Source: Bdellovibrionota bacterium (lineage in GTDB: Bacteria > Bdellovibrionota_C > UBA2361 > JBIKUX01). From it: a stretch of DNA of 56,048 nt. Within the stretch, counting starts at the first letter, position 1. Every line of letters starts with the position of its first letter. A program made the position numbers and the translations under genes. The stretch is taken from contig JBIKUX010000018.1 in NCBI GenBank assembly GCA_044347345.1, positions 1 through 56,048 on the forward strand, in the 5' to 3' direction. Shown in pieces: positions 1 to 56,048 of the stretch. Below the pieces are notes generated by a model. That model saw only the letters and a program-made list of their open reading frames with translations, ran no database searches and was not told the DNA's origin.

Positions 1-1
1 T

Positions 2-139
2 CCTAACTTCGGTTATGTATACAGATATGTCATCAATCAAATTCCGAAAGGACAGAGAGTTAAAGTACGACTAACTGGGAAAACAAACGGTATATTATCA
101 GCTCCGTCTGAAATCTTTGAACTTAAGTCTCAAAACTAG
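2..139 (+). CDS. 3' end of a partial CDS, possibly a fibronectin-III-like C-terminus
   Basis: Frame open from the window edge (PNFGYVYRYVINQIPKGQRVKVRLTGKTNGILSAPSEIFELKSQN) to TAG at 137-139; beta-rich pattern ending S-x-P-S. Confidence 0.45.
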   Translation, partial: PNFGYVYRYVINQIPKGQRVKVRLTGKTNGILSAPSEIFELKSQN

Positions 140-244
140 ACTCACTTGATTCCGATAACGCGAAGAAGTAACAGAGATAGAGGACTAAGAGAGCACTTTT
201 TTGAAGTCAGATTCCTTAGAAATCGCCCTTGTAATTATTATTAC

Positions 245-610
245 TCAGGTTTGCTTTTGGGAAATTAATGGTTGAGCAAGCGAGGATAGCTCTCGAATTA
301 ATGGCTGTACTTTCTTACACGCAGTTGAAGAATTAAGGTTTTGGTTTGATAAAAGTTCTTCAATTTTTCCCGCAGCCTCGGCTATTTCCTTTAATCCAAA
401 AAAACCCGCTCCTCCTCTTAGAGTATGAAACGACCGTTTAGCATCATCTAAAACGTTCGGCTCGGGATCTTCACGTGCAAAGAAAATTTCTTCAGCAATC
501 TCAAGCTTTTCTCTCATCTGTATGAGATAAAGTTGGTACGCCTTGGGAGCTATAGAGTCATACTTCATAAAATTACACCTCTCCATGTTCAGAGTCGGAT
601 CATCAGACAA
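245..610 (-). CDS. Stand-alone Hpt (histidine phosphotransfer) domain protein
   Basis: FHTLRGGAGFFGL matches the Hpt HxLKG motif in a small helical protein; true start may be a downstream ATG. Confidence 0.8.
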   Translation of the reverse strand: MSDDPTLNMERCNFMKYDSIAPKAYQLYLIQMREKLEIAEEIFFAREDPEPNVLDDAKRSFHTLRGGAGFFGLKEIAEAAGKIEELLSNQNLNSSTACKKVQPLIRELSSLAQPLISQKQT

Positions 611-909
611 AAAACTTGAGAGAAATTAATAGTTTTTTAAAAATTTTTACATTTAATTTGCCAATCTCCCTAAAACGTTGATAGTTAACCTAATAACATG
701 ACCGATGACGAACAATTTTATTCCTTGTCGTTTATGGTGGATAAAAAAGAGTATGTGTTAAAGCAGCAATATGCAGTTATCATGGCTTAAAGGATTCATC
801 ATAAAATGTAGGGCTAACTCAAAAGGCATTATCGCGACTAAATACTTGTAGTAGCTCAATATTTGTTGTAGCAAAATATTTACTATAAGGGCTTTTTGCA
901 TATGTAGCC

Positions 910-2028
910 GTGATATGGAGTAATTTTAGGAAATTAAGTATGAACAAGGTACTCGCTTCAATTGGCACACTCGCTGCAGTTTGCTTGGTTTATTTACTTA
1001 TTTCCCCAAGCAGTTCTCAAAAAATACAAAATGGATCCTCTCTTTCTAAAGATAATCAACAGACCCAAACCACTTCCAATACAGACCATAATTCTAGTAC
1101 CTCTGACGATACAGCTGGTACAGAAGGGGGAGTATCAATGACAGACGAAGCCAGTGAAGGTGAGGGCATAATGGATACTTCTGACCGACCAGCCACAGAC
1201 TTATACAGTACAGCAAGCGAAGCACTTGAAGCAGTCCAAAAAGGAGCCAAATCTTATGATGACCTTATTTTAGAACAATTCGTCGACCTTGGCGCTAATT
1301 GTTCTTGGTGTGATGAATTTTATAAATCTATTCGCTCAATGGTTAGTAGTACCACTTCCTCTCCTGATGAGCGCGGGTATTACGCTGAACTGTTAGCAAT
1401 TAGTGGGCGACCGGAAAACATCGAAGAACTGATCAAAAATATCGAATCAGCCTCTTCCGAAGAAAATAAAGATTTATATACTCAAGCCTTAGAAATAGCG
1501 GTTGGAGGTGATGAGTTAGTAAATTTTCTTAATGAAAAATTGCAAAGCACAACTAGTCAATCGTTACGAGAAAGTCTTGTAGCCTCTATCTCCAATCAGA
1601 GTTCAGTTCTTACCGTAGAAACTTTATATAACTTTACACGAGCACAAAATAATCCTGACGGATTTTATTCTGCCGGCACAGGACTTGGTGAAGTTATACC
1701 AGATGAAGCGACATTTCCATTTCTCAAGGATGTTGTTGCAAAACGAGATGAATATAGTCATCTAGGAGTGAAGGCTCTTTTAAATGGAGGACTAGAAGGT
1801 GTTAAAACAGTTGTTGACCTTATTGCTCCATCAAATGGATCAGAAAATGATAGAGAACTACTCAAGAACGCTGCTGATCATGTAAGTTTTGATGAAGAAA
1901 CTGAAAAATATTTTAAAGAAGTCGTTATCTCATCCAATAATCCAGCACTAGCCGAATGGGGTAAAGAAGTCCTTGCTAGCTTTAACGAGGAAGGAGATAC
2001 AAATGAAGATTCATCTACAAACGAATAA
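910..2028 (+). CDS. Hypothetical membrane-anchored acidic helical (HEAT-like) protein
   Basis: N-terminal hydrophobic segment, S/T/Q/D-rich linker, CSWC motif, helical acidic body; ATG at 940 is a likely start. Confidence 0.6.
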   Translation: MIWSNFRKLSMNKVLASIGTLAAVCLVYLLISPSSSQKIQNGSSLSKDNQQTQTTSNTDHNSSTSDDTAGTEGGVSMTDEASEGEGIMDTSDRPATDLYSTASEALEAVQKGAKSYDDLILEQFVDLGANCSWCDEFYKSIRSMVSSTTSSPDERGYYAELLAISGRPENIEELIKNIESASSEENKDLYTQALEIAVGGDELVNFLNEKLQSTTSQSLRESLVASISNQSSVLTVETLYNFTRAQNNPDGFYSAGTGLGEVIPDEATFPFLKDVVAKRDEYSHLGVKALLNGGLEGVKTVVDLIAPSNGSENDRELLKNAADHVSFDEETEKYFKEVVISSNNPALAEWGKEVLASFNEEGDTNEDSSTNE

Positions 2029-2076
2029 ATAATAAAGCGTACATGGATAGCTCAACAAGTTTGCTCAATCAATGAA

Positions 2077-2574
2077 TTAATTAAGAGGTTTAGCTCCTCC
2101 TCCCGATTGAAACGGAGAAATATTCATTCCAGATTGAGCTGCATTTACTCTTTCAGCTTCTTTGGAGATTTCATTAAAGACCTCATTAATGACAGTACTA
2201 TCTGTAAGACTATTAGTATTATCCAAATTTATTTTATCTGATTCAGCACGAACATGACTAGATAAAGAAAATGAACCATCTGAGCTAATCTCATCACGAT
2301 ATTTTAAAAATGTTTCTCTCGTATCAATTAAATCCTTAGTTGCGATAATTGCCCTATTTGCCAAAACAACTGAAAAATTCTCATAGTCCCAACTTTGAGT
2401 TCGTTCTACTTCTCGCTCAATTCGCTCTCGTGGCAATCCGTACACGGTTAAAAGCACTCTTCTAGAGACTCCGAGCTCAGGAATATTCAAATTAGGCTGT
2501 GCACTTCCAAGGTTAATAACGAAACAATTCAAAAAAAAAGGAAACAAAATCAATGCGTTTCTTGGCCAATTCAT
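2077..2574 (-). CDS. Hypothetical exported protein
   Basis: 165 aa ORF with signal-peptide-like N-terminus; no family recognised. Confidence 0.5.
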   Translation of the reverse strand: MNWPRNALILFPFFLNCFVINLGSAQPNLNIPELGVSRRVLLTVYGLPRERIEREVERTQSWDYENFSVVLANRAIIATKDLIDTRETFLKYRDEISSDGSFSLSSHVRAESDKINLDNTNSLTDSTVINEVFNEISKEAERVNAAQSGMNISPFQSGGGAKPLN

Positions 2575-2640
2575 GCTACCCTTCTGATTAGATTTTTTGA
2601 GCAGGATCAGATAATTTTATTTTAAAAAGACATAAAACCA

Positions 2641-3924
2641 TTGTCTCTAACAAAATATCCACGTCTAGTTCAGTTTCTTATAACGAGTTGCTCTCTTCTC
2701 CTTCCTCTCAAGTTCTCATTATTTCTCATTCCACTATCACTGTTAACGCTTTTTTTTATTTATTCCCTAATCCGATGCCAAGAAACTCGGAATCTTATCA
2801 AGATATTTTGGAGAGAAAGCACTTGGTCTTATCTTGTATTACTCATACTTTATTTATTACTAATAACACCAGTAAGCGTAAATCCTATTAGATCGTTAAC
2901 AGCTATCAGCACAAAAATGCTTGTAGTAATGCTTCCAGCGATAATATTTTGGTGTTTTCATGCTACCTCACGGATAAATACCTTAGTCCCACGGGCTTCT
3001 CTATTAATTCCCATAATTACAGGACTAATTTTAGGGCAACTAATTGCCGCTATACATTCACTACTACAGGTTGCTTTTCCACTATATTTTCACAAATGGT
3101 TTTTAGGTGAGGTAACAGAATCAGGGCAACTCGTTATTACTATACTCGTAACCTTAGGAATGATGCATGCTCCTCTCTATTGTTCCGAAAGTTGGCTTCT
3201 AAGGAACAAAAAAAGAATAGCTATCTCTCTTTTTATTCTAATTACCGCCTTAATTATTAATTTAAAGCGCGGTCCATGGGCGGGATGTTTTGTCGGAATA
3301 CTACTTTTTGTAACTCTTGAACGAAAATATCATTCAATATTTTTTGTAATTGTAGCAACACTTAGTTGTTTATTTGTAGAACCAGTCAGACACCGTATAT
3401 CTAGCTCTTTATCTCATTTCTTTATTCATGGCGGAAGAAGTGAACTTTGGGAGATCGGTCTTTTTATACACCGCTTACTTCCACTCGGACTGGGCTTTGC
3501 CAATAGTCGCTATCTACATAAATACACCGAAGAAGTCCCCCCAGACCTGACGCATTTTCATAGCAATCCAATTCATATTCTGGCAGAAAGTGGCTGGATT
3601 GGTATGTCAATTTTCATCTGGTGGCTTGTATCCTCTCTTTACGAATTTTTTAATAATACTGAAAATGATAAATGTTCAGAAAAAAAAATCATCCTAAATA
3701 GCTACTTAAGCGCAATCATAGGATGGCAAATTGCTGGATTAGTGGAATACAATCTAGGCGATTCAGAAGTTCTATATTTAGCTATCTTTATTTTCGGTCT
3801 CGGTGAAACACTTCGTTTGCTACCGATTAAATTACCCACTAGTGACAAAAAAAATCTTTCAACAGAAAATTCAGCATCTTTATCTTTGTCTACACAGCTT
3901 CAAGTAGTATCGAACCCCAACTAA
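2641..3924 (+). CDS. O-antigen ligase family (WaaL/Wzy_C) membrane protein
   Basis: Many TM segments; KRGPW, GRSELW...PLGLG, HFHSNPIHILAESGWIG motifs. Confidence 0.8.
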   Translation: MSLTKYPRLVQFLITSCSLLLPLKFSLFLIPLSLLTLFFIYSLIRCQETRNLIKIFWRESTWSYLVLLILYLLLITPVSVNPIRSLTAISTKMLVVMLPAIIFWCFHATSRINTLVPRASLLIPIITGLILGQLIAAIHSLLQVAFPLYFHKWFLGEVTESGQLVITILVTLGMMHAPLYCSESWLLRNKKRIAISLFILITALIINLKRGPWAGCFVGILLFVTLERKYHSIFFVIVATLSCLFVEPVRHRISSSLSHFFIHGGRSELWEIGLFIHRLLPLGLGFANSRYLHKYTEEVPPDLTHFHSNPIHILAESGWIGMSIFIWWLVSSLYEFFNNTENDKCSEKKIILNSYLSAIIGWQIAGLVEYNLGDSEVLYLAIFIFGLGETLRLLPIKLPTSDKKNLSTENSASLSLSTQLQVVSNPN

Positions 3925-4936
3925 GTCCCGCTCCTACAACAGCGATAGCAATACGCTGACCAGTTACGATATCGCTCCAACGACCAGCTAATACAGCAGG
4001 AGCTCCAGCGGCTGCTTGATTGCCGAGATAGGTAACATTATGCCAATGATTAGTTGCAGGAATATTACGATTATGAGCCACTTGCTCCAGCATAGTCCGA
4101 TTAGCTTGATGCCCAATAAAGATATCCTTATTCCAATTTAAGTTATATCCTTGCTCTAATCGTTTAATTAAGCGCACTGTCTGACGAACAGAAAAATCAC
4201 GAACGGCTCTTCCATCTTGATGAAAATGCCCGAACCGATCAATTACTACCGCGCTAGCCCGCGAAGGGTCAGCCATAAAAGTAGTATCAAGCACCGATAA
4301 CCGGCCTGGATATTTTGCTGACATTACCCAAGCAGCTGCTCCGTCTCCCCATATTGCACCGTCCGTCCGATCATTATAGTTAACTATTTGAGTAAAAGTC
4401 GCTGTGCATACACAAAGGATATATTCAGGAAGATCATCACAATTGAATTGCGAAAGAAAATGCACATGCAAAGCAAATGCTGGACAAGCTGTTATTACAT
4501 CACGTATCTGCACCGATCGCTCTTCTATACCTAAAGCTTGCGCGATTCTCACTCCCTCTGATGGAAACAAGCTCCGCGGAGTACAGGTATTACACAAAAT
4601 CATTCCCACCTGCGTAGCATTGATTCCGGCATTTTCGAGAGCTTTATATGAAGCAATCTTTGCTAAATCAGTCGGAGATGCCGACGCTACTCTATGAGCT
4701 AGACGAATATCTGCATTGCGAGTTTGAAAAATATAATCGAGGGGAAGTGTGGTTACTCGCTCTTTAACTCCAATCTTTTCCTCAATCCACTGAGCTGAAG
4801 TACCTATGTTAAGCGATTCAAGAAATTCATTAGTTATAATCGTATCTGGATGCGCAGAACCCATGCCTAATATCGAAAGATGCTTCATCTGAGATCTCTC
4901 CGACGAATGAGAGTCATGTAAGGAGGAAATTATCAT
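3890..4936 (-). CDS. fabH: 3-oxoacyl-ACP synthase III (FabH-family ketosynthase), catalytic triad intact
   Basis: DVITACPAF (Cys), WGDGAAA, GHQAN (His), LGNQAAA (Asn), GAGLSWGS; alternative start ATG 4888. Confidence 0.85.
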   Translation of the reverse strand: MIISSLHDSHSSERSQMKHLSILGMGSAHPDTIITNEFLESLNIGTSAQWIEEKIGVKERVTTLPLDYIFQTRNADIRLAHRVASASPTDLAKIASYKALENAGINATQVGMILCNTCTPRSLFPSEGVRIAQALGIEERSVQIRDVITACPAFALHVHFLSQFNCDDLPEYILCVCTATFTQIVNYNDRTDGAIWGDGAAAWVMSAKYPGRLSVLDTTFMADPSRASAVVIDRFGHFHQDGRAVRDFSVRQTVRLIKRLEQGYNLNWNKDIFIGHQANRTMLEQVAHNRNIPATNHWHNVTYLGNQAAAGAPAVLAGRWSDIVTGQRIAIAVVGAGLSWGSILLEAV

Positions 4937-6030
4937 CTTTCTCCCCGGCTCTTTGCTAACACACTATTCTTGAGCAAAACATATCCAAAGTTCCCATCAG
5001 TGCCATCACCGCAAAGAACCGCGACTAGCTCAGTGGATAAAGCTTTATTCCAATGAATTGATAAATTTAAAATAGGTTGAGTACCAAAAGAGCGACCATA
5101 ATTTACTACCTCTGATATCGCCTCTTTTGAAAGTCTAGAATTTATTGTGTCAATATCTTCATCTGTATCCACATCAATATTCCAATTGTCAACTAAAGAT
5201 GGCTCAGCAAGTAATAACCTACGTGGAGATTCATATTCTTTCCATGATCGTATAAACGACAAAAGCCCTGTTGGACAAGCCGTACGATAATCAAGCCTAG
5301 ATACCGAGCATTTAATAGGATGATAAATGTCACTAGATGCTCTTATCCCGGCAATAAAGGGTCCATTGGAGGTTTTCCAAAAATGCGCATCGCACACTTC
5401 TAAACTATTTTCCAACTGAGAGTTCGTCGCATTAATCCTGAAAAGAAGCGCAGCTGCCCCATCAGCAAAAAAAACTGGTGCTGATCCAGAATTATACTGA
5501 ATAAAAGGAGTAGGTGTATTAGTAGATACACATACGACCAAACTATCGGCCGGAAAATTGTGTTGCTTCTTTAATGTCTCGCAGAAAAGCGCAAAAGCAC
5601 CACTACCTCCAATCAAATCATACGCAGGGCCTTTAAAGCCAACTAAAGACCCTATTCTTGGAGCTTCTGCCGGACAAGTCTCAAAAGGAGTAAGTGTATC
5701 AGCAAGAAGTAGTGATATTTCACTAATACTGACACCTGCTTTAACAAGTAAATCATTAACTGCAGCAGCACCTAATTCTGATGGTGAAGCAGTTACTTTT
5801 TTCCATCCCTCATAAATATTGATGTTATGAGTATTAAACAAATACTCATGATCAAGCACAGTCGGACGGGATATAATACCACTGCCAACTAAAAGATTTT
5901 CATCTCCTTCGACACCGAGTAAATGAGCTATATCAGCATTAGAAAGAGCTAAAGTAGGGATAGCATGGCCGGCGGCAATTAATGAAAGCACGAAAGTTCC
6001 TATATATTCAGCTAATATAACTCCGAACAA
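4933..6030 (-). CDS. FabH-like protein with degenerate catalytic residues
   Basis: Colinear with neighbour (ASPSELG/ASPTDLA, PAEAPRI/PSEGVRI, FADGAAA/WGDGAAA) but Cys->Ser and no HQAN or GN motif. Confidence 0.75.
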   Translation of the reverse strand: MFGVILAEYIGTFVLSLIAAGHAIPTLALSNADIAHLLGVEGDENLLVGSGIISRPTVLDHEYLFNTHNINIYEGWKKVTASPSELGAAAVNDLLVKAGVSISEISLLLADTLTPFETCPAEAPRIGSLVGFKGPAYDLIGGSGAFALFCETLKKQHNFPADSLVVCVSTNTPTPFIQYNSGSAPVFFADGAAALLFRINATNSQLENSLEVCDAHFWKTSNGPFIAGIRASSDIYHPIKCSVSRLDYRTACPTGLLSFIRSWKEYESPRRLLLAEPSLVDNWNIDVDTDEDIDTINSRLSKEAISEVVNYGRSFGTQPILNLSIHWNKALSTELVAVLCGDGTDGNFGYVLLKNSVLAKSRGER

Positions 6031-6288
6031 CCGTAACTGGTATATTAAGTAGATTCAACGGATTTCACCTAAATCCGAGTTACTCTAAAGCTTATATTAA
6101 CTCTCTTAATTCATCTAATGCACAGAACTAAAATTATTTAAAAAAATAATGTTATTAGCTCTTATTAATCAAATTATGTAAACTTAAATATAAGTTATGG
6201 TTCAAGGAAATTATCTCTCAAATAAATTTTCACTATGGCTTACTTTTTTCCTCAAACAGCTTAAATATTTTAGCGGTAAACTCTCACT

Positions 6289-7152
6289 ATGAGATTTAAG
6301 CTATCTTTACCAACCACCTTTTTAGGCCTAGTACTTGCCTTGACAATGATTAGACTGTCTTACTGGCAGTGGGAACGGCACATACAAAAACAAGATTTAA
6401 TTGCAACACTTGATGCTCGCTTGGAGAAAGCGCCAATTCAACTAAGTGAAATTTTAACCGAGTCTAATTGGAAAGAACTCACTCATCGTCGGGTAAAAAT
6501 CACAGGTACATACGATTTTGCTCATGAAGTTGTGCTCAAAAATCGCCGTCTGGAGGGAAGAGCTGGCGTTTTTGTCCTCACACCTCTGCGCTTAAAAGAA
6601 ACTGATAAATATATCCTTATAAATCGAGGTTTTTTACCACTTGAATTAGCGAATCAAAAAGATAGGGTACCATTTCAACGCCACGGTCTGCATGGAGAAA
6701 CACAAGCGCAGTTTGTAGGAGTTTTAAAAGAAAGTGTTCCGAGAAAGATGTGGAGTCCTAAAGACAAGGAGGCTGGGTCAGGATTGCCCTGGGTTGACCA
6801 GTGGCTAAGAGTCGATCTGCAAAGCATCGCTCGTCAGCTACCATATCCAATCCTACCAATTTGGGCCGAAATTATGGACGAACCAGATATTAAAGTAGCG
6901 AGAAATAAAATTATCCAGCTTTCATCTCAGAGAGATGAAATTTTGACTCTTGCTGGTAGAGATGCCGTAGTATCATCTCAGTTCAAAACAGAAACATTAC
7001 CAATACCCACTTATGATATTATTATCCCAGCGGGACGACATTTAGGCTACGTATTTGAATGGGCTATAATGTCAGTATTGACTATTATAATTACTGTAGT
7101 TCTTCAACTTCGTAGAGAAACAACAATAAACATAAAAACGTTAAGTAATTAA
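6289..7152 (+). CDS. SURF1 family cytochrome oxidase biogenesis protein
   Basis: Two terminal TMs; LSYWQWER, VLTPL, INRGF, HLGYVFEW motifs. Confidence 0.88.
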   Translation: MRFKLSLPTTFLGLVLALTMIRLSYWQWERHIQKQDLIATLDARLEKAPIQLSEILTESNWKELTHRRVKITGTYDFAHEVVLKNRRLEGRAGVFVLTPLRLKETDKYILINRGFLPLELANQKDRVPFQRHGLHGETQAQFVGVLKESVPRKMWSPKDKEAGSGLPWVDQWLRVDLQSIARQLPYPILPIWAEIMDEPDIKVARNKIIQLSSQRDEILTLAGRDAVVSSQFKTETLPIPTYDIIIPAGRHLGYVFEWAIMSVLTIIITVVLQLRRETTINIKTLSN

Positions 7153-7211
7153 TGCATAGTCTATAAAAAATTTATTCTTTACCCAATTTCTCTATTTTTT
7201 CGGTACACGAT

Positions 7212-7529
7212 TTAAGAGATACTAAGCAGCTTAGCAAGTTCACCAGATTCATGTAGCTCAATTAAAGAATCTGACCCGCCTATGAAAGTACCATTTACAT
7301 ATACTTGAGGAATTGTAGGCCAATCGGAATACTGCTTCACTCCTTCACGAATAGCCTGATCATCAAGTACATTTACAGCATGCACCTTGATATTATAAGA
7401 CTGAAGAATAGCAGCAGCTCGCTGCGAAAAACCGCACATGGGAAAGGATAGACTTCCTTTCATAAAAATAACTACCGGATTACTTGAAACAATTATACCG
7501 ATTTCCTGTTGAATATTACGTTCACTCAT
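7212..7529 (-). CDS. grxD: Monothiol glutaredoxin Grx4
   Basis: FMKG...PMCGFS, WPTIPQVYVNGTFIGG. Confidence 0.95.
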   Translation of the reverse strand: MSERNIQQEIGIIVSSNPVVIFMKGSLSFPMCGFSQRAAAILQSYNIKVHAVNVLDDQAIREGVKQYSDWPTIPQVYVNGTFIGGSDSLIELHESGELAKLLSIS

Positions 7530-7579
7530 TTTCGCCTATTACACACATTTCCTAAGCACGTTTCTTTACCTAATCGAGT

Positions 7580-7858
7580 TCAAAGTCTTTCGGTGATCTT
7601 TGCGCCACTAGCTTTCTTTACTTGCTCTTCTCTGGTTCTGGTTTCAAGAGTAAGTGCATGAATTGGCCCTCGCATCTCATCTGATAAATTTTTATATACC
7701 AAACGATGTCTAGCAACAGAATTCATTCCAAAGAATCCATCCCAAATAATTCTTACCAAATAGTGATCTTGCGTTCCTGTTATATCAAACACTTCGATAG
7801 TAGAAGCATCCGGAAACGCTAAAGACAGTTTCTCTTTTAGTGAGGATTGCGGAAACAT
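7580..7858 (-). CDS. bolA: BolA family protein
   Basis: DHY...RHRLVY...IHAL; canonical adjacency to grxD. Confidence 0.9.
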   Translation of the reverse strand: MFPQSSLKEKLSLAFPDASTIEVFDITGTQDHYLVRIIWDGFFGMNSVARHRLVYKNLSDEMRGPIHALTLETRTREEQVKKASGAKITERL

Positions 7859-8054
7859 AATTCAATAAACACCTGCGTCTAAAATCTCAGCGTTACTTAA
7901 ATCCGAAACTTTTGCAAATAAATCGAATGTGCGATACCAAATCTGATAAATGTAATGTACGGCTCAAAAGTTTCTGTCAGAAATAAGGCAAGTATTAAGG
8001 GAAATAGGAGCAAATTCCCGTCTCAGTCTAACAATCAAAAATATTTAATAATAT

Positions 8055-8582
8055 ATGGAGCAAGAAGAACGAGCAATATTTGCAGGAGGATGTTTTTGGT
8101 GTTTACAGCCAGAATTTGACGTAACCCCCGGTGTCATAAAAACAACTGTTGGTTACACTGGAGGAAATACACCTTTCCCCAAGTATGAACAGGTCATTAG
8201 CGGAATTACTAGGCATGTTGAGGCAATTGAAATAACATTCCATCCTCAAAAAACAAATTATAACAAATTACTCGAAGTTTTTTGGTCTAATATTGATCCT
8301 ACCGATGATGGAGGCCAGTTTGCTGACCGTGGAAATCAATATCGTCCGGTAATATTTTTTACATCATCAGAACAAAAGCAATTGGCAACACTTTCATATC
8401 ATACATTGGAATCCTCAAATAAGTATTCCAAACCAATTGTTGTAACTATTGAACCTGCTAGTACGTTTTATCCTGCTGAGGAATACCATCAAAATTACTA
8501 CAAAAAAAATAGTGCTCATTACTCTGCCTACAAAGAGGGTTCAGGAAGAGGCCCTTTCTTACGTAAACAAAAAATACAATAG
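8055..8582 (+). CDS. msrA: Peptide methionine sulfoxide reductase A
   Basis: FAGGCFWC, GYTGG, DRGNQYR, FYPAEEYHQNYY. Confidence 0.95.
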   Translation: MEQEERAIFAGGCFWCLQPEFDVTPGVIKTTVGYTGGNTPFPKYEQVISGITRHVEAIEITFHPQKTNYNKLLEVFWSNIDPTDDGGQFADRGNQYRPVIFFTSSEQKQLATLSYHTLESSNKYSKPIVVTIEPASTFYPAEEYHQNYYKKNSAHYSAYKEGSGRGPFLRKQKIQ

Positions 8583-8617
8583 TTGTAATTTACAAGCCGT
8601 ATTTAATTTAGACTTTT

Positions 8618-11608
8618 TTAAAAGGCTTTTCTATCCTCGTAAGATTTTCCATACAATCTTCCAATGGCATAAGTTAGAAGAAATTTTGTACCAGGCCATT
8701 GGTTCTCACTAAGAAGATATTTTTTGCCGTATTCTAGCCCTCTTGTTAAGGCAGAGTCATCTTTCTCCTTAATCGCCCCTAAAAGAAAAGCTCCAATAGT
8801 AAAATTCTTTTTATCTATCCTTCCACTCTCATCTGCAAGAATTAATTTTTCTGCTAGTCTCATCATCTCTTGCGAATTCCTCATAGATATAGCGGTAAAA
8901 AAATCAAGCTCATCCTTGACCGAAGTAACATCGATACATCTGTTCCTAGACAATTCTTGCCAAAATGATTCAACTCCGACTGATTTAGGCAGCACTGAGA
9001 TGCGTAGAGCTGCATGCCATAACAAATGTGGTAACATTTTTCTTAAAGGTGTAGCACTCTTATAATCTTGCTGATCAAGTGAGCAATTTATCAAAGCTTT
9101 AAGTGCTCTCGCTTCTAAACTAACTCTATCCACTTTTTCTTCCCCGTCACCTGCAAGATACTCCCAGAAAACAAGCGGTTCATTCGCGATAGTTAGCATT
9201 TCTGAATTTTCAGTTTTTGGATGAAGTTCAAAAATCGATGAAGGTAAATCAAACATATCTCGCGATGGCAGCTCAGATGCCAAAAGCGATACTAGTTCCA
9301 CAGCACCATGCCCGAGAAACCGCGACTTTACTGCTTGATAAGCTGCTTTAGGGAAAAATTCTGAGTGCGGAAGTGTGGAATTTCCTAGGCTCCAAGTTTT
9401 AAGAATATCTCTATCTGCCACCATTACCCTATCAATTTGGGCTCCAGTTGAGAATCCAATCCTGTTGAGGGGTTCTATCATATCGGCTGGTATTTCTATA
9501 TTTGAAAAGGAGGATGGAAGTTTTTCTTGAGAGGCTAAAAAAAGAAAATCACTTTCACCAACATTAAATAACCTAATATTAGGAAATACTGATATTAACG
9601 GAGCAACAAAAGAATGTAATGTTGCGTCATCAGTTTCGTATATTTGAAGCCATTGCCCAAAAACCCCACCTTCATTAAGACTCTGAGCTACTACCTCATA
9701 GAATTCTTGAGAAAAAAGATTTGCTACACCACTCACCCAAGGATTAGATGGCTCAGAGATAATTACATCGTATTTTTTACTACTTGCAAGAAGTGTACTT
9801 CTTGCATCATCAAAAATTAATTCAACTCGCGGGTCTGTAAAGGCTCTCTCTACTTTTTTCCCCAGTAAACGAGCTCCTTCAACCATTGCAGGCTCTATCT
9901 CAATGGTTGCAACATTTTTTACTTTTTGATGTCGTAAAACAGAATCAAGTGACATACCCGTTCCAAAACCTATAATTGCCACTTCTTTGGGATCTGAGTG
10001 TGCTAATACAGGAACAGCGCCAGTAAGAACCATGGTACTCTCATCAGCACTTGCCTTAGCATCATCTAAAGAAAGACTGCCATCAACTTTACCGTTAGTT
10101 GCTATCGAAAGAAAATCTCTAATCTGAAATACAGATACTGTCGCTGTTTTACCCGCTTTCTGGAATAAAACTTTTCTACCATTGTTTTTGACAATACGTC
10201 CATATCTAAAAACCCCGGAAGTCATTCGAATAGGGTCAAATTCAACTAAACTACAAATAAAAATTACTAAAAATACACTTGTAAAAGCCAATAATTCACG
10301 TTTTTTCTCTTGCAAAAAAACACTCTTTCGTAAAAGAATGTAGCCAACAATACAATCAATTAATGCTCCCACACCAATTAACCATTTAAGTCCTAAAATC
10401 GGAATGAGTAGATGAGTTGCAACAGCAATTCCAGCAATTGAACCTAACGTATTTGCTGCGTACAGATCGCCAATTGCTTGCTCTGAACGTCGAATTTTTA
10501 AGAGAGCCGCAGAAAAAAGCGGTAGAGTCATCCCAGCGAATACGGAAGCAGGGAGCATTACAAGTAGAGCAATTGACTGACTTATCCCATTAAAAAGAAG
10601 GTATCCCTGATTATTTCTAACAAGACCAGAGTAAAGAAAGGCCATCAAATCAAACATTCCAGAGTAACAAACCAGCGAAAGAACAGCTAATAAAGCCATT
10701 ATAAGCTGTACACTACCGGAAAGCAGAAAAGGGTCGCTTGCATCAACCCTATTGCGGATGACTAATCCCCCTAATGCAAGTCCAAAAATAAAAGCCCCTA
10801 GCATTAGTTCAAAGGCATGTAACGAGGAACCGAGTACAAGCACTAGCAACCTAATCCAACCAATCTCATAACAAAATGAGGCAAATCCAGTACCAGCCGC
10901 AGCAAGTAAAAGAGTCCGAGATTTACTCTTCTCTTCTTGATTTACAAAACTTTTTTCAACTTCTGGTAAAATACGACTGAATTCATAACCATCTCTTTTC
11001 TTTGCCACCAACCATGCTGTAAGTCCGATCAAAGTATTAGAAAAACCGGCAAAGACACTTGTAGTTGGAAGCCCAAACTCGGGAATAAAATATAAACCAC
11101 AAACTAAAACTCCAATAGCAGCTCCAATACTATTGGAGAAATAAAGCATACTTAAAATGAAGCCTGTTTGTTCCTTCTCGACTCTTACCAGTGCAGCACC
11201 GATAAGTGGGAATGTCATGCCAAGCAAAATACTTTGAGGAAGAATTAAAAGTGCACACCCACCCCATTTAACTAAATCAGCAAAAATACCTCCGCTTAAA
11301 GCGGGTAAAATCTTAACTAAAAGAACATCACTAAATCCAAGGTACAAATAATGAAAGGCTACACCCAAGCCACCTAGAGCTATTTCAATAAGCGCATAAC
11401 CCTTAAGAGGTGAATTAAGTCTAACTGAGAGCTTCCCGGCTAACCATGAACCAATAGCTAAACCGCCCATAAAAATGCCCACAACAAGAGTTTGAGCATA
11501 AGCTGCATGACCCAACACTAACTTTAAATAATGTGACCAAATTGATTCGTAAAATAGGCCGACAAAACCAGAAACTGTAAAAATTACCAAAAGAGAAAAA
11601 CGCCACAT
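8618..11608 (-). CDS. Fused multi-TM (MFS-like)/spermidine synthase protein
   Basis: Two TM repeats (SGFVGLFYE, GFASFCYE) then SAM-binding IIGFGTG, IEIEP, DDAR, YDVIISEPSNPW. Confidence 0.88.
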   Translation of the reverse strand: MWRFSLLVIFTVSGFVGLFYESIWSHYLKLVLGHAAYAQTLVVGIFMGGLAIGSWLAGKLSVRLNSPLKGYALIEIALGGLGVAFHYLYLGFSDVLLVKILPALSGGIFADLVKWGGCALLILPQSILLGMTFPLIGAALVRVEKEQTGFILSMLYFSNSIGAAIGVLVCGLYFIPEFGLPTTSVFAGFSNTLIGLTAWLVAKKRDGYEFSRILPEVEKSFVNQEEKSKSRTLLLAAAGTGFASFCYEIGWIRLLVLVLGSSLHAFELMLGAFIFGLALGGLVIRNRVDASDPFLLSGSVQLIMALLAVLSLVCYSGMFDLMAFLYSGLVRNNQGYLLFNGISQSIALLVMLPASVFAGMTLPLFSAALLKIRRSEQAIGDLYAANTLGSIAGIAVATHLLIPILGLKWLIGVGALIDCIVGYILLRKSVFLQEKKRELLAFTSVFLVIFICSLVEFDPIRMTSGVFRYGRIVKNNGRKVLFQKAGKTATVSVFQIRDFLSIATNGKVDGSLSLDDAKASADESTMVLTGAVPVLAHSDPKEVAIIGFGTGMSLDSVLRHQKVKNVATIEIEPAMVEGARLLGKKVERAFTDPRVELIFDDARSTLLASSKKYDVIISEPSNPWVSGVANLFSQEFYEVVAQSLNEGGVFGQWLQIYETDDATLHSFVAPLISVFPNIRLFNVGESDFLFLASQEKLPSSFSNIEIPADMIEPLNRIGFSTGAQIDRVMVADRDILKTWSLGNSTLPHSEFFPKAAYQAVKSRFLGHGAVELVSLLASELPSRDMFDLPSSIFELHPKTENSEMLTIANEPLVFWEYLAGDGEEKVDRVSLEARALKALINCSLDQQDYKSATPLRKMLPHLLWHAALRISVLPKSVGVESFWQELSRNRCIDVTSVKDELDFFTAISMRNSQEMMRLAEKLILADESGRIDKKNFTIGAFLLGAIKEKDDSALTRGLEYGKKYLLSENQWPGTKFLLTYAIGRLYGKSYEDRKAF

Positions 11609-11704
11609 AAGGTCGCAAGCAGAAAATTAAGTTCTCCAATGTGATGTAGAATTCGTGAAAAAAGACCTAAAAATTTATTAATAGGGTCATATCAAAATAT
11701 CTTT

Positions 11705-12106
11705 TTAAAAAGGTTTATGCCTTACAAGCCAAAATATACCCCCTATTGCAGCAATTATAATAAACAAAAAAGGAGCAATCCATGCCAAAACATTAAAACC
11801 AATAAAAGATGGTAGTGGATTAATCTCTTCACCAAATTTGGTGAGCAAACTACTTTTAACCTCTTCTTTAGTCTTTCCGCTAGCTATCCAATTTTGGATA
11901 TCGGTTTTTAAAGATTGCGCAGCCGAGCTCGGACAATCTCTTAAAAGTCTTCCTGGGCAGAACGGGCTATTTATTTCAGCAGCTATCTCCTCAGCTATAG
12001 AGCGACTTTCGTGAGGAGTTATAACTTCTTGCGCTTGAACTACTAAAACTATCCTGAAAAGTAGTGTTATACTAACTAGAACGACTCCAATAATACTGAG
12101 CTTCAC
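11705..12106 (-). CDS. ccmH: Cytochrome c biogenesis protein CcmH/CycL family
   Basis: Signal peptide, SPFCPGRLLRDCPS, KFGEEI..P, C-terminal TM WIAP. Confidence 0.75.
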   Translation of the reverse strand: MKLSIIGVVLVSITLLFRIVLVVQAQEVITPHESRSIAEEIAAEINSPFCPGRLLRDCPSSAAQSLKTDIQNWIASGKTKEEVKSSLLTKFGEEINPLPSFIGFNVLAWIAPFLFIIIAAIGGIFWLVRHKPF

Positions 12107-12861
12107 AAAAATGCTCCATAAAGACGTTGATACTCAGCTATCCTAGCTTCTAATTCTGAGGAAATGCGCGAATTTAATTTATCATCTGTCCTTATACTGT
12201 CTAAAATTTGAACCAATGATAACATAGGCGTTATTATCAGGTTCATTCTTTCACTGATTTCATCAAGTGCTGATCTATTACCTCTGCTGTCTCCATCATC
12301 TGTACTATTGTAGCCTCGCTCTTGTCTATCAATCAGAACCACCATCTCTAAAATTTCAGCCTTAGTAGAGTTAATTAATGGAAGTACTTCTTTTAATGTT
12401 GAACCAGCAGTAATCACATCCTCAACTATAATCACTCGGTCTTTATCAGAAGGCACTGCACCTAAAAAAAGACTAACATCACCATGATGTTTTTTCTCTT
12501 TTCGATTGCTGGCAAATCGCACTGACAAGCCATAGTCAGTGGCTAAAGAAATAACTGTAGCTACTGCTATAGGAATTCCCTTGTAAGCAGGTCCAAAAAT
12601 AATGGTATGTTCTGGTTCAGTAATACGTGGTGCAAGATACCGTGCATATAGCTGCCCTAGTCTGACTATCGAATCACCAGAAGTAAGGGCACCAACATTA
12701 AAATAATAAGGAGACTCTCTTCCTGATTTTGTACGAAAGGAACCAAACCGTATTACTTCCTTTTCAACCAAAAATCTAACAATCTCTCTCCTATTATCAT
12801 CATCCATGGGTATTAATGATTTTTTGATTGCCATACAATTCTTTATCAGCAAGCTGAACAA
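12103..12861 (-). CDS. pyrE: Orotate phosphoribosyltransferase
   Basis: FGSFRTKSGRESPYYFN, GPAYKGIP, RKEKKHHG, VEDVITAG; real start may be a downstream ATG. Confidence 0.93.
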   Translation of the reverse strand: MFSLLIKNCMAIKKSLIPMDDDNRREIVRFLVEKEVIRFGSFRTKSGRESPYYFNVGALTSGDSIVRLGQLYARYLAPRITEPEHTIIFGPAYKGIPIAVATVISLATDYGLSVRFASNRKEKKHHGDVSLFLGAVPSDKDRVIIVEDVITAGSTLKEVLPLINSTKAEILEMVVLIDRQERGYNSTDDGDSRGNRSALDEISERMNLIITPMLSLVQILDSIRTDDKLNSRISSELEARIAEYQRLYGAFL

Positions 12862-13832
12862 ATTAAATCTTCTCTACCTAAGTTACTGTACAGTGCGCTT
12901 AGCCGACTCGATACAGCAACGCCTACATACATTGAACTTCCTATCGTAAAACTTAGTTCGCTACCATCTGCCGGTAAATATTGTGAGCGAACCAGCGCGA
13001 AACCTCTAACTACCGTACTACCACTGCTTAGGGCACTAGCCACCGAAACTACTTCACCTATCTCCTGACCATCAAAAATAATCACATCACCAACAATACA
13101 AGGATTAGAACCAACAAAGTGCATCAATAATTTTGGTGCTCGTCCTCTGGATACGACTTTTTCTACAACCTCTTGACCAACATAACATCCTTTATTAGGC
13201 GTTATGGCTAGATCCATGCTGGTCTCTTGGAATAATCGTCCAGGTCTTATTTCATCAGGAAAAGCCGGTATTCCAGCCTTAAATCGCAATTCTCGTAAGT
13301 GATCTCCATGATTATTATCAGAAAGCGAAAGAGATTCTAACAATGATTCTGCAAGCGATTTTGGAATTATAATATCCCAACCCCATACATTAGATCTAAG
13401 GGCTGACCAAAGAATAACTTGCTCATTCATTACTACGACTTCTGAAGGATTTTTAACAGTAAGAATCCTTCCACCAAGATTGCATGCTCCTACTACATGA
13501 AGCAGTACATAATCGGTACTCTGATCTTCGAGAGTCAGTCTGTCAGCAACTCGATATCTAAGGATAGGTTCAATCAACTCAGAGGAAGGCACACCACTTG
13601 TAGATAAAAGAATCTCTTCAGCTGAAAGCCGCACAATAGAAAAAAATGCCTCTGTCTTTCCTTGTGGTGAAAGTGCTGCTCCAAGTGTACATTCCCGATC
13701 ATTAAGTCTCTTAACATCACAAGTAAGTCGCGCATTGAGGTAACGAATAACATCTTTACCACGAAGCTTAAAAATACATGGAGAAGGGACGATTAAGCAT
13801 TCATCAATCATAAGAATATCAAGGCAAAACAT
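12846..13832 (-). CDS. ygfZ: Folate-binding Fe-S/tRNA-modification protein YgfZ
   Basis: Signature KGCYVGQE; GcvT-like N-terminus. Confidence 0.9.
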   Translation of the reverse strand: MFCLDILMIDECLIVPSPCIFKLRGKDVIRYLNARLTCDVKRLNDRECTLGAALSPQGKTEAFFSIVRLSAEEILLSTSGVPSSELIEPILRYRVADRLTLEDQSTDYVLLHVVGACNLGGRILTVKNPSEVVVMNEQVILWSALRSNVWGWDIIIPKSLAESLLESLSLSDNNHGDHLRELRFKAGIPAFPDEIRPGRLFQETSMDLAITPNKGCYVGQEVVEKVVSRGRAPKLLMHFVGSNPCIVGDVIIFDGQEIGEVVSVASALSSGSTVVRGFALVRSQYLPADGSELSFTIGSSMYVGVAVSSRLSALYSNLGREDLICSAC

Positions 13833-13841
13833 AGGTTAATA

Positions 13842-14486
13842 TCACTTAATTATGGTACCTATTCGGCTAAGTGTGGCTGAAGACCAATAAATTATAAATG
13901 CTCTCCCTTTTACATTATCAATGGGAAGAAAATTAGTGCCGTTCCAAAATCTAGAATCTTTTGAGCGATCGCGATTATCACCCAGCATAAAAAGATAGCC
14001 TTCAGGGACGACTTTGGGGCCAAAATTTCCCTCTGGAGAGCCTCCGTCTTCCCAGCGAGCGTATGACTCATCGATAAGACCGCCATTAATAAACACCTGA
14101 GACCCGCGAACTTCTACAGTATCTCCAGCAACGCCTATAACTCGTTTTATAATATTAGTATCGCTTTCATTCTGAGCTGTTAAAGGATCATCTTCCCTCG
14201 TAAACACAACAATATCGCCACGAACAGGGGAATTATAGTTAAAAAGAGATTTCTGAATTCCAATTAATCTTAGCCCGTAACTTAATTTCCAAACGAATAT
14301 ATGATCTCCAATACGAAGAGTAGGAATCATTGAACCGGACGGTATCCGAAAAGCTTCAACAACAGTTCCACGTAGAGCTAATGCGAGCAATAAAAGGATG
14401 GTAATGCTCTTCAAAAAAGAAAATATTTCTTTCTTAGTTGAAGAATTTGGGGACGCTTCGTTGGTTGATAATAATTTACTAATCAA
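13842..14486 (-). CDS. lepB: Signal peptidase I
   Basis: IPSGSMIPTL (Ser), IKRVIG (Lys), GDNRDRSKDSR. Confidence 0.95.
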   Translation of the reverse strand: MISKLLSTNEASPNSSTKKEIFSFLKSITILLLLALALRGTVVEAFRIPSGSMIPTLRIGDHIFVWKLSYGLRLIGIQKSLFNYNSPVRGDIVVFTREDDPLTAQNESDTNIIKRVIGVAGDTVEVRGSQVFINGGLIDESYARWEDGGSPEGNFGPKVVPEGYLFMLGDNRDRSKDSRFWNGTNFLPIDNVKGRAFIIYWSSATLSRIGTIIK

Positions 14487-14571
14487 GGAATCTTCACTCT
14501 TTAATAGGTAGGCCGTGAACTAATTTGCATATTACTGCATTTAACTAAGACTTTTTCACAGACCAAAGAAT

Positions 14572-14600
14572 AAAAAAAGCCTCCTCATTTCTGAGGAGGC
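14572..14600 (-). terminator. Intrinsic terminator
   Basis: 9-bp stem GCCTCCTCA/TGAGGAGGC with 4-nt loop, followed by U7 on the minus strand. Confidence 0.85.
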
Positions 14601-14677
14601 GGTGAAGAATGGAAATCGCCTAAAGTGACACCCACAAAGACTAGGTGGTGGTGTGGTGGTGGTGCGTGGTCTATTCC

Positions 14678-14998
14678 TTATGCGTGGTACTCTTGTCGCT
14701 TTCCAAAAACTACAGTACTACAATTAACTACGATATACTCATCATTTGAAATAACGGTTGATACGAAAATACCTGGTTCAAAAGCTCTTTGTTTAAGAAG
14801 CTCAATTTTCTTAATATCAGGTACTGATACATGGGCTCTTATTGAGAAATTAATTTCAATTTCAACGTGACCAGATTCCTCCCCTAAGAATTTTGTGATC
14901 ATTCCGTATATTGGGTAAGTTTGGCCAACCTTTACCTCACCAGCCGTTACCTCCAGCCCAAATTTTTCAAAAAAATCTGAGGTACTACTACTTTCCAT
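14678..14998 (-). CDS. Hypothetical protein adjacent to the DnaA-box cluster
   Basis: 106 aa ORF with globular composition, followed by a terminator. Confidence 0.6.
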   Translation of the reverse strand: MESSSTSDFFEKFGLEVTAGEVKVGQTYPIYGMITKFLGEESGHVEIEINFSIRAHVSVPDIKKIELLKQRAFEPGIFVSTVISNDEYIVVNCSTVVFGKRQEYHA

Positions 14999-15044
14999 GA
15001 TTATTACTTTTTAAAAATTTTTCTTGTTCGGTTTAGTTTAAGGC

Positions 15045-15263
15045 TTGCTGTCCACGTTGTGTGCAACCAACATGCACAGTTTGTATAACCCCTTTATCCG
15101 CTCTTTTTCTAACAGTGATCCACTGAACACTTTTATAAAGGAAAAGTTGTGGATAACTCTGTGGATAACTACTAAAACCTGTGGAAAATCTCTCTTCTTA
15201 TCCACAAAGATAAATTATAAACAACAATATTAAGCACTTATATTATTCCCAACCTGTGGAAAA
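15045..15263. other. DnaA-box cluster, probable oriC
   Basis: TGTGGATAA 15148-15156 and 15160-15168, TGTGGAAAA 15180-15188 and 15255-15263, TTATCCACA 15198-15206, weaker boxes at 15070, 15080, 15094, 15116; AT-rich flanks; IHF-like TATTAAGCACTTA 15228-15240. Confidence 0.75.
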
Positions 15264-16523
15264 AAGCATTGCTCCAGCACATGTTACGCCACATGTTCGC
15301 TCATAATTCACTGTCTGATGATATTGAATTACCCGACCATTGAGTGGTTTGCGTAATCGATCAAAGATATCAAGAATTGTATAAAGAGTAGGAAATCCAC
15401 AAATACGACGCGCATCTCCATCAACAGCTATGTGCTCAAAAAGACCTTTTGTATCATGATTACATACTAAATTTAGATATTGAGTATCTTTGCTCTCTAC
15501 CTGCGCCATGAATTCATCAGTAAGAGCGAAAGAATCGCCGAATTGAGCCCCCACATGAGCCATATCAACTCCAGCTAGTAAAATTATTGTACGCCCCTGT
15601 AAAGACCAAGTTTGATAAGTCTGGACAAATGCTGCAACAAAGCAGTTATACTCATAATCCTCATTAATACGTCGGGTAGAATCAACAAAACTGTGAAAAC
15701 TTCCAACTAAAATTGGAACAATCGTAACTTGTGGCAATGTCTCGGCAAGAAAAGGAAGTTGAAGCTCAAGAGAATGTTCAGAACGATGAACAATTTCCTC
15801 TTTAAGTAAACTTTCTTCAGGCGCACCAAGTGCCTTAGCAGCTCGAATGAGATCAGCTACAAATCCTCTCTCACAAGTAAAATTCTTTATCGGGTTGAGA
15901 AAATTTTTTGTTGAAAGATGAAATAGTCCCTCTGAATACTGATGGCTAGTACCGATCAAAACCACGATAGGAGAGGCTTCCTTAAAAGTCTGCCTAACAC
16001 CCTCAAGCTGAGAAAAAATAGCTCCGTAACATCTTCCTCCTCGATGGTAATCAAGATGGGGGCTCACTATAACGCTAAGATGTTCTCTTGGTGCTATGTT
16101 TGTTAAGTTAGAAGAACCCTCGCGAAGTAATCCTTGAATGTATACTCGCAAAGATTCTTTTTCCTGTGGATAAGCCTTTCCAGATAAAAAAGGTACTCGA
16201 TCAGCAAGAGATCGATAGTCAGCATAAACATCATTCTGACTAATGCGAAATCGCGCATTATCTAACAAAAGAGATTCATCCAAAAGATTAATAAAACCGC
16301 GAACAAATTTCTCTTCTTCTCCGACAAGACCAAGACGCTCAATAATTTGGTCTGTGGTGAGATTTCCATCACAAAGAGTTAGTACCGGTTTTAATCCAAC
16401 CGGTACTACGATAGGAGACGCTATTTCGTTAGGACACTGTATGAGAAATCCTTCAGTATTATTGAGTGAGGATACCGGAACAGTGGTAACCCGAAGGGGC
16501 CATCGTAATTTTGGTTTATCCAC
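15243..16523 (-). CDS. amrB: AmmeMemoRadiSam system protein B (MEMO1 family) with N-terminal extension
   Basis: SPHLDY, GTSH, EHSLELQLPFL, VDMAHVG, ICGFP. Confidence 0.85.
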   Translation of the reverse strand: MDKPKLRWPLRVTTVPVSSLNNTEGFLIQCPNEIASPIVVPVGLKPVLTLCDGNLTTDQIIERLGLVGEEEKFVRGFINLLDESLLLDNARFRISQNDVYADYRSLADRVPFLSGKAYPQEKESLRVYIQGLLREGSSNLTNIAPREHLSVIVSPHLDYHRGGRCYGAIFSQLEGVRQTFKEASPIVVLIGTSHQYSEGLFHLSTKNFLNPIKNFTCERGFVADLIRAAKALGAPEESLLKEEIVHRSEHSLELQLPFLAETLPQVTIVPILVGSFHSFVDSTRRINEDYEYNCFVAAFVQTYQTWSLQGRTIILLAGVDMAHVGAQFGDSFALTDEFMAQVESKDTQYLNLVCNHDTKGLFEHIAVDGDARRICGFPTLYTILDIFDRLRKPLNGRVIQYHQTVNYERTCGVTCAGAMLFSTGWE

Positions 16524-16578
16524 AAAACAAAGATCCTGTTTTAAAATATAGGTGATAATTAAAGCAGAGAGACATCAA

Positions 16579-17970
16579 TTATTTTCCTATACAATAACGA
16601 GAAAAAATTCGTCCAAGAATATCTTCATTATCAGTTAGACCAACTAGTTCAGATATTTGTTGTAAAGCATGCCTTAACTCAGCTGATACTACCTCAAGAG
16701 GCAATTCTTCCAATAAAGCTGAATGAGTCCTATTTAGCGCATCGCAACAGCGTACCAAAAGATGATGATGACGTTCTTCTGTAATAACTACGGCACTAGT
16801 GCTTAAGTCTTGCTGATCTTTAGCATTAGCAAGAATCTTTAATATGACACTATCAAGAAGCTCATTTATCCCACTACCCGTAGTTGCAGAAACAAAAATA
16901 ATATCATCATTCGTAAAATTATGTTTTTGATGTAGAAGATCGCTCTTATTAACTACTGAAATAACTGGTCTAGCACTATGATTTAACTCTTCAGCTAAGC
17001 GTAAAGTAGCACTATCTACTTTTTGCAGAGAACCATCATAAATTAAGACGATTATGTCCGCCCATTGAAAACGATTACGGGTACGTAGCACCCCAGCTTG
17101 CTCAATAGGGTCATCTGAATCTCTGATACCAGCGGCGTCACAAAGAGTAAATGAAAATCCATTGTATCGACATGTCTCTTCAATAAAATCACGCGTGGTA
17201 CCAGCACGATCTGACACTATGGCTCTCTCAATTCCAAGAATCTTATTGAGTAAACTTGATTTGCCAACATTTGGCACACCACAGAGCAAAATTTTTATAC
17301 CCTCTCTCAACACACGCCCTCGGCTATAAGTGCTAATAAGCCGAGATACTGTCGCTATAACTCCACTTAAATTTAAAGCTAACCGCTTAGGAGCAATGAG
17401 TTCTATATCTTCTTCTGGAAAATCTAAGGCCGCCTCTATCTCTGCTAAAATATCACGTAGAGGTTCAGCAATTTGATTTACCATTAACGATAATTTTCCT
17501 GCAAGGTGTTCATGAGCCACTGCAAGACCTCGTTCGCTTGCAGCACTTATTACCTGCCCAATCGCTTCAACCTGAAAAATATCTAATTTTCCATTAAGAA
17601 ATGCTCTCTTGGTAAACTCTCCTGGTTCAGCTAAGCGAACTCCAAGATTAGCTAGCGAACGAAGCACTAATTGAGACACTAAAACACTACCGTGAAGGTG
17701 AAATTCAAGAACATCTTCACCAGTAAATGACTTAGGAGCACAAAAAAAAACAACTAAGCCGGTGTCAATTATTTCCTTAGATATAGATGAAATTACCGAA
17801 GCAGAAATTAAAAAACGAGGTGAGAGTAGTGGAGATCTATGACTTAATATCATCTCATTGATAACATTCTGAACCAACGGTCCAGACACGCGGACTATCG
17901 CTACTCCTCCAACTCCTGGAGGAGTAGCTACGGCGGCAATCGTATCAGAAGCACTACTCATAGAGCGCAC
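16579..17970 (-). CDS. mnmE: tRNA modification GTPase MnmE
   Basis: DTIAAVATPPG, SFTGEDV, GEFTKRAFLNGK, GVPNVGKSS, GTTRD, NKSD, C-terminal CIGK. Confidence 0.97.
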   Translation of the reverse strand: MRSMSSASDTIAAVATPPGVGGVAIVRVSGPLVQNVINEMILSHRSPLLSPRFLISASVISSISKEIIDTGLVVFFCAPKSFTGEDVLEFHLHGSVLVSQLVLRSLANLGVRLAEPGEFTKRAFLNGKLDIFQVEAIGQVISAASERGLAVAHEHLAGKLSLMVNQIAEPLRDILAEIEAALDFPEEDIELIAPKRLALNLSGVIATVSRLISTYSRGRVLREGIKILLCGVPNVGKSSLLNKILGIERAIVSDRAGTTRDFIEETCRYNGFSFTLCDAAGIRDSDDPIEQAGVLRTRNRFQWADIIVLIYDGSLQKVDSATLRLAEELNHSARPVISVVNKSDLLHQKHNFTNDDIIFVSATTGSGINELLDSVILKILANAKDQQDLSTSAVVITEERHHHLLVRCCDALNRTHSALLEELPLEVVSAELRHALQQISELVGLTDNEDILGRIFSRYCIGK

Positions 17971-17977
17971 TCTCTTA

Positions 17978-19864
17978 CTAAGAGGGTAATAGCGTCAGGC
18001 AAAAGGCAACAACAAATATAGCCATACTAGCGACAATTGTTGCTACCAGAGGATTAGCCTTACGATGACCCTTTAGATAAATCTGCTGCACTATACTAAT
18101 TAAATTATTTACCAACCAGTAAAGTACTAAACCGGCTGGCATCGGAAAAACTATAAACATTCCCGTAAAAATAACAGGCATAAAAAGCATGACCTTCTGT
18201 TGAGTAGGATCCATAGTCGTCTTGGGCTGTGACCACTGCTGAAAGAACATACTAATCCCTAGTAAAATAATCATAATAGGGATAGGAATACCAAATAGTA
18301 AAAGTCGCTCTGGACTCGAAAGATCATGAATCCACAAAGCAAACGGCTCATGGCGCAACTCAATTGATTGCAAAAGAGCGTTATACAAACCTAAAAATAC
18401 CGGTATCTGAATAAGAACAGGTAAACATCCACCAAGAGGATTCACCCCTTTTCGCTTGTAGAGAGCCATTAGCTCCTGATTTAACTGAGTCGCATCTTTA
18501 ACACGCTCCCTTAATGCTTGCACCTCCGGCTGAATTTCTTGCATAGCTGCCATTGACTCAAAGCTTTTTCGAGTTAAAGGAAGAAAAAGAAGCTTGATTG
18601 CCAACGTTAGCAATATAATTGCAAGCCCATAGTTGCCAATAATAGCATAAAAAAACTTCATTACAGCCAAAAGCGGAGAGGCTAGGAAAGCAAAATAACC
18701 AAGGTCAACCGCTCGATGTAAACTACCACCAGCAGCTTTCAAATTTTCAGTAGCCCTAGGTCCTCCGTAAAAAAGAATCGATTGGTCGGGAGCTGCATAA
18801 GCAGATAAAATATAAGCTATTCCACCTGCAACAGGATTTGTCGCCAGCGCAAATGGTGAAGCTATTTTTTGAGGAGAACTTTGATAATGAGCTAGAGCTG
18901 CTAAAAAATACTTACTTCCTATACCAACCCATTGAGACAATGGGAACTCTTGTGAAGGGACTGGGTCTTTTAGCGGTATAGTTTTAACAGAATCTTCATT
19001 GGTTAAATAAGATAGTGTAAGGGGGTCAAATGAGTGGCGAGCTTCTTCTTGAGAAACAAAAGAGCCCCACTTAATTTGTACACTGGGAACACTTTCGACC
19101 TTTGCACTAACAACTATTCCATAAGAAGAATCAAAGAAGGTAATTCTCTTTATTATTTCAGATGTTCCTATAGAACCCTTTAAAGTAAGTACTAATGGAC
19201 TTTCTTTACTTACTGTATACTCAGAAGAGTTTCCACCAACTGGGCTACCATCAGCACTCCAAGCATAAACTACTCCTCCATCATCACTACCACTTGCACC
19301 AACAGAAACTCCTAAAGGAAAATCCATTCCTTCTTGTACATGTACCATCTCTACCAGTGAAGACTCAGAAATCTTATCAACATGCTTTTCATGCGCTCGG
19401 TAGTTCTTAAGAAGGAGAGAAGTAATCCGTCCACCTAAAGATGACATCTTAGCGGTATACAGAGATGTCTTTACAATTATTGAAGGAGACGACTTTACTG
19501 AAGCAAGCGAAGGGCCTTGATTAAAATTACTACTTGGTACCACCCTATTTACCAAATCTGTCTGAGACTCCGTCGTACTATTTGGTAATGTGGCACCGGT
19601 TGTAATATTCTGGTTAGGATTAGCAGAATCTTGCCGCTTAGATGAATCGACACGCTGTGAATTAAGCGCCTGTGAATTTGATGATTGAGAATTTGGTGAT
19701 TGAGAATTTGGTGATTGAGAATACTGAGAGCGACTTGGCGCCATTACTAGGTGTTCGTATGAAAACACCACCAAGATGCAAATCAATATTGCCAACGCTG
19801 TGCGGGAGTCAAAGGTAGTTTTTTTAGATTTCATAGGTGAGGAAGATACCCGGCTGCAAGACAA
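17978..19864 (-). CDS. yidC: Membrane protein insertase YidC
   Basis: NYGLAIILLT, NPLGGCLPVLIQIPVF, PFALWIHDLS, GLVLYW; synteny; likely start ATG 19834. Confidence 0.95.
   Translation of the reverse strand: MSCSRVSSSPMKSKKTTFDSRTALAILICILVVFSYEHLVMAPSRSQYSQSPNSQSPNSQSSNSQALNSQRVDSSKRQDSANPNQNITTGATLPNSTTESQTDLVNRVVPSSNFNQGPSLASVKSSPSIIVKTSLYTAKMSSLGGRITSLLLKNYRAHEKHVDKISESSLVEMVHVQEGMDFPLGVSVGASGSDDGGVVYAWSADGSPVGGNSSEYTVSKESPLVLTLKGSIGTSEIIKRITFFDSSYGIVVSAKVESVPSVQIKWGSFVSQEEARHSFDPLTLSYLTNEDSVKTIPLKDPVPSQEFPLSQWVGIGSKYFLAALAHYQSSPQKIASPFALATNPVAGGIAYILSAYAAPDQSILFYGGPRATENLKAAGGSLHRAVDLGYFAFLASPLLAVMKFFYAIIGNYGLAIILLTLAIKLLFLPLTRKSFESMAAMQEIQPEVQALRERVKDATQLNQELMALYKRKGVNPLGGCLPVLIQIPVFLGLYNALLQSIELRHEPFALWIHDLSSPERLLLFGIPIPIMIILLGISMFFQQWSQPKTTMDPTQQKVMLFMPVIFTGMFIVFPMPAGLVLYWLVNNLISIVQQIYLKGHRKANPLVATIVASMAIFVVAFCLTLLPS
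19656..19725. repeat. 15-bp in-frame tandem repeat in yidC (SQSPN units)
   Basis: TGATTGAGAATTTGG at 19682 and 19697, partial copy at 19712, plus degenerate copies. Confidence 0.85.
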
Positions 19865-19900
19865 ATGGCCACTATCAAATGACCCCTATCAAACAAAAAA

Positions 19901-20128
19901 TTATGTAAAGAATCTCTCTGGAACCGGATCGAATCCTCCCTTACACCACGGATGACAACGAATTAATCGTCTTAAGCTAATAAATACGCCTCGAACAAGA
20001 CCAAAACTTCTTATCGCTTCAATGGCATAATCTGAACAACATGGGTGGAATCTACACCGCTCTCCTAAAATGGGACTGACCAAGTACCGATAAATTCGAA
20101 TAAAAATAATAAAAATTCGACCCAACAT
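19901..20128 (-). CDS. yidD: Membrane protein insertion efficiency factor YidD
   Basis: CRFHPCCSDY, RCHPW..GGFDPVP; lies between rnpA and yidC. Confidence 0.95.
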   Translation of the reverse strand: MLGRIFIIFIRIYRYLVSPILGERCRFHPCCSDYAIEAIRSFGLVRGVFISLRRLIRCHPWCKGGFDPVPERFFT

Positions 20129-20131
20129 TAA

Positions 20132-20542
20132 TCAACACTCATTCAAATGACAATTATTTAATATTCGGCTCGAATAAACTCGTTGTGGATAGATTCGGCG
20201 TGCCAATTTAAGAGCACTAATTTCATACTGCTTCTGCAGTAATTTAAACGGAGCGAATATGGCTTCAGGTTTAGCGATAACAACAAAATCAATACCCGCG
20301 AGATCTGCTTTAAAAGATTTTCTAAAAAGTGCTCTAATTCTTCTTTTAAATAAATTCCTCTTAACAGCTTTTTTCTCACATCGCCTGGATACCGTTATTC
20401 CTATTCGCGGAAAAGACTCCAATGAGGTGGCTCCAATCAAAACGAAGTATTCATTATGAATTTTTTTGCCATTTTGCTGAATACTGACAAAGTGCTTTCT
20501 GTTTAAAACCCTGTCAGTCTTACCAAGCTTTTCTGTCATCAA
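20132..20542 (-). CDS. rnpA: Ribonuclease P protein component
   Basis: RIGITVSRR..KAVKRNLFKRRIR (RNR motif); synteny. Confidence 0.93.
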   Translation of the reverse strand: MMTEKLGKTDRVLNRKHFVSIQQNGKKIHNEYFVLIGATSLESFPRIGITVSRRCEKKAVKRNLFKRRIRALFRKSFKADLAGIDFVVIAKPEAIFAPFKLLQKQYEISALKLARRIYPQRVYSSRILNNCHLNEC

Positions 20543-20576
20543 GTCGAACTGATATCAAATATCATATTTGATGCTG

Positions 20577-20738
20577 CTACTTGTAATGCCCTTTTCTAGG
20601 CGTAGTTACGGCTATCTGATGACGACCTTTTCTTCGACGAGCACTCAATACCTTGCGACCACCTTTCGTAGCCATTCGGGCTCGAAAACCGTGGGTAGTT
20701 CGACGGCTTTTATTATGAGGTTGATACGTTCGCTTCAT
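20577..20738 (-). CDS. rpmH: 50S ribosomal protein L34 (not in ORF track)
   Basis: Manual translation [60 protein letters not shown] upstream. Confidence 0.97.
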
Positions 20739-20847
20739 TAAAATACTCCACTAATAACAGCTCATAAAACTACCTTCAGAGTAAACTTTATGCAATAGAA
20801 TCCAAAATAGATTCTGTTTTTCCGCCTAAAACAGTGACCTTTAGCTT

Positions 20848-21813
20848 TCAATAAAAAGCCTCATCCTTAAGTAAGTAGGATTGCACATATTCTTTAATTC
20901 CTTCTTCTAACGAGGTAAACGGCTTGGAAAAACCAGCGTTCCTAAGTGAATCCATTTTTGCTTCAGTAAAGTATTGATATTGTCCTATAAGGTTTTCTGG
21001 CATTGGAATGTAAGCAATAGAGCGTGGAATGTTTAAGGCATCACATAAAGCATTAGCCAAATCATTCCAAGTTCGAGCATTGCCAGTACCTACATTAAAT
21101 AATCCTGTAATATTTGGATGTTGGCACAACCACCATAAAACCTCAGTACAATCTTTAACATAGATAAAATCACGCCTTTGCTCCCCATCTCCGTAATCTG
21201 AGCGGTATGATTTAAACAACTTCATGGATCCAGTTGAATGAAGCTGATGGAAACCATGATAAGCTACACTTCTCTGACTACCCTTATGATACTCGTTTGG
21301 ACCGTAAACATTGAAAAATTTTAATCCAGCACCAACTTTTGGTAAATAACGAGTCATCCAGCAATCGACCAAGTGCTTTGAAAATCCATATCGATTTAAC
21401 GGTGTAAGCTTTTCTAAAGGGCCAAACTGATCATCAAATCCGTTCTCCCCTGCTCCGTAAGTAGCAGCACTACTTGCATAAATAAATCTAACTCCTTGAG
21501 CAGCGCAATATTTTGCTATCCTTTGGGTAAATTGAACATTATTACGGAGCAGATATTCCCCGTCTATCACAGTAGTACTAGAAGAAGCTCCTAAATGAAT
21601 AACAGCTTCAGGAATACCAAACTTACGTTGCTCCAAAGCATCAAGAAAGGCATCTTTATGCAAGTATTCTCTAAATCGCTTTCCCCGCAAGTTACGCCAC
21701 TTTTCACTCTCACCAATCGAGTCTACCAAAACAATGTCGTCAACTCCCGCTTCATTTAGCCGAGAAACAAAACAACTGCCGATAAATCCAGCGCCTCCGG
21801 TGACTATATACAT
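20848..21813 (-). CDS. hldD: ADP-L-glycero-D-manno-heptose 6-epimerase
   Basis: VTGGAGFIGS, YASSAATYG, PLNRYGFSK, FFNVYGPNEYHKG, YQYFTEA. Confidence 0.95.
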   Translation of the reverse strand: MYIVTGGAGFIGSCFVSRLNEAGVDDIVLVDSIGESEKWRNLRGKRFREYLHKDAFLDALEQRKFGIPEAVIHLGASSSTTVIDGEYLLRNNVQFTQRIAKYCAAQGVRFIYASSAATYGAGENGFDDQFGPLEKLTPLNRYGFSKHLVDCWMTRYLPKVGAGLKFFNVYGPNEYHKGSQRSVAYHGFHQLHSTGSMKLFKSYRSDYGDGEQRRDFIYVKDCTEVLWWLCQHPNITGLFNVGTGNARTWNDLANALCDALNIPRSIAYIPMPENLIGQYQYFTEAKMDSLRNAGFSKPFTSLEEGIKEYVQSYLLKDEAFY

Positions 21814-21849
21814 AGATTATCCGTACACATTTATTTTCTATCGACATGG

Positions 21850-23712
21850 TTATGGAGCAGAATGTTTCACTGCTACGCCTAACCTTCGATGATCAGCACT
21901 AATACCACGCTCTTGTGGCGAAGACACTCTAATCGGACATACAAATACATCATCGCCCGCTGATAATTTTAGTTTATCGAGAGCAACTATCTTCCACTCA
22001 CCTGAAACAAGACTAACTTTAACGAAGTTATCTCCAAAAAGAGACTTAGCTGACCTAATAGTGACTTGCTGATCTTGCCAGGGCGAAAATAAGGATAGCT
22101 GAGCTGGATTAGCCATTCTAATTTTTCCTAAACGATTAGAAATCCAACAATAATCCTGTCCTTTTTCAGGAATACACTCTTCTGTAAGAACTCTGTCTGG
22201 GCATCCATCATTAGAACTAATATCGCGGTACACATAGATTGATGGATTGCGGGTGATACGCTGAGCACCGTCTATGCCTTCAAATTTTTTTTCTAACTTC
22301 CACCCATTACCTTCAGCAAAAGGAATATGACTAACAACCCAAGAAAAACCCTCATATTTTGACATTTCGAGAGAATCAGTCTTTTTTAAAGTAACTCCTG
22401 GTATGCGTAGCACTGACGGAGCAAACCTTAATGCTGGATCCACGGCAGCGTCTTCAAGGGCATGATTTGCTGATTTTAAATACCACTCGTTAAATAATTC
22501 CCGAGTTTCAACAGTATTTCTTTTCTCAGCTCTAACCCTGAGAACGGCACCTGCTTGCTCTATCACTACCAACAAAATTAGTAGATAAGTCATAAAAATT
22601 GGTAATCTTTTGCGAATTACGGTTAATCCAAAACCTATCGAAACAATAAACCAGGGAAAAAGCACTAACATATTGCGCTCAAAATTGGCTCGCTGCATTG
22701 ACATCAACCACAAATAAAGAACTGGGAAAAATAGAAAAACAATTCCTAATCGGGGATTTTTAACCAAAGAGCTAATTGAACCAGTGACAGCAATCAATGC
22801 GGCAACTATTCCAACTCCACTTTTTCCCCACCACCTCAAATAAAAAAATAGCTGTGATAATCCAGGCTCTCCGTCATGACCTTCATGCCCAGCTATGCCG
22901 TAGTGCCAAAGTTCATAAGCAACATGATTGAGAAAAAGGGGTAATTCAGAAACGAGATATGGAGAAGAACAGATAAAAACAACCCAAGGTCCGAATAAAA
23001 CAAAAATTAAGGCTAGAGGAGAAAAATTTATTGGCCTACGGGCTAAAAGCGCGACTAAGGGCAAAAAAATGATAGGTAACGCGTTATACTTAGATCCAAT
23101 TGCCGCACCCGCTCCAATGACTGAAGTTATTAAGGCTCCCCGATGCCCACTTAGTACATAAAGCAAACTTCCTAAAAGACAGGTGCCTGCAAAAAAAGTC
23201 ATCGGTGAATCAACTCCGATAACTGGTGCCTCTGCAAGTAGTGCCGGACTTAATAACCACACCAAACAAGTACCAATTAATGGCAGCAAAGCAGAAGCGT
23301 TCAACAATGATATTATAAAAAGTGCTACTCCAAGAGCCCCAGCCATAAGGGTCACACTAAAGAGTCGGTTTGCTTTAACCATACCTGGATGACTAGATGC
23401 CAGAGCATAGCCACCAATTCCGTGCGGATCACTCGTTACCACATCAGAAATAAGTCGAGCGCGACCTTCCCGAACCTCATTGAGAAACGACACCGCAACT
23501 ACGGGCATCCGAAGATAAAAATGCAGGGAAGGTTTTAAAAAATAATGAGGATTATAATCTCCTCTTTTCACCATATTTACTACTCTGTTAAAATGATGAG
23601 CCTCATCTTCGTTGTAGAAATAAGGTAATCCACCAGAAGAAATGCTTGGCCACCACATAACTACTGATAAAATGCTTGATATAAACCAGATAAAAACAAT
23701 GTGTAATCGCAT
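21850..23712 (-). CDS. GT-C fold membrane glycosyltransferase (ArnT/PMT-like)
   Basis: N-terminal TM, NEDE acidic motif, YNPHYF..P, multiple TMs with SKYN, soluble C-terminal domain. Confidence 0.7.
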   Translation of the reverse strand: MRLHIVFIWFISSILSVVMWWPSISSGGLPYFYNEDEAHHFNRVVNMVKRGDYNPHYFLKPSLHFYLRMPVVAVSFLNEVREGRARLISDVVTSDPHGIGGYALASSHPGMVKANRLFSVTLMAGALGVALFIISLLNASALLPLIGTCLVWLLSPALLAEAPVIGVDSPMTFFAGTCLLGSLLYVLSGHRGALITSVIGAGAAIGSKYNALPIIFLPLVALLARRPINFSPLALIFVLFGPWVVFICSSPYLVSELPLFLNHVAYELWHYGIAGHEGHDGEPGLSQLFFYLRWWGKSGVGIVAALIAVTGSISSLVKNPRLGIVFLFFPVLYLWLMSMQRANFERNMLVLFPWFIVSIGFGLTVIRKRLPIFMTYLLILLVVIEQAGAVLRVRAEKRNTVETRELFNEWYLKSANHALEDAAVDPALRFAPSVLRIPGVTLKKTDSLEMSKYEGFSWVVSHIPFAEGNGWKLEKKFEGIDGAQRITRNPSIYVYRDISSNDGCPDRVLTEECIPEKGQDYCWISNRLGKIRMANPAQLSLFSPWQDQQVTIRSAKSLFGDNFVKVSLVSGEWKIVALDKLKLSAGDDVFVCPIRVSSPQERGISADHRRLGVAVKHSAP

Positions 23713-23761
23713 AGGGTAAATAAGACTAGCTCTTTAAAAAAACTCGGAGTAAACTGGTCGT

Positions 23762-24301
23762 ATGACAATATCAGATGTAAATGCAACTGGCTTCCTGCAC
23801 ACTAAGCTGGAATCATTTCTTGGCTTTGTGCGTAAGTATTCATTATTTCCCTACCCATTTGTTACTGCCTGCTGCGGCATGGAATACATGGCTGTAAGTT
23901 GTGCCCACTATGATACCGACCGATTCGGTGCTGCGCTACCTCGCTTTACTCCTCGCCAATCAGATCTGCTTATGGTGGTGGGAACAGTCAATCATAAATT
24001 AGCTCCGGTGTTGCTAAGAGTCTACGAACAAATGACTGAACCTAAATGGGTGGTAGCTTTTGGAGCATGCGCTTCCTCTGGAGGGTTTTATGACAATTAT
24101 ACAACAGTGGCCGGAATCGATAAAATCATCCCCGTCGATATGTATATTCCGGGTTGTCCGCCGCGACCTGAAACAGTGATTGATGCTCTCATGCAGTTGC
24201 AATCACGAATCCGATCTTCCCATCAACCTATTTTAAACAGTGATGGTGGAACTCAGTATCATCCTACTCTTTCAGGGCTTCTAGGAAAGCCGATTGTCTA
24301 A
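23762..24301 (+). CDS. nuoB: NADH-quinone oxidoreductase subunit B
   Basis: TACCGME, PRQSDL, GACASSGG, YIPGCPPRPE. Confidence 0.93.
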   Translation: MTISDVNATGFLHTKLESFLGFVRKYSLFPYPFVTACCGMEYMAVSCAHYDTDRFGAALPRFTPRQSDLLMVVGTVNHKLAPVLLRVYEQMTEPKWVVAFGACASSGGFYDNYTTVAGIDKIIPVDMYIPGCPPRPETVIDALMQLQSRIRSSHQPILNSDGGTQYHPTLSGLLGKPIV

Positions 24302-24404
24302 AACTTAATAGATTAACGTTTACTGAGTAACGATTTCACGGTTCTTCTTTTACAGTGTCTTTATAACCTCTTCTAAAAACCGACAATTTATTTACATAAA
24401 ATTA

Positions 24405-24432
24405 AAAGGGCTTGTAGTTAAACAAGCCCTTT
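24405..24432. terminator. Probable bidirectional terminator between nuoB and pilA
   Basis: AAAGGGCTTGT-agttaa-ACAAGCCCTTT perfect 11-bp stem. Confidence 0.8.
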
Positions 24433-24451
24433 CGAACTAATTTGCTAGGAG

Positions 24452-24850
24452 TTATTGAGCGCAAGCACCTACAATTCCTTTATTCAAACTGTTCCACTCT
24501 GCACCATCTCCGTTGTTACCACACGCAGCTGAACCTTTGGTGTTTTTAACTGCAACCTCAAATGACTCTCCGTCAGCAGCGGCTGTAGGGCCCCTGGAAA
24601 CCGTAGAATGAGTCGATAAAGTAGCTCCCCGAGCCTCAGCAAGCTGTTTTGTTATCCCAGTAAAGGAACCAAAGTCAGCATAATATGCTTCTGTAGCTAT
24701 AGCATATGAACGTACATCAGACCGCGCTCGCGCATCGTAACCACGCTGTCGATACAGAGCAAACTGGGGGATCGCTATGGAAGCTAGAATTCCAATTATC
24801 GCGACTACAACTAAAAGCTCAATCAAGGTAAAACCTTTAACTCTTTTCAT
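24452..24850 (-). CDS. pilA: Type IVa major pilin
   Basis: MKRVKG/FTLIELLVVVAIIGILASIAIP class III signal peptide with E5; C-terminal Cys pair; GAGG RBS before ATG 24850 (frame also open to ATG 24904). Confidence 0.9.
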   Translation of the reverse strand: MKRVKGFTLIELLVVVAIIGILASIAIPQFALYRQRGYDARARSDVRSYAIATEAYYADFGSFTGITKQLAEARGATLSTHSTVSRGPTAAADGESFEVAVKNTKGSAACGNNGDGAEWNSLNKGIVGACAQ

Positions 24851-25099
24851 ATCCTCACCATTCTCACTTTTAACACGCTTACTTAAAACCGACCTCGACC
24901 ACATTTCTCTGTTTCACTCAATTTCTCGGTGGTATCAACTGTACTGATTACTAGTAATGCACCACATTTGGCGACCCAGATTATTTTTCCAAATGCGCTG
25001 GCTCGTCCTACGTAAACCACGAAACATAACCCTGCTTGATGATGCCCTGAATTGAAAAATTACTCAGTTCACACACTCCAGAGTCGAACGAAAATCAAA

Positions 25100-25114
25100 G
25101 CAAAGACAGTGCCA
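25100..25114 (-). promoter_or_regulatory. Sigma54 -24/-12 promoter of pilA
   Basis: Minus strand TGGCAC-TGTCT-TTGC, exact consensus. Confidence 0.88.
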
Positions 25115-25181
25115 CCTTTCAAAATCGCTCAAACTGGTTGAAATTTCAAAGTATCGATACACCTGCGAAACTTTAGATGCT

Positions 25182-25235
25182 CGACACTTTTTGGCAGCAT
25201 GCCAAATTTTATCTTCTCTTTGACAATTTTTGTCA
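25182..25235. promoter_or_regulatory. Probable upstream activator (enhancer) sites
   Basis: TGACA-N5-TGTCA palindrome 25221-25235 plus imperfect CGACA-N5-TGGCA (25182) and TGCCA-N5-TATCT (25200), 70-120 bp upstream of -24. Confidence 0.6.
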
Positions 25236-27305
25236 GTCAGAAAGATTTTGAGATGCAATACCAAACTTTTGGAGTCGATAACGAAGGGATCTGGGATTTA
25301 AACCAAGCAGAGCGGCCGCATGCTTCCGTGAACCTTGCCCTTCCTGAATTGCGCGCATTAGATACTTACGTTCTAAATCTTCTAAGACAGTCTCTAGCTT
25401 TATGGGAAATTCAGAAACTGTTGTTGATGATGCTAAAGATGATGTTGCTAGAGATGACTGCGAACTCCCCCCCCCCAATTGATCAATATTTTCATCGGTA
25501 GAACCTTTTTTTATATACCGCTCAGTAACAGAGGCAGGAAAATGCTCCGGTAATATAACCTCCCCACCAAAAACAAGCGCTCGCTCAAGTATATTCTCAA
25601 GCTCTCGAACATTACCGGGGTAATCATAATGTAGGAGTATATCCATGGCAGCCGGAGATATAACAGGGGAACATCCATCCCTACTCTTGCGGTATGAATC
25701 AATATAAGATTTTACTAATAATAAAATATCTCCATCTCGCTCTCTGAGAGGAGGTAAAGTAATGTGAAGTACTTCAAGTCTATAAAACAGATCTTCCCGA
25801 AATAAACCTTCACTAATAAGTTCTCGTAAATTACGATTAGTAGCAGCTAAGATTCGAACGTTAACACTAATATCTTTCTCACCGCCTACCGGTCTTACAA
25901 CTCTCTCCTGAATGGCACGAAGTAATTTTGTCTGCATTGTAAGAGGTAGTTCTCCTACCTCATCAAAGAATATAGTTCCGCCTTCTGCTTCTCTAAAAAA
26001 ACCAAGAGAATCAACCACTGCACCGGTAAACGCTCCTTTTTTATGCCCAAAAAGAGCGCTTTCCATTAAATTATCCGGAATTGCTCCGCAATTTACCGCC
26101 ACAAAAGGCCCTTTAGACCTGGAGCTTAGTAAATGAATGCCCCTTGCTACCATTTCTTTTCCAGTTCCAGATTCACCAGTAATCAGCACTGTGGCATCAG
26201 ATGTAGATACCTTTTTAACCATAAAGATAACACGCCGAATAGCCTCACTTTCTCCAATAAAATTTGGAAGTGTTTCTGAAGACTCCGACTGTTCTTCAGC
26301 TGATAATAAACGTGCTATTTCTTCCTGCTGAGCAAGCTTTCTTTCTACAATTCGAAGTGCGGTAACATCCTTAATTACATACAAAAGAGGTGATTCATGA
26401 CGCTCTCCCAAATATCGCCCAGAAATAGAAAGTACTCTTTCTCCTCCAGTTTTACTCGGAATAACAACTTCTACTGGGACAACAAATGATGGTGACAGAG
26501 GTGAAACAAACGACGCAGATGAGATAAAGGGTAAAAATATTTCTCTAATTGAACGGCCAATTAAATGCTCCACTCCGTACCCAAGTAACTGCTCAACTCC
26601 TCTATTTACACTTGTAATAACAAAATCTATGCGAGCAGTAATTATTCCATCAGAAACACCATCGATTATATCTCGCTGTCTTAGACCTAAACTTTCGAGA
26701 TCTGCACGGGTTTGCTCAACTCTTTCACGCTCGTACCTAGCGGTACCAGATAAATAACTTATTCCAATAGTTGCAAGTACCAACGACGACAACAGACCAA
26801 CTAATTGTACAAGTATTCCTCCCTGAGGCTCTTGTAGAAATGTAAAGATAAAAGGCTGGGAGATAGCTCTATCAATCAAACCAATAGCTAAATATGCATA
26901 AAATAAACAAGCAATCAGCCCCACACCAAGTGCAAGATTGCGAGGCAATATTACCGCAGCTACCATTCCCTCGAGTAAATAAAGCAATAAAAACGGACTC
27001 TGAGGCCCTCCCGAGAGATAAACGATCCAAGAAACTTGAAAAACATCAAAGATACATCCAAACGCATTTAACCATAATTTAGAAACTTCTCGATAAGAAT
27101 ACCAAAACAACGCGACTGATCCGCAAAACATACATATCGCAAGGCATAGATGAAAAATCACCTGCCCCTCAGCAAACTTACCGGCTCGCAATAAGATAGA
27201 GACCGTAGCTGCAACTGTTAAAAAAATTCTGAAAAAACTTGCGAATCTGGAAGTACGCTTTGTTAAACTACTCTCTACACCTCCATCCGAAATAGGATGC
27301 CGCAT
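25233..27305 (-). CDS. Membrane-anchored sigma54 enhancer-binding protein: PilS-like TM sensor + PAS + PilR-like AAA+/HTH fusion
   Basis: About 6 TMs, PAS-like region, GESGTGKE, GAFTGA, FFDEVGE, FREDLFYRL, YPGNVRELEN, Fis-type HTH; occupies the pilS-pilR position. Confidence 0.85.
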   Translation of the reverse strand: MRHPISDGGVESSLTKRTSRFASFFRIFLTVAATVSILLRAGKFAEGQVIFHLCLAICMFCGSVALFWYSYREVSKLWLNAFGCIFDVFQVSWIVYLSGGPQSPFLLLYLLEGMVAAVILPRNLALGVGLIACLFYAYLAIGLIDRAISQPFIFTFLQEPQGGILVQLVGLLSSLVLATIGISYLSGTARYERERVEQTRADLESLGLRQRDIIDGVSDGIITARIDFVITSVNRGVEQLLGYGVEHLIGRSIREIFLPFISSASFVSPLSPSFVVPVEVVIPSKTGGERVLSISGRYLGERHESPLLYVIKDVTALRIVERKLAQQEEIARLLSAEEQSESSETLPNFIGESEAIRRVIFMVKKVSTSDATVLITGESGTGKEMVARGIHLLSSRSKGPFVAVNCGAIPDNLMESALFGHKKGAFTGAVVDSLGFFREAEGGTIFFDEVGELPLTMQTKLLRAIQERVVRPVGGEKDISVNVRILAATNRNLRELISEGLFREDLFYRLEVLHITLPPLRERDGDILLLVKSYIDSYRKSRDGCSPVISPAAMDILLHYDYPGNVRELENILERALVFGGEVILPEHFPASVTERYIKKGSTDENIDQLGGGSSQSSLATSSLASSTTVSEFPIKLETVLEDLERKYLMRAIQEGQGSRKHAAALLGLNPRSLRYRLQKFGIASQNLSD

Positions 27306-27331
27306 ATAATCACTGTACTAATTGGAATTTA

Positions 27332-28552
27332 TTACTGGACTACTGAACCCATTTTAAATATTGGGAGATACATTGCTACAACTAAACTACCAATTATTAT
27401 TCCTAAAACTAAAATCATAATTGGTTCAATGAGCTGTTTCATAGCACCAACCGCGTTATTTACTTCATCTTCATAAAATTCTGCAATTTTTGAAAGCATG
27501 GCATCAAGAGCTCCTGTAGCATCTCCTACCCCAATCATTTGAGTGACCATTGGAGGAAAAACTATAGACTGAGTTAATGGCTCAGTGATTGATTTTCCTT
27601 CGGATATAGCGACCCTACATCTTTGGACATCTTGCTCTACAACTTTATTACCAGCAGTCCGAGAACATATATCTAACGCGTCAAGAATTGGAACTCCAGA
27701 ACTAAGCATAGTACTCAAAGTTCGTGCAAACCTAGCCACTGCTACTTTTTTAATTATATCTCCAAAAACCGGCAATCTAAGCGCCAAAGGATGTATTACT
27801 TCTTTCCCTCTCGGCGTTTTTAAGAATTTAAAAAATGCTATGATTAATCCAAACATAACACCAAAAAAGATCATCCAATAATTAACAAAAAAAGAGCTAA
27901 TATCCATCACAATACGCGTTGGTAGTGGCAAACTACTGCCAAAATCAGCAAAAAGATCCGCAAAAGTAGGGATAACAAAAATCATAAGAATTGCGGTGAC
28001 AGCAACGGCAGCTGATATTACAACAGCTGGGTATATCATTGCTGTTTTTATTTCACGTTTTAATTTCATCGCTTTTTCAAGATGCAAAGATAAACGTTCG
28101 AGTATGGTATCTAAAATCCCTCCTTTTTCTCCAGCATCTATCATATTAACGTAAAGGTCATCAAAGGCCTTTTTTTCTTTATTCATTCCCTCGGCAAGGG
28201 TTCCGCCTGTTTCAATAGTCTCCTTAACAACTCCAAGGGTTTTTTTCATAGCAGAATTTTCACTCTGCTTTGATAGAATATCTAAAGCTTGGACAAGCGG
28301 TAAGCCAGCGTCAATCATAGTAGCTAGCTGACGAGTAAAGATTACTATATCTTTCCCTTTCACCCTTGGGCTCATTCCAGGAATCTTAATCTCCATCTCA
28401 AGACCTTCCCCTTTTGGCTTAATTTTGTTTGCCACAGGGGAGATATTTTTTTGACGAAGCTTATTAAAGACTTCTTGGCGACTTTTCGCTTCTATTTCAC
28501 CAATTATCTTTTTTCCGGCAGTGTCTTTTCCTTCCCAGACGAAGACGGCCAT
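27332..28552 (-). CDS. pilC: Type IV pilus inner-membrane platform protein PilC
   Basis: FTRQLATMIDAGLP, AMIYP, LSSGVPIL, EPIMIL...MYLPIF. Confidence 0.95.
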   Translation of the reverse strand: MAVFVWEGKDTAGKKIIGEIEAKSRQEVFNKLRQKNISPVANKIKPKGEGLEMEIKIPGMSPRVKGKDIVIFTRQLATMIDAGLPLVQALDILSKQSENSAMKKTLGVVKETIETGGTLAEGMNKEKKAFDDLYVNMIDAGEKGGILDTILERLSLHLEKAMKLKREIKTAMIYPAVVISAAVAVTAILMIFVIPTFADLFADFGSSLPLPTRIVMDISSFFVNYWMIFFGVMFGLIIAFFKFLKTPRGKEVIHPLALRLPVFGDIIKKVAVARFARTLSTMLSSGVPILDALDICSRTAGNKVVEQDVQRCRVAISEGKSITEPLTQSIVFPPMVTQMIGVGDATGALDAMLSKIAEFYEDEVNNAVGAMKQLIEPIMILVLGIIIGSLVVAMYLPIFKMGSVVQ

Positions 28553-28673
28553 AGCATTCTCCTAAACTTTACCAATTGCCAGTCGGTATTTTCAAAAAAA
28601 ATCTTAAGATATTCCTTACATATATCCGTCGGCGAACAAAGAAACGGAATTAAGAAATTTTTATCTAACTTTT

Positions 28674-30371
28674 TTAATCCGCTACCGTCACCCTCAAAAC
28701 CTCTTCTACAGTAGTTACCCCTTGCCTTAGCCTCTTTAAAGCCGAAGCTCTTAGAGTCATCATTCCAAGCTTCGCCGCTTCTCTCTTTAATTCCGCTGCT
28801 GAAGCACCACTTAAGATGAACTCTCTTAGTTCATCGAACATAGGCATAACTTCATATAATGCAATCCGACCTTTATAACCGGTGCCAGCACATTTCTGAC
28901 ATCCCTTCCCCTGCTTTACAGTCATTCTTTTGGCTTCAAGTGCTGGAATACCGATATTTACCAGAACCTCTGGATCTACCTTTACGTCTTCAGCACAATC
29001 CGAACACACTTTGCGAGCAAGTCGTTGTGCTAAAATTAAATTTATTGATGATGCGACAAGAAAAGGTTCAATTCCCATATTAAGAAGACGATTAATTGTA
29101 GCTGCCGCATCATTTGTGTGCAGAGTCGAAAGTACTAAATGCCCAGTAAGAGATGCTTTTATGGCGATTTCGGCTGTCTCGTAATCTCTAATCTCACCCA
29201 CCATAATCACATCCGGATCTTGCCGTAAAAAAGCTCTTAGCGAAGCAGCGAAATTAAACCCTATATCATCATGCATCTGCGCTTGATTAATTCCAGGTAG
29301 ATTAAATTCTACTGGATCTTCTGCTGTGCTTATGTTCGTCGTAACCTTGTTTAACTCAGCAAGAGCTGAATAAAGAGTAGTTGTTTTACCGGAACCAGTA
29401 GGACCTGTAACAAGAACCATCCCATGTGGTCTTGAAATACTTTCCTTAAAATACTTGAGCTGCTCCTCTTCAAAACCTAATTTGGTCATATCTAATTGTA
29501 AATTAGACTTATCCAATAGACGCAGTACAACCTTCTCACCAAAAAGAGTAGGTAAAACATTAACTCTAAAATCCATTTCATTTTTACTGCCAAGCTTTAG
29601 CTTAATTCTCCCATCTTGAGGTAACCTCCTCTCAGCAATATCCAGTGACGCCATTATTTTTATTCTTGACGTTATTGCATTTTTTAATTTAACAGGAGGT
29701 TTCATTATCTCATACAATACACCATCAATTCTGAACCTAACTCGAAAAGTTTTTTCATAAGGTTCAATATGTATATCTGATGCATTTTTTTTAATTGCAT
29801 CGGTTAAAACAGCATTAACAAGCTTTACTACTGGAGCATCCTCTGTTGCTCGCTCAAGCTCACTAATGTTTACTACCTCGCCAGTATCAACAACTTGTAC
29901 ATCATCATCAGCAAGATTTCCTATGATGTTCTCATATGAAACCGAATGCTCATAATAAGTCTCATGAGCTGTACGTATTTCACGCTCTGAAGCAACTACA
30001 ACAAAAATATCGAGACCTGTAACAAATTTCAGATCGTTTAAGGCTGCGACATTTGCCGGATCAATTGTAGCTATAGTTAAAGTCTGTTCTGTTCTTTTAA
30101 TGGGTATTAAAAGATGTTTTCGGGCGATGTTGGAGGGAACAAGCTCAATAACACTTCTTTCAATTTCAAGTGATTGAGGTGAAATAATTTCAACATTAAA
30201 TTGTTGACTTATGAATGCAACCAAATCCTCTTCGCTAATAAATCCCAAATCTAACAAATGAGATAAAAGCGTGCCTGAACCCGTTGATTTCTGTGCATCT
30301 AGACCCTTATTAAGTTGCTCTTTTACTAGGAGACCTGACTTAACAAGAAGTTCCCCAATTCGTAATGACAT
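28674..30371 (-). CDS. pilB: Type IV pilus assembly ATPase PilB
   Basis: MshEN-like RIGELLV N-terminus, ASDIHIEP, GPTGSGKTT, LRQDPD, TGHLVLSTLH, tetracysteine motif. Confidence 0.95.
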   Translation of the reverse strand: MSLRIGELLVKSGLLVKEQLNKGLDAQKSTGSGTLLSHLLDLGFISEEDLVAFISQQFNVEIISPQSLEIERSVIELVPSNIARKHLLIPIKRTEQTLTIATIDPANVAALNDLKFVTGLDIFVVVASEREIRTAHETYYEHSVSYENIIGNLADDDVQVVDTGEVVNISELERATEDAPVVKLVNAVLTDAIKKNASDIHIEPYEKTFRVRFRIDGVLYEIMKPPVKLKNAITSRIKIMASLDIAERRLPQDGRIKLKLGSKNEMDFRVNVLPTLFGEKVVLRLLDKSNLQLDMTKLGFEEEQLKYFKESISRPHGMVLVTGPTGSGKTTTLYSALAELNKVTTNISTAEDPVEFNLPGINQAQMHDDIGFNFAASLRAFLRQDPDVIMVGEIRDYETAEIAIKASLTGHLVLSTLHTNDAAATINRLLNMGIEPFLVASSINLILAQRLARKVCSDCAEDVKVDPEVLVNIGIPALEAKRMTVKQGKGCQKCAGTGYKGRIALYEVMPMFDELREFILSGASAAELKREAAKLGMMTLRASALKRLRQGVTTVEEVLRVTVAD

Positions 30372-30443
30372 GTTGTAATCTCCCCTCTGAGAAATCTCAT
30401 CGGTGAATTACTAAAAAGACTAAAATTAAGAGATGAATGCATA

Positions 30444-31511
30444 TTGCGTCGAGATGAGGCACAATTACTTATAACCCTTTTCATCCTTCACGTTATAGCA
30501 AAAAGCTGTATGAATAAGAAAACAAACGATGATTTATTAGATGACTCATCCTTACCGACTGCGCCATTAAAGGCGACAGTTGAGCCAATACCTAAGGAAA
30601 TGACTACTCCCCCCTTAAAAGCTCGTACCAGACGAGCAACTACGGTAAGCTCAAGGGATATAATTCCTTACGATCCTCTAGCTGCTTATCTCCGAGAAAT
30701 TCGTCGCATTCCTCGACTTACTCTAGAGGAAGAGCATGATACAGCTGTTCAGTATTACACAAACAAAGATTTAGGAGCAGCATACAGACTTCTCTCAAGT
30801 AATCTTTGGCTTGTTGTCAAAATAGCAAGGGATTATGAACGAGCCGCAAGAAATATTTTAGATCTCATTCAAGAAGGAAACATTGGATTGATGGAAGCTG
30901 TCAAAAACTTTGATCCTTACCGAGGGGTTCGCTTTCCATCTTACGCATCTTGGTGGATAAAAGCTTACATTGTTCGCTTCCTAATTGCTAATTGGCGCAT
31001 GGTAAAAATAGGAACCACCCAAGCACAACGAAAACTTTTCTTCAACTTAAACAAAGAAAAAGAACGTCTTGAACGAGAAGGTTTTAATCCAGAGCCAAAA
31101 CTTATTGCACAATCCCTCGGAGTTAAAGAATCTGAAGTTTTAGAAATGGAGCAGAGGCTTTCTGGCTCTGATGTTAGCTTTGATGCCCCACTAGCAACTG
31201 ATGGTGAAACGACACTGCTTTCTATTCTTCCATCGGAGGAAGCTTCAGCCGAAGAAGCATTAGCTGGCAAACAGTTTCAAATTTTAATTTCAGAGGCAAT
31301 GGACGAATTTCGAGAAACCCTCAATATTAAAGAGCAAGCCATTTTAGAGCGAAGACTTCTTTCTGAAGAGCGTGCTACTCTAAACGATTTAGCAGAAGAA
31401 TTTTCAATCAGCAGAGAGCGAATTCGTCAAATCGAACAACGCATCAAAGAAAAGTATAAGAAATTTTTAGAAGATAAATTTGGCAAATCACTCGAAGAAG
31501 TACTTGGGTAA
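30444..31511 (+). CDS. rpoH: RNA polymerase sigma-32 family factor
   Basis: DLIQEGNIGLM, RpoH box QRKLFFNL, SRERIRQIE; likely start ATG 30510. Confidence 0.88.
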   Translation: MRRDEAQLLITLFILHVIAKSCMNKKTNDDLLDDSSLPTAPLKATVEPIPKEMTTPPLKARTRRATTVSSRDIIPYDPLAAYLREIRRIPRLTLEEEHDTAVQYYTNKDLGAAYRLLSSNLWLVVKIARDYERAARNILDLIQEGNIGLMEAVKNFDPYRGVRFPSYASWWIKAYIVRFLIANWRMVKIGTTQAQRKLFFNLNKEKERLEREGFNPEPKLIAQSLGVKESEVLEMEQRLSGSDVSFDAPLATDGETTLLSILPSEEASAEEALAGKQFQILISEAMDEFRETLNIKEQAILERRLLSEERATLNDLAEEFSISRERIRQIEQRIKEKYKKFLEDKFGKSLEEVLG

Positions 31512-31552
31512 CAATAATCTTAATATTTTTATAAAAAACGAGAAAATTTATA

Positions 31553-33067
31553 TTGGCACTCAATCTACACAAATCAACTCTGATTTTACAGGCTATCAGA
31601 TGGCGACGGGTTCTAGCAGTACTTATAACTTCATTTCTAATTACAATTATTGTTTTAGGCTGGCGCAAAGCATACTTTAATTACTTCGAAACAGTTCCTC
31701 CGAGAATAACAATCTTAGATATTCCTAAAGGGCTAAGTAAAAGCCCCTCAGAGGTGGCGTTCTATGTTGAAGACCCTGTATCAGGGGTTGCTTCTGTTAC
31801 TGTATGGATAGAACAAAATGGAAAACGCCTAGATCTAGGCTCGACTACAGAATTCTCTGAGCCAAAAACAAAGCAAAAGTTTAATATACCTCTTCCTAAT
31901 GCTGATAACGAGCTGAGACAAGGAGAAGCTATTTTATTCATAGAAGCAACTGATGCTAGTATATGGAATGCTGGAGCGCTTGAGACGCTTCCCCTTTTAG
32001 TGGATTATGAAGCGCCTTTAATAGAAATTAAACGTTACCCATCGGTTGTTTCTACAGGACAAGTAGCCTTAGCTTTATTTACATTACACGATGATCATCC
32101 AAGTAAATGTGATGCTTATCTAACAAAACCAAAAGAATCTTATCGATCGTTGTCAATGCCATGTTTTCCGGCTGCAAAATTAGATAGTAAAGTCATATCT
32201 TCTTCACTATATGCCACTATTCTCACTGTTCCGCTTGATGCTCCCGAACAAAGCTTCTTCGAAGTACTTTTGACTGATAAGGTAGGAAATACTACTTCTG
32301 TAGTTCTTCCTACACAAATGGAAGTAGTAAAAAATATTCCTATTGAATTCAATATTTCTACAGAATTATTTAGAAAGAAAATCCGACAAGATTTTGAAGC
32401 ATATCAAATATTTACTGCAAAGCAGCGAAATAACACAAATACTACTGAGTCCATAGAAAAGCTAAAACCTAGTGAGCTGATATCAATCACATCTCAACTA
32501 AGTGAGAGCTACATACATGCTAAACTTTCGCAAAGTCGCGAAAGTCGCTATTGGAACTCAGCTTTTTTAAGACAACCATCTACAGTTGCTATAAATTTTA
32601 ATGAGGTTCTCAAATACAACTTACCGGGGGCTACATACTCACTCCCATCCTCAAGTGGTGAAATAATAGAACTCCCGATAGGAGAAGAACAGGTAAGTGC
32701 GCTTCAAGACGGTTTTGTTGTAGCAGCTGAGCATATTGGAATTTATCATGAAGCAGTAATTATTGACCATGGTCTTGGAATATCCTCCCTATACGGTAAT
32801 CTAAAAGCTACAAAAGTAATACCAGGAAGTCTCATTCACAAAGGAGATATTGTGGGTTATGCACGAGAAGGTCCAAGTCTTGAACCGTCAACTAAAAAAA
32901 GACCAGTGGAACAAAGTCGCCCTACCGATGAAATTCAAGAAAAGTCTCAAGCGATTGTACAAATTCGCATAAATGGAATACCAGTGAATCCAGCCCCATG
33001 GTTTAGAGATGTCTGGGTTCACGAAAATTTTAATAACCTTTTACACACAAGTTACCAACTTAACTAA
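31553..33067 (+). CDS. Membrane-anchored M23/LytM-domain protein, apparently non-catalytic
   Basis: N-terminal TM, Ig-like region, IIDHGLGISSLYGNL...KGDIVG...NGIPVNP; Zn-ligand motifs absent. Confidence 0.7.
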   Translation: MALNLHKSTLILQAIRWRRVLAVLITSFLITIIVLGWRKAYFNYFETVPPRITILDIPKGLSKSPSEVAFYVEDPVSGVASVTVWIEQNGKRLDLGSTTEFSEPKTKQKFNIPLPNADNELRQGEAILFIEATDASIWNAGALETLPLLVDYEAPLIEIKRYPSVVSTGQVALALFTLHDDHPSKCDAYLTKPKESYRSLSMPCFPAAKLDSKVISSSLYATILTVPLDAPEQSFFEVLLTDKVGNTTSVVLPTQMEVVKNIPIEFNISTELFRKKIRQDFEAYQIFTAKQRNNTNTTESIEKLKPSELISITSQLSESYIHAKLSQSRESRYWNSAFLRQPSTVAINFNEVLKYNLPGATYSLPSSSGEIIELPIGEEQVSALQDGFVVAAEHIGIYHEAVIIDHGLGISSLYGNLKATKVIPGSLIHKGDIVGYAREGPSLEPSTKKRPVEQSRPTDEIQEKSQAIVQIRINGIPVNPAPWFRDVWVHENFNNLLHTSYQLN

Positions 33068-33068
33068 T

Positions 33069-34244
33069 TTAATATACACTTTGTACAATATCCTCTTCCG
33101 TAGTCGAAGCGACTCCAAGCAGAGCTTCATAAACTGCAAAAGTTTTTTGAACAACAATCTCTTCTGATAATCCAGCATTAATTACATGATTTCTTCCAGC
33201 TAAACCCATTTTTACCCGCAGAAGTGAATTCAAAATTAGACATTTAATTGCTTGCACCAAGGCTGTGCTATCTTTGACTGGCACAAGAAACCCGTTATAT
33301 CCATCTTTTATTATAACCCGACAATTAGCCGTGTTTGTCGCAATTATTGGTCTTCCTGCAGCTGCTGCCTCTAATAAACTTGTTGAAACGATATCCTCAT
33401 AAAAAGTTGGTAAGACAACTATATGTACTTGTCTAAGTATTGCTACCGTCTCTATACTTCTTTCAAAGCACTCTATTACTCCGGTATTTATCCACTCATT
33501 GATAATTTCTCTAGGTACCATTCTTGAATCTTCACCTAAATTAGTATCAATCATATCTCGTGAAACAATAAACCGAGCTTTTATTCCTTCCCTTCTTATA
33601 CTTTGTATGGCCTCAGTAAACTCCTTGACCCCATTTTTCGAAAATAAACTTCCAGCAAAGAATATACGAGGCGGCATAGCTGGCTCAACGGATGGAATAT
33701 ACTTACGTATATCTATACCACTTCCTGATATCACAGCGGTTTTTGATTCAGGAATTATACCTCGATTACAAAAAAAATTTTTATCTTCTGAGTTTTGGAA
33801 AATAGTAAATGCATTAGATGGGCAAAGACTTACTTTAAATAAGATTTGAATAATTTTTATCTTTATATCGGCACCAAAATGATGCGAATTCATAAGAGAT
33901 TCAAGACTTGAAATAGAATTAACAATCCACGGAATCTTTGTTAATCGTGCGATAAGTGATCCGTAAATTACTGGCTTAAATCCTAAATGATGAACAATTG
34001 TTGGACGAAGGTCTTGATACAATCGATAAAGCGCTGACAAGTCGGTTAATCTAACATAATAAGATTGCCATGAGGGAAGAAAGAATACTTCAAAACCAAG
34101 CTTAGTCGCCTTTAATAATTGACTATCCTTTGGTGCAACAATACCTATTTTGTAACCTCTATCTATAGCTATCCGTCCAATTTTAAGGCAATAAGGTAAA
34201 AAAGAGTTTGTATTACTAGCTACAAAGAGCAAAAATGGTTTCAC
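33069..34244 (-). CDS. GT4 family glycosyltransferase
   Basis: KPVIYGS, IFQNSED, GSGID, LLEAAAAGRPII, DGYNGFLVP. Confidence 0.85.
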   Translation of the reverse strand: MKPFLLFVASNTNSFLPYCLKIGRIAIDRGYKIGIVAPKDSQLLKATKLGFEVFFLPSWQSYYVRLTDLSALYRLYQDLRPTIVHHLGFKPVIYGSLIARLTKIPWIVNSISSLESLMNSHHFGADIKIKIIQILFKVSLCPSNAFTIFQNSEDKNFFCNRGIIPESKTAVISGSGIDIRKYIPSVEPAMPPRIFFAGSLFSKNGVKEFTEAIQSIRREGIKARFIVSRDMIDTNLGEDSRMVPREIINEWINTGVIECFERSIETVAILRQVHIVVLPTFYEDIVSTSLLEAAAAGRPIIATNTANCRVIIKDGYNGFLVPVKDSTALVQAIKCLILNSLLRVKMGLAGRNHVINAGLSEEIVVQKTFAVYEALLGVASTTEEDIVQSVY

Positions 34245-34263
34245 AAACTTAGTTTTTCTTAAT

Positions 34264-36303
34264 TTATATATTATTTATTACATTATTGCCTAAATTCTGC
34301 TTCCAATAGCTAAGCCATGATTGAAAAACTAGTACATTCCATAATGGATATTCCCAATTACTTCGTCTACAAATATGGTCTTGCCATTTATCTATAATTT
34401 TTGAGGAAACAAAAAAACCTTCTTCATTTAGGCGCTTTGGATTAATTAAATCTTCAGCCCAATTACGTAATGAACTTCTCAACCAGTCACCTAGTGGCAC
34501 ACTAAATCCACGCTTTGGCAGGTTAACTATCTCTCTTGGTAAGAGATCTTTAGCTATTTCACGCAAAATCCATTTTGTTACCTTATCTCTTAATTTCAAG
34601 CAATCTGGAATTCTACAAGAAAACTCAAGAAGTCTATAATCAAGCAAGGGTTCTCTAGCCTCTAACCCCACTGCCATGCTAGCTCTATCTAACTTTACCA
34701 TTAGATCATCTGGGAGATAACTCAGGGTGTCTAAATACATCATATACTGAAGCATGCTACTTCCACTAATACGTAGCTCTGGGTCATTATTAGGTACTCG
34801 TGGTTGATATGTATCTATTACTACTTCATGACTTTCCCATTGCGAGCGCATTTGATCATAAAGATACTCCGGTTTTAATAACTCCATTATTTTTACTAGT
34901 TTATGCATTTTATGCCCAAAATTCGGTAATTTTCCTCCTAATGGAGCACATTTGTACATAATTTGGTAGAATTTATCCCATTGCTCTATAGAAAATGACC
35001 TGATACCAAACGAAGTACTTAGTCTTAACCAAGAAGGTAAATTAGAAATTCTTCTCCAAAAATTATTCGTCCTACTGTAAATAGGATAACCACCAAATAA
35101 CTCATCTCCACCGTCTCCAGATAAACTGACGGTTACTGTTTGTCGGGCGAGACGCGATACTAAATAAGTTGGAATCTGCGAAAAATCAGCGAAAGGCTCG
35201 TCATATATAAGTGGAAGTTGCGGAATCATATCGAGAGCAAGTGCCGAAGATGCGTAAAGCTCACGGTGATCTGTTCCCAAGTAAGATGCAATATTTCGTG
35301 CATTATGGGCTTCGTTATGATTTTCGTCTTCAACACCTATAGTAAAAGTCTTAATAGGTTGTTGCGAAAATTGCTGCATTATAGCCACAACAATAGAAGA
35401 ATCTATGCCGCCTGATAGAAAAGCTCCAACTGGCACATCTGCTCTCATGCGCAGTTTTATTGAATCTTCAATGAGAAGTCTTAGCTCGGTTACAATCTCT
35501 CTATCACTTCCTGTAAAAGGTTGTGCTATTCCGTTTGCTAAATGTTCATCGAGTCGCCAATAAGAATGAGGAGAGATGTAACTATTACTTTGATGGAAAG
35601 GGTATGGAGAGAATCCAGAAGGCTTAGAACGAAGAACGTCGAGCGAAAGAGGAAGAATACTTCCCTGAGATAATTTATAAATTCCGTCAAAGATGGATAA
35701 TGGTGCTGGGATGTAATTGTATCTCATAAACAGGCCAAGTGAGCCCCGATCGATACTTAACTTAATTCCTGGATAATAAAGGAAAGGCTTTAATTCTGAG
35801 CTAAAAATAAATGTTCCTTGGCACCATCCATAATATAATGGCTTTACCCCTATGCGATCACGAACTAAAGAAAGCACTGACTCTTTTTCATCCCATACCC
35901 CGAATGAAAACATGCCATTACATTTTTTTACTGTAGCCTCAATACCCCAAACCTCAAATCCTGCAAGAAGAACCTCAGTATCACTAGAGCCTCTAAATGT
36001 TACTCCCAGACTTATTAGTTCTTTTTGCAATTCAAAAAAATTATATATCTCACCATTATAGGTGATAATGTAACGGCCTGATAAAGAACGCATGGGTTGT
36101 GCACCCTCAGGCGATAAATCAACAATGGAAAGCCGTCGATGGGCAAATCCTATTTGTTTTTCTTGATTAAACCATATACCACCACTATCAGGACCACGAT
36201 GGGTAAGTACTGAAGAAAATCTATTTAAAATTGCTTTGACATCATTAAGTGGTTCAGATAACCCAGATGAGGACGAAAGGGATAAGCCAGCTATACCACA
36301 CAT
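34264..36303 (-). CDS. asnB: Asparagine synthase-type glutamine amidotransferase (likely glycan amidation)
   Basis: MCGIAG, HRGPD, HRRLSIVDL, NGEIYN, FLSGGIDSS, SGDGGDELFGGY. Confidence 0.92.
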   Translation of the reverse strand: MCGIAGLSLSSSSGLSEPLNDVKAILNRFSSVLTHRGPDSGGIWFNQEKQIGFAHRRLSIVDLSPEGAQPMRSLSGRYIITYNGEIYNFFELQKELISLGVTFRGSSDTEVLLAGFEVWGIEATVKKCNGMFSFGVWDEKESVLSLVRDRIGVKPLYYGWCQGTFIFSSELKPFLYYPGIKLSIDRGSLGLFMRYNYIPAPLSIFDGIYKLSQGSILPLSLDVLRSKPSGFSPYPFHQSNSYISPHSYWRLDEHLANGIAQPFTGSDREIVTELRLLIEDSIKLRMRADVPVGAFLSGGIDSSIVVAIMQQFSQQPIKTFTIGVEDENHNEAHNARNIASYLGTDHRELYASSALALDMIPQLPLIYDEPFADFSQIPTYLVSRLARQTVTVSLSGDGGDELFGGYPIYSRTNNFWRRISNLPSWLRLSTSFGIRSFSIEQWDKFYQIMYKCAPLGGKLPNFGHKMHKLVKIMELLKPEYLYDQMRSQWESHEVVIDTYQPRVPNNDPELRISGSSMLQYMMYLDTLSYLPDDLMVKLDRASMAVGLEAREPLLDYRLLEFSCRIPDCLKLRDKVTKWILREIAKDLLPREIVNLPKRGFSVPLGDWLRSSLRNWAEDLINPKRLNEEGFFVSSKIIDKWQDHICRRSNWEYPLWNVLVFQSWLSYWKQNLGNNVINNI

Positions 36304-36358
36304 TTTTCCATTTGGGTTAATAGACCAAATTTGTTCTATAGGCCATTTTTTCGGGCAA

Positions 36359-37816
36359 TTATACTAAGTTTAATGATTTTAATTTAGCAAATGCCTCAAG
36401 TGCTCTTGATCGTCCCATACCATGCTCAATTATTGGCTGTGGGTAAGAATCTCCCAGGCTCACTCCCGCCCTTATCAGATCACTTGGGCGAGCATTCCAT
36501 GGTTGATGAATGTAGCTATTAGAAAGTTTACTCAACTCAGGCACCCAACGACGTACATACACTCCTTGAGGGTCAAATTTTTCTCCCTGCAAAACCGGAT
36601 TAAAAATACGAAAGTATGGCGCTGCGTCAGCTCCACAGCCTGCAATCCATTGCCAACCCATCGTATTACTAGCTAAGTCAGCATCAACTAGCGTATTCCA
36701 AAACCAACGTGCTCCAGCTTGCCAAGATTGAAGCAAATGCTTAACCAAAAATGATCCCACTATCATTCTTACTCGATTATGCATCCAACCAGTAGTCCAA
36801 AGCTCACGCATTCCAGCATCAACTATAGGATATCCTGTCATACCCCGCTGCCAAGCTTTGAGATAATGATAATTAGTATCCCAAGGAAATTGCGAAAATT
36901 TAGCATTAAGAGGCTGTTCAAGCATCGTTGGGAAATGAAAAAGAAGATTATAAGCAAACTCTCGCCATCCAAGCTCTTTAAGGAAAACAGCTGAAACCTC
37001 TGGTGATATTTTTTTAAGGTGAACCTGCTCCCAAACAACTCTCACACTAATCTCACCAAAATGTAGATGGGGCGAAAGAGATGAAGTACCTGAGTGCGCG
37101 GGAAGATTACGCATCTCGCCATATTTTTCAATAAATCGATCTGTAATCTGTTCCTCGAGTTTATTGAGAGCGGCTTCCTCACCGGGAACCCAGCGATCAT
37201 AAAACCCCTTATCCCAACTCTTTTCTGGTAAAAGATTTAATGAATTAATCGGGATATTACCTGTGGTATAATTGGAAATAAATTTTGTTTTTGAAACTAC
37301 AGGAAGAGATGACTCAAATTTTTTACGTTCTAACGCTTTATAAAAAGGTGTAAAAACCTTATAGGGATCGCCATTTTCCTTTGTAACATCCCAGGGCTCA
37401 CTTAAAAGTAATCCATTAAAAGATCTTACATGTACTCCCAACTCTTGTAATCTTGCCTTTATAAGCTGATCTCGCGATATTGATATTGGGTCATAAAGCC
37501 GGTTCCAAAAAACCCCCTCTACTCGCTCTACACTAATTAGTCCCTCTAAAATCGAAAGAGCCGAACCCTCCTTAATTAAAAGAGTACCGCCAATCTTCTC
37601 TAAGGAGACTTGAAACGACACTAAAGAATGATGGAGCCACCATCTAGATGCCGCTCCGATATTCCAATCATGATTAGTAGAATAATCCAAAATATATAAA
37701 GGTATAATCGATAAATCTTCCCGCTCAGCGACAAAACGAGATGCCGCATAAAAAGCAGGGTTATCTCTTAAACGAAGGTCTCGTCTAAACCAAACTATGA
37801 CAGACGATGCAGCCAT
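36359..37816 (-). CDS. phrB: Deoxyribodipyrimidine (CPD) photolyase
   Basis: WFRRDLRLRDNPA, LSPHLHFGEIS, TGYPIVDAGMR, WMHNRVRM, DAAPYFRIFNP. Confidence 0.93.
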   Translation of the reverse strand: MAASSVIVWFRRDLRLRDNPAFYAASRFVAEREDLSIIPLYILDYSTNHDWNIGAASRWWLHHSLVSFQVSLEKIGGTLLIKEGSALSILEGLISVERVEGVFWNRLYDPISISRDQLIKARLQELGVHVRSFNGLLLSEPWDVTKENGDPYKVFTPFYKALERKKFESSLPVVSKTKFISNYTTGNIPINSLNLLPEKSWDKGFYDRWVPGEEAALNKLEEQITDRFIEKYGEMRNLPAHSGTSSLSPHLHFGEISVRVVWEQVHLKKISPEVSAVFLKELGWREFAYNLLFHFPTMLEQPLNAKFSQFPWDTNYHYLKAWQRGMTGYPIVDAGMRELWTTGWMHNRVRMIVGSFLVKHLLQSWQAGARWFWNTLVDADLASNTMGWQWIAGCGADAAPYFRIFNPVLQGEKFDPQGVYVRRWVPELSKLSNSYIHQPWNARPSDLIRAGVSLGDSYPQPIIEHGMGRSRALEAFAKLKSLNLV

Positions 37817-37857
37817 TTAATAGATGACCAATGAAAACACCCAGAGCAAACTAATAA

Positions 37858-38232
37858 TCAAGCTCTGAACTCACTTGAAGAAAAATAAGAAACAGAAACA
37901 GGTTTACTTACTTCTCTCATGGGATTATCGATAAATAAACCAGCTAACAAAATTCCCAAAAGCAACACTGGAATCAGGACGCAGGCCCATATCACTGGAT
38001 TTTCATACTTTAAATGCATAAAAAAGAGACCAACGATAACAGCTTTTATTGACGCTATTAACATTGCTACCACGAAATTAAGTAGACCAAAATCTACTTG
38101 AGCAGCCCCCACAGTAATAACAGTTAAAACTAAAAGTATGATGAACGAATTACGGTATATTGCAAAGGATAACGTATGTCCGTCATGGGTTGAGGAACTA
38201 TGTTCAAAACCGGCACCGTGCGAATGCTTCAT
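37858..38232 (-). CDS. ctaF: Cytochrome c oxidase subunit IV
   Basis: 3 TMs, KAVIVGLFFMHLKYE; last gene of cox operon. Confidence 0.88.
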   Translation of the reverse strand: MKHSHGAGFEHSSSTHDGHTLSFAIYRNSFIILLVLTVITVGAAQVDFGLLNFVVAMLIASIKAVIVGLFFMHLKYENPVIWACVLIPVLLLGILLAGLFIDNPMREVSKPVSVSYFSSSEFRA

Positions 38233-38256
38233 AATAAGATCTTTAAGTTAGACTAA

Positions 38257-38913
38257 TCACCCTACTAGATAGAGAAGAGGAAAAAGATATATCCAAATTA
38301 AATCCACTAAGTGCCAATAAAGCACAGAAAGTTCAACTGGCGTATAATAGCGTGAAGAAAATGACCCTCTAGTGCTTCGAAGTAAAACCCACGTTAAAAG
38401 ACCGGCTCCAATGATTACATGAAGACCGTGAATACCAGTCATTACAAAATATAGACCAAAAAATGCCTTATACGAAGCATACTCAGCTCCACCTGGAAAT
38501 AAACCATGGTGATATTTACTAGTATACTCAATAGCTTTAACGATGAGAAAAATTCCAGCACAGCCTATAGTGATTAAGAGATTTTTCTTTAATCTTCGCT
38601 GCTCATCCCGTTGAACCGCGTCAACTGCTAGTGCCGCTGTGAAGCTACTAAAAAGTAACACTACGGTATTTAAAGCGCCCAGCCTCCAATCAAGATGATG
38701 GCTCCCCTTATGGAACACTTCAAGATCTCGCCATCGATAGATAGCAAAAGCCGCGAACAAAACAGCAAAAAGAAGCAACTCTGTAGCCAAAAATAGCCAC
38801 ATTCCTAGCTTAGCTCCTGCATAAGCAGTTGCATGATCAGTATGATGTATTGGAGGCGGATCACCAGGCTTCCAAGTATCAGTGTGTCCAGCTTGAACGG
38901 TCGCTAAAGTCAT
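38257..38913 (-). CDS. ctaE: Cytochrome c oxidase subunit III
   Basis: [26 protein letters not shown]. Confidence 0.93.
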
Positions 38914-40568
38914 TTGCTAGCTCCATCATGGTGGCTAACGGGTATTCCGTAAGCATAAGGATCATGAGTGACTGTAGGGATAGATAAAAAGTTTTCGTGT
39001 GGTGGTGGAGAAGCAGTTTGCCACTCCAATCCTAATGCATTGTAAGGATTTGCAGGAGCCACCTCACGACTGAAAACTGCTGAATAAAGAAGATTAAATA
39101 AAGCTAAAGAATATCCGGCTGCATTTATCAACGAACCTGCGGTTGATGCTAAATGAAGTGACCCAAAAGCAGGAATGTAGTCAAAATATCTCCTAGGCAT
39201 GCCCTCCATTCCTAGAGCAAATTGAGGCAGGAAAGTTAAGTTAAACCCAAACATGATCAGGAACCATGCTACGTTAGCCACTGGTACGTTGTACATTTTG
39301 CCAACGATTTTCGGAAACCAATAATGCAGGGCAGCAATTAGGCCAATTACCGCTCCTCCCTGAATAGTGTAGTGGAAGTGCGCTACAACAAAATAAGTAT
39401 CATGATAGTAGACATCTACGGCTAGTGTAGCCAAATATACACCAGTAGTCCCGGCAATCATGAAAAGAAAGACAAAGGCCATTGCATACAACATCGGTGT
39501 TGAGAACGATATAGACCCCTTATACATGGTGCTAACCCAATTAAACACCTTTACTGCCGTCGGAATAGCAACTAAAAACGTTAAAACTGAAAAAACTTTG
39601 GCTGAAAAATCAGATATTCCCGAAGTAAACATGTGGTGAGCCCAAACAATAAAGCCTGCACCAGCTATAGCTAACGAGGAAATTACTACAGCCTTGTACC
39701 CAAACAATGGCTTGCGTGAAAATACTGGTATGATTTCACCTACCACCCCGAAAGCTGGAAGCACCATTATGTACACCACAGGATGCGAATAAAACCAAAA
39801 GAAATGCTGAAATAGAACCGGATCTCCTCCCATCTTTGGGTCAAAAACACCAACACCAAACAGGCGCTCAAAAATAAGAAGAACAAGAGTCATTCCTACC
39901 ACGGGAGTTGCGAGAACCTGAATCAGTGAAGTGGCGTAAATTCCCCATACAAATACCGGAAGTCTCCACCACGTCATTCCAGGAGCTCGTAATTTGTGAA
40001 CTGTCGCTATAAAATTTAAGCCCGTCATAATTGACGAAAACCCAAGTACAAAAGCTGCTCCTGTCATCCAAATCACAGCTGAGGGAGTTTTTATACTGTA
40101 CGGAGCATACATAGTCCAACCAGTATCAACCGGCTTTACTAAAAGCCCTATTACTGCCATCAAGGCACCAATTACATAAACATAAAAACTGTATAGGTTT
40201 AGCCGTGGAAACAATACATCCTTGGCACCAATCATTAGTGGGAGAAGAAAATTTCCCATAGTAGCCGGAATACCCGGAACTATAAAAAGAAATATCATTA
40301 CCACACCATGAACGGTAAATAACTGATTATATAAATCAGCAGCTTTACTGTATTCACCTGGTAGAAAATTGTGACCTGGCAAAGCCAACTCCGCTCTCAT
40401 CAGGAGCGCTGCTATACCGCCAACAAAAAAGAAAAGAGTTATAGTAAAAAGATACATTAAGCCTATTCGCTTATGGTCAAGAGTAACCAACCACGAGCGG
40501 AGCGAACGATCACAATTTAAATAATTATGGTCGTTATTAGCTGCTAACTGATCCTTGCTAGTACTCAT
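38910..40568 (-). CDS. ctaD: Cytochrome c oxidase subunit I, A2-type
   Basis: DHKRIG, YSHPVVY (YS motif), [23 protein letters not shown]. Confidence 0.96.
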
Positions 40569-41860
40569 TATTGCACTGTTTTAATAAACTCTATGATATC
40601 GTTAATATCGCTCTCTGAGAATTGCGAGCCGTAAATTGCTGGCATCGGCGAAGGGTTTGGATAACCTTTTACTACATGCTTATTCGGCTCTATTATCGAT
40701 TCCTTAATATATGCCCCATCAGCAACGTAAGATGAACCATCATCAAATTGTGCCTGCCGCATCCAAAGACCTTTAAAGGAAGGGCCACTCATTGGAGTGC
40801 CATCAAGCGAATGACATCCTATGCAAGCCTTCTGTTGATAATGCAGTTTTCCTCGCGCATCAGCTGTTAATTTTGCTGTATCGACCGATGGAGCTGCACT
40901 AGCTGAAGGAGTAGCTTCGCTTTTGCCGTCTAGGGTTTTCATAAATGCGATGAGCTTTGAAATATCTTCGTCAGATATCCGACCCTCATAAGATGGCATC
41001 GGTGATGGCGGGCCATAACCCTCCACAACCTTTGAATTAGGGTAAACTATAGATTCTCTTATATACTCATCGTTTGCTTCATATTCTTCACCGCTGGTAA
41101 GCTTTCCTTTACGATTGTAAATATTTTGAAAGCTTGGTCCAACAAGGCGAGACCCATCGAGACTATGGCATGAATTGCAAGCATTTTGAGTATATAAAAT
41201 TTTACCAGACTCAGCAGGGGATGTCACTTCCCCTTTATCAGCAAGCCAAGCTGCGAACTCTCCCTCAGACACAACTCTCATTGTTGCCATCATATTAGAA
41301 TGAGAAGTTCCACAATATTCGGTGCAAAAAACTATTTGAGGTCCAGTTACGACTGGCCGAAACCATTGAGTAGTAAAACGTCCTGGAACTACATCCATCT
41401 TGGTACGCATGCCAGGAATAAAAAAACTATGCAGAACATCCCGGGATGACATAGTAAGCTTAATCGCTTTTCCTACTGGAACTACAAACTCTCCAGACGT
41501 TTTTTTTCCGTTAGGATACTCAAAAGACCATGCCCACTGCTGTCCCCAAACAGTTATATCAACAGTGTCCTCATTTTTTGGGACTTCGCGCATCCGCTCA
41601 TATCCAACATATCCAGCCACAGCTACTATTACACTTATGATAGCCGGTATTACAGTCCACAGGATTTCCAGAGAGGTACTTCCCTCTATCATAGGCGTCT
41701 CGTGGTCTACTCCGCCTCGACGCCTGTAGCGAACCGCAAAGTAAATCATAGCGCCAACAATTGCTACGGTAAAAAATACCGATAAATCGGTGACAAGATA
41801 GTTTATACTATCAACGGTGTCTGCGTAATCTGAGCCCTGTTCGGGGAGGTATCTAAACAT
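40568..41860 (-). CDS. ctaC: Cytochrome c oxidase subunit II with two fused cytochrome c domains
   Basis: CuA motif DVLH...CTEYCGTSHSNM; CNSCH and CIGCH, each followed by PSPMP. Confidence 0.93.
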   Translation of the reverse strand: MFRYLPEQGSDYADTVDSINYLVTDLSVFFTVAIVGAMIYFAVRYRRRGGVDHETPMIEGSTSLEILWTVIPAIISVIVAVAGYVGYERMREVPKNEDTVDITVWGQQWAWSFEYPNGKKTSGEFVVPVGKAIKLTMSSRDVLHSFFIPGMRTKMDVVPGRFTTQWFRPVVTGPQIVFCTEYCGTSHSNMMATMRVVSEGEFAAWLADKGEVTSPAESGKILYTQNACNSCHSLDGSRLVGPSFQNIYNRKGKLTSGEEYEANDEYIRESIVYPNSKVVEGYGPPSPMPSYEGRISDEDISKLIAFMKTLDGKSEATPSASAAPSVDTAKLTADARGKLHYQQKACIGCHSLDGTPMSGPSFKGLWMRQAQFDDGSSYVADGAYIKESIIEPNKHVVKGYPNPSPMPAIYGSQFSESDINDIIEFIKTVQ

Positions 41861-41969
41861 GTGTTGCGGTTACCGTCGCATAAGATTTTATCGGGTTATA
41901 CTATAAGTGTCTTTTTGATTGAGAGCAATTAGACTGGTCAGTTTAAAATAAAAAAACATAGTTTTTTAA

Positions 41970-42001
41970 TTTATTTTTGCCTGCTTTATTTTTGCCTGCT
42001 T
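41970..42001. repeat. 15-bp tandem duplication
   Basis: TTTATTTTTGCCTGC x2 in the sco-ctaC spacer. Confidence 0.8.
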
Positions 42002-42144
42002 CATGCGAAGTTAGGCTTTTGATTCAGGTTTAAAAGTCGTAGAATCACATGAATGACTCTTTCTTTGCATCTTCTTAATCTTTTCTCCTAATCGTTTACC
42101 CAGATTTACTTTTAGCTTTTTAGCTATAATTGTGAAAGGTAGCA

Positions 42145-42987
42145 TTAAAAGTCTTTTCGGCGAATCTGATAGAATAATAAACTGAGTAATACTATAACCG
42201 TCAAGACGCTGCCTAGTCGCAAAGCTAAACTTGCATGCCAAGTATACTTACCAGTACTGTGGTCGAATCGAAAACAAAACAACAACACTTGATCCATTAC
42301 AGTGCCAATACTCCCCTGAGAAGCCTCAACAAGAGCTAGCTGAAGATCTTTGTGGTTAAAGGTAACACCGTTAAAATACTTAGATATTTTTCTTTCAGGA
42401 GTTACTATTACCATAGTAGCGGCATGAGCAAATTCACCTTGATCTGGAAGATATTTAAAGCCCAAGGATCGCATTAAAGGGTCAACAGAGGTGGATTTAC
42501 CCACCAAAAATGACCAGCCATGAACTGCCTCTTCCGATGAGCGATATTGACCCCGATAAAGTGAGGCCTTGCTTGCAGCATCATCAGGAGTTTCGTCGGT
42601 AGCAAAGCTCACTGTAACGACCGAGTAATCCTTACCAAGTTTTAAATCCATTTGGTTCAGCACACTCACAGCTCCAGATAAAAGAAGCCCACAAAGACGC
42701 GGACAATGATAGTAAGCTGGGATAATTATTGCGGGCCTAGCCGGTCGGAAAACATCTCCGATAGACACTGTTTCTCCTTTTTCATTTTGAAACTTTAGAG
42801 CTGTGTCAACTACGCCTCCAAATTGTGGAATGATGAAATTATTTCCAAGATTTTCTCCAGGTTGTTCAAGTGCCTGAGAACCAAACAACGGAACTAAAAT
42901 TAGGGATATAGTTAAAATAATCCGGGTAAAAACTAAATACTTATTACACAAAATATTTGCACTTTTCACCAAACAACTCCAGTTCAC
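42145..42987 (-). CDS. SCO family copper chaperone
   Basis: YYHCPRLC (CxxxC), FAHAA, C-terminal TM; head of cox cluster. Confidence 0.88.
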   Translation of the reverse strand: MNWSCLVKSANILCNKYLVFTRIILTISLILVPLFGSQALEQPGENLGNNFIIPQFGGVVDTALKFQNEKGETVSIGDVFRPARPAIIIPAYYHCPRLCGLLLSGAVSVLNQMDLKLGKDYSVVTVSFATDETPDDAASKASLYRGQYRSSEEAVHGWSFLVGKSTSVDPLMRSLGFKYLPDQGEFAHAATMVIVTPERKISKYFNGVTFNHKDLQLALVEASQGSIGTVMDQVLLFCFRFDHSTGKYTWHASLALRLGSVLTVIVLLSLLFYQIRRKDF

Positions 42988-42994
42988 TCTAAAA

Positions 42995-43029
42995 GTTACT
43001 TTGACTAAAGTAACACTTATTACTATAAT
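42995..43029 (+). promoter_or_regulatory. Sigma70 promoter of the DtxR/MntR-family gene overlapped by a palindromic operator
   Basis: TTGACT(43001)-N17-TATAAT(43024); GTTACTTT-gact-AAAGTAAC inverted repeat 42995-43014. Confidence 0.75.
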
Positions 43030-43107
43030 ATACTAATAAATCGTGAATTAAGATTTAATAACACGAAACAACAAGCCTTCCGAGGATAACCTTTTTAGGA
43101 TATTTGC

Positions 43108-43521
43108 ATGGATGTTTGGAAGCAATTTGAAGAAAACGGCATCACTCATAGCGCTGCGCATCACCTGCTGGCAATCTTAGAACTAAGGGAGCAGCGAGGA
43201 TACGCTCGAGTTACTGATGTAGCTCGACATCTCAATATAACTACTGGAAGTGCATCTACTAATTTAAAGGGACTCAAAACTAAGGGTCTTATTATAGAAG
43301 ATGAGAATCGTTTTCTTAGTCTTTCACCTCAAGGCGAAAGCCTTGCTAAAGCCGTAATCAGCCGTAAAGAAATATTCTTTCAGTTTTTAACCGATATCCT
43401 TAAAGTTTCTCCCGAGCAAGCTGAAATAGATGCGTGCAAAACTGAGCATTTAATAAGCGGCGAAACAGCTCAGAAGCTAAAGAATTATCTCGAAAAATTT
43501 AATTCATCGCGTCCTAACTAA
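43108..43521 (+). CDS. DtxR/MntR family metal-dependent transcriptional regulator
   Basis: wHTH ARVTDVARHLNI, DACKTEHLIS; short form without FeoA/SH3 domain. Confidence 0.88.
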   Translation: MDVWKQFEENGITHSAAHHLLAILELREQRGYARVTDVARHLNITTGSASTNLKGLKTKGLIIEDENRFLSLSPQGESLAKAVISRKEIFFQFLTDILKVSPEQAEIDACKTEHLISGETAQKLKNYLEKFNSSRPN

Positions 43522-43543
43522 AAATAATTAAGCCATACTTTTT

Positions 43544-44971
43544 ATGAAGAGTGTCAGAAATTACCCTGATAACTCCTTCGAATTATCTTCTGAGCTACCT
43601 TTCTCAGCAGAAGAAGTATTTAACTGGCATACTCGTAAAGGCACAATTTATCGTCTGCTTCCCCCTTGGGAACCCGTTTCAATCATAGAAGCCGCTCCCT
43701 CCATCTCTGATGGAGCAAAAGCCAAATTTCTGATCGGTTGGCCACCATTTGCTATATCTTGGCTCGCTGAACATTATAAAGTCGTTCAAGGAAAATCCTT
43801 TAATGATCGCCAACTTCATGGACCCTTCGCATCTTGGGAACATAATCACACTTTCATAGAAACAGGATCAAACAGATCCATCTTGCAAGATACAATTAAA
43901 TATAGGCTACCTTTTCATTTACTTAGTCACCATTTAGAGCCTTTACTAGTTTATAATCAACTTAAACGAATGTTTAACTACCGTCATAGTGTAACTCTAA
44001 GTGACCTTTCTGCTCACGCCCAATATGGAAATAAGCCGCTAAAAATTGCAATTACTGGAGCAACAGGTGGTATAGGTTCATCATTAAGTTCATTTTTACT
44101 GTCAGGAAATCATCAAGTACTTGCTATATCCCGCTCGATTCGGCCATCGTCTACTCAACTCGCCTCCACCAATATTCAATGGAACCCAAATAAGGGAGAA
44201 TTTAACTCGTCAGCTCTTGAAGGTTGCGATGGAATAGTGCACCTAGCTGGAGCCTCTATCGCTCAGGGACGCTGGACTCCAGAGCAAAAGCGAAGAATTA
44301 TTGAAAGTCGAGTACAAAGCACCAAAACCTTAGCAACTTGGATTCGCTCGCTTAATCAACCACCTAAAGTTATAGTATGCGCCTCGGCTATTGGATTTTA
44401 TGGCTCACGAGGAGACGAAATACTTGATGAAAAAAGTAGCTCAGGAACGGGGTTTCTAGCTCAGGTTTGTAAAGAATGGGAAGATGAGATTCAAAGACTA
44501 GAGAATTGTGGCAGTAGAATTGTAACTTTACGAATAGGCACAGTGCTTAATCCTGCACACGGTGCGCTAAGTACGCTATCAATACCGTTTCGTTTAGGGT
44601 TAGGTGGCAAAATAGGTAATGGTAAACAGTGGATGAGTTGGATTTCACTTCCCGATCTTCTACGACTGATTTATCACGCTCTCTCAGACGAGAGAATGCA
44701 AGGAGTGGTTAATGCGGTATCACCTGAATCAGTTACTAACGCAGTATTTACTCAAGCTTTAGGCAACGCTCTTAAAAGACCCACATTATTACCACTTCCT
44801 GCTGTTGTTACACGAATTCTCTTTGGGGAAATAGCTGATGAACTTTTGCTGAGTAGCACTAGAGTTACACCTTCAGTCGCTTTAGCGAGAGGTTTTAAAT
44901 TTGAATTAGCGCAAATCGATGCTGCTCTTACTTTTCTTTATGGACGCAAAGCTATCACCTCTAAAGACTAA
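43544..44971 (+). CDS. TIGR01777-type NAD-dependent epimerase with N-terminal SRPBCC domain
   Basis: GPFASWEHNHTF (SRPBCC); ITGATGGIG, SAIGFYG, GKQWMSWI. Confidence 0.85.
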   Translation: MKSVRNYPDNSFELSSELPFSAEEVFNWHTRKGTIYRLLPPWEPVSIIEAAPSISDGAKAKFLIGWPPFAISWLAEHYKVVQGKSFNDRQLHGPFASWEHNHTFIETGSNRSILQDTIKYRLPFHLLSHHLEPLLVYNQLKRMFNYRHSVTLSDLSAHAQYGNKPLKIAITGATGGIGSSLSSFLLSGNHQVLAISRSIRPSSTQLASTNIQWNPNKGEFNSSALEGCDGIVHLAGASIAQGRWTPEQKRRIIESRVQSTKTLATWIRSLNQPPKVIVCASAIGFYGSRGDEILDEKSSSGTGFLAQVCKEWEDEIQRLENCGSRIVTLRIGTVLNPAHGALSTLSIPFRLGLGGKIGNGKQWMSWISLPDLLRLIYHALSDERMQGVVNAVSPESVTNAVFTQALGNALKRPTLLPLPAVVTRILFGEIADELLLSSTRVTPSVALARGFKFELAQIDAALTFLYGRKAITSKD

Positions 44972-46101
44972 TTAAAAGTTACTCGTACGGATGAGTCCTC
45001 ACAATAAACGCTTGCGTCAACAAACTTGAAAGCATCACAAAATTCTTGTGCATCATTTTTGGTATCCCAGACGGTATTCCATACTACTACATCTATATCG
45101 CCTCTATCTGGCGTGGCTAATTTGTAAAGTACAATTGTGTCCCCACCCCACCCAGCAGCAGCGTTTGCGGCTTTAACTCGGTCTTGATTAAAAGCGGTTA
45201 GAACTAATGAAGTAATAAATTCACCAAGGGTGTCTCGAAAAATCTCCCTTGAGCCTTCAGGAAGATGCGCTGTGTGAGCCTCTACTGTTTTAGGCGCTTC
45301 AAAGGGATACTTATCTTTTGGATGAAGAATCTGCTCTGTACTTAGAGGGGGATTTTTAAAAGCCTCGGTTAGAGACTGATATCCATTACGATTCAAAAGA
45401 TTATGAGCAAAGCGAAATCCACTCGAGTAGGGAAAACTAATTATGAATTTTAAACTTTCTGGAGCTTTAATAGCTCCCATGCTTAAACCACCAAAAAACA
45501 AATTTTGTAACAAAAATTTTTCTGTAGATTTAAGTGACGCTACTTTTTGGCCTCCAGCCAAATTACTTGTATAATCTAGCATAACCGCTGTAGCATCTCC
45601 CTCCACTAAAGCCGACCTAGCGAGAATGCTATCTGTGGTACTCGTTTTTTGATCAATAAACTTCTCAAGATTAAAGTGCTGGTCTTGTAAAGCATGGGTA
45701 AGTTCATGGACTGAAATAGCTGGCTGTAGCATTTTAGGCCACCAGTCTGCCATCACATAATGCTTGGCTTTAACATCATAGTATCCAGCAATTTGAGAAA
45801 GATAAATCTCTGACAAACCCTGAGTATAATTGTAATCCGTAGGAATCAGCCTTAGCTTCTTAAAGATTCTCTCCTCAAAATTCATTCTATTCGAGAAAAC
45901 TTCCTCTTTTATTGTAACAGAGATAAATTCTCTAATCTCTGGCTTTGACTGAACAATGCAGGGCACTTCTTTAACTGGAGTAAGATTCCTTATACTACTA
46001 GCTGTAGCTAAAGCTTCACGAGCTACAGCACATGGCACTTTAGCCTCAGCCTCTGAGCTAAGATATGTAAAGACCAATAAAGATATTAAAAAGTTTCTCA
46101 C
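44968..46101 (-). CDS. Exported putative zinc metallopeptidase (HExxH)
   Basis: Signal peptide; GYYD, HELTHALQDQHF, LVEGDA, PLSTEQILHP, AAAGWGGD. Confidence 0.7.
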   Translation of the reverse strand: MRNFLISLLVFTYLSSEAEAKVPCAVAREALATASSIRNLTPVKEVPCIVQSKPEIREFISVTIKEEVFSNRMNFEERIFKKLRLIPTDYNYTQGLSEIYLSQIAGYYDVKAKHYVMADWWPKMLQPAISVHELTHALQDQHFNLEKFIDQKTSTTDSILARSALVEGDATAVMLDYTSNLAGGQKVASLKSTEKFLLQNLFFGGLSMGAIKAPESLKFIISFPYSSGFRFAHNLLNRNGYQSLTEAFKNPPLSTEQILHPKDKYPFEAPKTVEAHTAHLPEGSREIFRDTLGEFITSLVLTAFNQDRVKAANAAAGWGGDTIVLYKLATPDRGDIDVVVWNTVWDTKNDAQEFCDAFKFVDASVYCEDSSVRVTFN

Positions 46102-46143
46102 TAAGAAAAAACGTAATGATACATAAACTTAAGCCGTTGTATT

Positions 46144-47046
46144 CTAAATGATGGTATAATTTTGATTATTAGTTCTTTCTTGTAATACCACCTTAGGTTG
46201 TCTTAGGTAGGTATTGCTAATAGGAAGGCTTGCATTAGTTGATGTTGGTGGTCGAGGTGATGGTGATTGGGTCATTTTAGGTAAAGTATTGGAGCTCGAA
46301 GCCTGATTCGAACCTTCTGGTTTCCTACTTGGATCTGTACCAGATGTTATATCGTTAATTAACTTAGACACGATAGATTCAATTGTATTTAATTTCTTAT
46401 TATTACTTGCGAATTCTTCATTTAGCTCTTTTCTTTTATCGTCAGAAAGATTGTCACGCTTAAGAGCTAAGGACAAATCCTCTTGATAAATTTTAAGCCA
46501 TTCCCGATAGGATGAAACATTTTGTGAACTTGGAAGTTCTATACCCACACGATTTTGAGCTTCTTTTGGCCCAATGTAAACTGTTAGTAATTTACCTAGG
46601 ATTTGAGTTTTAGCTGGCGAAAAACTAGGATTTTCCGAAGCATTTTTTAGTAGATTTATCAGATTTTCATAACTTGAAATTATGTCTTTAACTAATTCTC
46701 TGCGCTTATCAAGCAATACATAGAGTAATTCTATATTTCCTTTTTGATCTTCTATTCCCTGATTTAATTTATGGTATTCTTGAACTGACGTTAAAATAAT
46801 CGAGTTAACTTTTTCTATTTGTTTTGTAAATTTATTGGCTTTAATCTCGGGCTGGTCTATAGGTACCGTTATTTCATTAAGTGGCTTGTATTCAGGTATC
46901 TCTTGCTTATACGCTTTTCTAGCAGCTTCCTGAATTTCGGCCAACTGCTTAGACAGCCTCTCCTCACTTTTTCCGAGCCCGCTTTGTCCAAGAAGTTCAT
47001 TAATCACCCGTTTTGAATCTTGGATCAGTTCCTGATGTGTATTCAC
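46144..47046 (-). CDS. Hypothetical coiled-coil protein
   Basis: 300 aa E/K/L/I/N-rich helical ORF with S/P/T-rich tail. Confidence 0.55.
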   Translation of the reverse strand: MNTHQELIQDSKRVINELLGQSGLGKSEERLSKQLAEIQEAARKAYKQEIPEYKPLNEITVPIDQPEIKANKFTKQIEKVNSIILTSVQEYHKLNQGIEDQKGNIELLYVLLDKRRELVKDIISSYENLINLLKNASENPSFSPAKTQILGKLLTVYIGPKEAQNRVGIELPSSQNVSSYREWLKIYQEDLSLALKRDNLSDDKRKELNEEFASNNKKLNTIESIVSKLINDITSGTDPSRKPEGSNQASSSNTLPKMTQSPSPRPPTSTNASLPISNTYLRQPKVVLQERTNNQNYTII

Positions 47047-47221
47047 GGGATTTTTTTTGATACTAAATTTATCTAACTACTTGAAATGAATGCTGTATGC
47101 GTAGCACTGCCTTGTGCTAGCTTTAGACTCTCATCTAAAGCTAGCTCCTAACCGCTTCACCTGCCGAGTGGTAGTTCTATTATTAGCTAGATTCTTTTAG
47201 TACAAAAATTTGTTTCATTCA

Positions 47222-47980
47222 TTAAGGGGTTTCGGAACGACGTAAGTAAGCAACTAAATGTGCCAAATCTTGATTAGGAGTATTTTTAACACCAACCATT
47301 ATTGAAAAATTTTCCAAAGCAGCCTTTAGCTCGCTCATTTTTAATGTATTACCTTCTTCAGGCTCAGCTCCAGGGAAAAGTGAACCCACCTGATGACAAA
47401 CCTGGCACAAATCTTTATATAATTTGTCTCCAGACGAGACGTTAGCTGAGATATTAAGGGGAATACCAAATCGTTCTTTACCGCAGCTTGTAACAGACTT
47501 ATTTGCTCCTTCAAAATAACTTTGACAGGTTATAGGAGTTGCAGTTGGAGACGGTGCTAATGTTGGAGTAGTTGATACTACTATTATTGGAGTTGCTTCT
47601 GTAGTTGGAACGGGAGAAACTGTCGGTGTAATCACTAAATTAGCACAAACTGTATTTTCATTCTTAATTTTTACTCGTAATACTTTAATTCGATTAAGAA
47701 GAACTTTCTTTTTCTTACCTGATGCCTTGCGAGCATTTTTTTGTAATGTCACAAGTTGACTTACTAATGAGCTAAATAACGTTGTCTTTCTAACTGTACC
47801 TGGAATCCATTTATCTTGTACAAGTCCGCAGATTACAGTCTTTCCCTGTTGGTCTAACACCTCTTTAATAGAACTTTCATCAAGTTGTATAATTTGCGGG
47901 CGCCGACTCCGAGCAAGCGACGGTGCTGACACAATTAAAAGAACTACACAACACAATGAAACAGCAAATTTTCTATTCAT
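47222..47980 (-). CDS. Exported monoheme c-type cytochrome domain protein with Pro/Thr linker
   Basis: Signal peptide, basic domain, TPTVSPVPT linker, GDKLY..LCQVCH. Confidence 0.7.
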   Translation of the reverse strand: MNRKFAVSLCCVVLLIVSAPSLARSRRPQIIQLDESSIKEVLDQQGKTVICGLVQDKWIPGTVRKTTLFSSLVSQLVTLQKNARKASGKKKKVLLNRIKVLRVKIKNENTVCANLVITPTVSPVPTTEATPIIVVSTTPTLAPSPTATPITCQSYFEGANKSVTSCGKERFGIPLNISANVSSGDKLYKDLCQVCHQVGSLFPGAEPEEGNTLKMSELKAALENFSIMVGVKNTPNQDLAHLVAYLRRSETP

Positions 47981-48211
47981 GAGCTTATCTCACTGATTTT
48001 AAGAGGTCTAATTTATTTTGATGGCTTCTGAGACAAAATGCCCCAACTCAACCGAACCAACCAAAGAAAAGAGTTCGGCATCAACATAAAAAATCTTAAA
48101 CATTTGAAATAAGGTAGAACCTACCTGCCATTTAGCATAAGCTTTTGTTTTAAATTAAGTCTTTCTAAGGCTATACATAACCCATCAACAACTTATACGA
48201 ATGTCCTAACA

Positions 48212-51200
48212 ATGACTTCAAAAAATAAAGTTCTTGCCCCTTCAAACTTTGAAAATCCAATAACAACGCCTCGAGGCAAATACTTAAGTATTCAAGAAGC
48301 AAGTATCAATAATCTTAAAAATATCTCAGTAGAACTTCCTCACGATACAGTTGTAGCAGTAACTGGGCTATCAGGTTCCGGAAAATCTTCACTTGTATTC
48401 GATACTATATATGCTGAAGGCCAACGACGTTATGTTGAAACATTTTCTCCGTATACACGACAATTTCTCGATAAAATCCGTAAACCAGCCGTACTGCGCA
48501 TAGATGGTGTTCGACCCACTATCGCTATACACCAAAGATCTCGTGTGCATAGTGCAAGATCAACAGTAGGTTCTTTAACAAATTTACACGATTATTTAAA
48601 ACTTTTATGGGCTAATTTAAGTGAAGCTTCATGTATCTCATGTAATACCCCACTTCCTCGTTGGACAGCATCTCGAATTACTATAGCGATACAAAAGCTT
48701 GCTTTACTGCGAGATCCACAAGATACAATTCTTATTTGTGCTCCATATCTAATTTCATCACCTTCAAATCTGACTGAAGAAATTGAAAGATTACGAGTTT
48801 TAGGTTTTTCTAGATTTTATAATCAAACAAAAAAAGCTATATGCTCGCTAGATGATAATGAAATTATCATCTATGACAATAAAATTGCCTCACCCTTGTA
48901 CATTGTTATTGAACGAATAAAAGGAAGGTCGCTTGCCGAGAATAGAATATCTGAAGCTGTAGAACATGCGCGTCAGCTCGGACAAAATAAAGTATCATTA
49001 TTTGTACTGAATACTACAAGCTTACTAGAGAGCGTTCATTTTGAAAATAAAAATACCTGCGTAAGTTGCCATTCAGAAAATCCATCTTTAGCAATCCCAC
49101 ATCCGCATCTTTTTACATTTTCTCATCCATTAGGAGCTTGTCCACAATGCAAAGGTTTTGGCAGGCTTTTAGAGATTGACGTTAATAAGTGTATTCCTGA
49201 TCCTACTCTTAGTATCCGTGAAGGAGTAATAGCATGCTGGAATGGTGCAAGTGCCTCATCTGAAAAAAAGGCACTCATCAAATTTTGTTCCAAAACTGGC
49301 ATATCACTTGATACTCCTTGGTCACTTCTTCCCAAAATCCAGCGCGATCAGATCCTTAATGAAAACACTCGCTCTTTTTGTGGAGTTCTTCCGTGGTTTG
49401 AGTGGTTAGAAAAAAAAACTTATAAAATGCATGTAAGGATTTTTCTAGCTCGGTATAGATCTCCACGAATATGTAATACATGCAACGGCACCCGCTTTTC
49501 GCAAGCCTCAATGAATTATAGATTGGGTAATTTAAAAATAAATGAAGCATCAGATATGCCGATAGGAGAGCTTGAAAATTGGCTGTCCATTACTTTAAAA
49601 AGTCTAAAGGAACTTCCACGCGATCTAAAATTTGTGGTTGAAGCTACATCCCTCAAGTTACAATTCTTATCGAAGCTTGGTTTAAATTATCTTACTTTAA
49701 ATCGACCCTCTCGAACCTTATCTGGTGGAGAAATGCAAAGAGTTAATCTAGCTGCTGCCCTTGGAACTGAGCTTACATCTATGCATTTTATTCTTGATGA
49801 GCCATCTATTGGATTACACCATCGTGATACCAACCAACTAATTTCAGTTATTCAAGAACTATCAGCAAAAGGTAATTCAATTACCCTTGTGGAACACGAT
49901 TTAGGCGTAATATCTTCCGGCGAATATGTACTGGAACTAGGACCAGGCTCAGGGTCTAAAGGTGGATCAATTATAAATTTTTCACCGACAGCAGAATGGC
50001 AACGACCATCAATTCCTAATTATTCTGCTACACACACCACCAACATTCCATCTCAAAAAACCCCTTGGCTACACATTAAAAATGCTTCGGCTCGTAACTT
50101 AAAGAATATCTCCGTTTCAATTCCCTTAAATACTTGTTGCGTACTTACTGGTGTCTCAGGAAGTGGGAAAAGCACTTTTGTGCATGAAGCTCTCGTACGA
50201 GCCTGGCAAATGAGCCGTAATCATCAACAACAATGCAATCATAAATCAATAACAGCAGTAAATGTAAATTTAGTCGAAGATTTGCTCGCTGAAAATAAGG
50301 ATGATGCGCCTTTAATAACTGAACCTATAAATAATTTAAGCGCGATACCCGTAGTGGACGGATTTGAACACATTAATGAGCTTACCGTAATTGATCAAAA
50401 TCCTCTTACAAAAAGTCCTCGCGCTAATATAGCCACTTATACTGGTCTATGGGGTCACTATAGAACTGCCTTTGCATCAAGTGAAAATGCAGTTTCCCGC
50501 GCTCTATCTCGCTCATCCTTTTCCTTTAATGTTGAGGGAGGTAGATGTCCTAATTGCAAGGGCGCAGGTGCAACAAAGGAAAGTATGCAATTTCTTAGTG
50601 ATGTAATTATACCATGTGAGATATGCAACGGAGAGCGCTTTCTTCCATCAGTACTGTCAATAACCTTGGATGGCAAATCTGTCGCTGATGTTCTAAAAAC
50701 CCCAGTAGGTGAGTGCTCTTTATTTTTTGATAGACTGCCTAAAATTAAAGCAACTGTAGACTTACTTTGCTCGCTTGGCCTTGATCATCTTACCCTCGGT
50801 CATTCATTAAGTGAGCTTTCTGGAGGAGAAGCTCAACGACTAAAGTTAGTTCCCTTTATAACTTCTGGCTCTAATAATGGGCACACTCTTTTTATCTTTG
50901 ATGAGCCAACTACAGGGCTTCATTTGCACGATGTTTCTCGCTTAATAAATGTTTTTCGTTTTTTACGAGATTCAGGTCACTCAGTTCTTTGCGTTGAACA
51001 CAACCTATCACTTATAGACGCTTTTGATTGGGTAATTGACTTTGGACCTGAAGGAGGTTCAAAGGGAGGTTATATACTTGCTGAAGGGACTCCTCAAGAG
51101 TTAGCTAACCGAAGCGATCTTGCTACTGGGTTAGCTCTTTCTGAATGGCGTAATGAATGTATAAAAATGCATAAAAATTACGCTAAATCATCTGGTGCTA

Positions 51201-53773
51201 AAGTTAGTTTAAAATCTCGTCATACTGACATCAGATCAATTGAAATTCGCGGAGCCCGTGCGCACAATCTTAAAAATATTGATGTTGATGTTCCTCTTGG
51301 CAAATTCATTGCCTTTACTGGTGTTTCTGGTTCTGGAAAATCTACAATAGCCAAAGATATTATATTTGCTGAAGGTCAAAGACGTTATCTTGATTGTTTA
51401 TCGCCATACGCAAGACAGTTCATCAAGGAGTTATCTCGACCTGATGTTGATTCTATCAAAAATTTATTGCCTACAATATTTGTAGCACAACATACATTTC
51501 AGCCTAGTAGCTTATCTACTGTTGGTACACTCTCAGAAACCTACCACTATCTTAGACTTTTATTTGCGAAAACAGGTGTACAATATTGCCCCGAACATCC
51601 TAACACTATTATCTCTGGTTCATCTTCTAAAGACCTAATGGAAAGACTGGTCGCCTTTGATGCCCCTATACGTTTACTTGCTCCAGTAATTAAAAATAAA
51701 AAAGGTCATCACAAAGCTACAATTTTGCGCGCAATAAATGGTGATATTCAGGAAATTAGAGTCGACGGTATTTTTTGTCGGCCTGGGTCTGTAGCTGAGG
51801 GTCTTTCACGTCATAAAGCGCATACTATCGAATTCGTGGTAGCAAAAATTCAAAATCCTCGCCTGTCGATTGATCTGCTCGAACAAGCGATAAATGACGG
51901 TCTTGCCTTAAGTAATGGTGAACTACTTGTGATTACCTCAGAAAGTGAAATACTTTTAAGTACAAACCGAGCATGCCCGCAGTGTAATCGAGGTTTCTTC
52001 TCACCTGATCCTGAGGATTTTTCTTTTAGTTCCAAAAGAGGGCGCTGTAAATCCTGTCACGGTACTGGTCTTACACGAACAGGGAAAGAATGTGGAGTAT
52101 GTCTTGGGGAGCGAATTAGCTCTGCTGGACGATCTGTTAAACTTGGGGATATCAGTATTGGTTACTTATCAAAGTTTTCAGCCAAAAATGCCCTAGAATT
52201 TATAAAAGGTTTAACTTTTACTGGGCGTGCGCAAGAACTAGCAACGCCAATTATTAAGGGTATTACCGAACGATTAGAAACCTTATGTAATATAGGTCTT
52301 GAATACTTAAGTTTAAACAGATCATGTGAAACCCTATCAGGAGGAGAACTTCAACGTCTCAGATTAAGTGCTGCTCTTGGCTCTCCTTTAACTGGTGTTT
52401 TATATCTTTTTGATGAACCAAGTGCTGGACTTCATCCCAGTGATAATACGCGAGTTCTTGAAATGCTTACAAAATTACGAGATTCAGGCAATTCTGTAAT
52501 AATGATTGAACATGATCCGACTAGTATACTTGCGGCCGATCATGTCATTGATGTTGGTCCAGGCGGAGGTAGGGAAGGTGGCGAAGTTATATGTAATGCA
52601 TCGCAAAGTGAATTTCGTCGATATACTAAATCTGTTACAGCTAAAGCAATTTGTTCATACTTTAATTCACTCGATAATTCTTTAAAAACTTGTTCCAGTA
52701 AGAAAGAATTAGCTTACTCAAATAATAAAATTAATTCGGAAAAAATTAGTAGCGTAACAGTAACTACAAATGGTGTTGGAAATGTAAAAAAAGGAAATTT
52801 ATATTTTCCATTAAATGCAATAACCGTTATTTCTGGTGTGTCTGGTGCAGGTAAAAGTACTCTTCTTTATCGCATTATTCGAGATACCCTAAAAAACTGC
52901 GAGAAAATTATTGAGAAAAATAGCTCTATCTTTGAGTGGAATTACAAGGGGAACAATATTTCCTCTCCCCAAAAAATTGAACGCGTGATTGAAGTTGATC
53001 AGAAACCTATAGGCAAAAATGCCCGTTCAACTCCGATATCTTACCTAAAATTATTTGACGACTTTAGAAAGCTATTTTCGAGCACGCTTGACGCTCGAGC
53101 TAAGGGATTTGATGCTTCTTTTTTCTCCTACAACTCAGGAAAAGGAAGGTGTGCCGATTGCCATGGTCTCGGGGTTTGTCGCCTTGAGATGAGCTTTCTT
53201 GCTGAGGCAAAAGTAATATGTGACACCTGTGACGGAACTCGATATTCAGAGCAAGCTAGAGCGATTAAATTTGCAGGACTATCAATTGCAGATCTACTCA
53301 AACTTACTTTTACAGAGGCTAAGACTCTTTTTGCCAATCATCGAAAAATTCATCAAAAGCTGAGACTAACCTGCGAACTCGGATTAGGTTATCTCACGCT
53401 TGGACAAGATTCATCAACTCTTTCGGGAGGTGAGAGTCAACGGCTAAAACTTGTGGCAGAACTCAGTGCATCACAGAGAGGTCATACTCTGTACCTTTTA
53501 GATGAACCTACTACCGGACTCCACATAAGCGATGTTCAGTGTTTAATTAAGACCTTAAGACAATTAGTAAACATGGGAAATACGGTTATTGTAATAGAAC
53601 ATGAAGAGCAGGTAATAACTACAGCGGACTATATCATTGAGCTTGGACCTGGAGCAGCTATGAATGGAGGCAAAATGATCTTTTCTGGTTCGCCAAAATC
53701 TCTTTTAGGTTCAAAAACTCCGTGGGGTGAAGTGCTTAGATCGAGATATAAGGAAAGTATTAAAGTTGCTTAA
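48212..53773 (+). CDS. uvrA: Double-length (tandem-fused) excinuclease ABC subunit A
   Basis: Four Walker A ([16 protein letters not shown] x2, GVSGAGKS), four LSGGExQR, four DEP[ST], two AEGQRRY, multiple CxxC zinc modules. Confidence 0.93.
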
Positions 53774-53795
53774 GTTTTTATTGTAGACACAAAAG

Positions 53796-54395
53796 TTATT
53801 CGGAGCCCTGTTCTTGCTTCGGTTTAACTTGAAGAGTTACTTTGCCGTTTTTTACAACTACTGCCATGCTCACTTTTTTCACTCCGAGTTGCTCTTTTAC
53901 AGCCTGTGCTCGTTTTACTAAAATTTTTTGAAATGAATCAAATGTAAGATTTTTGGTGTTCTTACCTGATTGTTCTAGTGCATCACGATAATTAGAGAAT
54001 AAATCTACTATTGCTTTAGGAGCACCGGCTCTTTCAAGTGCTTTAAGATCTTCAGCTGCATACCGAGCCCGCATCTCTGCTTTAAAAATATCTTTATGAT
54101 ATTTCCCTTCCTCTTTCTCGCGTAAAACTCTTTTCCAATAGTCATTATAAGATTTATACCGATATTCAAGAGTCCTAAGTAAATATCGTTGAGATGGTCT
54201 GAGGAAAGGAATACCTCTTATTGTTCTCATTTTTCGTACAGTATCCTGATGAAGCTTATCAGGAGGTTGTACTACAGTACCCATAAAATATTGTTCATAA
54301 CGAATTTTTAATTCGCTAATCATATCCTCAAATTTACGTAGCTCTTCTTCAGCATTCTGTGTTTTATTGGATGAATTATTTCCTGAACGCACCAT
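53796..54395 (-). CDS. Hypothetical protein, MXAN_5187 C-terminal-domain-like
   Basis: LKIRYEQYFMG...PP, YW.R..RE.EEG, V.VKNGKV.L pattern, recalled from deltaproteobacterial proteins. Confidence 0.55.
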   Translation of the reverse strand: MVRSGNNSSNKTQNAEEELRKFEDMISELKIRYEQYFMGTVVQPPDKLHQDTVRKMRTIRGIPFLRPSQRYLLRTLEYRYKSYNDYWKRVLREKEEGKYHKDIFKAEMRARYAAEDLKALERAGAPKAIVDLFSNYRDALEQSGKNTKNLTFDSFQKILVKRAQAVKEQLGVKKVSMAVVVKNGKVTLQVKPKQEQGSE

Positions 54396-54486
54396 CGATA
54401 TTTTGGAGGTAAGTGGGCATTTTTGCTCTTTCTACACGATTCATCGTATTAATCTGTAAAAAAGTTAATGAAGGAGAAATAGCTTC

Positions 54487-55905
54487 ATGAGCAACATACC
54501 CATCGCTATCGTCGTATTGGCTGCAGGAAAAGGCACTAGAATGGGAGGTGAACTACCTAAAGTCACAGTAAAAACTCGTGAAGCTCCGCTTATTCATCAT
54601 GTTCTTTCTACAGCTAGCATGCTAGCGCCGGAGCTTGTGGTCATAGTGACCGGATATATGAAAGAAGTAGTTGAAAAAACTATAGAAGATGGTATCAAAC
54701 AAGGAATTTTTTCATTTCCTCGATTATCATTTGTAGTGCAAGAAAGCCAGATGGGAACTGGCGATGCGGTAAGATGTGCTTTACCCGAATTAAATAATTT
54801 TGAGGGAATCGTACTTATTTTATGTGGGGATGTACCTCTATTAACTCCAGCCACGTTACTGGCTTTATGTAATGCTCATTATAACCATAACAATACTATA
54901 ACTGTTTTGACTTTTTCTCCTTCTATAACAGGAAGTTACGGTCGTATAGTTCGTAATCCTATAACGCATGAAGTATTAAAAATCGTTGAATTCAAAGACT
55001 GTACAGCTGAAGAGCGAGTCATTACTGAAGTGAACTCTGGTGTATATGCAGTGGACAGCTCATTTATCGGACCTGCTGTTAAGAATCTGCAGAATAACAA
55101 TTCACAAGGAGAGTATTATTTAACTGATATAGTATCTAGAGCAGTCAATGAAGGTCAGAGAGTAGGCACCTATCTTGGAATAAATTCAAATGAATTCCTT
55201 GGAGTTAATTCTCAACTAGAGCTTGCTGAGGTAGACCGCATACTTCTTAATGAACAACGTAATCGATTCATATCAACTGGAGTGATCCTTGAAGCACCTG
55301 ATACTTTTTTTGCTGATTCGTCCGTAGTTATTGCTTCAGGTGCTCGAGTAGGACCAAACGTAATTTTGAAGGGAAATACGACTATTGGTGAGGGAGTAGT
55401 CATTGAAGGCAGTGCATTAATTATTGATACTAAAATAGACGTTGGGGCACTCATTAAGTTTGGTGTTCGTGCTGAGTCCTCATATATCGGAGTAAAAGCG
55501 AGCGTAGGTCCTTTTGCTCACTTGCGCTCCGGCTCTTTTCTCAATGAAAAAGTTAAGGTTGGTAATTTTGTTGAGACTAAAAATGCAGTCTTGTATGAAG
55601 AAGTAGCTGCTAGCCATCTTTCATATCTTGGTGATTGTGAAATAGGAAAAAAGAGTAATATTGGAGCAGGAACTATTACCTGTAATTTTGATGGAGCAAA
55701 TAAGCATCAAACTAATATTGGCGAAAATGTTTTCATTGGCAGTAATTCTTCCCTTATCGCACCGATAACCGTAGGGAGTGGTGCTACTATAGGTGCTGGT
55801 TCAGTAATTCAAAACAATGTTCCAAGTAAAGCTCTAGCCGTAACAAGATCTCCCTTAACACTCCGCGCAGAATATCAACGAAAACAAAAACCCCCCACCC
55901 CCTGA
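54487..55905 (+). CDS. glmU: Bifunctional UDP-GlcNAc pyrophosphorylase / glucosamine-1-P acetyltransferase
   Basis: LAAGKGTRM, GTGDAV, GEYYLTD, GPFAHLR, GNFVETK, HLSYLGD, hexapeptide repeats. Confidence 0.97.
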   Translation: MSNIPIAIVVLAAGKGTRMGGELPKVTVKTREAPLIHHVLSTASMLAPELVVIVTGYMKEVVEKTIEDGIKQGIFSFPRLSFVVQESQMGTGDAVRCALPELNNFEGIVLILCGDVPLLTPATLLALCNAHYNHNNTITVLTFSPSITGSYGRIVRNPITHEVLKIVEFKDCTAEERVITEVNSGVYAVDSSFIGPAVKNLQNNNSQGEYYLTDIVSRAVNEGQRVGTYLGINSNEFLGVNSQLELAEVDRILLNEQRNRFISTGVILEAPDTFFADSSVVIASGARVGPNVILKGNTTIGEGVVIEGSALIIDTKIDVGALIKFGVRAESSYIGVKASVGPFAHLRSGSFLNEKVKVGNFVETKNAVLYEEVAASHLSYLGDCEIGKKSNIGAGTITCNFDGANKHQTNIGENVFIGSNSSLIAPITVGSGATIGAGSVIQNNVPSKALAVTRSPLTLRAEYQRKQKPPTP

Positions 55906-55945
55906 AAATAGTGTCAGAGACCCCCCTAAAAATAGTGTCAGAGAC
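55898..55945. repeat. 24-bp tandem repeat overlapping the glmU stop
   Basis: CCCCCT(G/A)AAAATAGTGTCAGAGAC x2, one mismatch. Confidence 0.85.
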
Positions 55946-56048
55946 GCTGTGGTGCCAGGAGCGAGGAGAATATCTAGCAACTTATTGCGAAGTCTCTCGA
56001 GTATAAGAGGAAACATTGTCGTTCTCATTACTCAGGAGTTTGTAATAT

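Follow-up and report, generated by a model that had tools for sequence, protein, structure and literature searches.

The locus considered here raises the question of how a single protein might take over the work of a sensor kinase and its response regulator when it carries none of the domains for phosphate transfer. In the window, i.e., the whole 56,048-nucleotide stretch of DNA that was analysed, one 690-aa ORF with an ATG start codon is flanked by pilC on one side and pilA on the other, and the window annotation places all three genes on the minus strand (Table 1).

Table 1. Positions of the fused gene, of the segments of its product, and of the neighbouring genes and sites in the window.
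Feature	Position	Strand	Basis
pilB, type IVa pilus assembly ATPase	28674..30371	-	TIGR02538 776.8 bits (cut-off 675.65); T2SSE, MshEN
pilC, platform protein	27332..28552	-	T2SSF 218 bits
Fused pilS-pilR gene, 690 aa (P0001)	25233..27305	-	ORF, Pfam, hhalign, AlphaFold model
Six-helix TM sensor domain, residues 11–190	26736..27275	-	Hydropathy, AF2 pLDDT 73–97, 6TM_PilS
Cytoplasmic PAS domain, residues 209–316	26358..26681	-	PAS_9 31.6 bits, PAS_8, AF2 PAS fold
Signalling helix, residues 315–335	26301..26363	-	Junction alignment, hhalign, AF2
Acidic linker, low confidence, residues 336–349	26259..26300	-	pLDDT, spacing
Sigma54-activator AAA+ and lid, residues 350–600	25506..26258	-	Sigma54_activat 229.9 bits; Walker A, Walker B, GAFTGA intact
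Fis-type HTH DNA-binding domain, residues 641–681	25263..25385	-	HTH_8 45.8 bits
Palindrome TGACAAAAATTGTCA, candidate enhancer (UAS)	25221..25235		Overlaps fused-gene stop codon
Sigma54 promoter TGGCAC-N5-TTGC (-24/-12)	25100..25114	-	Only perfect match in 56 kb; between fused gene and pilA
pilA, type IVa major pilin	24452..24850	-	N_methyl 38.3 bits; likely start MKRVKG/FTLIE
Terminator-like hairpin after pilA	24404..24433	-	Hairpin sequence

One gene in the place of pilS and pilR

A sequence-only reading of the same DNA had described this ORF, leaving its strand unstated, and had assigned to its product PilS-like TM segments, a PAS domain, an AAA+ domain, and a Fis-type HTH without any module for His-Asp phosphotransfer. 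Both the ORF and this domain order are borne out. From its N-terminus on, the product has six TM helices, then a PAS domain and a signalling helix, and lastly an intact sigma54 AAA+ domain with a Fis-type HTH; all the strings quoted in that reading are present, i.e., LSGGPQSPF (residues 97–105), VERKLAQQEEIARL (residues 320–333), GESGTGKE in Walker A (residues 377–384), GAFTGA (residues 424–429), and FFDE in Walker B (residues 446–449). The Pfam models Response_reg, HisKA, and HATPase_c give no match in the protein at E ≤ 0.01. Judged by this domain content, it is not a histidine kinase: it has neither the DHp and HATPase_c domains of a PilS kinase nor the receiver of a PilR, and with no DHp histidine, HATPase, or receiver, a kinase/phosphatase switch is impossible. 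A public gene call of 632 aa (P0002) would remove TM1. The start that gives 690 aa is supported over this shorter call, because TM1 and R26 are conserved at 90% or more in 71 relatives.

As for the neighbouring pil genes, pilC lies immediately upstream, across a gap of 26 nt; its best NCBIfam model is the Myxococcus-type PilC, with 509 bits under a cut-off of 700, and it is 70–75% identical to pilC of 11 related fused loci. The longest ORF for pilA extends over 24452–24904, and the N-terminus of the mature pilin is invariant across five loci, with E5 kept. No rpoN gene is found within the 56-kb window.

An assembly artefact or a private deletion, named at the outset as ways in which the sequence-only reading could fail, is rejected, as the same junction occurs in relatives down to 33% identity. 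Among the 120 best matches to the C-terminal module, 104 have the TM–PAS–AAA+ architecture and 10 have TM–AAA+, and according to precomputed domains none carries a receiver or kinase domain. The matches to the N-terminal module that were scanned with Pfam include 16 full fusions and nine classic kinases among 32. The fused gene follows pilC directly in 13 species genomes, mostly Bdellovibrionota MAGs with one from Binatia, and is uninterrupted as far as seen in 12 of these 13 loci (11 at full length, and L031 ending at the contig end); at L010 it is split into two ORFs. The classic order pilC-pilS-pilR, which had been expected of this slot in other bacteria, is found there at L015 and in four Zetaproteobacteria (L042, L050, L078, and L079); L075 is cut off inside pilS. 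On these comparisons the fusion is real and conserved across many uncultured Bdellovibrio-like bacteria. The notion of a new system particular to this DNA does not survive, the gene being one member of a large, already deposited family of at least 104 clusters at 90% identity. The described position beside both pilC and pilA stands with respect to pilC, which is adjacent in all 13 loci, and fails to generalise with respect to pilA, which lies directly downstream in five of them and not in the other eight.

A word-index search with the N-terminal half returned only P0001 and one relative; the wider set came from an exhaustive search. When a two-sequence N-terminal alignment was run against the GTDB representative genomes, no relatives appeared among 135 pattern matches, so that the species of the window itself is absent from those representatives. 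Database labels of family members read 'PilR' or 'sigma 54-interacting transcriptional regulator'. The label 'response regulator PilR', given by one source, is wrong with regard to the receiver, since Response_reg is missing, as a receiver is from all 120 of the closest proteins. Two comparative papers report pilS and pilR as 'absent' in some Bdellovibrio-like predators (PMC6060248, PMC13147790); fused genes labelled PilR, or labelled generically, may explain some of the reported absences, in which case the annotation could be corrected. Within the literature covered, subscription journals being outside its scope, no description was found of a PilS–PilR fusion or of a membrane-integral sigma54 activator.

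The two halves and their junction

The TM helices, as placed by hydropathy and the AlphaFold model, span residues 11–40, 45–71, 76–97, 104–119, 122–144, and 162 to about 190, and the periplasmic loops are short (about 4, 6, and 17 residues). The 6TM_PilS match to residues 12–140 reaches 25.4 bits, slightly below the gathering score of 27, and nine of 10 related locus proteins score 30.5–50.1 bits. That the sensor half is derived from PilS, with its six TM segments and PAS domain, is supported by comparison at the family level: hhalign of the 71-member fusion family against 13 PilS kinases gives a probability of 100 with E 1.3e-47 over 322 columns, in agreement with the PilS-like N-terminus first proposed. 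In this alignment, residues 12–333 of P0001 match residues 2–310 of the PilS at L015, in which the phosphorylated histidine is residue 319, and the homology stops at residue 333, nine residues short of the PilS phospho-His position. R26, D87, S103, and P104 are conserved in the fusions (71 relatives), with R21, D83, and S99 as counterparts in the PilS kinases, and the Arg in TM1 and the Asp in TM3 are conserved in fusions and PilS alike. The PAS_9 match covers residues 219–316. In the AF2 model (pLDDT 85.6), TM6 continues as a helix into the PAS domain, and the helix 315–335, homologous to the PilS helix that leads from PAS to DHp, is followed by a disordered linker.

For the output half, likeness to PilR is supported. 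Sigma54_activat (PF00158; cut-off 20.2 bits) matches residues 350–515 and AAA_lid_14 residues 521–600, and the catalytic motifs of the AAA+ domain, including D448–E449, are conserved at 90% or more, or are invariant, across the 71 relatives. The AAA+ fold resembles those of the FleQ, NtrC1, and FlrC AAA+ domains, with a TM-score to target of about 0.9 in Foldseek. The intact AAA+ and Fis HTH, previously read as a PilR-type output, align in hhalign with four pilC-linked PilRs at a probability of 100 and E 3e-110, residues 341–679 of P0001 matching the PilR at L015 from residue 135, just past its receiver. The identity of the C-terminal half is 54.6% to a Bdellovibrionota PilR, 42–50% to Zetaproteobacterial PilRs, and 35–45% to unrelated activators. 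An AAA+ tree, made by a quick method with two outgroup activators and a long PilR branch, groups the fused protein with the Bdellovibrionota PilR (SH-aLRT 92), a placement consistent with the gene order.

Residues 334–340 are the sole stretch that matches neither parent in hhalign. The PilS kinases have the junction consensus DVTxLRxxExxLxxQEkLAAxGxLAAGIAHEIRNPL, and the fusions have DVTxLRSxEEQLxxQERMARLL, followed by about 15 variable residues and F[VI]GES. Taken side by side, the alignments show a clean end-to-end join of PilS to PilR, produced by an in-frame loss extending from the DHp histidine of PilS through the receiver of PilR. The junction originally located at 26265–26345 corresponds to residues 321–347, i.e., to the signalling helix and the flexible linker. 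In the AF2 model the linker has pLDDT below 50 at residues 339–343; its sequence varies and its length is kept, with a spacing from DVT to F[VI]GES of 36–40 residues (38 in eight of 11 sequences).

A gene of this kind could in principle encode a constitutive activator that uses its TM segments for membrane or polar localisation only, with no gating by a signal, or it could be a decaying pilSR remnant with no regulatory role. Judging by its title, the paper of Ethier and Boyd 2000 connects polar targeting with the TM domain of PilS, and the two ORFs at L010 would suit decay. Such an explanation is highly improbable, however, given that the TM motifs, the PAS domain, the signalling helix, and all ATPase motifs are strongly conserved down to 33% identity, that all but one of the 13 loci are uninterrupted as far as seen, and that anchoring alone would not need conserved charged residues specific to the sensor.

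The pilA promoter and a proposed switch

The sigma54 promoter precedes the pilA start by about 250 nt, and matches of 9 or 10 out of 10 are found at the same place in L010, L046, L061, L065, L071, and L080. A promoter of this type follows the fused gene in seven of the 13 loci, including all five with pilA downstream; in six of the eight loci without pilA directly downstream, the same strand has no promoter of this type over about 950 nt. The palindrome TGACA-N5-TGTCA, 121 nt upstream of the promoter, is the only match in the window with at most one mismatch, a number within chance expectation when taken by itself (1.48 expected). L010, L061, and L080 also carry this palindrome, 108–121 nt before the promoter, which brings the count to four of the seven promoter-bearing loci. 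TGTC repeats are bound by P. aeruginosa PilR, and TGTC is enriched in the upstream regions, some of which contain coding sequence, with 24 occurrences against 10.1 ± 3.1 in shuffles that kept mononucleotide composition only (reached by 0 of 2000). Together with the HTH_8 domain, the -24/-12 promoter and the candidate upstream palindrome point to an enhancer-binding protein, its DNA binding being predicted. No sigma70-like promoter above shuffle expectation was found before pilA. No Rfam family reaches its gathering score in the window, and one match in the pilA leader, at E 0.46, is far under the cut-off and not credible. A second enhancer candidate, TTTGGCA-N3-TGCCAAA (25190–25206), was set aside; it was not seen to be conserved in other loci by eye.

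We favour, as the somewhat more probable case, a membrane protein in which a PilS sensor is welded to a PilR output and which switches sigma54-dependent pilA transcription by conformation, with the pilin pool as input. Transcription of the pilin gene would probably be switched without phosphate transfer; since kinase and receiver are both missing, it is through conformation that the sensor must control the AAA+ domain. In the most likely arrangement, a parallel dimer formed through the signalling helix would keep the AAA+ domains from assembling into a ring, a restraint that can be likened to the coiled-coil linker of NtrC1 and DctD. The input, if the analogy to Pseudomonas PilS applies, would be the amount of pilin awaiting assembly: with plenty of pilin the protein would be kept inactive, and it would become active once this pool runs low. 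The protein would then bind the TGACA-N5-TGTCA enhancer at the 3' end of its own gene and, at the cost of ATP, open the sigma54 promoter that lies 121 nt further downstream, leading to transcription of pilA.

The input is probably sensed inside the membrane, because the protein has almost no periplasmic surface and because the PAS domain is lost in 10 relatives, at three or more places in the tree, with the TM domain always kept. In PilS, R24 matters, as does E5 of the pilin. According to PMC6058289, P. aeruginosa PilS is able, through its six TM segments, to interact directly with PilA, which serves autoregulation. We infer direct sensing of pilin in the membrane, and action at the membrane; as in the sequence-only reading, pilin binding would act directly on AAA+ oligomerisation, and the protein would tether the pilA locus to the membrane. 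A predicted complex of the TM domain (residues 8–216, 71-row alignment) with mature PilA (5-row alignment), run without controls, gives no answer (score 0.00 against a mark of 0.32) and counts neither for nor against such contact. The same fusion, with the same sigma54 output on pilus genes, might instead respond to an input other than pilin, e.g., the redox or quinone state, the condition of lipids or of the envelope, a small PAS ligand, or contact with PilC. According to passages of PMC12918730, RegB and the ammonia sensor GrtK, which respond to other signals, carry the 6TM_PilS domain as well; a well-conserved PAS domain is retained in 104 of the best 120 relatives, and the gene is always beside pilC and only sometimes beside pilA. 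We nevertheless regard a different input as rather unlikely, considering that the sensor is homologous over 322 columns specifically to pilC-linked PilS and not just to a Pfam domain, that the TM1 Arg and TM3 Asp common to PilS are retained, and that the TM domain persists where PAS is lost.

The linker bears on a further alternative, in which the TM–PAS part merely sequesters an active AAA+–HTH module at the membrane and signal-triggered cleavage of the linker frees a soluble activator similar to PspF. Isolated AAA+ modules of several activators (NtrC1, DctD, and PspF) are constitutively active, the linker (residues 336–353) is disordered and variable in sequence, and after release the hexamer would not have to engage DNA while bound to the membrane; we know of no studied precedent for a six-subunit ring with 36 TM helices engaging DNA at the membrane. 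Yet the tightly kept length of the linker speaks for a constraint of geometry and against a plain cleavable tether, the window contains no linked protease gene, and no conserved cleavage motif is evident, which makes proteolytic release improbable. The same segment also counts against the conformational switch that we prefer: in the AF2 model, unlike in NtrC1, about 15–18 flexible residues separate the signalling helix from the AAA+ domain, and because the helix is not rigidly continuous with that domain, the gating geometry is uncertain. The fully specified proposal, i.e., an integral-membrane sigma54 activator that uses its PilS-derived six-helix domain to read unassembled pilin within the membrane and turns the reading, at the membrane and with no phosphotransfer step between, straight into assembly of the AAA+ ring and opening of the promoter, is put forward tentatively.

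If this proposal is true, the fusion would be a natural collapsed two-component system, in which a histidine-kinase sensor and its signalling helix gate a quite different output machine, and transcription of the pilA locus would take place at the membrane, perhaps at the pole that bears the pili. It represents a natural experiment in signalling design, with both phosphorylation domains gone and the fusion kept over long evolutionary distances. With it one can ask directly if the membrane domain and signalling helix of PilS hold all the information to switch an output, how a dimeric sensor controls a ring-forming AAA+ ATPase, and if a membrane-anchored sigma54 activator is able to function.

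Comparison with known systems

The PilS–PilR pairs of Pseudomonas aeruginosa, Myxococcus xanthus, and Geobacter, as well as those at L015, L078, and L079, occupy the same slot after pilC, and have the sensor (six TM segments, PAS, and signalling helix), the AAA+ and HTH output, and the sigma54 pilA promoter in common with the fusion. Unlike these pairs, the fusion is without DHp histidine, HATPase, and receiver, and the covalent join of sensor and activator makes its activator an integral membrane protein. In activators of the NtrC1/DctD type (PDB code 1ny5), a dimerising helix precedes the AAA+ domain as it does in the fusion, the AAA+ folds are alike, and the logic of a dimer that blocks ring assembly is likely shared. 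The helix in the fusion, however, comes from a kinase and not from a receiver, is separated from the AAA+ domain by about 15 flexible residues, and is controlled by a domain in the membrane.

Soluble one-component sigma54 activators with PAS, GAF, or V4R domains (e.g., DmpR, NifA, and the Desulfovibrio PAS activators of PMC4641369) likewise combine sensing and output in one polypeptide, the sensory domain acting on the AAA+ domain without phosphorylation; the passages of PMC4641369 do not mention a membrane-integral activator. These activators are cytoplasmic, whereas the sensor of the fusion sits in the membrane with six helices and descends from a histidine kinase. ToxR, CadC, and TcpP, one-component activators that bind DNA without leaving the inner membrane, are sigma70-type winged-helix proteins without an AAA+ ring or use of ATP, and the fusion would follow a similar principle with an unrelated sequence and fold.

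Architecture of the fused protein and its join

As the sequence-only reading had claimed, a single ORF is present between pilC and pilA, here on the minus strand, and all sequence strings quoted in that reading are found in its 690-residue product, P0001. The Pfam domains follow the proposed order of TM helices, PAS, AAA+ and HTH, and no receiver, HisKA or HATPase_c domain was detected in the Pfam scan. The layout agrees between hydropathy and an AlphaFold model of P0001 based on an alignment of 71 relatives (mean pLDDT 85.6). The even number of helices and the cytoplasmic domains that follow them suggest that the N-terminus is inside the cell, in which case the outward-facing loops comprise only about 4, 6, and 17 residues. 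A public gene prediction for the same protein (P0002, 632 aa) starts at Met59 and loses TM1 and part of TM2; the 690-residue start is supported by conservation of TM1 and Arg26 in the 71 relatives.

Features of the window (nucleotides) and of P0001 (residues)
Feature	Position	Remark
pilB	28674–30371 (−)	same strand as fusion gene
pilC	27332–28552 (−)	same strand as fusion gene
Fusion gene	25233–27305 (−)	encodes P0001
Candidate enhancer TGACA-N5-TGTCA	25221–25235	palindrome; overlaps fusion gene stop codon
Palindrome TTTGGCA-N3-TGCCAAA	25190–25206	perfect 7+7; between candidate enhancer and sigma54 promoter
Sigma54 promoter TGGCAC-N5-TTGC	25100–25114 (−)	in fusion gene–pilA interval
pilA leader	24851–25099	sigma54 promoter to start codon
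pilA	24452–24904 (−)	likely start 24850; same strand as fusion gene
NuoB-like gene (Oxidored_q6, 179 aa)	23762–24301	opposite strand, just beyond pilA terminator; further complex I genes not visible nearby
620-aa ORF	21850–23712	two genes past pilA; matches neither Pfam nor NCBIfam models
996-aa ORF	8618–11608	spermidine-synthase-like domain only at residues 531–651 (middle)
1853-aa ORF	48212–53773	UvrA DNA-binding and interaction domains, several ABC/P-loop ATPase sites; about twice ordinary UvrA length
P0001 6TM_PilS-like domain	12–140	Pfam, 25.4 bits, slightly below cut-off of 27
P0001 TM helices	11–40, 45–71, 76–97, 104–119, 122–144, 162 onward	hydropathy and AlphaFold model
P0001 PAS	219–316	Pfam
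P0001 PAS fold	220–313	AlphaFold model; TM6 continues into it as a single helix
P0001 helix after PAS	315–335	AlphaFold model
P0001 disordered stretch	336–353	AlphaFold model
P0001 Sigma54_activat	350–515	Pfam, 229.9 bits
P0001 AAA+ domain	354–601	AlphaFold model
P0001 AAA_lid_14	521–600	Pfam
P0001 disordered stretch	603–633	AlphaFold model
P0001 HTH	637–680	AlphaFold model
P0001 HTH_8	641–681	Pfam

The proposed PilS origin of the N-terminal half is borne out by profile–profile comparison: the 71-member fusion family was set against 13 PilS kinases, of which five are products of pilC-adjacent genes (probability 100, E 1.3e-47, 322 columns). Residues 12–333 of P0001 align to residues 2–310 of the PilS of L015, a Bdellovibrionota locus with separate pilS and pilR, where the phosphorylated histidine is residue 319. 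Against four pilC/pilS-linked PilRs the family gave an E of 3e-110, and P0001 341–679 aligns to PilR from residue 135, immediately beyond the receiver, so that residues 334–340 are the only ones matching neither protein. The PilS junction reads ...DVTxLRxxExxLxxQEkLAAxGxLAAGIAHEIRNPL; in the fusions, ...DVTxLRSxEEQLxxQERMARLL is followed by about 15 variable acidic, Pro, and Gly residues and then by F[VI]GES, where the AAA+ domain starts, with 36–40 residues from DVT to F[VI]GES (38 in 8 of 11 sequences). In classic loci pilS and pilR adjoin in the same orientation, and judging from these alignments, exactly the architecture of P0001 would result if a single in-frame deletion stretched from the DHp helix through the receiver.

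The AAA+ module is 54.6% identical to that of the L015 PilR, compared with 51–55% for other fusions, 42–50% for Zetaproteobacterial PilRs, and 35–45% for unrelated activators. In a tree of 42 AAA+ cores built by a quick method, the 36 fusions group with the L015 PilR (SH-aLRT 92), separate from the Zetaproteobacterial PilRs; with no more than two outgroups and a long branch leading to the L015 PilR, this constitutes weak support.

Occurrence in other genomes

Along the minus strand the gene order is pilB, pilC, fusion gene, pilA. No pilT lies between pilB and pilC (27332–30371), and pilC directly follows pilB, unlike the pilB-pilT-pilC order described for Bdellovibrio bacteriovorus HD100 (PMC4237445). 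A search of GTDB representatives, among which the species of the window is not included, with a degenerate DNA pattern based on the junction motif identified 88 loci, 28 of which have a tblastn match to some window protein. The slot after pilC holds separate pilS and pilR genes in L015 and in four Zetaproteobacterial loci (L042, L050, L078, and L079), with a partial copy of this arrangement in L075. A fusion gene directly follows pilC in 13 other loci (L010, L031, L033, L035, L043, L046, L051, L061, L065, L069, L071, L074, and L080), which argues against an assembly artefact or a private deletion; the family is also present in public databases, contrary to what a private oddity of the window would predict. 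Ten of the 13 are Pfam-verified at full length, nine of these with 6TM_PilS above cut-off (30.5–50.1 bits); the L069 fusion is identical to P0036, a protein itself Pfam-verified, and the L031 gene is truncated by the contig end. The loci belong to Bdellovibrionota (nine, including one Oligoflexia), Binatia (one), a genome labelled Dadabacteria (one), and unclassified genomes (two). In the 12 loci other than L069, PilC is 70–75% identical to that of the window (11 loci) or 56% identical (the Binatia locus), by which the window falls within or close to Bdellovibrionota.

In L010 (1027–3098, a Bdellovibrionales MAG), the fusion gene is broken within the PAS region into two overlapping ORFs of 286 and 404 aa, as a result of a frameshift error or else because it is a pseudogene; pilC and pilA remain in place despite the split, as do the sigma54 promoter and the palindrome. 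In three Bdellovibrionota genomes (L009:954–3935, L027, and L067), a pilC-like gene of greater divergence (38% identity) precedes the gene for a PAS histidine kinase of 586 aa with the same junction motif; the place of pilR is then taken by a protein of 404–415 aa that starts like a signal peptide and matches no Pfam family.

An exhaustive search of 1.84 billion representative proteins with the first 345 residues of P0001 gave 5703 matches at E ≤ 1e-3. Pfam was run on 32 proteins, namely the 31 single-stretch matches among the matches listed (150 of 5703) and protein P0003; the other 118 listed, outside this set, are multi-PAS proteins. Sixteen of the 32 are full-length TM/PAS/AAA+/HTH proteins of 647–687 aa and nine are classic PilS-type kinases (TM, PAS, HisKA, and HATPase), the rest being AAA+-bearing fragments (two), TM/PAS fragments (four), and one protein without any family. 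With residues 340–690 as query, 87 of the 120 best matches have a precomputed 6TM_PilS domain, and none of the 120 has a precomputed receiver, HisKA, or HATPase domain. By scoring against a fusion-family HMM, 104 of these 120 combine TM, PAS, and AAA+, and six are fragments or other proteins. The remaining ten (P0169, P0184, P0204, P0209, P0223, P0240, P0245, P0250, P0258, and P0263; about 570 aa) cleanly lack PAS, and their PilS-type TM domain is joined to AAA+ via the signalling helix. PAS-less forms occupy at least three places in the 42-core tree, which suggests repeated loss of PAS.

Database labels on fusions include "two-component system response regulator PilR (NtrC family)", "sigma 54-interacting transcriptional regulator", and "PAS domain-containing protein". 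The nearest ESM Atlas clusters are one with the automatic name "PilS-like transmembrane/AAA...", in which Binatota are commonest among 68 members, and a Bdellovibrionota cluster of 54 members.

The pilA promoter region

The sigma54 promoter upstream of pilA is the sole perfect match in the 56-kb window. Downstream regions were compared for the window and 12 loci (n = 13), as L031 lacks the 3' end. A same-strand match at 9 or 10 of 10 positions occurs in seven (window, L010, L046, L061, L065, L071, and L080), including all five in which a type IVa pilin gene is next (window, L010, L046, L065, and L071). No match was found downstream of the fusion gene in L033, L035, L051, L069, or L074, and the one in L043 is on the opposite strand only.

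The candidate enhancer is the window's only match to its pattern with at most one mismatch, and since 1.48 matches are expected, the single palindrome is not above chance. Four of the seven promoter-bearing loci (window, L010, L061, and L080), however, have this palindrome, at 108–121 nt before the −24 element. TGTC is enriched ahead of the seven promoters: the 200-nt upstream regions, some of which include the end of the coding sequence, contain it 24 times, compared with 10.1 ± 3.1 in mononucleotide shuffles (reached by 0 of 2000). For the 7+7 palindrome, no conservation in other loci was found by eye. No sigma70-like promoter stands out in front of pilA, and a terminator-like hairpin lies 3' of the gene. 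The leader of about 240 nt, compared with roughly 90–230 nt in related loci, matches no Rfam family. The 56-kb window contains no rpoN, and no further activator, kinase, or receiver besides P0001.

Possible mode of action and relation to known systems

In P0001, a PilS sensor and a complete sigma54 activator with its motifs intact form one polypeptide, which is devoid of His-Asp modules and encoded beside a sigma54 pilA promoter. We propose that it binds the candidate enhancer and activates pilA. The signalling helix would form a parallel dimer, as in kinases, and might thereby hold the AAA+ domains back from the active ring, much as a coiled-coil linker does in NtrC1 and DctD. An NtrC1 fold match was found for the AAA+ domain of P0001. 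Since 15–18 flexible residues separate this domain from the helix, there is also room for a model of release by cleavage.

In the proposed helix-controlled mechanism, the signal would be perceived within the membrane, as suggested by the near absence of periplasmic surface, the dispensability of PAS in ten relatives, and the features shared with PilS, whose conserved TM1 Arg, TM3 Asp, and GGxxSP loop are kept in the fusion TM domain. By analogy, this signal may be unassembled pilin: the six TM segments of Pseudomonas aeruginosa PilS are reported to allow direct PilA interaction for autoregulation, and loss of PilA to hyperactivate PilR (PMC6058289). The window pilin keeps the invariant FTLIE N-terminus. 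Pilin as the signal is the weakest proposed step, because the 6TM_PilS domain serves other signals, being described also in RegB and the ammonia sensor GrtK (PMC12918730), and because the gene is always beside pilC and only sometimes beside pilA.

Separate pilS and pilR are reported for B. bacteriovorus HD100 (PMC4237445), and both are listed as "absent" in Bacteriovorax marinus SJ (PMC6060248) and Peredibacter starrii (PMC13147790). P0001 probably resembles PilS-PilR in both input and output, but belongs to neither family as defined, since it has neither the DHp His and HATPase of a histidine kinase nor the receiver of a response regulator. Its motifs mark it as a bona fide sigma54 enhancer-binding protein. 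Well-known one-component sigma54 activators carry soluble PAS, GAF, or V4R sensors (PMC4641369); unlike these, P0001 has a membrane-integral, kinase-derived sensor, a combination for which no description was found in searches of the freely available full-text literature. Because public databases already contain the fusion family, under automatically assigned names, it is best regarded as a recognisable, as yet unstudied variant of a known system.
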